A stretch of 11,380 bases of DNA from a virus. The stretch spans positions 174,249 to 185,628 of IMG/VR virus record IMGVR_UViG_3300032163_000001. The stretch is one strand, 5' to 3'. The notes under the pieces were generated by a model that was not told the origin of the DNA, did not search any database, and saw only the letters and a list, made by a program, of their open reading frames with translations. The position numbers were made by a program, and so were the translations under genes. This document shows positions 1-11,380 of this stretch, piece by piece. Within the stretch, counting starts at the first letter, position 1, and every line of letters starts with the position of its first letter.

Positions 1-1
1 C

Positions 2-409
2 CTATTCACAAATTTTGAATTTGTTCGTTACAAAGTGCTTACCATCAAACTCTTTCAATGTGGTAAAACAAGACTCTATAGAATCAAAGAATCTATGTGT
101 ATGAAATGAAACCCAAATATCTTTTCTTATCTGTTCAGTTGGATCAATAACAAAAACAAGTTTATTGTTATCATATGCAAAACAAATTTCCATTGATGTA
201 CCCCAACTTGGTCTTACAGTATAAGCTACAACAACATCTGATTTCATAATTAAATATTTATCAAGCGAAGGAATTTTTGGAAGGGGTCTACAACCATCTG
301 ACATAGGATCGATTATATCAAAAACTTGTTCATAATCATAGTGTACTGTTTCTCTGTAGTCGGTTTCACCAGTATACCCTGCGAGGTAAATTTTCAGTTT
401 TTCAGTCAT
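2..409 (-). CDS. Nucleoside 2-deoxyribosyltransferase-like / DNPH1 (Rcl)-like protein, 135 aa, complete (ATG 409, TAG at 2-4)
   Basis: N-terminal KIYLAG motif and C-terminal GTSMEICFA...KLVFVI block resemble PF05014 family motifs, including the Glu nucleophile context DxGTxxExGxA. Weak SD (AAGGGA, long spacer). Sits in a minus-strand operon with QueC. Confidence 0.5.
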   Translation of the reverse strand: MTEKLKIYLAGYTGETDYRETVHYDYEQVFDIIDPMSDGCRPLPKIPSLDKYLIMKSDVVVAYTVRPSWGTSMEICFAYDNNKLVFVIDPTEQIRKDIWVSFHTHRFFDSIESCFTTLKEFDGKHFVTNKFKICE

Positions 410-438
410 AGTTTATTTATCCCTTTTTAGAATCCAGT

Positions 439-543
439 TTACTTCTTAATCTTAAAGACAAACCATTGTTTCGTTAACAATCTTGCCATGAGAATCGCTC
501 CACCCAAAACTCCAATGCCAAGAACTACTAAATATCCAAGCAT
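439..543 (-). CDS. Small hydrophobic peptide, 34 aa (MLGYLVVLGIGVLGGAILMARLLTKQWFVFKIKK), single TM
   Basis: ATG at 543 (complement) preceded by GGAAGGAGG with a 7-nt spacer. One hydrophobic helix. Lies between the SLT gene and the NDT-like gene on the same strand. Not in the supplied ORF track because it is below the size cutoff. Confidence 0.3.
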   Translation of the reverse strand: MLGYLVVLGIGVLGGAILMARLLTKQWFVFKIKK

Positions 544-584
544 TTTAATGCCTCCTTCCTTTTATATTTTCTTGAATCTACCCA

Positions 585-1256
585 TCACTTAAATCCTCCT
601 GTTTCATATACAGGATACCACTTGTTTAGAATCTTAAATGGGTAATCCCGATTTTCCTTAAAAGCCCATTGCGCCCTATTTGAATAATGCTCAACGTTAC
701 AAATCCACTTTGACGAATCTCTTCCCTTAGATTCAGTCAATTTTTGATCTTTCAAAACCCAGCCGTAGCCCCCGTTGTAAGAGGATAAAGTGAATCTCCA
801 CCTATCATCAGAACTATACGATTGTATAAACTTCTCATAGAGAAATTTATCATATTTGAGACAGGCGCGTATTGCCCATCGAGCGTCTAATGGTTTATTC
901 TCTCCTAAATCTTTAGCATATAATTTGCTAATCCATTCCGCTGTTTGCGGTGTGAACTGAGCTAATCCGGAGGCATATTTGCTTTGAGCCTCTGGGTTCC
1001 AGTTTGATTCTTGATGAATTTGAGAATAGAACACAGTAGCGGATTGATTTAATCCCCAATAATAATTTGTCTCCGCTCTCACTACACGCTTCAGTCTATA
1101 GGCTAAAGCTGGAATTCTGGCGTCTCTCTTAACTTCAAATTCCGAAGCTGAGATTTTGGGGTCTTTCTTAACTTCAAATTCCGAGCAATCCGCCGATAAG
1201 AAAACCAAGCATAACAAAACCCCTAAGAACGCACGCTCCAAGAAACTTGTAACCAA
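585..1256 (-). CDS. Lytic transglycosylase (SLT domain) with N-terminal signal peptide; probable phage endolysin or secreted peptidoglycan hydrolase, 223 aa, TTG start
   Basis: Catalytic-region motif QIHQESNWNPEAQSKYASGLAQFTPQTA matches the SLT family consensus ES..NP.A.S..GA.GL.Q..P.TA. Hydrophobic N-terminus AFLGVLLCLVFLSA. TTG start with AAGGAGGA 6 nt upstream. Contains an in-frame 13-aa tandem repeat (SEFEVK-K/R-D) after the signal peptide. Confidence 0.75.
   Translation of the reverse strand: MVTSFLERAFLGVLLCLVFLSADCSEFEVKKDPKISASEFEVKRDARIPALAYRLKRVVRAETNYYWGLNQSATVFYSQIHQESNWNPEAQSKYASGLAQFTPQTAEWISKLYAKDLGENKPLDARWAIRACLKYDKFLYEKFIQSYSSDDRWRFTLSSYNGGYGWVLKDQKLTESKGRDSSKWICNVEHYSNRAQWAFKENRDYPFKILNKWYPVYETGGFK
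1127..1205. repeat. Imperfect 39-nt tandem duplication (2 copies; core cttaacttcaaattccga at 1128-1145 and 1167-1184) inside the SLT gene
   Basis: Direct repeat read from the sequence. In frame, encoding SEFEVKKDPKISA / SEFEVKRDARIPA in the linker after the signal peptide. Confidence 0.6.
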
Positions 1257-1506
1257 TGTTATCCTCCTTTAATAAAGTGGATAAACTCATATCAGGCCAA
1301 ACAACCTTGCAGAACACATGACCAGAAACAGCTAAAATAAAACCTAACACTATCTTCCATATTCCTAACTGTATCTGAGTGTTTTGTGGAACAATATAGG
1401 TGTACAAAAAAAGCAATACCAAAATAAAGGCAAGAATCCACCTTGTATTAACGATGGCCCTAGTTGCTGGGCGTGCATTCATTTTTTCTCTAATCTGCAA
1501 TTTCAT
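1174..1506 (-). CDS. Holin-like small membrane protein, 110 aa, three predicted TM segments
   Basis: ATG at 1506 with GGAGGTGA 8 nt upstream. Hydrophobic segments WILAFILVLLFLYTYIV, IWKIVLGFILAVSGHVF and FLGACVLRGFVMLGFLIGGLLGI. Lies immediately upstream of the lytic transglycosylase on the same strand. Its 3' end overlaps the SLT start by 83 nt in another frame, so the exact C-terminus is uncertain. Confidence 0.45.
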   Translation of the reverse strand: MKLQIREKMNARPATRAIVNTRWILAFILVLLFLYTYIVPQNTQIQLGIWKIVLGFILAVSGHVFCKVVWPDMSLSTLLKEDNIGYKFLGACVLRGFVMLGFLIGGLLGI

Positions 1507-1576
1507 TCACATCACCTCCTTCTATTCTTAAATTAATGTTTTGCTTCTTGACCACATCCATATTCACATAATTTCA

Positions 1577-2302
1577 TTATTCTACTAATCCTCTTTTAAA
1601 TTCTTCTCTTACTTTTTGCATATACTCAACAGCAATTTTCCATTCTTTTTTGGTAAGCAACGGGTCTTTTATTTTGTTTTCATAAAACGCTTCAGTTCTC
1701 TCAACATCCGTACCACATTTTGAACACGGTCTTGTCTCTCCTCTGTAACATGACCAAGTATTTTTGAATGGAACTTTGTCTACTATTCCTATAGAAACAA
1801 TCTCAGCTTTTGTAAGATTATTAAAAGGACTAATTATTTCTACATGGTTATAAGTTGCCAGTTTTGATGCCTCACTTAGTGCTTGGATAAATTCTATCCT
1901 ACAATCAGGGTATTGGGCTCTATCCCCGGTGTGATTTCCAATAAATACTTTGTTTAGATTAAGTGATTCACTATATCCAATTGCCAAACTCAGCATTATC
2001 ATATTCCTATTTGGAACCACAGTTGCCTTCATACTATCATCTGAAAAATGACCTTCTGGAACTTTTACTTGTTCAGACGTTAAACAACTTCCTTGTAACA
2101 AGGGATTAATATTATGAAGGTTTATAACTTTGTGATTTAATCCTAGAATCTTACAAGTTTTTATTGCGCACTTTATTTCTCGCTTGTGTTTCTGACCATA
2201 ATCAAATGTTAATACTTGAAGATCCCAATCTGGTAACAAGTCATACAGAAGAACAGAACTATCCATCCCACCACTTAGTATTAAAACAGCCTTCTCTTTC
2301 AT
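1577..2302 (-). CDS. queC: 7-cyano-7-deazaguanine (preQ0) synthase QueC, 241 aa
   Basis: PP-loop ATPase motif LSGGMDSS. FDYGQKH matches the QueC FDYGQRH block. VPNRN and YPDC R match VPGRN and YPDCR. C-terminal Zn site CYRGETRPCSKCGTDVER (C..C..C..C). ATG at 2302 with GAGAGGAA upstream. Confidence 0.85.
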   Translation of the reverse strand: MKEKAVLILSGGMDSSVLLYDLLPDWDLQVLTFDYGQKHKREIKCAIKTCKILGLNHKVINLHNINPLLQGSCLTSEQVKVPEGHFSDDSMKATVVPNRNMIMLSLAIGYSESLNLNKVFIGNHTGDRAQYPDCRIEFIQALSEASKLATYNHVEIISPFNNLTKAEIVSIGIVDKVPFKNTWSCYRGETRPCSKCGTDVERTEAFYENKIKDPLLTKKEWKIAVEYMQKVREEFKRGLVE

Positions 2303-2382
2303 AAAATTCCTCTCTCAAATTTCACTTTTTTATTTGTTCTTTTTACTTTAGATCATTTCTACTTGAACAACACTAGTAATGT

Positions 2383-2399
2383 CTATATATATTAATTAA
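2383..2399 (+). promoter_or_regulatory. Conserved 17-nt promoter-like motif CTATATATATTAATTAA (copy 1), about 80 nt upstream of the gene at 2483
   Basis: Exact 17-mer shared with 3181-3197 and 3682-3698. Contains TATAAT-like -10 elements and a palindromic TTAATTAA core. TTGAAC lies 14 nt upstream. Sits in the divergent region between the minus QueC operon and the plus block. Confidence 0.5.
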
Positions 2400-2482
2400 C
2401 AAAGAAAAGGATTATTATTTTATCATCAGAAAGGAGGTATGTGGAAGTTGAGTAAAGAAAACGGAGGAAGGAGGTGAAAATC

Positions 2483-2695
2483 ATGGGAGATGAAAATATC
2501 AAAACATCACAGTTTTCGGTCCTTAAAGCTTCTGCTGGAGAAAAGCTGGAGCCAGATGCGAGAAAACAAAGGAGAGTGGAGCTCTTAAAGAACGTTGGAG
2601 CAATCACGGTAGTAGCAATTTTAAGCGCGGCTTCCTTATTCGGTATAGGCCTCGCGGTTGGAGTTTTTGGAGGGGAACCCACCAAGACATCATAA
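2483..2695 (+). CDS. Small tail-anchored membrane protein, 70 aa (true start ATG 2483; the ORF-track GTG at 2474 lies inside the SD)
   Basis: GGAAGGAGGTGA SD with a 7-nt spacer. Polar N-terminal region, then the C-terminal TM AITVVAILSAASLFGIGLAVGVFGG and the tail EPTKTS. Confidence 0.5.
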   Translation: MGDENIKTSQFSVLKASAGEKLEPDARKQRRVELLKNVGAITVVAILSAASLFGIGLAVGVFGGEPTKTS

Positions 2696-2743
2696 GTTTA
2701 GTTTAATCTCTAATATTCTAATTAGGAGGGAGGTGAAAAAATA

Positions 2744-3103
2744 ATGATAATTAAGACTGGTGATGAACTATTAAAAACAATTAGAAGCTCTGGTGCTTCT
2801 GAAAACGTTGTAAATAAATTCAAAGAAGCCATTAACGAAAACGGTTCCTTGGAAATCAATGAGGTTCCAGAAGATCTTGAAAAACAAGTTGAAGCTTTCT
2901 GCCAGTGTTCAGATCCCACAACTATTCGTTCCAAAGGGAAGAAGTTCAGGAAAGCGGCTGTGATGTATGCTGGAAGTGTAGTTGGAGTAACTGCTATGGT
3001 TACAGGAGTCAGTCTTCTAATAGCGTATGGAGTTCGTTATGGAGACGCAATAAAAACTTCTCAGCAAATGAGCACCGGGATCACAGCAGGCCTGACCTTG
3101 TAA
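2744..3103 (+). CDS. Tail-anchored small membrane protein, 119 aa; paralog-like to the 2483 and 3349 genes
   Basis: AGGAGGGAGGTGA SD. C-terminal TM AAVMYAGSVVGVTAMVTGVSLLIAYGV. Ends ...GLTL, as the 3349 gene does. Confidence 0.55.
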   Translation: MIIKTGDELLKTIRSSGASENVVNKFKEAINENGSLEINEVPEDLEKQVEAFCQCSDPTTIRSKGKKFRKAAVMYAGSVVGVTAMVTGVSLLIAYGVRYGDAIKTSQQMSTGITAGLTL

Positions 3104-3112
3104 GTAAAAAAA

Positions 3113-3147
3113 TAGTATCTCAGTTTTCTTGAGGTACTATTTTTTTA
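3113..3147 (+). terminator. Rho-independent terminator
   Basis: Stem AGTATCTCAG / TTGAGGTACT (10 bp, two G-U wobbles), loop TTTTC, then a T7 run. Immediately after the stop at 3103. Confidence 0.6.
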
Positions 3148-3180
3148 ACAAGTAGATGATTTAATTAAAAAAAAAGAAGA

Positions 3181-3197
3181 CTATATATATTAATTAA
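3181..3197 (+). promoter_or_regulatory. Promoter-like motif CTATATATATTAATTAA (copy 2)
   Basis: Exact copy of the 17-mer, placed right after a terminator and upstream of the 3349 gene. Confidence 0.5.
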
Positions 3198-3348
3198 CAG
3201 AAGGTATAAGAAGAGTTATATTTTAAAATTCTTAAGAAAAAAGGAGGTGATGATTAAATAGTATTTGGATCAGTGAAAAGGTAGTTCTCTTCAACAATTT
3301 TCGATGTCAAGAGAATAATTATTTTCTTTTGACAGGAGGAGCATCTTC

Positions 3349-3615
3349 ATGAATGGGGGCATTGAAGGAGAATTAACAGAAACAAGATCCAAGATTGGAG
3401 AAGTATCTGCAGCTGAACCTGTTACAAAATCCCAAGAAGAAATTATAGTCAAACCCAACAAAAACGGGACTGGGATAAAATACCTTATTTCTGCTGCAGC
3501 AGGGTTTGTTGGTGGTATTGTACTCACAGCTGGACTAATTTACATTAGCAGACGATCTAATAGTGAAGTTGTTGAAATCATTACTAGCCTACCCCTATCA
3601 GGTCTAACTTTATAG
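3349..3615 (+). CDS. Tail-anchored small membrane protein, 88 aa
   Basis: ATG with GGAGGAG 7 nt upstream. TM YLISAAAGFVGGIVLTAGLIYIS. C-terminal ...SGLTL shared with the 2744 gene. Confidence 0.55.
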   Translation: MNGGIEGELTETRSKIGEVSAAEPVTKSQEEIIVKPNKNGTGIKYLISAAAGFVGGIVLTAGLIYISRRSNSEVVEIITSLPLSGLTL

Positions 3616-3636
3616 CTTCGGATAGGGGAGCTATTA

Positions 3637-3664
3637 AAGGGGGAATAGCCCCCCTTATTTTTTC
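3637..3664 (+). terminator. Rho-independent terminator
   Basis: AAGGGGG-aatag-CCCCCCTT stem-loop followed by TATTTTTT. A weaker hairpin (ATAGCT...AGCTAT) precedes it. Confidence 0.7.
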
Positions 3665-3681
3665 TCTCTTTGATAGTCGTT

Positions 3682-3698
3682 CTATATATATTAATTAA
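3682..3698 (+). promoter_or_regulatory. Promoter-like motif CTATATATATTAATTAA (copy 3)
   Basis: Exact 17-mer. TTGATA lies 7 nt upstream. Directly followed by GAAGAAAGGAGG and the 3722 ATG. Confidence 0.5.
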
Positions 3699-3721
3699 TG
3701 AAGAAAGGAGGTATATTTTAG

Positions 3722-3883
3722 ATGAAATTTACTGATGAACAAATTGAATTTATGAGAGCAGATATTGAATCGAGCTTTGCTTATTCTAAGTTAATTCATA
3801 TAGCAAAGAAGATTGTAGAAAGTGAAGGACTAAATTTCGAAGAGGAGTTCGAGAAGTGGAAAATAAATCAAAGGAGGAAATAA
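3722..3883 (+). CDS. Hypothetical small acidic protein, 53 aa (MKFTDEQIEFMRADIESSFAYSKLIHIAKKIVESEGLNFEEEFEKWKINQRRK)
   Basis: ATG after AAAGGAGG (10-nt spacer). No TM segment. Below the ORF-track size cutoff, so translated by hand. Confidence 0.35.
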   Translation: MKFTDEQIEFMRADIESSFAYSKLIHIAKKIVESEGLNFEEEFEKWKINQRRK

Positions 3884-3885
3884 AC

Positions 3886-4026
3886 ATGTCAAAGTTCTTT
3901 ATATTAGTCGCTGGTATTGGGATAGTGTTACAAATTGTATTCGTCAGTTGGACTTTAATTGACATTCGAGACGAACTTCGTATGATTCGAAAACATTTAA
4001 GAGGTGAAAAAATCGAAGAAAATTAA
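3886..4026 (+). CDS. Small membrane peptide, 46 aa (MSKFFILVAGIGIVLQIVFVSWTLIDIRDELRMIRKHLRGEKIEEN)
   Basis: AAAGGAGGAA SD with an 8-nt spacer. N-terminal TM helix. Starts 3 nt after the previous stop. Confidence 0.4.
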   Translation: MSKFFILVAGIGIVLQIVFVSWTLIDIRDELRMIRKHLRGEKIEEN

Positions 4027-4056
4027 CTTACAAAAAGAAAGGAGCAGATAGGAGAA

Positions 4057-4185
4057 ATGGAAGACAGAAAACCAAGTAGATCAAGATTCGTTATCGACTG
4101 GGGCACATTGCAATTCATTGTCCTGAATATATTCGCATTGGGTTTTGCATTGTTGGTAAACGCTTTGTTGAAAAAGTGGGGTTGA
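4057..4185 (+). CDS. Small membrane peptide, 42 aa (MEDRKPSRSRFVIDWGTLQFIVLNIFALGFALLVNALLKKWG)
   Basis: AGGAG-containing leader. Central TM helix. Confidence 0.35.
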   Translation: MEDRKPSRSRFVIDWGTLQFIVLNIFALGFALLVNALLKKWG

Positions 4186-4202
4186 GAGGGGAGGAGATAA
4201 AC

Positions 4203-4457
4203 GTGAAAAACAAAAGTATACCAGGTATTAATCTTTGTGTTGGTTGTGGATACTGTTGTTGGGAATCTACCTGTTCACTCGGTTTCAAACTCTATGGATC
4301 CACTCACCCTTGTTCAGCTTTGTATTGGAATAGACAGCAATATCGTTGTAAATTAGCAGACGATTTCGCAAATCATCTTTACATAGGTACAGGTTGCTGT
4401 TCTCCTTTAAATACATGGAGAAGAAACGTTCAACAAAGAACCGAAATATCACAATAA
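4203..4457 (+). CDS. Cys-rich CxxCxxCC (YkgJ/UPF0153-like) putative metal-binding protein, 84 aa, GTG start
   Basis: GGGGAGGAG SD then GTG at 4203. N-terminal CVGCGYCC fits the CxxCxxCC signature of PF03692. Further cysteines follow (C..C....GCC). Confidence 0.4.
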   Translation: MKNKSIPGINLCVGCGYCCWESTCSLGFKLYGSTHPCSALYWNRQQYRCKLADDFANHLYIGTGCCSPLNTWRRNVQQRTEISQ

Positions 4458-4488
4458 CTAAAAAAAAAGGAGGTGAAACCAAAAAAAT

Positions 4489-4623
4489 ATGAAAGAGGAA
4501 ATCCAAGCGTGGTTTATCAACAAAAACTTAAGTCTATTCTTTAGACTTAAGCACATACTAAACAGAGAAGTAGCTTGTTTGGTATGTTTCAAAATCGACG
4601 CTCTAATCAGAAAAATATTGTAA
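4489..4623 (+). CDS. Hypothetical 44-aa protein (MKEEIQAWFINKNLSLFFRLKHILNREVACLVCFKIDALIRKIL)
   Basis: Perfect extended SD AAAGGAGGTGAAACC before the ATG. Contains a 10-bp perfect inverted repeat (4527-4551). Confidence 0.4.
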   Translation: MKEEIQAWFINKNLSLFFRLKHILNREVACLVCFKIDALIRKIL

Positions 4624-4641
4624 ATAGGAAGGGAAAAAAGA

Positions 4642-4809
4642 ATGTATAAAGTAGCATGTAGAATCCAACAAGCATCAATTAGAAGAGCAGCAGTTTCAGG
4701 TAAAAATCTTAAACAATACATCGCTCCAAGAAAACCAGAACCACTGCCGGAATGGAGTAAGATTCTTAACAAAGTAGTTGTTCTAAAAAGAAACCATTAT
4801 TCTACATAA
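4642..4809 (+). CDS. Hypothetical basic 55-aa protein (MYKVACRIQQASIRRAAVSGKNLKQYIAPRKPEPLPEWSKILNKVVVLKRNHYST)
   Basis: ATG after GGAAGGGA. Lys/Arg-rich. The antisense ORF 4458-4772 in the track is judged spurious. Confidence 0.35.
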   Translation: MYKVACRIQQASIRRAAVSGKNLKQYIAPRKPEPLPEWSKILNKVVVLKRNHYST

Positions 4810-4824
4810 GGAGGTGAACAAGAA

Positions 4825-4971
4825 ATGAGAAAAATAAAAATATGGAGGATTCTAAAAGTATTATTAAGAGTTGAAAAATCGGAAAGACAGATCGTGAGAG
4901 AAAGACTAGCTGATCTGGCTAAGAGGTGGCTAAGAGGTGGTAAAGGAAAAGGAGGTGAAACCAATGGATAA
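4825..4971 (+). CDS. Hypothetical basic 48-aa protein (MRKIKIWRILKVLLRVEKSERQIVRERLADLAKRWLRGGKGKGGETNG)
   Basis: TAAGGAGGTGAACAAGAA then ATG. Its 3' end overlaps the next start at 4964. Contains an 11-nt tandem duplication, gctaagaggtg x2. Confidence 0.35.
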   Translation: MRKIKIWRILKVLLRVEKSERQIVRERLADLAKRWLRGGKGKGGETNG

Positions 4972-5386
4972 AGTTCCAGAGACTCCTATAGAGAAGTGTC
5001 AACACCGTTTATTAAGTCAAGCTTCTTCTATAGCTAATGACTTAAGGTGTCATGTATTTTGCGAAGGCAACAGGTTTATATATGATTTAGAAACTCTTCC
5101 AAATGTCATCAGCAGATGGATTATATATAAACCTGCAAAAGTTCCACGAAATATCCAAGAGATTCTTGAGAATCTTGATGAACTAAGCACTGAAGATGAG
5201 TTTTCTTACATTTCGTCTAGAGAAGAAGCTTTAGACGTGAGTGAAAAAACTCTAGCCTGGTTGCAGAAACTAGATGCTCCAATAATGTATTTCCAACAGA
5301 TTAGGAGCGAGATATCTGAAATTAAATCTCTCTTCAAAGAATGCCTTTTGAATACTCTTGTAGAATGTCTTACAAGAAAGAAATAG
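4964..5386 (+). CDS. Hypothetical protein, 140 aa (true start ATG 4964; the ORF-track GTG at 4937 is rejected)
   Basis: AAAGGAGGTGAAACC then ATG. Long ORF with coding-like composition. No recognisable motif. Confidence 0.55.
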   Translation: MDKVPETPIEKCQHRLLSQASSIANDLRCHVFCEGNRFIYDLETLPNVISRWIIYKPAKVPRNIQEILENLDELSTEDEFSYISSREEALDVSEKTLAWLQKLDAPIMYFQQIRSEISEIKSLFKECLLNTLVECLTRKK

Positions 5387-5425
5387 TCTCCATGGTGAGC
5401 AGTCAAAAAAAGGAGGAGAAATCAA

Positions 5426-5557
5426 ATGGAAGACGAAACAAAACTGCAGTTGAAGCAGGATACTCGAGATGTTGTAAAAGGTGTTGTGATTGAACTCATA
5501 GTCGTAGCTATAGTAGCGGGACTAGGAGTGTTAATTGCAGCTATGTCTAAAAAGTAA
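5426..5557 (+). CDS. Small membrane peptide, 43 aa (MEDETKLQLKQDTRDVVKGVVIELIVVAIVAGLGVLIAAMSKK)
   Basis: AAAAAGGAGGAGAA SD. C-terminal TM helix. Followed by a terminator. Confidence 0.4.
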   Translation: MEDETKLQLKQDTRDVVKGVVIELIVVAIVAGLGVLIAAMSKK

Positions 5558-5590
5558 AACCACATTCAAAATAGTCTCTATACTGAGACA

Positions 5591-5617
5591 AGTGGAAGAA
5601 GTCTTCCACTTTTTTTA
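5591..5617 (+). terminator. Rho-independent terminator ending the plus-strand block
   Basis: Stem AGTGGAAGA / TCTTCCACT (9 bp), 2-nt loop, T7 run. Confidence 0.7.
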
Positions 5618-6643
5618 CTATGACATCCACAACTTAAAGTTTAAGTTACTTATTTGTCCAAGAGAAATATTACTCATATTATTTACTAACTCTTTTCTTA
5701 ACTCTTCATTTCTATTTAGTCCTTCTATTACTTTGCTTTCGACTTCATTGTCGTTAAAATTCACTACACCTTTTTCTTTATAGAAACTCAATAATCTAGT
5801 TTTATTTCTAATCAACAAAGGTGTTCCAGACATTAAAACTTCTGTAACTACTCTTGGAGACCCATCGTATTCATTACTTGTCACAATTGCTAATCTACTC
5901 TTATTTAGAAAAGTATTAATTTCAGGTCTGTTCAAATGTCCTAAAAATTTGATATTAGAAACTCCAAATTTTTTACAAAGATCAATACCTTTTTCTGGTT
6001 CATTTCCCATATGTATGATACTTATTTTTTGTAGTTCTTTGGACTTAGAAACTTCACTTATAAAGTATTCTTGTCCTTTAAAGTTAATTTCACTAAAATT
6101 ACATATCCAACATAAATCATAGTTTTTAACTTGTTTCTTAAATGGATAAAAAATTTTGTCATTCGCTGTCTTAAAGAATGGATATGTTAAAGAATGTTTT
6201 AAATCTTCATCTGACTCAACAAGTATTTTTCTATATCTTCCTCCGTATTGTGGAAATACTCTTCTACCAGCACCTAAGTACAAACTATTACCAAAGAATG
6301 CATGTTGTCGTTTCGTGATCATACAATATTCTTGAAAACCACCTCTAAAGAAAGATATTGTTGGTTTAGGAAACTTATAGATATCATAAAAACTATTAAC
6401 AAACTTTTGAGTAAATGTTTTTCCTCTAATAGTAAAAACAATATCTTTAATATCTACTTTAGGTTTTAGCCTTAAAACAACTACTTCATCTACATAGTTA
6501 TTTTCTAAGTAACACAAACACATCAGAAGATAGAAATCATGACAATTAGTTTTGAATTGTTCTAAGTTTGTAAAACTATGATAGTATTCCAGAATTCTCA
6601 AATTAGTCCTAAATAACCACAGAATCTTTTTTTCCATATTCAA
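5618..6643 (-). CDS. GT-B fold glycosyltransferase (GT4/GT1-like), ~340 aa; start either TTG at 6643 or ATG at 6637
   Basis: C-terminal domain KFLGHLNRPEINTFLNKSRLAIVTSNEYDGSPRVVTEVLMSGTPLLI matches the GT4 nucleotide-sugar binding region (f.G....l..ly..a...v.pS..EgfG...lEAma.G.Pvi). Very AT-rich. Sits on the strand opposite to both flanking blocks. Confidence 0.55.
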   Translation of the reverse strand: MNMEKKILWLFRTNLRILEYYHSFTNLEQFKTNCHDFYLLMCLCYLENNYVDEVVVLRLKPKVDIKDIVFTIRGKTFTQKFVNSFYDIYKFPKPTISFFRGGFQEYCMITKRQHAFFGNSLYLGAGRRVFPQYGGRYRKILVESDEDLKHSLTYPFFKTANDKIFYPFKKQVKNYDLCWICNFSEINFKGQEYFISEVSKSKELQKISIIHMGNEPEKGIDLCKKFGVSNIKFLGHLNRPEINTFLNKSRLAIVTSNEYDGSPRVVTEVLMSGTPLLIRNKTRLLSFYKEKGVVNFNDNEVESKVIEGLNRNEELRKELVNNMSNISLGQISNLNFKLWMS

Positions 6644-6657
6644 TAATACTCCTATTC

Positions 6658-6678
6658 TGTATATATATTAATTCTTAA
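6658..6678 (+). promoter_or_regulatory. Degenerate copy of the promoter-like motif (TGTATATATATTAATTCTTAA)
   Basis: TATATATATTAATT core with a CT insertion. TTCAAT lies 17 nt upstream of the TATATA. Followed by AGAGGAGG and the 6695 ATG. Confidence 0.4.
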
Positions 6679-6694
6679 GAGGAGGTAAAAAATT

Positions 6695-6979
6695 ATGGGA
6701 GATCGATATTTCTTAACAGTTGTTTGTCCTGATTGTGGTGAAGTTGAAGAGGAGGTCTATTACGCTCCAACATGTGGCTTCAAAACACACAAATGTCACG
6801 TATGTCACGAAATAATTGACCTTGAAAAGTATTCTGGAATCTCTGAAGAAGATGCTTCAAATAGAGCTCTATTTGAAGAAGTAGCCAAAAATCCAGACTT
6901 GGCTAAACAGATGGACGAAAGTCCAGAATTGATGATGCAAATGATTGACCAATTCAAAAACAAGGAGGTGAACCAATGA
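6695..6979 (+). CDS. Zinc-ribbon protein, 94 aa (CPDCG ... CGFKTHKCHVCH), acidic C-terminus
   Basis: AAGAGGAGG SD. Two CxxC/CxxC(H) pairs about 20 aa apart. Followed by a terminator. Confidence 0.5.
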   Translation: MGDRYFLTVVCPDCGEVEEEVYYAPTCGFKTHKCHVCHEIIDLEKYSGISEEDASNRALFEEVAKNPDLAKQMDESPELMMQMIDQFKNKEVNQ

Positions 6980-6982
6980 TAT

Positions 6983-7009
6983 ATTCCCTCTTCGGAGGGA
7001 ATTTTTTTG
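6983..7009 (+). terminator. Rho-independent terminator with UUCG tetraloop
   Basis: ATTCCCTC-ttcg-GAGGGAAT, an 8-bp perfect stem, then a T7 run. Confidence 0.75.
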
Positions 7010-7010
7010 C

Positions 7011-7709
7011 CTAAGTAGTTGTTATTATTGCGTCTTCTCTTTGAAAAGAACGAAGTTTATGAGGAGCGATTTTCATACACCGAAGACCAATTGTTGATAG
7101 ACTATGTAGAGCTATATATCCACCCCTCCATTTCATAGGAGATAAATCTAAATTTGGCCTAGTTCTTTCTCCTCTAGTAACAAGATCAATATCATAGTCT
7201 TTTGCTAAAGGACTTTTCTGCAGATAATTTCGTAATAATATTTTGGTCCGATCTATATACATATCATTTTTAAAGTTACACATAATATGAAAAGAACTTT
7301 TTCCTGTAAATTTTATCCAAGCATTATCTATAAAGGGAATTCTAGAGTTTGCAAATTCATATGTATCGATAGCAGCTTGCTTAGCTTCTTTAAAGTTATC
7401 TGTATCAATATCTATAATTCCAAATCTCTCTATACTTTTCATAGTACAATGAATTGAAAGCATACGAGCATGAAAAACATCATCAAAATTTCCACGATTC
7501 AATCTTACAAAATGAGTTGTTTTTCCTCTTCTTAAAACTGTAATTCTATCACCAATAGCTAAAAAGATTATAAGGTCTCTATTAAAAATTTCAAATAGAA
7601 GCTTGTCTTTAACAGACTGATAGTAATCATAATTATTTTTCTCAGTAAGACCTTTTGGATAGAATTCATTGGTTATAAGAATACTATCTGGATGTTTGGG
7701 GTATGGCAT
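7011..7709 (-). CDS. LigD-type primase-polymerase domain protein (PolDom, archaeo-eukaryotic primase superfamily), 232 aa
   Basis: N-terminal [24 protein letters not shown] parallels the LigD Pol N-terminal consensus [35 protein letters not shown] matches motif I (FDLDP). [14 protein letters not shown] matches motif II (TSGSKGLHVY). [25 protein letters not shown] is motif III-like. Confidence 0.65.
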   Translation of the reverse strand: [232 protein letters not shown]

Positions 7710-7718
7710 ATTTTATCC

Positions 7719-8444
7719 TTATATATTTATAACGTCTCCTTCTTTTAGTATGCGTATTTCTTTGAAATGATATTCACTTTCATTTACATGGAATAAGTAA
7801 TCATTTATTTGTTTGTGACTCATGCGAATATGTCCAATGTGTGTAAAATACACACGGTTGACTTTACCTTTAACCCATTCTAGTTGGTGCAACATAGAAG
7901 CGTGTCCAATTCCAACTCTGTAAGAAATATCTTTTTTTAGGGCAGAGCCGTCACCCACATAAACTTCGACTCCTTCAAGAACTTTATTCTTACTTAACAG
8001 TTCTTTTGTATCCGGAGAATATAAAAGTTTTCCGATCCTAATAGCAGATGCAGGTGCAATACTGCTATGAAGAACAGGAAATAAAGTTACAGGGTATCCT
8101 GAAACATCTACGGTGTCTCCATAGTCTAAAACATTAACTTTTTTATCTTCAGGAATTATATGGTGTCTCACTAAAAAGTTATATGTAATATGAGACATAT
8201 AAAGTTCTTTATCAAGATGATATTTTACAGACCATGAGTGGTCAGGGTGAGAATGTGTAATTATAATCTTATTTACTTCACCAGGAATAACTTTAAAATC
8301 CTCTCCACAATCCAACATTATATCTTTTATAAGAAGAGATGCATTTCTTCTCTTTGTAAATATTGGATCTTTACAAGAGGCACAACCACACCCTTCTCTT
8401 GGAAAGTGAATTGAACAGCATGACCCCACTACAATTGCTTTCAT
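7719..8444 (-). CDS. PhnP-like metallo-beta-lactamase fold phosphodiesterase (cyclic phosphodiesterase-like), 241 aa
   Basis: IITHSHPDHSWS is the MBL HxHxDH motif. N-terminal GSCCSIHFPREGCGCASC mirrors the PhnP GTGGAQGVPAWGCECAAC region, including the CxCxxC structural Zn site. C-terminal YFTHIGH matches ILTHISH. Start overlaps the ligase stop (ATGA). Confidence 0.65.
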   Translation of the reverse strand: MKAIVVGSCCSIHFPREGCGCASCKDPIFTKRRNASLLIKDIMLDCGEDFKVIPGEVNKIIITHSHPDHSWSVKYHLDKELYMSHITYNFLVRHHIIPEDKKVNVLDYGDTVDVSGYPVTLFPVLHSSIAPASAIRIGKLLYSPDTKELLSKNKVLEGVEVYVGDGSALKKDISYRVGIGHASMLHQLEWVKGKVNRVYFTHIGHIRMSHKQINDYLFHVNESEYHFKEIRILKEGDVINI

Positions 8445-9481
8445 CTTATCTCCGCTCCCGTACCCAGTTGATCTAATCTTATATCTACGTCATTTACCGA
8501 CTTATCTGGACGTTCTCGAACGAAACTAGGCATGTCCAATGAAATTGTAAGTTTACTTCCCAGTGATACATATTTACTCCTAGTAAATTTATAAGCAGGT
8601 GCTTGTTTTATTCTCCATCTAAATGCTTTGATTTCTACTACCATTTCAGGTTTTACGAAGAACTCTCCATTAATTTCATCACTAATTATTTTTTTTCCTC
8701 CAACAAAATAATCATATAACTCAGACCTTTTAGCATGAGTAAATCCTGTACCGACATCCGAAGAAGATCTAAAAGTTCCATCAGGCCCAATGAAAGCTAG
8801 TTTAAGATAGCTTATTTGTTTTCTTGGCCAACTTTTCATCTTCGTACTTCCAATACCATATACAATCATATCCCAACTGGTGGTAGTTTTAATCTTATAA
8901 TTATCTCTACCATCGTCTAGTCTAGCTACTACTCCTTCAATACCCTTCTTTCTTATAGCTTTAGCATAAAGATCTTTAAAGTCATCAACTCCTCCATACA
9001 CATACTTTGGAATATGAATTCTCTTCGTATTTCTAAAATGACTTGTTATTTCTTCTATAGACTCTTTATAAGAAGTAAATCTTTTTGAATTGATAGAAAA
9101 GATGTCATAAATATAGTGTTGTACTAAAGGTTTATTTTCCACTAAACGAGACATCTTTACAACACTCATTAAATCTGGAAATGGAAGAATCAGGTTATTT
9201 CTAACCGCTACTAATTCTCCTATTAACACTATTTCTTTAATAGTTCTATTTCTACTAAGAATATCAGAGTACTCTTCAAGAACAGGAAGATCAATTATTT
9301 TGATATTATTTATTGTTACAAAGTATGTGTACCCTTTAACAAAAATAAGAGCGCCTAACATACCATCAATTTTTTCAATAAAATAAGAATCAGGAACTTT
9401 CTGAAATTTAGAGATAAATTCATTGTATTCTAGTTGCTTAAAGTTTACGTATTTTTTCCACTCTGCTGCAAAATTCATCAT
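8441..9481 (-). CDS. ATP-dependent DNA ligase (LigD ligase-domain-like), 346 aa
   Basis: Nucleotidyltransferase motifs: I EKIDGM (KxDG), III LIGELV, IIIa YIYDIF, IV EGVVAR, V YKIKTTTSWD, VI FVRERPDK. Confidence 0.7.
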   Translation of the reverse strand: MMNFAAEWKKYVNFKQLEYNEFISKFQKVPDSYFIEKIDGMLGALIFVKGYTYFVTINNIKIIDLPVLEEYSDILSRNRTIKEIVLIGELVAVRNNLILPFPDLMSVVKMSRLVENKPLVQHYIYDIFSINSKRFTSYKESIEEITSHFRNTKRIHIPKYVYGGVDDFKDLYAKAIRKKGIEGVVARLDDGRDNYKIKTTTSWDMIVYGIGSTKMKSWPRKQISYLKLAFIGPDGTFRSSSDVGTGFTHAKRSELYDYFVGGKKIISDEINGEFFVKPEMVVEIKAFRWRIKQAPAYKFTRSKYVSLGSKLTISLDMPSFVRERPDKSVNDVDIRLDQLGTGAEIR

Positions 9482-9499
9482 TAACTGTCTCCAAATAAT

Positions 9500-9817
9500 T
9501 TATTGTACATTATCTTGGAATAAATCTAACGTTCTAGCAGTAATAGCTTTACACCTATCTCCTTCTTTTCCATCCTTGTCTACACTTGAAATAGAATAAG
9601 AATATACAGAACCAGGTTTAACATTAGTATCTGTAGTTATAATATGAGGAGTAGATTGTAAAAACTTACCATCTTTATATATTTTATATTCTTTTGCTCC
9701 ATCTACAAAATCCCACCTAAGGTCAACTTGATTAGGAGTTACTGCAACAACTATTAATCCAGAAGGTGAAAGAATAACGTTTTGTGATCCCTTATCAAAA
9801 TAGTTTTTTGTCTTCAC
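9500..9817 (-). CDS. Fibronectin type III (FN3) domain protein, 105 aa, GTG start
   Basis: PSGLIVVAVTPNQVDLRWDFVDGAKEYKIYKDG...PGSVYSYSISSVD fits the FN3 beta-sandwich pattern (P..L.v...t..sv.L.W......Y.vy.....PGt.Y.y.v.a.d). AAAGGAG 6 nt before the GTG. First gene of the ligase operon. Confidence 0.5.
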   Translation of the reverse strand: MKTKNYFDKGSQNVILSPSGLIVVAVTPNQVDLRWDFVDGAKEYKIYKDGKFLQSTPHIITTDTNVKPGSVYSYSISSVDKDGKEGDRCKAITARTLDLFQDNVQ

Positions 9818-9881
9818 TATTTGCTCCTTTTTAACTGTATAAGTTACTTTATATTTTGTTCTAACTAAACCAAGTAAACTA

Positions 9882-9896
9882 CATATATTAATACAT
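9882..9896 (+). promoter_or_regulatory. Degenerate promoter-like motif (CATATATTAATACAT) upstream of the 9916 gene
   Basis: TATATTAAT core shared with the 17-mer family. Followed directly by GAGGAGGAGGTGA and an ATG. Sits in the region divergent from the ligase operon. Confidence 0.35.
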
Positions 9897-9915
9897 GAGG
9901 AGGAGGTGAATTCAA

Positions 9916-10203
9916 ATGATACTTTTAAAAGTGTTACTAGGAATATTGTTAGGAATATGTGGCCTTATATGCTTAGCTATATTTTTCGTATTCACATTCG
10001 CAACTCTACCATCACTTTGGGTGAATACAATCATATATGGGGCACTTACTCTCTGTGGCATGCTCATCTATTTCCTACCATCAGTAGTAGCTATCGCTAG
10101 ATACAAAAAGAACACTCTAGCTATTTTCGCAGCGAACCTTTTAGTCGGATGGACATTCATAGGTTGGGTCATTTGCTTCATATGGGCACTTACAAAGGAC
10201 TGA
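9916..10203 (+). CDS. Superinfection immunity (Imm, PF14373-like) membrane protein, 95 aa
   Basis: YFLPSVVAIARYKKNTLAIFAANLLVGWTFIGWVICFIWAL matches the Imm-family signature YFLPsiiA.(R).(H/K)(K)N...IF.lNLLlGWT.IGW..AliWA. Two or three TM helices. Strong SD. Confidence 0.6.
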   Translation: MILLKVLLGILLGICGLICLAIFFVFTFATLPSLWVNTIIYGALTLCGMLIYFLPSVVAIARYKKNTLAIFAANLLVGWTFIGWVICFIWALTKD

Positions 10204-10213
10204 GGGAGGTATT

Positions 10214-10423
10214 ATGCTAAAACGCGTTTGGAACTATTTAAAGTGGATCTGGAACGGGAAACCTACTATAAGATATTCTGGATACCATTGCGGGTGTTGT
10301 GGAGAATACTGGGACATCACCTTTCAAATTCCCACTTACAAAAGTGCAGGCGAATGGTGGGATACTTGGGATTTATGTCCAGAAGGAAAAGGATGCAATA
10401 AACAACAAAAAAAAGGAGAGTAA
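10214..10423 (+). CDS. Hypothetical Cys/Trp-rich small protein, 69 aa (HCGCCGEYWD...CPEGKGC)
   Basis: GGGAGG SD. Its 3' end contains one copy of the ~45-bp direct repeat. Confidence 0.45.
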   Translation: MLKRVWNYLKWIWNGKPTIRYSGYHCGCCGEYWDITFQIPTYKSAGEWWDTWDLCPEGKGCNKQQKKGE

Positions 10424-10425
10424 AT

Positions 10426-10614
10426 ATGAAAAAACTAATTTTGATAGCTATGTTGTTAGGATTAGGGTTGTTGTCTTGTACACATTCACCCAGTCGTCGT
10501 CCTGTCTTTACTGGCTTCACTGCAGATGTAAATGAGCAGGAGATTAGGGAAGAGTGTAAGAAGTCTGATAATTATGAACAATGCATGAAATCCAAAGGAA
10601 TACCGACTCGATAG
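10426..10614 (+). CDS. Small lipoprotein, 62 aa (signal peptide with lipobox LLSC)
   Basis: MKKLILIAMLLGLGLLSC has a basic N-terminus, a hydrophobic core and L-L-S-C before the Cys. AAAAAGGAGAG SD. Confidence 0.55.
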   Translation: MKKLILIAMLLGLGLLSCTHSPSRRPVFTGFTADVNEQEIREECKKSDNYEQCMKSKGIPTR

Positions 10615-10624
10615 ATAAGCTTAG

Positions 10625-10671
10625 AGGGTTTATGTCCAGAAGGAAAAAGGATGCAATAAACAACAAAAAGA
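10625..10671. repeat. Second copy of the ~45-bp direct repeat (first copy 10368-10413)
   Basis: GGG(A)TTTATGTCCAGAAGGAAAA(A)GGATGCAATAAACAACAAAAA is present twice with a single A indel. The two copies flank the lipoprotein gene. Confidence 0.7.
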
Positions 10672-10683
10672 AAGGGAGGGTAT

Positions 10684-11247
10684 ATGAAAAGAGGTACTTT
10701 AACCATAATTCTTATTCTGATAGTATTAGCAGTATCCTACACTATAACAAGGTGTAGTGAAGCACAAACTCAACTAATTCTCCAATACGGGAGAAGCAAA
10801 GTAGAAGTTCAAATTCCAACCGAATTGTTTGAATCTACAATTAATCAAATGCGAGTTGGAGATATTGGATACTGCGGAGCAAGTTCAATGATTGTTGACG
10901 TTGAGGGTAGAGCTTATCTTTGGGGATTTACAGACCTAGAAAAGGGTATGAGCCTAAACGATGGTTGGTTAAGAATAGAGAGAAAAACTGATGGTTATTA
11001 TGTCTCTCTTAAACTAGGTAAACAAAAATGGGCCAATGGTAAAACTTACTATTGGAAACCCTATACAGTCAAAGTAAATTCTCAACCAGAAGAAATAGTC
11101 GATTTAAAAAAGATGGTTAAATCAGGGTCTATATTCCCAATCAAAAAGGTTTTACTGTATCGAGATAGATTGTTTTATGGATGGTTTAGGAAAGATCAAG
11201 TTGATGAATATGAAGAAAAACTTCCAAAGGAGGTACTACAAAAATGA
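10684..11247 (+). CDS. Secreted or membrane-anchored hypothetical protein, 187 aa (N-terminal signal/anchor LTIILILIVLAVSYTI)
   Basis: AAAGGGAGGG SD. Hydrophobic N-terminus, then a soluble Trp/Tyr-rich domain. No recognised motif. Confidence 0.55.
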   Translation: MKRGTLTIILILIVLAVSYTITRCSEAQTQLILQYGRSKVEVQIPTELFESTINQMRVGDIGYCGASSMIVDVEGRAYLWGFTDLEKGMSLNDGWLRIERKTDGYYVSLKLGKQKWANGKTYYWKPYTVKVNSQPEEIVDLKKMVKSGSIFPIKKVLLYRDRLFYGWFRKDQVDEYEEKLPKEVLQK

Positions 11248-11354
11248 AAGAACACGATGACCTAGATTGTGCAATTGGCATCAAAAACGGTTTGTTGCTA
11301 GTCTTAACTTTGGCAGTAGGGATATTCTTGTTTGTGGCGTTTGTAACTAACTAA
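11244..11354 (+). CDS. Small membrane peptide, 36 aa (MKEHDDLDCAIGIKNGLLLVLTLAVGIFLFVAFVTN)
   Basis: AAGGAGGTACTACAAAA then ATG, overlapping the previous stop (ATGA). C-terminal TM helix. Confidence 0.35.
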   Translation: MKEHDDLDCAIGIKNGLLLVLTLAVGIFLFVAFVTN

Positions 11355-11380
11355 AACAAAATAAGATAAGGGATAAAGTA

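Follow-up and report, generated by a model that had tools for sequence, protein, structure and literature searches.

A DmtZ-like enzyme of the nucleoside deoxyribosyltransferase superfamily is linked to QueC and other 7-deazaguanine genes in phages and may act at the nucleotide level

The modification of DNA with 7-deazaguanines shields phages from restriction enzymes and CRISPR-Cas9, and in the current model DpdA transglycosylases put it in once the DNA has been replicated (PMC10516641). The phage systems described combine FolE, QueD, QueE and QueC (or Gat-QueC) with DpdA1-4 (Hutinet 2019; Cui/Hutinet 2023). In the cases tested, DpdA alone is sufficient to bring preQ0 into DNA (PMC6884629, PMC10516641), and the field at present regards every 7-deazaguanine DNA modification as post-replicative (PMC10516641). 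Outside these systems, members of the QueC family assigned to 'Cluster 4' have been reported as neighbours of PfkB-PF05014 fusions in Proteobacteria (Biochem J 2026, PMC13329287).

The closest described enzyme is DmtZ, which in PurZ0 Z-genome phages acts both as a hydrolase of dAMP and as a transferase of deoxyribose-5-phosphate (NAR 2026, PMC12884076), with examples in Gordonia phage Ghobes (AOE44404.1) and in Arthrobacter phage Wayne, where it is fused to the dNTP diphosphatase DutZ (DmtZ-DutZ, ALY10777.1) (PMC12884076). Its hallmarks are the catalytic triad, the lack of the Asp/Asn that binds the 5'-OH, the transferase proline Pro57 and the lid residue Trp124; transferases typically have such a water-excluding proline, which hydrolases are reported to lack (PMC12884076). 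The proline is, however, a weak predictor of transfer, since the P57A variant of DmtZ retained both transfer and hydrolysis (PMC12884076). In vitro DmtZ is mainly a hydrolase, with transfer accounting for only 20%, the Ghobes enzyme hydrolyses dZMP too, and a salvage role for Z bases was proposed by the same authors (PMC12884076). In human DNPH1, the phosphate is bound by S98, which lies at position −6 from E104 (PMC10603095).

The window analysed here, a stretch of 11,380 nucleotides, is best explained as coming from the genome (no less than 111.5 kb) of a T4-like phage that produces a 7-deazaguanine base. The four minus-strand ORFs reported in the first-pass annotation were verified at their positions, including the 135-aa one with its KIYLAG and GTSMEICFA motifs, and a fifth, short ORF was read in the same string:

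1577..2302, minus strand: QueC, 7-cyano-7-deazaguanine (preQ0) synthase type, 241 aa (HMMs, PDB match and motifs)
1174..1506, minus strand: 110-aa protein with three hydrophobic segments, weakly holin-like (weak profile matches)
585..1256, minus strand: SLT-domain lytic transglycosylase, 223 aa, TTG start (PF01464, phrog_669)
439..543, minus strand: ORF of a 34-aa hydrophobic peptide with an AGGAGG ribosome-binding site (sequence read directly)
2..409, minus strand: enzyme of the nucleoside deoxyribosyltransferase (NDT) superfamily, 135 aa, of a DmtZ-like subfamily associated with deazaguanine clusters (family profile, model and key residues)

These genes had been described as an operon closed by the 135-aa gene. 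They do lie on the same strand with short gaps, but promoter-like sites occur at chance level (11 observed against 9.4 expected), and the string runs on leftward beyond the edge of the window with, in order, a gene that we call partner X, a GT-like gene, a UDG-PolB fusion and QueE. This QueE homolog lies on the same contig, about 6.3 kb to the left. FolE, QueD, QueE and DpdA are indeed missing from the window, as had been noted; of the genes that were to be sought on its left side QueE is present, whereas the readable third of the contig (record positions 1-36,320 of 111,530 bp) yielded neither FolE nor QueD. DpdA was not found in the same 36 kb using HMMs built from DpdA (c6), DpdA-like (c1) and the phiST DpdA3 seed, nor in 13 loci of 13-20 kb related to the lineage of the window.

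Three genes lie between QueC and the 135-aa gene. The 110-aa protein gave two weak matches, to phrog_1528 holin (E 0.007) and to DUF350 (E 0.003), a related locus (L001) has small ORFs (83 and 58 aa) in its place, and it probably stands outside the pathway. The SLT protein, matched by PF01464 at 48.5 bits and by phrog_669 at E 4e-41, is encoded by a gene whose TTG start overlaps the 110-aa ORF; in the L001 relative this placement is not conserved, no SLT match being recorded in the stretch from QueC to the NDT-like gene. The 34-aa ORF is called as a gene in three other loci (L004, L005 and L006). Together, the three resemble a small cassette of the lysis type that was inserted into the space separating QueC from the NDT-like gene.

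The window QueC is matched by PF06508 at 197.9 bits (cut-off 22) and by TIGR00364 at 188.5 bits, above the equivalog cut-off of 150.3, and it matches the PDB QueC structure 2pg3 (E 4e-27). The claim that it carries all family motifs holds for the catalytic set SGGxDS, YxQxHxxE, VPxRN and YPDC (PMC13329287), present as SGGMDS (10-15), YGQKHKRE (35-42), VPNRN (96-100) and YPDC (131-134), but not for the zinc site: the canonical motif is C-x8-C-x2-C-x2-C (PMC13329287), and the window QueC has C185-x7-C-x2-C-x2-D199, with an Asp in place of the fourth Cys. The same sequence was found in an independent sample (L006), and the 69% identical QueC of the L001 relative keeps the fourth Cys (C-x7-C-x2-C-x2-C). 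Zinc can be bound by Asp, so that the function of the window QueC may be kept; because one zinc ligand is an Asp, its activity is uncertain. Judged from its motifs, it would be classed as canonical, Cluster 1-like in the published scheme (PMC13329287). QueC homologs are scarce in phages, being found in 335 of 50,697 phage records.

The first-pass annotation had proposed to check the 135-aa protein against PF05014. As a single sequence it misses the gathering scores, both of PF05014 (15.0 against 28.8 bits) and of PF15891 (17.6 against 30 bits), and its NDT homology is established at the family and structure level only. PF05014 matches 78 of the 117 subfamily members at E<1e-3, and the subfamily profile recovers NDTs and YtoQ among PDB sequences at E 1e-7 to 6e-6; against DNPH1 sequences it is marginal (E 0.01-0.4). 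The predicted structure (pLDDT 91.5) has the NDT-type Rossmann-like fold. The key residues are Y8, R19, P35, D50, S68, G70-T71-x-M73-E74, W99 and H103. The triad Y8/D50/E74 lines up with the triads of NDTs and of DmtZ, P35 aligns with the proline of both, and the C-terminal region holds the family-specific D97, W99 and H103. Among the 117 members, Y8 is conserved in 115, P35 in all, D50 in 114, Ser or Thr at position 68 in all, E74 in 116 and W99 in all, so that each element of the hybrid signature known from DmtZ is at least 97% conserved. In public records, members of this subfamily are labelled 'hypothetical' or, generically, 'nucleoside deoxyribosyltransferase'.

The joint action of QueC and an NDT/DNPH1-like protein in 7-deazaguanine DNA chemistry, proposed from the window, gains support from the genomic context of the subfamily. 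QueC, QueD, QueE, FolE, DpdA or a DpdA-like gene lies at most 10 kb from the NDT-like gene in 62 of 79 IMG/VR loci, and counting a QueE-like gene adds two more (64/79). By lineage, with lineages defined at a 60% identity threshold, the linkage holds in 17 of 23. A deazaguanine gene is the direct same-strand neighbour in 45 of 74 loci, with overlapping start and stop codons in 37. Three isolates, Rhizobium phage RHph_X3_2, Aminobacter phage Erebus and Edwardsiella phage vB_EpM_ZHS, carry the NDT-like gene inside a deazaguanine cluster; FolE directly adjoins it in Erebus and in loci L066-L082, and in most lineages it overlaps a DpdA or DpdA-like gene by start and stop codons. There are also minimal two-gene modules of an NDT-like and a DpdA-like gene, with biosynthesis genes absent from the flanks examined. 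Moreover, three different QueC types co-occur with the subfamily. The association of QueC with the NDT-like gene is not a matter of chance, and the 135-aa protein is likely to be tied in function to 7-deazaguanine metabolism. In the literature searched on phage 7-deazaguanine DNA modification we found no report of a link to an NDT-family enzyme.

To which substrate the protein may bind is suggested by position −6 from the nucleophilic Glu. In the solved NDTs 7m5h and 2a0k this position is occupied by the 5'-OH-binding Asp; in the subfamily it is Ser or Thr in 117/117 members (S68 in the window protein). The partners of the NDT-like gene are nucleotide enzymes. A DUF5664 (PF18909) domain, a diphosphatase that converts dATP, dGTP and dUTP to dNMPs (PMC12884076), is fused to the NDT-like domain in three proteins (P0009, P0060 and P0113) and encoded directly upstream in L007, L013 and L019; a DNMK dNMP kinase is fused to it in P0026 and encoded directly downstream in L018; a dCMP deaminase gene adjoins it in L008 and L014 and is one gene off in L016. 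In the window the neighbours are the SLT gene and partner X, with no diphosphatase or kinase fused or adjacent; partner X is itself fused to the NDT-like enzyme in related phages. Because Ser/Thr replaces the 5'-OH-binding Asp and the partners include dNTP diphosphatases and dNMP kinases, the substrate is probably a 5'-monophosphate (dNMP) rather than a nucleoside, and we hold chemistry at the dNMP level to be somewhat better than an even chance.

Our best reading is that the 135-aa protein is a dNMP-level guanine/7-deazaguanine exchanger or a dGMP glycosidase, and, as a whole, that it is a DmtZ-like enzyme in a pre-replicative 7-deazaguanine branch, to which we give a probability of about 0.4. 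QueC and QueE, about 6 kb away, would complete the synthesis of the base in its free form (preQ0 or something closely derived from it), and the earlier steps would presumably be provided by the host or by phage genes elsewhere. Glu74, held by Tyr8 and helped by Asp50, would attack C1' of dGMP, and the departure of guanine would leave a covalent deoxyribose-5-phosphate-enzyme intermediate. If this were resolved by the 7-deazaguanine base, 7-deaza-dGMP would be formed; if by water, dGMP would simply be destroyed. Kinases could then lift the modified dNMP to the triphosphate for incorporation by the phage polymerase, 7-deaza-dGTP being a good substrate of DNA polymerases. Such a branch would also shrink the competing dGMP/dGTP pool, and in phages with an adjacent DpdA it would run in parallel to the post-replicative base exchange. 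The specificity for guanine and deazaguanine, and transfer in preference to hydrolysis, are presumed here; net transfer onto a 7-deazaguanine base is possible, at somewhat less than an even chance.

Since the subfamily recurs in deazaguanine clusters and resembles DmtZ, it may be that certain phages assemble the modified G at the nucleotide stage, ahead of replication and not solely after it. That there exists a second, pre-replicative phage route, in which a widespread and overlooked DmtZ-like enzyme swaps the guanine of dGMP for preQ0-type bases that kinases and polymerases then carry into DNA, is a tentative proposal, which we consider rather less likely than not. In the T4-like lineage of the window, with no DpdA found nearby, the nucleotide route could be the sole one, possibly with the help of partner X.

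The same residues and partners could also describe an enzyme that only hydrolyses, a DNPH1-like dGMP (dNMP) N-glycosidase fed with dGMP from host DNA or from dGTP, whose released guanine would be salvaged by the host to GTP and enter the FolE-QueD-QueE-QueC pathway, with DpdA carrying out the modification. The Ser/Thr at −6 corresponds to DNPH1 S98, DmtZ itself is mostly hydrolytic with its 20% of transfer in vitro, the DUF5664 diphosphatase fusions would supply the dGMP, DpdA adjoins in most lineages, and FolE is the direct neighbour in Erebus and L066-L082. We nevertheless consider this unlikely: the invariant proline is reported as a transferase trait, the dNMP kinase fused in P0026 and adjacent in L018 would make little sense if dNMPs were merely destroyed, and the two-gene modules have no biosynthesis genes in the examined flanks, so that no phage pathway is there to be supplied with GTP.

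Alternatively, the enzyme could be a salvage hydrolase working for DpdA, releasing free 7-deazaguanine from 7-deaza-dNMPs that arise by the breakdown of modified DNA or by stray phosphoribosylation. The tight start/stop overlap with DpdA and DpdA-like genes, even in modules without biosynthesis genes, is consistent with this, as are the Z-base salvage proposed by the DmtZ authors and the hydrolysis of dZMP by the Ghobes enzyme. As DpdA is sufficient in the cases tested, a nucleotide route is not needed in the DpdA-coupled lineages, where base salvage or dGMP recycling fits equally well. On the other hand, the lineage of the window shows no DpdA in 36 kb of contig and in 13 related loci of 13-20 kb, the fusions to a dGTP/dATP diphosphatase indicate canonical nucleotides as input, and the supply of 7-deaza-dNMPs in the infected cell would be small; on balance, base salvage appears improbable.

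The route originally suggested, at the nucleoside level, would require a classical nucleoside 2'-deoxyribosyltransferase (EC 2.4.2.6) that uses dG, or some other deoxynucleoside, to make the preQ0 2'-deoxynucleoside. Fold, triad and transferase proline are all there, and the ADG nucleoside has been reported from CP220-infected cells (PMC10516641). With the 5'-OH-binding Asp replaced in 117/117 members, partners that act on dNTPs and dNMPs instead of nucleoside kinases, and the dNMP-specific DmtZ as the nearest functional signature, this is very unlikely, and a dNMP is the probable substrate. Of the two options offered for the protein, the loading of a base and the depletion of dGMP, both have a precedent in DmtZ, for A and Z (PMC12884076). 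The route does not hold as DpdA-independent in general, given the gene overlap with DpdA or DpdA-like genes in most lineages; the core of the earlier interpretation, the deazaguanine link, is supported. That the protein has no such link, being a protein of SLOG/TIR-like fold that serves the nucleotide pool in general or acts in anti-defence and lies by chance near QueC in a replication module, is highly improbable in view of the association in 17/23 lineages and with three QueC types, the frequent start/stop overlaps, the ranking of NDT matches above TIR matches and the nearly invariant NDT triad.

If the dNMP-level enzyme that we favour exchanged the base of dGMP as DmtZ does on dAMP, the 7-deazaguanine pathway would gain a nucleotide-level branch, which would overturn the view that all such DNA modification is post-replicative DpdA chemistry and might account for genomes in which G is completely replaced. 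It would be a second natural example of a deoxyribose-5-phosphate transferase and a possible biocatalyst for 7-deazapurine deoxynucleotides. The question is open to direct test, since three cultured phages (Erebus, RHph_X3_2 and vB_EpM_ZHS) carry the gene.

When compared with the known systems, the locus shares with the QueC-family Cluster 4 the genomic coupling of a QueC-family gene to an NDT-family domain; in Cluster 4, however, the canonical QueC motifs, which the window QueC has, are missing and the Cys signature is another one, and the NDT partner is a bacterial protein with a fused PfkB kinase. The window QueC is canonical. With the phage DpdA systems it has in common QueC and QueE on one contig; it differs in its NDT-family component, not found in the literature searched on those systems, and in that no DpdA, QueD or FolE was found in the 36 kb of contig that were read; the DpdA systems are described as strictly post-replicative. 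Unlike the classical NDTs (PF05014; PDB 7o62, 6evs, 7m5h, 1f8x, 2a0k), every member of the subfamily has Ser/Thr for the 5'-OH Asp, and its partners are nucleotide rather than nucleoside enzymes. DNPH1/Rcl likewise has a Ser at −6 from the Glu (S98/E104 against S68/E74); for its second phosphate-binding Ser (S128', which the partner subunit donates from a helix) no counterpart was recognized, the C-terminal region carrying D97, W99 and H103 instead. Moreover, the subfamily has P35 in 117/117 members, a proline reported absent from hydrolases, and the window protein belongs to a phage and to a base-modification context.

The relation to DmtZ is remote in sequence (A2 HMM against Wayne DmtZ 13.2 bits; hhalign E 7e-4, probability 26%), the Foldseek search of BFVD with the model matched the Ghobes (E 4e-4) and Archimedes (E 3e-5) proteins, and the two are probably separate subfamilies. 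Asn77 of DmtZ is Asp50 in the window protein, His103 and Arg19 are specific to the NDT-like subfamily, and the motif-level comparison shows no evident equivalent of Asp12, the residue proposed to read adenine in DmtZ. The partners are PurZ0 and DutZ there and QueC, QueD, QueE, FolE and DpdA here, and the bases are A and Z there and presumably guanine and 7-deazaguanine here. By contrast, both are phage proteins of the NDT superfamily of about 135-160 aa, with a triad of identical Tyr and Glu, a transferase-type proline in a D-P motif (YDP in Wayne, IDP in the window), a Ser-Trp-Gly-x-x-x-Glu block (RSWGVPAE, PSWGTSME) with an uncharged residue at the NDT 5'-OH site, and a conserved Trp downstream, so that W99 would correspond to the lid Trp. 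DmtZ and members of the subfamily are also coupled, by fusion or adjacency, to a diphosphatase that turns dNTPs into dNMPs, and both belong, in the case of the subfamily presumably, to phages in which a canonical purine is replaced.

The minus-strand genes from the NDT-like gene (NDT, nucleoside deoxyribosyltransferase superfamily) to QueC were as follows:

2-409 (-), 135-aa NDT-like protein
439-543 (-), 34-aa hydrophobic peptide ORF with an AGGAGG ribosome-binding site (gene call)
585-1256 (-), SLT-domain protein
1174-1506 (-), 110-aa protein with three hydrophobic segments
1577-2302 (-), QueC, 241 aa

The 110-aa protein, the SLT-domain protein and the 34-aa peptide (439-1506, -), which separate QueC from the NDT-like gene, resemble an inserted small cassette of lysis type; at the same position the related locus L001 has two small ORFs, with no SLT match recorded. 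A 111,530-bp metagenome contig (ENA ERZ27247924 k141_4250956), covered over record positions 1-36,320, contains the window in reverse complement at ~6.2-17.6 kb. The first-pass observation is confirmed, with corrections to the QueC zinc motif (below) and to the extent of the gene string: the latter, which the first-pass annotation had ending at the 135-aa gene, continues beyond the window edge. On the same strand, 3' of this gene, are a 139-aa gene, a PIG-L-like gene, a GT-B-like gene and the gene of a 1080-aa UDG-PolB protein, in which a uracil-DNA-glycosylase domain is fused to a family-B DNA polymerase (PF03167 + PF00136 + divDNApol, L005 13501-17431), directly followed by a QueE homolog and then by Cpn10, a DnaB-like helicase and the T4-type portal, prohead protease and gp23 capsid genes. 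On account of these last genes, the source is a large T4-like phage. When the entire window was compared by megablast with 50,697 deposited phage records, zero matches were obtained, hence no near relative; searches across the window for the preQ1 riboswitch, other known RNAs and tRNAs found none, and a promoter/terminator scan was uninformative on operon structure.

Elsewhere in the window, an MBL-fold hydrolase gene (7719-8444, -), whose product weakly matches a ligase-associated exonuclease family, overlaps by 4 nt the gene of an ATP-dependent DNA ligase (8441-9481, -), and the 232-aa protein encoded after it (7011-7709) has zero detectable relatives in family libraries. About ten small ORFs, several with hydrophobic segments, are divergent from QueC (2474-5557, +), and the GC skew reverses twice, near 2300 and near 5500. 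In the annotation precomputed for the source contig, a 95-aa membrane protein (9916-10203, +) has a match to PF14373 (Imm_superinfect).

Taken alone, the 135-aa protein scored below every Pfam threshold (PF18306 24 bits, PF15891 17.6, PF05014 15), and the single-sequence HMM check suggested in the first-pass annotation thus failed for PF05014. Only 2 relatives were retrieved by word-indexed protein search, and 603 cluster representatives by exhaustive HMMER search. At the stage of a 3-sequence profile, the comparison with the PDB gave noise and the structure model was poor (pLDDT 48.6). Among 117 aligned family members, instead, PF05014 was matched by 78 and PF15891 by 70, and the family profile retrieved from PDB sequences YtoQ and solved NDTs at E 1e-7 to 6e-6, with MilB, Rcl and DNPH1 (dNMP hydrolase) weaker. 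These family-level matches allowed us to conclude that the assignment to the NDT/DNPH1 superfamily, originally made from the sequence, was right.

To evaluate the genomic context, 79 IMG/VR loci encoding the NDT-like subfamily were fetched, and their ORFs called and clustered. A QueC-family gene, QueD, QueE, FolE, DpdA (the transglycosylase of post-replicative 7-deazaguanine DNA modification; phrog_887) or a 233-aa DpdA-like protein lay at most 10 kb away from the NDT-like gene in 62 of the 79 loci, and QueE-like genes in two further loci. The 233-aa protein was assigned by an hhalign probability of 95.8% against DpdA and by its nearest isolate homologs, annotated DpdA-like. After dereplication, the association held in 17/23 lineages at a 60% identity threshold and in 36/42 at 90%; as a term of scale, 335 of 50,697 phage records contain QueC homologs. 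Of 74 loci, 45 had a deazaguanine gene as the immediate same-strand neighbour of the NDT-like gene, with start and stop codons overlapping in 37 of those, and a typical arrangement was QueD(-4)NDT(-4)DpdA. Loci L007-L019, being of the window's own phage lineage, do not count as independent evidence of linkage; the other lineages do. The NDT-like gene is also found inside the deazaguanine clusters of three cultured phages: Rhizobium phage RHph_X3_2 (homolog QWY83379; QueE-hyp-NDT-QueC-QueD-FolE-hyp-DpdA), Aminobacter phage Erebus (QJD54350; QueE-hyp-QueC-QueD-NDT-FolE-...-DpdA) and Edwardsiella phage vB_EpM_ZHS (UNA00817; QueC-FolE-DpdA-...-NDT-polymerase genes). The more distant NDT homologs of 9NA-like phages show no linkage to deazaguanine genes. 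The QueC/NDT-like link, first proposed from the window itself, is real and widespread, with deazaguanine genes near the NDT-like gene in 17 of 23 lineages and in the three isolates. A full-text literature search and the key pathway papers describe no NDT-family component of phage deazaguanine clusters; Hutinet 2019 goes no further than to leave room for 'undetected 2'-deoxyribosyltransferases'. In bacteria, a different, non-canonical QueC clade adjoins PfkB-PF05014 fusions (2026 QueC paper, PMC13329287).

The window QueC matched PF06508 at 197.9 bits, the NCBIfam equivalog TIGR00364 at 188.5 bits (cut-off 150.3) and solved QueC structures. It has been reported that true preQ0 synthases carry SGGxDS, YxQxHxxE, VPxRN, YPDC and C-x8-C-x2-C-x2-C (2026 QueC-family analysis, PMC13329287). 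The first four motifs are exact in the window protein, but the claim that all family motifs are complete does not extend to the zinc motif, which reads C-x7-C-x2-C-x2-D: the first spacer is 7, not 8, and D199 replaces Cys as fourth ligand. This residue is real, because L006, an independent sample, has an identical sequence; in L001, the homolog (69% identity) retains the fourth zinc Cys. We treat the window protein as a presumably functional QueC with one unusual ligand. The partner QueC occurs in three forms: canonical in the window and L001; short (183-221 aa) in L007-L019 (e.g. L007 4457-5008), where SGGxDS, YxQxHxxE and VPxRN are kept and YPDC and the entire zinc motif are lost; and, in L066-L082, a 463-aa QueC-family fusion of Gat-QueC size inside a QueE/QueD/FolE/DpdA cluster. 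The short protein, which is not DpdL (a QueD paralog), likely converts a deazaguanine-type substrate by another reaction. The QueC of the isolate RHph_X3_2 (L086 8406-9299) has zero zinc cysteines.

The inspection to the left of the window, indicated at first reading as a way to find further deazaguanine genes, was successful for QueE, with a 224-aa homolog just after PolB, ~6.3 kb from the window, but not for DpdA. The QueE homolog had 51 phage matches and, wherever the record was annotated, the gene was QueE or radical-SAM. In L018, the NDT-like gene has a 564-aa QueE-like radical-SAM protein with Hint/intein-type domain matches (7771-9465) encoded upstream of it and a dNMP kinase gene after it. 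In the window lineage, neither record positions 1-36,320 of the source contig nor 13 related loci yielded a DpdA of the three modelled types, and the phiST DpdA3 seed had zero matches in the source contig and relatives. The lineage-conserved ORF clusters c7, c10 and c11 were ruled out as cryptic DpdA (hhalign probabilities ≤1%). Within the replication module (L004 13208-13705 / 13929-14870), c10 is weakly GT-B glycosyltransferase-like and c7 is PIG-L/LmbE-like, with the 'PHxDDE' deacetylase motif; together with a GT1 glycosyltransferase conserved across the lineage (window 5618-6643, -), they may indicate a sugar-based modification system. In Cellulophaga phage phiST, which shows ~100% dDG replacement, the DpdA3 cluster (L096 9421-11583) includes the unannotated CGPG_00066 between DpdL and DpdA3, beside a MazG-like pyrophosphatase. 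CGPG_00066 is not NDT-like and carries a P-loop kinase-like motif, GEICSGKDT; thus, nucleotide-pool enzymes are embedded in this cluster too.

The 139-aa gene (partner X; L005 10420-10839, record strand +) follows the 135-aa gene after 11 nt, immediately beyond the left edge of the window, and adjoins the NDT-like gene in the window lineage. In at least 10 proteins (P0005, P0038, P0062, P0065, P0076, P0095 and those of L009/L010/L012/L017) it is fused C-terminal to the NDT-like domain. It has 21 invariant residues and zero matches in Pfam, PHROG and PDB sequences, and is probably a functional partner of the NDT-like enzyme. We excluded that it is a tandem NDT paralog, as the NDT profile did not match it; it clustered with NDT-like proteins only because of the fusions elsewhere.

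Other fusions concern PF18909 (DUF5664; P0009, P0060, P0113), reported to convert dATP, dGTP and dUTP to dNMPs (PMC12884076), the dNMP kinase DNMK (P0026) and, in one family member, an ATP-cone. The same functions recur as neighbours: a DUF5664 gene is directly upstream of the NDT-like gene in L007, L013 and L019, and a DNMK gene directly downstream in L018. Together, these fusions and neighbours place the enzyme between the dNTP-to-dNMP and dNMP-to-dNDP steps. A dCMP deaminase gene adjoins the NDT-like gene in L008 and L014 and is one gene off in L016, and L013 and L019 have a phiST-type MazG-like gene in the vicinity.

The reaction could follow two lines. The NDT-like enzyme could serve DpdA, by guanine recycling toward GTP or by base salvage, since in most lineages its gene is translationally coupled to a DpdA or DpdA-like gene and the field regards the modification as post-replicative. 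Independence of the NDT-like route from DpdA is, in fact, unproven. Of the fusions, that to DUF5664 favours a canonical dNTP as source and that to the dNMP kinase a dNMP as product. In such a dNMP-level route, dGMP would derive from dGTP or host-DNA breakdown, Glu74 would displace guanine to give a covalent dR5P-enzyme intermediate, this would be resolved by the QueC product or by water, and the resulting 7-deaza-dGMP would pass to kinases and the phage polymerase. We infer both the identity of the base and the balance between transfer and hydrolysis. Thus, of the interpretation originally given, the connection of QueC with the NDT-like protein stands, but the chemistry is most likely dNMP-level and DmtZ-like instead of a nucleoside-level route. 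The question is directly testable in RHph_X3_2, Erebus and vB_EpM_ZHS, the cultured carriers of the gene.

DmtZ is the NDT-family enzyme of Z-genome phages described in February 2026; it is dNMP-specific, hydrolyses dAMP and, in phage Wayne, is fused to the dNTP diphosphatase DutZ (PMC12884076). Its signature comprises the triad, the lack of the Asp/Asn for the 5'-OH, the transferase Pro57 and the lid Trp124 (PMC12884076). In our family (window numbering), P35, S/T68, G70 and W99 are present in 117/117 members, E74 in 116, Y8 and T71 in 115, D50 in 114, M73 in 113, H103 in 112 and R19 in 100. Position 68, six residues N-terminal of the nucleophile, is Asp in the solved NDTs of the alignment; in human DNPH1, S98, six residues before E104, binds the 5'-phosphate, and NDTs are without a phosphate pocket (PMC10603095). 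The retrieved Wayne DmtZ-DutZ and the window protein align motif by motif:

LYLAYP in Wayne DmtZ, IYLAGY in the window protein
YDPG in Wayne DmtZ, IDPM in the window protein
KINQ in Wayne DmtZ, LDKY in the window protein
RSWGVPAE in Wayne DmtZ, PSWGTSME in the window protein
PSWAMP in Wayne DmtZ, DIWVSF in the window protein

Foldseek matches among viral models include a 161-aa Ghobes protein, whose size and source suggest DmtZ, and a 145-aa Archimedes protein. The sequence relationship to DmtZ is remote (13 bits; hhalign E 7e-4); therefore, judging from the alignments, we call the window family DmtZ-like in signature, and would place it outside the DmtZ clade.

Follow-up and report, generated by a model that had tools for sequence, protein, structure and literature searches.

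The window, an 11,380-bp stretch of viral DNA with a GC content of 0.339, carries a gene for a GT4-like glycosyltransferase (GT), which taken by itself is an ordinary predicted phage enzyme and is not a moron. Comparison with its relatives indicates that the gene has long belonged to the core of an uncultivated lineage of large or jumbo phages and is not recently inserted cargo. We favour, with about even confidence, the reading that GT is the invariant transferase in a glycosylation pathway which the phage encodes and whose product is a phage glycoconjugate, protein being the preferred kind. What is exposed here is a lineage in which one invariant GT4-like enzyme anchors highly variable glycan islands, beside a conserved nucleotide module centred on QueC. 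The identity of the acceptor would tell virion glycosylation, as in giant viruses and mycobacteriophages, from DNA glycosylation, and either outcome would matter for the ways in which uncultivated jumbo phages escape host defence.

The gene and its predicted enzyme

An earlier note on this DNA had described an opposite-strand ORF of about 340 aa at 5618-6643 that encodes a GT-B, GT4-like glycosyltransferase, and both the ORF and the fold were confirmed. Read from the in-frame TTG at 6643 (5618..6643, minus strand), the ORF has 341 aa, two residues more than the 339 aa read from the ATG (Table 1); the stop codon is TAG at 5620..5618 on the minus strand. The ATG at 6637 is the likelier start, because the 96%-identical metagenomic homolog P0001 begins MEKKILWLF and an AGGAG is found at 6653..6649.

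Table 1. Coordinates of GT and of the elements around it in the window
Feature	Position	Strand	Remarks
QueC	1577..2302	-	Pfam QueC E 1.8e-58; co-oriented with GT, 3.3 kb downstream of the GT stop
Tail-anchored membrane peptide, 43 aa	5426-5557	+	Last gene of the plus-strand block before the terminator
Weak hairpin with U-rich tail	5574..5589	-	29 nt past the GT stop; terminator scan
Intrinsic terminator ending the plus-strand small-gene block	5590..5616	+	9-bp stem 5590-5611, then T7; terminator scan
Glycosyltransferase (GT) CDS	5618..6637	-	339 aa from ATG at 6637; ORF list, Pfam, homologs, AF2
Putative Shine-Dalgarno AGGAG of GT	6649..6653	-	5 nt from the TTG, 11 nt from the ATG; read directly off the sequence
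Promoter-like motif copy CTATATATATTAATT	6659..6673	+	Faces the zinc-ribbon gene, away from GT
Zinc-ribbon gene, 94 aa	6695..6979	+	Own RBS and terminator (6983-7002); ORF list, terminator scan
LigD-type (NHEJ) AEP polymerase-domain protein, 232 aa	7011..7709	-	AF2 and Foldseek; conserved upstream neighbour of GT
MBL-fold hydrolase	7719..8444	-	Pfam Lactamase_B_2 E 1.2e-9; phrog_392; between ligase and polymerase
ATP-dependent DNA ligase, NHEJ type	8441..9481	-	Pfam DNA_ligase_A_C; phrog_114; TIGR02779 E 5.9e-11
FN3-like protein	9500-9817	-	

A scan for sigma-70 promoters gave 40 hits against 44 expected from shuffled sequences, and since this is no enrichment, we claim no promoter for GT. The sole copy of the promoter-like motif upstream of GT faces away from it. 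The hairpin at 6983-7002 has a T-run on the plus strand only, and read-through from the polymerase gene into GT is therefore possible. At the other end, the terminator scan found convergent terminators between the plus-strand block and GT (5574-5616), of which the weak minus-strand hairpin is a possible terminator of the GT transcript.

The GT protein was matched by Pfam Glycos_transf_1 (PF00534; E 7.3e-10, 39.1 bits against a cut-off of 26.4 bits) and by Glyco_trans_1_2 (PF13524; 27.9 against a cut-off of 25), and PF00534, PF13692 or PF13524 is present in most of its homologs. The AlphaFold2 model, built from an alignment of 60 sequences, has a pLDDT of 94.9 and a pTM of 0.92 and consists of two Rossmann-like domains with a cleft between them. 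Foldseek against the PDB returned 309 matches at E<=1e-3, and the top ones were all GT4 enzymes: SdgB, a Campylobacter jejuni glycosyltransferase, glycogen synthase, WaaG, tetrahydrobiopterin glucosyltransferase, MshA, BshA, PimB', SenB and TarM (E 1e-11 to 1e-9, TM 0.5-0.69, identity 10-15%). Sequence searches against the PDB, with the single sequence and with the family profile, gave chance matches only. In BFVD the best match reached a TM of 0.69-0.74 at 16% identity and was followed by GT1 proteins of giant viruses and uncultured phages, among them those of Tupanvirus, Catovirus and Klosneuvirus.

Canonical GT4 enzymes carry the donor signature 'R..KG' and 'E-x7-E...G-x-P' and usually have a Gly-rich loop after strand 1. 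The residues N182, K189-G190, D260-G261, P263-R264 and E268 are invariant in the GT family, with P275 nearly so, and we read N182...K189-G190 together with D260-G261...E268...G-T-P as a variant of this nucleotide-sugar donor signature. GT shares with the CAZy GT4 / Glycos_transf_1 enzymes the two-Rossmann GT-B fold, a PF00534 score above the gathering cut-off and a similar size class, and its C-terminal K-G and acidic-x7-E residues may be a variant of their donor signature. It differs from them in having an invariant F-R in place of the Gly-rich loop, Asn for the Arg of 'R..KG' and Asp for the first Glu of E-x7-E, in its low identity to the solved structures, and in being confined to one viral lineage.

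In the N-terminal domain, F11, R12, E19, Y21, H22, D36, Y38, R58 and R100-G-G-F103 are among the invariant residues. The mean conservation of this putative acceptor domain (0.65) is as high as that of the C-terminal donor domain (0.63), which argues for one acceptor conserved across the lineage. The protein is predicted to be soluble, without a membrane segment, and has a pI of 9.3 (family median 9.16). GT would take its sugar from an NDP-sugar, and the transfer probably retains the configuration, as in its fold neighbours.

GT as a resident gene of a phage lineage

The earlier note had regarded GT as a moron-like insert, visibly more AT-rich than its flanking genes. The difference in composition is real; with a GC content of 0.275, GT is the lowest of the 21 genes of the window, and the mean of the other genes is 0.36. 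The codon positions have values of 0.339 (GC1), 0.281 (GC2) and 0.205 (GC3), and the third position is inside the range of the genes co-oriented with GT (0.132-0.236). The deficit is at positions 1 and 2, because the protein is rich in K, N, F and I. Measured against the pooled usage of the other window genes, the synonymous-codon log-likelihood of GT is -0.854 per codon, the second best of the 21 genes. Moreover, when GT is compared with the remainder of its locus in 26 relatives, its GC is the lower one in 25, by 0.037 on average, and it follows the genome GC, which spans 0.20-0.44 among these 26, and 0.24-0.44 as local GC. Low GC is thus a trait of the family, and the gene has evolved together with each genome. 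The comparison of composition and codon usage proposed in the earlier note gave a GC3 and a synonymous codon usage typical of the window and no sign of foreignness.

Megablast of the whole window against 50,697 GenBank phages gave no DNA match, and tblastn of the GT, ligase and LigD-type polymerase proteins against the same phages gave none either. GT had no match in a PHROGs search, and GT and seven neighbours had none in PADLOC. On the other hand, a metagenomic protein collection contained more than 350 full-length GT homologs, which are 46-96% identical to GT and come from contigs as long as 280 kb, and 27 viral contigs of IMG/VR carry GT, the longest being 312 kb. An HMM search over 1.84 billion cluster representatives found 22 at E<=1e-30 and then a sharp drop, so the family is narrow and specific to its lineage. 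Among 185,579 species genomes there were two GT matches, both on MAG contigs and labelled Thermoplasmatales and Hyphomicrobiales; none of the isolate genomes in this set carries GT, and the set gave no sign of GT in prophages. Some other homologs of the metagenomic collection are labelled Thorarchaeota or Pacearchaeota, and labels that disagree in this way point to viral contigs that were binned wrongly.

In the closest relatives (68-71% identity) the order ligase, 230-aa protein, 163-aa protein, GT matches that of the window. The LigD-type polymerase protein is found upstream of GT on the same strand in most loci. Downstream, QueC is present within 6.5 kb in 19 of 21 IMG/VR loci, and the same stretch of these loci holds dCMP deaminase (13 loci), dATP/dGTP diphosphohydrolase (5 loci), NDT-like proteins and ThyX. 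About 30 distinct viral contigs, the longest of 312 kb, were collected by a GT search, so that every one of these loci carries GT, and most of them preserve the synteny of polymerase domain, GT and QueC. Common descent would by itself preserve synteny inside a lineage, and such synteny is a weak sign of functional coupling. A conserved small partner adjoining GT was also looked for, and the 85-87-aa neighbours found in different relatives are unrelated to one another.

The earlier note had asked whether the homologous locus of related phages lacks the gene, and had named a composition like that of the neighbours and a conserved synteny as findings contrary to an insert. Both were obtained here: codon usage is typical, low GC is family-wide, and the gene order persists over the contigs that were found through GT. 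The moron reading therefore fails.

The strand layout agrees in part with the earlier description, in which GT lay between two plus-strand blocks, with a plus-strand terminator at 5591-5617 on one side and a promoter-motif copy at 6658 on the other. The terminator was recovered with its stem and T-run, as was the motif copy, and the left block stands. The right block does not, as it consists of the 94-aa zinc-ribbon gene only, in a slot which holds a different small divergent gene in relatives. Beyond this gene, four genes are co-oriented with GT (LigD-type polymerase, MBL hydrolase, ligase and FN3; 7011-9817), and the other flank (2-2302) is also on the GT strand, with QueC, a small membrane protein, an SLT transglycosylase and an NDT-like protein. 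Since co-oriented enzyme genes lie on both flanks, GT is on an enzyme backbone strand and the small plus-strand genes are interspersed islands. The zinc-ribbon gene is a real single-gene island within the minus-strand enzyme block.

The motif copy beside GT is one of five copies of CTATATATATTAATT in the window with at most two mismatches, against 0.17 expected by chance. They lie at 2383, 3181, 3682, 6659 and 9879, all on the plus strand, and each is upstream of a plus-strand gene. Over 29 non-duplicate loci of the relatives, 112 copies lie opposite the GT strand and 15 on it. In several relatives (L001, L005, L006, L009, L012 and L027) a copy is placed 23-46 nt upstream of the GT start and faces away from it, as in the window; that of L001 faces a small membrane-protein ORF instead of a zinc-ribbon gene. 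Because of this strand bias and recurrent placement, the motif is read as a promoter-like element which serves the small opposite-strand genes throughout the lineage. We infer that the small genes with the motif may form a separate temporal class, and GT would be expressed with the co-oriented enzyme genes and not with them.

Glycan islands and the acceptor of GT

In 21 loci, the 6.5 kb upstream of GT mostly encode methyltransferases, NAD-dependent epimerases/dehydratases, GT1, UDP-GlcNAc 2-epimerase, hexapeptide transferases, sulfotransferases, GFO_IDH_MocA and GT-D. The upstream islands of relatives also hold 4,6-dehydratases, a DegT aminotransferase, SGNH hydrolases, GT2 and radical-SAM enzymes, and these variable glycan-biosynthesis islands typically end with GT. 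A phage-made glycoconjugate is favoured because such decorated multi-sugar pathways resemble the protein and surface-glycan pathways of giant viruses and bacteria. GT would then act as the constant transferase on an acceptor likewise conserved in the lineage, and this acceptor would most likely be a phage-made protein or virion component, with phage DNA as the second candidate. The window has no further glycan gene and no structural gene; without sugar-synthesis genes at hand, GT would use NDP-sugars of the host or products of genes encoded elsewhere.

Like the glycosyltransferases which modify mycobacteriophage virions and those of the giant-virus glycan clusters, GT is of the GT1 type and virus-encoded. 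A sugar-nucleotide pathway similar to that of the giant-virus clusters (4,6-dehydratase, aminotransferase, acetyltransferase and 2-epimerase) adjoins GT in relatives. It differs from the virion-glycosylating enzymes in that the window gene is not beside structural genes and that its lineage is not known to have a glycosylated virion protein, and its best BFVD match goes no further than the TM and identity given above.

The most constant neighbours of GT are not glycan genes. They are the LigD-type polymerase, QueC, dCMP deaminase and NDT-like proteins, and because these are DNA and nucleotide enzymes, the adjacency of the glycan islands could reflect an insertion hot spot and not a shared function. 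A different acceptor comes into question: GT could glycosylate a base of phage DNA that is hydroxylated or modified in another way, or a nucleotide precursor, and so shield the DNA from host nucleases. We consider this unlikely, though it ranks second among the readings. GT is conserved between the DNA-repair genes (LigD-type polymerase and ligase) and the nucleotide module, with QueC in nearly all of the loci and dCMP deaminase, dATP/dGTP diphosphohydrolase and NDT-like proteins beside it, and it is on the same strand as both. Its acceptor domain is highly conserved, and its basic pI and place among DNA-metabolism genes are equally compatible with DNA as the acceptor.

Pyle et al. (bioRxiv 10.1101/2023.12.21.572611) showed a structural resemblance of the phage GT-B enzymes that glycosylate DNA to BshA, MshA and PglH. 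In their work, GT-B enzymes of the BshA- and MshA-like kind add sugar to 5hmC, and such clusters were reported to contain epimerases and secondary glycosyltransferases as well. Like these enzymes, GT resembles BshA and MshA, and its relatives have epimerases upstream. With them and with the T4 enzymes a-gt (GT72) and b-gt (GT63), GT has in common that it is phage-encoded, of the GT-B fold, basic, and placed among DNA-metabolism genes.

The glucosylation of DNA as in T-even phages, which the earlier note had proposed, was not supported. The family profile gave hhalign probabilities of 0.09% to T4 b-gt and 0.24% to a-gt, both T4 enzymes are missing from the top 50 Foldseek matches, and no a-gt or b-gt Pfam family was reported for GT at E<=1; no sequence relationship was thus detected. 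GT also differs from the T4 enzymes and those of Pyle et al. in having no hydroxymethylase or 5mYOX partner nearby. Within the ±10 kb that the hydroxymethylase and neighbour tests span, in genomes of 100-300 kb, tblastn with T4 gp42 gave no match in the window and one in 29 relatives' loci (L024), and Thymidylat_synt, Tet_JBP, DNA methylase and TGT/DpdA are absent among the recurrent neighbouring families. No gp42- or ThyA-type partner is thus present in the window; DNA is nevertheless a possible acceptor. ThyX together with dCMP deaminase suggests that the thymine is ordinary. The products known from QueC chemistry (preQ0 and ADG) provide no hydroxyl group, and we know of no precedent on DNA for multi-sugar islands with sulfo- and methyl-decoration.

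A narrower form of the same idea joins GT, QueC, dATP/dGTP diphosphohydrolase and the NDT-like protein, a block conserved across the lineage, in a pathway to a new glycosylated purine hypermodification of DNA derived from 7-deazaguanine. We hold such a pathway to be rather improbable; if it exists, the variable sugar islands next to the block would serve to vary its glycan. As background, GTDC1/QTMAN is a GT4 enzyme which glycosylates queuosine in tRNA.

The acceptor could also be a small metabolite, as it is for BGluT, SenB, MshA and BshA; examples would be a pterin or 7-deazapurine intermediate, a thiol, and compounds like inositol or malate. GT is a compact enzyme of 339 aa, its top structural matches include tetrahydrobiopterin glucosyltransferase (9v0w/5ze7), SenB, MshA and BshA, and SenB also appears among weak NCBIfam matches. 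It is constantly near QueC, whose pathway starts from a pterin. However, the Foldseek ranks cannot separate acceptors, since all of these matches fall in the same narrow range of E and TM values, and QueD, QueE and FolE are absent among the recurrent neighbouring families. To our knowledge there is no precedent in phages for a small-molecule glycosyltransferase of this kind, and we regard a metabolite as a doubtful acceptor.

Remodelling of the host envelope, by which GT would alter LPS, teichoic acid, capsule or pilin to block superinfection, appears to be the least likely reading, although the fold neighbours include WaaG, TarM and PimB', in the closest relatives type IV pilus-like genes (PilY1, PilX_N and N_methyl pilins) adjoin GT and an Imm-type superinfection gene is nearby, and a terminator lies on one side of the gene. 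Codon usage is window-typical and low GC is a family trait. The synteny is kept over about 30 contigs whose GC of 0.20-0.44 points to a variety of hosts, and the acceptor domain nonetheless stays conserved. The species genomes gave two MAG contigs and no prophage evidence, and the window has no Gtr-type partner, integrase or membrane segment; the seroconverting glycosyltransferases of the Gtr and TarP types belong to temperate phages or prophages and have flippase or GT-C partners. Lysogenic seroconversion, proposed in the earlier note, is likewise unlikely, since no isolate genome of the set searched carries the family and the acceptor domain is conserved across this range of GC.

As for other glycosyltransferases, two further GT1-like genes of the relative L008 were considered as paralogs of GT and rejected, with hhalign probabilities of 0.2%, and of 60% confined to the donor motif. 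Moraphages are reported to have four core glycosyltransferase orthogroups (PMC12619734), and a tie between them and the GT lineage was not found in the text of that paper.

An upstream end-repair module

The 232-aa protein encoded upstream of GT has no Pfam, NCBIfam or PHROG match. Its AF2 model (pLDDT 93.3) resembles the polymerase domains of LigD/NHEJ and Prim-PolC (5dmu, 3pky and 6sa0) with TM values of 0.73-0.80 and an rmsd of 3.2-3.8, and D100-x-D102 and G136-K-x-S-F-H141 are invariant in it. The gene of the MBL hydrolase is specific to the lineage of the window phage. Based on the structural model, the predicted polymerase, the NHEJ-type ligase and the MBL hydrolase make up a split LigD-like end-repair module.

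A strand-biased motif and the small plus-strand genes

The promoter-like motif CTATATATATTAATT occurs five times in the window, on the plus strand every time, where only 0.17 copies would be expected by chance, and each copy is followed downstream by a small plus-strand gene. The same bias was found in 29 loci, from the set L001-L039, of relatives carrying homologs of the glycosyltransferase gene (GT), with 112 copies lying opposite the enzyme genes versus 15 on the same strand. These data make it probable that CTATATATATTAATT serves throughout the lineage as the promoter of a gene class of its own, possibly one of early genes.

The small genes of the plus-strand run at 2474-5557 have no database annotation, and only the products of the genes at 4176 and 4937 have homologs in relatives. 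Tail-anchored single-pass membrane proteins are encoded in this run at 2474-2695, 2744-3103, 3349-3615 and 5426-5557, the last being a 43-aa ORF. In the closest relatives, the strand opposite GT carries genes that resemble type IV pilus and Tad genes (PilY1, PilX_N, N_methyl pilins, Flp_Fap and RcpC/SAF), and the same position is taken in the window by the plus-strand block. Pilus- and Tad-like genes are an unusual cargo for a phage.

Another plus-strand gene encodes a 95-aa membrane protein, the C-terminal half of which is 56% identical to a 60-aa gene product of the relative L006; that L006 gene carries the Pfam domain Imm_superinfect (T4 Imm-like superinfection immunity).

Positions of the features discussed, in the window and in the loci of relatives (L001, L005, L006)
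Feature	Position	Strand	Locus or content
QueC; NDT/SLOG-like protein	1577-2302; 2-409	-	window
Small-gene run	2474-5557	+	window
CTATATATATTAATT copies	2383-2397, 3181-3195, 3682-3696, 6659-6673, 9879-9893	+	promoter-like motif, window
Split LigD-like end-repair module	7011-9481	-	ligase, MBL hydrolase, polymerase-domain protein
95-aa membrane protein	9916-10203	+	window
Pilus/Tad-like genes	11420-15775	opposite GT	L001
Pilus/Tad-like genes	8569-12893	opposite GT	L006
Pilus/Tad-like genes	3847-5025, 11198-12314	opposite GT	L005

Enzyme genes of the minus strand

Three proteins make up the split LigD-like module: a ligase that is ATP-dependent and of the NHEJ type, a hydrolase of the MBL fold, and a 232-aa protein with a LigD polymerase (AEP) domain, whose identity was revealed by structure alone (TM 0.73-0.80 against 5dmu, 3pky and 6sa0). 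A tblastn search of 50,697 GenBank phages gave no match for the ligase or for the polymerase-domain protein.

The QueC of the window is canonical (E 1.8e-58), and no DpdA, QueD or QueE was found within the window. Downstream of GT in the relatives L009-L039, QueC-like genes stand alongside genes for dCMP deaminase, NDT-like proteins and dATP/dGTP diphosphohydrolase (PF18909). The company kept by QueC in the window and in these relatives hints at an undescribed route of purine-nucleotide modification.

Metagenomic relatives and repeats

Four GT-family members (L039, DAOVGR010000028.1; L040; P0053; P0113) are found in MAGs that carry the labels Thermoplasmatales, Hyphomicrobiales, Thorarchaeota and Pacearchaeota. 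Because this taxonomy is inconsistent and the gene context is phage-like, it is suggested that they are viral contigs mis-binned into MAGs.

Two repeats were also observed. A tandem 39-nt repeat (1106-1183, copies 87% identical) lies in the minus-strand SLT transglycosylase gene, where it duplicates a SEFEVK(K/R)D..I(S/P)A segment within the N-terminal region of the encoded protein. A 46-nt direct repeat (10387-10432 and 10645-10690, plus strand, 87% identity) runs from the end of a small ORF through the RBS into the start of the following gene, and both genes downstream of its copies have lipoprotein-like or signal-like N-termini.

Follow-up and report, generated by a model that had tools for sequence, protein, structure and literature searches.

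A phage gene cassette for a DNA ligase, a PhnP-like metallo-β-lactamase hydrolase and a LigD/Prim-PolC-type polymerase, and the association of the hydrolase family with ligases and LigD repair genes

A metallo-β-lactamase (MBL) hydrolase, encoded between an ATP-dependent DNA ligase and a primase-polymerase (Pol) in a large uncultured phage, belongs to an undescribed family whose members are repeatedly fused to ligases in phages and lie beside LigD repair genes in bacteria. Because of these repeated fusions and neighborhoods, the family is a probable DNA-end-cleaning partner of ligases, and we put forward the phage MBL as a new candidate for that role. Its predicted functional link to sealing and repair is strongly backed. 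The genes lie in a window of 11,380 nt (the whole stretch of DNA analyzed, from IMG/VR record IMGVR_UViG_3300032163_000001) with the following features:

9500–9817, minus strand: small FN3/Ig-like protein, 105 aa, GTG start; first gene of the block
8441–9481, minus strand: minimal ATP-dependent DNA ligase with nucleotidyltransferase and OB domains, 346 aa
7719–8444, minus strand: binuclear MBL hydrolase resembling the PhnP family, 241 aa, CxCxxC motif near the N terminus
7011–7709, minus strand: short archaeo-eukaryotic primase-polymerase (AEP) of LigD PolDom/Prim-PolC type, 232 aa
6983–7002, no strand assigned: GC-rich hairpin between the Pol gene and the convergent ORF 6695–6979 (plus strand), from the terminator scan and RNA folding
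9818–9915, no strand assigned: presumed promoter region, intergenic, separating the block from the divergent Imm_superinfect-like gene 9916–10203 (plus strand)

The initial annotation had described four tightly packed minus-strand genes with an ATGA overlap and a 9-nt gap, and both the ORF positions and a reading of the junctions confirm this layout, with gaps of 18, −4 and 9 nt. The ligase ATG follows the FN3 stop by 18 nt with GGAGA in the gap, the ligase stop and MBL start share ATGA at 8441–8444, and the Pol ATG lies 9 nt (7710–7718) past the MBL stop with an AAGGA ribosome-binding site in between; another site, AAGGAG, precedes the FN3 GTG start. The terminator scan found no terminator-like sites on the minus strand within the block. 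The hairpin at 6983–7002, the likely end of the transcription unit, folds in the minus-strand transcript at −11.4 kcal/mol (z −3.17); the scan called it on the plus strand, with a T-run, and the minus strand has a poor U-run downstream. We infer a promoter in 9818–9915, where the promoter scan gave no convincing sigma-70 match; phages related to this one have a multisubunit RNA polymerase of their own, with an Rpb1-like RNAP beside Pol. Judging from the sequence, ligase, MBL and Pol probably form the core unit, co-transcribed and probably coupled in translation. The FN3 gene, earlier counted as part of the operon, is co-oriented with the cassette and stands outside the conserved unit, as a comparison of 45 loci showed it next to the cassette in no contig but the window's own. 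Its product matches Pfam fn3 at E 0.004 (17.6 bits, below the cut-off of 25), and its PHROG matches fall within FN3-like parts of tail proteins.

The MBL matches Pfam Lactamase_B_2 (PF12706, 1.2e-9). Its HxHxDH center occupies residues 64–69, and all 49 sequences compared keep H64, H66, D68, H69 and H202, while nearly all keep H126 and D165. Every member of the phage clade has the three cysteines of the CxCxxC motif (C19, C21, C24), which line up with GCDCAVC in 6b9v; the motif matches the PhnP Cys cluster and is predicted to be a structural Zn site. The AF2 model (pLDDT 95.6) had as its best Foldseek match 6b9v, the PhnP-family diphosphatase of Koribacter (E 1.4e-14, TM 0.75), followed by Brucella 3md7 and Escherichia coli PhnP 3g1p (TM 0.73), enzymes that share both the HxHxDH center and CxCxxC. 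By modeled fold and by sequence the MBL is nearest to the PhnP family, which agrees with the original reading of a PhnP-like MBL with CxCxxC. Enzymes of the PhnP family have small-molecule phosphodiesters as substrates and hydrolyze cyclic phosphodiesters. In contrast to PhnP, the phage MBL is surrounded by ligase and Pol rather than by a phn operon, has DNA enzymes as partners, and scores far under the cut-off of the PhnP equivalog TIGR03307 (18.5 bits vs. 272). TIGR04122, the ligase-associated β-CASP exonuclease model, gave 15 bits (cut-off 325) over residues 56–126 only.

An exhaustive HMMER search identified the MBL domains of long proteins as the nearest non-orthologous relatives. Pfam DNA_ligase_A_M was present in six of the eight top long relatives, and 39 of the 61 MBL matches of at least 450 aa contained a ligase domain. 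These fusions are phage proteins of 500–2000 aa, the closest of which also have the FPREGCxCxxCxDP motif, and fusion to a DNA methyltransferase domain (D12) also occurs; in IMG/VR, examples are L066, L071 and L078, the last adjoining a capsid gene. An HMM of the fused ligases gave no match to the window ligase, which thus lies outside the subfamily fused to MBLs. Bacterial relatives match the phage-only MBL profile at 1e-31 to 1e-34, and the Cys motif is absent from this bacterial sister family. They are found in MBL-PE-Pol operons, PE being the LigD phosphoesterase, at five loci (L101, L104, L109, L122, L129), in a PE-Lig-Pol-MBL operon (L091) and in a PolX-Fpg-MBL set (L055), while Fpg or PolX adjoins the MBL at L099, L106 and L110. 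Overall, 17–20 of 52 loci held a repair gene of the LigD PE/Pol, Fpg/Nei or PolX kind. The initial annotation had placed the MBL in the slot of PE; against this, bacterial relatives sit together with PE in one operon, and a related phage has a stand-alone PE two genes away from its MBL ortholog. As MBL and PE co-occur in the bacterial operons, we regard the MBL as an extra partner and not as a demonstrated PE substitute.

The ligase is a generic minimal ATP-dependent DNA ligase, not specifically LigD-type. It matches Pfam DNA_ligase_A_C (29.4 bits, cut-off 27.5) and PHROG 114 "ATP-dependent DNA ligase" (1.7e-15) and is borderline for Pfam RNA_ligase (26.9 bits, cut-off 27); the NCBIfam matches NHEJ_ligase_lig (5.9e-11) and dnl1 (5.3e-10) are both far under their cut-offs. 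Searched against the PDB, the family profile found archaeal DNA ligases (3gde and 2cfm, 2e-13) and no LigD at E ≤ 0.01. LigD ligases are no closer to it than those of Lig1 type, and its best solved relatives are archaeal ligases of the Lig1 type. The KxDG motif spans K37 to G40, all family members keep motif VI (RxRxDK), and residues K37, D39, E89, K196, K198, R322, R324, D326 and K327 are invariant among seven phage homologs. These motifs and matches bear out the earlier assignment to ATP-dependent DNA ligases.

The window Pol had no match in Pfam (PF21686 included), PHROG or NCBIfam, but L032 and L034, distant members of its family, match LigD_Prim-Pol (PF21686) with 56 and 38 bits. The AF2 model of Pol (pLDDT 91.9) matched Prim-PolC 6sa0, Mycobacterium tuberculosis (Mtb) LigD PolDom 3pky and the Methanocella NHEJ polymerase 5dmu in the PDB (E ~1e-9, TMq 0.78–0.81), the Prim-PolC structures 6sa0 and 5op0 being the top fold matches. 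The TM-scores were ~0.45 and never above 0.5 to replicative AEPs, and 0.45–0.52 at most to viral proteins of BFVD. The catalytic residues of DxD (D100, D102), sxH (H141) and hD (D188) are invariant. Modeled fold and sequence bridges together identify Pol as an AEP of LigD/Prim-PolC type, and the LigD-type primase-polymerase of the initial annotation holds up, as does its PhnP-like MBL, in the structure comparison. In Mtb LigD PolDom, the 5′-phosphate-binding pocket is formed by Asn13, Lys16 and Lys26 (PMC8656161). In an alignment at 15–19% identity, where register errors are possible, phage Pols replace Lys16 by S/T and Lys26 by an invariant Glu (Glu23), whereas the Pols of the bacterial operons retain N..K and the Lys of TK. 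In the same alignment, a ~22-aa segment and the C-terminal ~50 aa of bacterial Pols are absent from the phage protein. With pocket lysines and segments absent in the alignment, phage Pol may not recognize gaps as LigD and Prim-PolC do.

The Pol family comprises 170 clusters and 37 IMG/VR loci and is a widespread single-copy gene in this large-phage clade. Ligase and Pol are adjacent at nine distinct phage loci, in both gene orders, and the ligase is the sole recurrent DNA-metabolism neighbor of Pol; in phages, a glycosyltransferase follows Pol more often than a ligase does. The pair recurs, but the trio is lineage-specific, seen only in the window's close relatives, three contigs in which the MBLs are at least 77% identical. 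A stand-alone LigD PE lies near Pol at L023 and L032, and PE near Pol or MBL is also found at L051. A PE HMM at E ≤ 0.01 and the Pfam table of locus L001, which covers 20.6 kb of the 111.5-kb contig, revealed no PE in the window or in L001. Likewise, Ku was absent from the window, as first noted, and from the Pfam table of those 20.6 kb, from the 25 most frequent families of Pol neighbors (36 phage loci) and from the scanned genes beside the bacterial MBL operons.

The LigD NHEJ apparatus of bacteria and archaea consists of fused Lig-Pol-PE or of split proteins, as in Methanocella paludicola. The phage cassette resembles it in its pair of an ATP-dependent ligase and an AEP Prim-Pol, which shares the fold (TM ~0.8 to the Mtb and Methanocella Pols) and the conserved catalytic DxD, H and D, and resembles the split archaeal systems in having separate polypeptides in one operon. 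It differs in that window and 20.6-kb locus are without PE and Ku, the ligase is not specifically LigD-type, and Pol is ~60 aa shorter and, in the alignment, without the Lys16/Lys26 pocket lysines. Of the proposed split LigD-like operon, the separate ligase and Pol stand, and the LigD character of the ligase is not supported. To our knowledge, an MBL hydrolase such as that of the phage cassette is not a described LigD component.

Another parallel is the mycobacterial LigC/Prim-PolC pair, a Ku-independent excision-repair system that after Fpg requires a 3′-phosphate-removing enzyme (PMC5663958). It likewise combines a stand-alone ATP-dependent ligase with a stand-alone Prim-Pol, and its separate need for 3′-end cleaning fits the Fpg and PolX neighbors of the bacterial MBL relatives. 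However, its end-cleaners are EndoIV and ExoIII with no MBL, its setting is cellular rather than phage, and the C-terminal Loop 3 region of Prim-PolC (PMC5663958) is absent from phage Pol (232 vs. 330 aa). Coupling of an ATP-dependent ligase to an MBL-fold enzyme, sometimes by fusion, is also described for the Lhr - LigB - phosphoesterase - β-CASP MBL exonuclease operon of the "ligase-associated DNA damage response" (Ejaz and Shuman 2018, as cited in PMC10140301). The MBL there is a β-CASP/RMMBL exonuclease of ~330 aa and LigB has a DNA-binding domain, whereas the phage MBL is PhnP-like, its 241 aa leaving no room for a β-CASP domain, and the phage block has no Lhr helicase.

We consider the chances about evenly balanced that the cassette is a phage-encoded, Ku-independent set for the repair of DNA strand breaks (nicks, gaps and ends) that cleans, fills and seals. 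The MBL phosphodiesterase would clean blocked or damaged termini, for example those bearing 3′-phosphate or other 3′-blocking groups, or trim a few nucleotides; Pol would then fill the short gap left or extend the 3′ end, and the minimal ligase would seal the nick. Both the chemical step of the MBL and the order of steps are our conjecture, and the substrate would presumably be phage DNA that host nucleases or glycosylases have damaged, not intermediates of replication. The cassette is possibly directed against host nucleases. Weighing against this reading are the confinement of the trio to close relatives, a window ligase that differs from the MBL-fused subfamily, the altered phosphate pocket and missing segments of Pol, the glycosyltransferase that more often follows Pol in phages, and the small-molecule substrates of PhnP-family enzymes.

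A different reading, which we think unlikely, is a replication module in which the AEP serves as phage primase or as a prim-pol for translesion synthesis or restart, Okazaki fragments are joined by the ligase, and the MBL is unrelated or removes primers or flaps. The wide single-copy distribution of Pol, with a ligase adjacent in only about a quarter of its loci, is consistent with this, as are the missing 5′-phosphate pocket lysines of repair Pols and the JGI name "DNA primase" of one Pol member. Jumbo phages with multisubunit RNAP (group 1 of a survey) have no recognizable primase (PMC7824862), and an Rpb1-like RNAP lies beside Pol in relatives. The fold speaks for repair, with TM 0.8 to the Prim-Pols of NHEJ and BER vs. 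at most 0.5 to replicative AEPs, and so do the neighborhoods: the 25 commonest Pfam families of Pol neighbors at 36 phage loci include no helicase, a DNA polymerase is near Pol in one locus only, PE, a repair-only domain, adjoins Pol at L023 and L032, and in bacteria the partners of the MBL family are repair genes. It is distinctly improbable, in our judgment, that the MBL is a passenger with its own non-DNA-end function that merely came to lie between the ligase and Pol of a functional pair in this lineage. Its orthologs at 55–60% identity in related phage genomes are not linked to Pol or ligase, as in the 119-kb contig common to L010 and L056, where it lies ~67 kb from Pol-Lig, and the trio is limited to three close contigs. 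Against chance stand the ATGA overlap with the ligase, the 4-nt Lig/MBL and MBL/Pol overlaps of L050, the independent ligase fusions in dozens of proteins and the independent bacterial operons with LigD Pol, PE and ligase; as the clustering arose separately in phages and bacteria, chance explains it poorly.

Two further readings concern other substrates of the MBL. We give little credence to degradation of cyclic nucleotides of host immune signaling, as by the phage anti-Pycsar enzyme Apyc1. Apyc1 is also a small phage MBL phosphodiesterase fold and its structures are significant matches (7u2r, E 3e-11, TM 0.63), and most of the distant MBL relatives have overlapping precomputed PF23023 matches, those looked up singly being faint or weak. 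The window MBL, however, has no match to PF23023 (Anti-Pycsar_Apyc1) at E ≤ 0.1, PhnP-family structures match it better, with Apyc1 structures ranking 16th and lower (TM 0.59–0.67) after the PhnP family and YhfI, and the genomic partners differ: fusions to DNA ligase and methyltransferase and operons with LigD PE, Pol, Fpg and PolX point to DNA. Least probable of all, we believe, is RNA healing and sealing as in T4 Pnkp/Rnl, with the MBL opening the 2′,3′-cyclic phosphate on cut tRNAs or mRNAs, which the ligase would then reseal. The cyclic phosphodiester hydrolysis of the PhnP family and the borderline RNA_ligase match would suit such a role, and LigD-type Pols favor rNTPs (PMC5663958). Yet the ligase, which has an OB domain with motif VI, matches DNA ligases best, the MBL family is partnered with DNA repair enzymes and the D12 DNA methyltransferase, and the block has neither a kinase nor a 3′-phosphatase, as RNA healing would need.

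Returning to the clean-fill-seal reading, we propose more tentatively that the 241-aa MBL may stand for an unrecognized PhnP-like family devoted to processing DNA ends in partnership with ATP-dependent DNA ligases and LigD-type modules. Bacterial members would join split LigD sets (MBL-PE-Pol, PE-Lig-Pol-MBL) and Fpg/PolX base-excision sets as a fourth component, and phage members would be part of a counter-defense toolkit. If so, this toolkit would take the form either of an operon, as in the present phage, or of giant MBL-ligase(-methyltransferase) proteins encoded beside capsid genes, and would reseal phage DNA that host nucleases or glycosylases had cut or nicked.

The initial annotation had read the region as a split LigD-like operon of four consecutive minus-strand genes, and the ORF listing, together with the junctions read in the sequence, confirmed the gene arrangement.

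Genes of the block in the window
9500–9817, minus strand: FN3-like ORF, 105 aa
8441–9481, minus strand: ligase ORF, 346 aa
7719–8444, minus strand: metallo-beta-lactamase-fold hydrolase (MBL) ORF, 241 aa
7011–7709, minus strand: LigD PolDom/Prim-PolC-type polymerase (Pol) ORF, 232 aa

At 8441–8444, the stop codon of the ligase overlaps the MBL start codon as ATGA, and the start codons of Pol and the ligase are preceded by spacers of 9 nt containing AAGGA and 18 nt containing GGAGA, respectively. A terminator scan found no terminator-like site inside the block on the minus strand. The FN3 gene was rejected as a member of the cassette, because its fn3 match was subthreshold and the gene was not conserved alongside the other three. 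Downstream, a GC-rich hairpin (6983–7002) lies between Pol and a convergent 94-aa CxxC...CxxC zinc-ribbon-like ORF (6695–6979, plus strand), which is confined to the window's own contigs; L050, a close relative with the ligase, MBL and Pol trio, lacks it, and a glycosyltransferase directly follows Pol there. Upstream, an Imm_superinfect-family membrane protein (9916–10203, plus strand) is divergent from the operon.

The window belongs to a metagenomic contig of 111.5 kb, and a 185.6-kb contig is also on record with an identical MBL. The context is viral, with QueC, an SLT lysin, the Imm_superinfect protein and many small ORFs, and the relatives are IMG/VR contigs of 57–312 kb encoding an Rpb1-like RNA polymerase. 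Among 50,697 GenBank phage records, neither the whole window (megablast) nor Pol, MBL or the ligase (tblastn) found a match, and no clade member matched any such record; no cultured relative was usable for annotation. Proteins of ~1000 aa are found one or two genes after Pol in four phage loci (L009, at 9746–12745, L017, L020 and L026). Rpb1 domains 2 and 5 were detected in that of L009, the only one scanned individually, and in three such neighbors of Pol in a pooled scan, so that this phage clade encodes a multisubunit RNA polymerase. The window also encodes QueC (1577–2302, minus strand; Pfam 1.8e-58), as well as an ORF that weakly resembles nucleoside 2-deoxyribosyltransferase/SLOG proteins (2–409, minus strand), and the phage probably makes 7-deazaguanine-modified DNA.

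Searches of Pol against Pfam, PHROG and NCBIfam gave no match, phmmer against PDB sequences gave only noise, and the Pol profile gave weak matches to archaeo-eukaryotic primases (AEPs; CAPP 7nqd, E 0.018; Methanocella NHEJ polymerase 5dmu, E 0.75), so that structure prediction was needed. The AlphaFold model (pLDDT 91.9) matched Prim-PolC, the Mtb and Pseudomonas LigD PolDoms and the Methanocella NHEJ polymerase with E ~1e-9 and TMq 0.78–0.81. As two distant family members, located inside larger proteins, additionally match Pfam LigD_Prim-Pol above the cut-off, the earlier motif-based assignment to the LigD type was right. The family consists of ~230-aa proteins in 170 clusters with D100, D102, H141 and D188 invariant. 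Its members are shorter than LigD-type Pols and, when aligned with bona fide representatives of these, have S/T and an invariant Glu in place of Lys16 and Lys26 of the LigD 5'-phosphate pocket. In one phage locus (L032), a 1743-aa protein (4014–9242) has a LigD_Prim-Pol domain and, at its C terminus, a rubrerythrin domain, and the ORF after next (11215–13560) has a LigD 3'-phosphoesterase (PE) domain.

The window ligase matched Pfam DNA_ligase_A_C above the cut-off and PHROG 114 at 1.7e-15, and every nucleotidyltransferase motif, like motif VI, is invariant among seven phage homologs. It is thus a minimal DNA ligase, whereas the LigD-like character proposed for it is not demonstrable: the family profile matches archaeal Lig1-type DNA ligases at ~1e-13 and no LigD at E ≤ 0.01.

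The MBL belongs to Pfam Lactamase_B_2 and conserves HxHxDH, H126, D165 and H202. Its model (pLDDT 95.6) is nearest to the PhnP family (6b9v, 3md7 and PhnP itself, 3g1p; TM 0.70–0.75) and the cysteines C19, C21 and C24 are invariant within the phage clade, in agreement with the PhnP-like identity proposed at first; it is nevertheless not PhnP, scoring 18.5 bits against a PhnP cut-off of 272.

Of the ~38 distinct phage loci that encode a Pol homolog, nine have an ATP-dependent ligase adjacent to Pol or one gene removed from it. The order is Lig-Pol in some of the nine and Pol-Lig in others, and one of these relatives is only 30% identical. The ligase is the only recurrent DNA-metabolism neighbor of Pol in the phage loci; neither helicase nor Ku is among the 25 most frequent neighbor families, and a stand-alone LigD PE is found near Pol in two further phages. 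While the adjacency of ligase and Pol thus recurs, the trio with MBL in the middle is limited to the window lineage, in three contigs whose MBLs are at least 77% identical. MBL orthologs of 55–60% identity are located elsewhere in phage genomes, away from Pol and ligase: one shares a 119-kb contig with Pol-Lig at a distance of ~67 kb, and others are among unrelated genes. On a related 95-kb phage contig (L051, 6001–7932), an ortholog of 55% identity is followed first by an ORF of 76 aa, then by a PDDEXK nuclease and a stand-alone LigD PE of 127 aa, and after these by NrdG/NrdD and a RecA/UvsX-like gene, a replication and repair neighborhood without Pol or ligase. Because the orthologs are unlinked to Pol and ligase, synteny alone is weak evidence for MBL belonging with them.

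A GT1-family glycosyltransferase, in the window at 5618–6643 (minus strand, 341 aa; E ~1e-100 between phages), follows Pol in ~19 of the ~38 phage loci (including L003, L006, L010, L012, L018, L019 and L028), more often than the ligase does, and is often accompanied by sugar-nucleotide enzymes (UDP-GlcNAc 2-epimerase, GFO_IDH_MocA oxidoreductases and methyltransferases). As a convergent gene and a hairpin separate it from Pol in the window, we kept it as synteny only and set it aside as a functional partner.

An exhaustive HMMER search of 1.84 billion representatives returned 1,045 matches to the MBL. After the ortholog, the best ones (E 1e-51 to 1e-32) are MBL domains that form part of 500–2000-aa proteins, and six of the eight best of these contain Pfam DNA_ligase_A_M above the cut-off, in the orders MBL-Lig and Lig-MBL. 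With an HMM made from nine fused ligase domains verified by Pfam, such a domain was detected in 39 of the 61 matches that are 450 aa or longer; the 39 include six of the nine training sequences. The window MBL and the closest fusions share the motif FPREGCxCxxCxDP. In the fusions, neither a Pol-family nor a LigD-Pol domain was detected, so that they tie MBL to ligase only. The window pair is not a simple split version of the fusions, as the fused-ligase HMM does not match the window ligase.

The MBL-ligase architecture is also present in giant phage ORFs of 840–2000 aa (IMG/VR loci L066, 5092–8499; L071, 5932–9699; L078, 4231–10263; proteins P0191, P0194, P0195 and P0197–P0199). The L078 fusion and P0199 additionally contain a D12 N6-adenine DNA methyltransferase domain, and the former is directly upstream of a capsid-domain ORF. 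These giant ORFs have the appearance of polyvalent proteins associated with the virion, of a type not described before. Weak LigD_N matches in the ORFs after the L066 and L071 fusions fell below the Pfam cut-off and were not counted as PE.

The nearest cellular relatives of the MBL (1e-31 to 1e-34 against a phage-only profile) lack the Cys motif. We scanned all ORFs of 52 bacterial loci from diverse phyla and found the following gene sets.

Bacterial gene sets containing MBL relatives
L101, 3318–5631: MBL-PE-Pol operon, overlapping genes (Pfam)
L122, 2206–4594: MBL-PE-Pol operon, overlapping genes (Pfam)
L129, 5956–8308: MBL-PE-Pol operon (Pfam)
L104, 2682–5014: MBL-PE-Pol operon, Anaerolineae MAG (Pfam)
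L109, 5908–8249: MBL-PE-Pol operon (Pfam)
L091, 3235–6621: PE-Lig-Pol-MBL operon, Bacteroidetes MAG (Pfam)
L055, 2296–5723: PolX-Fpg-MBL, Ferruginivarius sediminum (Pfam)
L099, 5944–7484: Fpg or PolX adjoining MBL (profile search)
L106, 5081–6663: Fpg or PolX adjoining MBL (profile search)
L110, 3–1926: Fpg or PolX adjoining MBL (profile search)

The hosts of the MBL-PE-Pol operons are Dependentiae, Anaerolineae, Gaiellaceae, a Pseudomonadota MAG and an unclassified MAG; in a further locus (L090), Pol is near MBL (Pfam). No Ku was adjacent to the MBL-PE-Pol or PE-Lig-Pol-MBL operons. Fpg/Nei and/or PolX beside the bacterial family suggest a base-excision-repair (BER) set. Counting the LigD-type and BER partners together, a repair gene is within 6 kb of MBL in 17–20 of the 52 loci, against a rough prior, reasoned and not measured, of <1% for any one such gene that close to a random gene. 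In the Anaerolineae MAG, a baeRF (bacterial archaeo-eukaryotic release factor-like) gene (L104, 4767–6179) directly follows the operon.

Three independent routes, probable translational coupling in the window, ligase fusion and operons with LigD modules or BER genes, thus tie the MBL family to DNA sealing and repair, and support the proposed role of MBL as the end-healing partner of the ligase. The accompanying idea that it stands in place of PE is not supported, since the family is found together with PE. The trio is best interpreted as a clean-fill-seal cassette that would work independently of Ku. Its logic comes closest to that of LigC/Prim-PolC excision repair, in which the 3'-phosphate that Fpg leaves behind has to be removed by another enzyme (PMC5663958). 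The MBL would act as a 3'-phosphatase or 3'-phosphodiesterase, as a cyclic phosphodiesterase, or by short exonucleolytic trimming. A counter-defense role is plausible, given the virion-proximal MBL-ligase-methyltransferase proteins and a phage that, judged by the QueC and glycosyltransferase of the window, probably modifies its own DNA.

Other explanations were weighed against the clean-fill-seal cassette. Replicative AEPs and every viral protein of the BFVD structure library reached only TM ~0.45–0.5 against the Pol model, and we consider it unlikely that Pol and the ligase serve as a replication primase and an Okazaki ligase. That the MBL is a passenger gene, as the unlinked orthologs in other phages would allow, appears distinctly improbable in view of the relatives fused to ligases. 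In the fold ranking, the PhnP family is followed by YhfI/ElaC-like proteins and then by the phage anti-Pycsar nuclease Apyc1 (TM 0.59–0.67); an Apyc1-like anti-signaling enzyme has a very low probability, and RNA repair as the function of the cassette a marginally lower one.

Known precedents are LigD, split archaeal NHEJ, LigC/Prim-PolC, and the LigB-Lhr-beta-CASP MBL operon with its fusions. Searches of the open-access literature, on LigD with MBL and on polyvalent proteins with ligase or MBL, returned only the LigB/Lhr/beta-CASP precedent; we found neither a PhnP-like MBL described as the partner of a ligase or of LigD modules nor a report of MBL-ligase domains in polyvalent proteins of phages. 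The clean-fill-seal hypothesis is directly testable biochemically, with three proteins that are small and probably soluble. A phage LigD-type Pol with a ligase would add large uncultured phages to the range of prokaryotic LigD/LigC-type repair, and the link of MBL to sealing and repair is the more important point. If the MBL cleans ends, it closes a gap in the account of how ligatable ends arise in Ku-independent ligase/Prim-Pol pathways and would point to a counterpart, at the level of DNA, of the T4 Pnkp/Rnl healing-and-sealing counter-defense.
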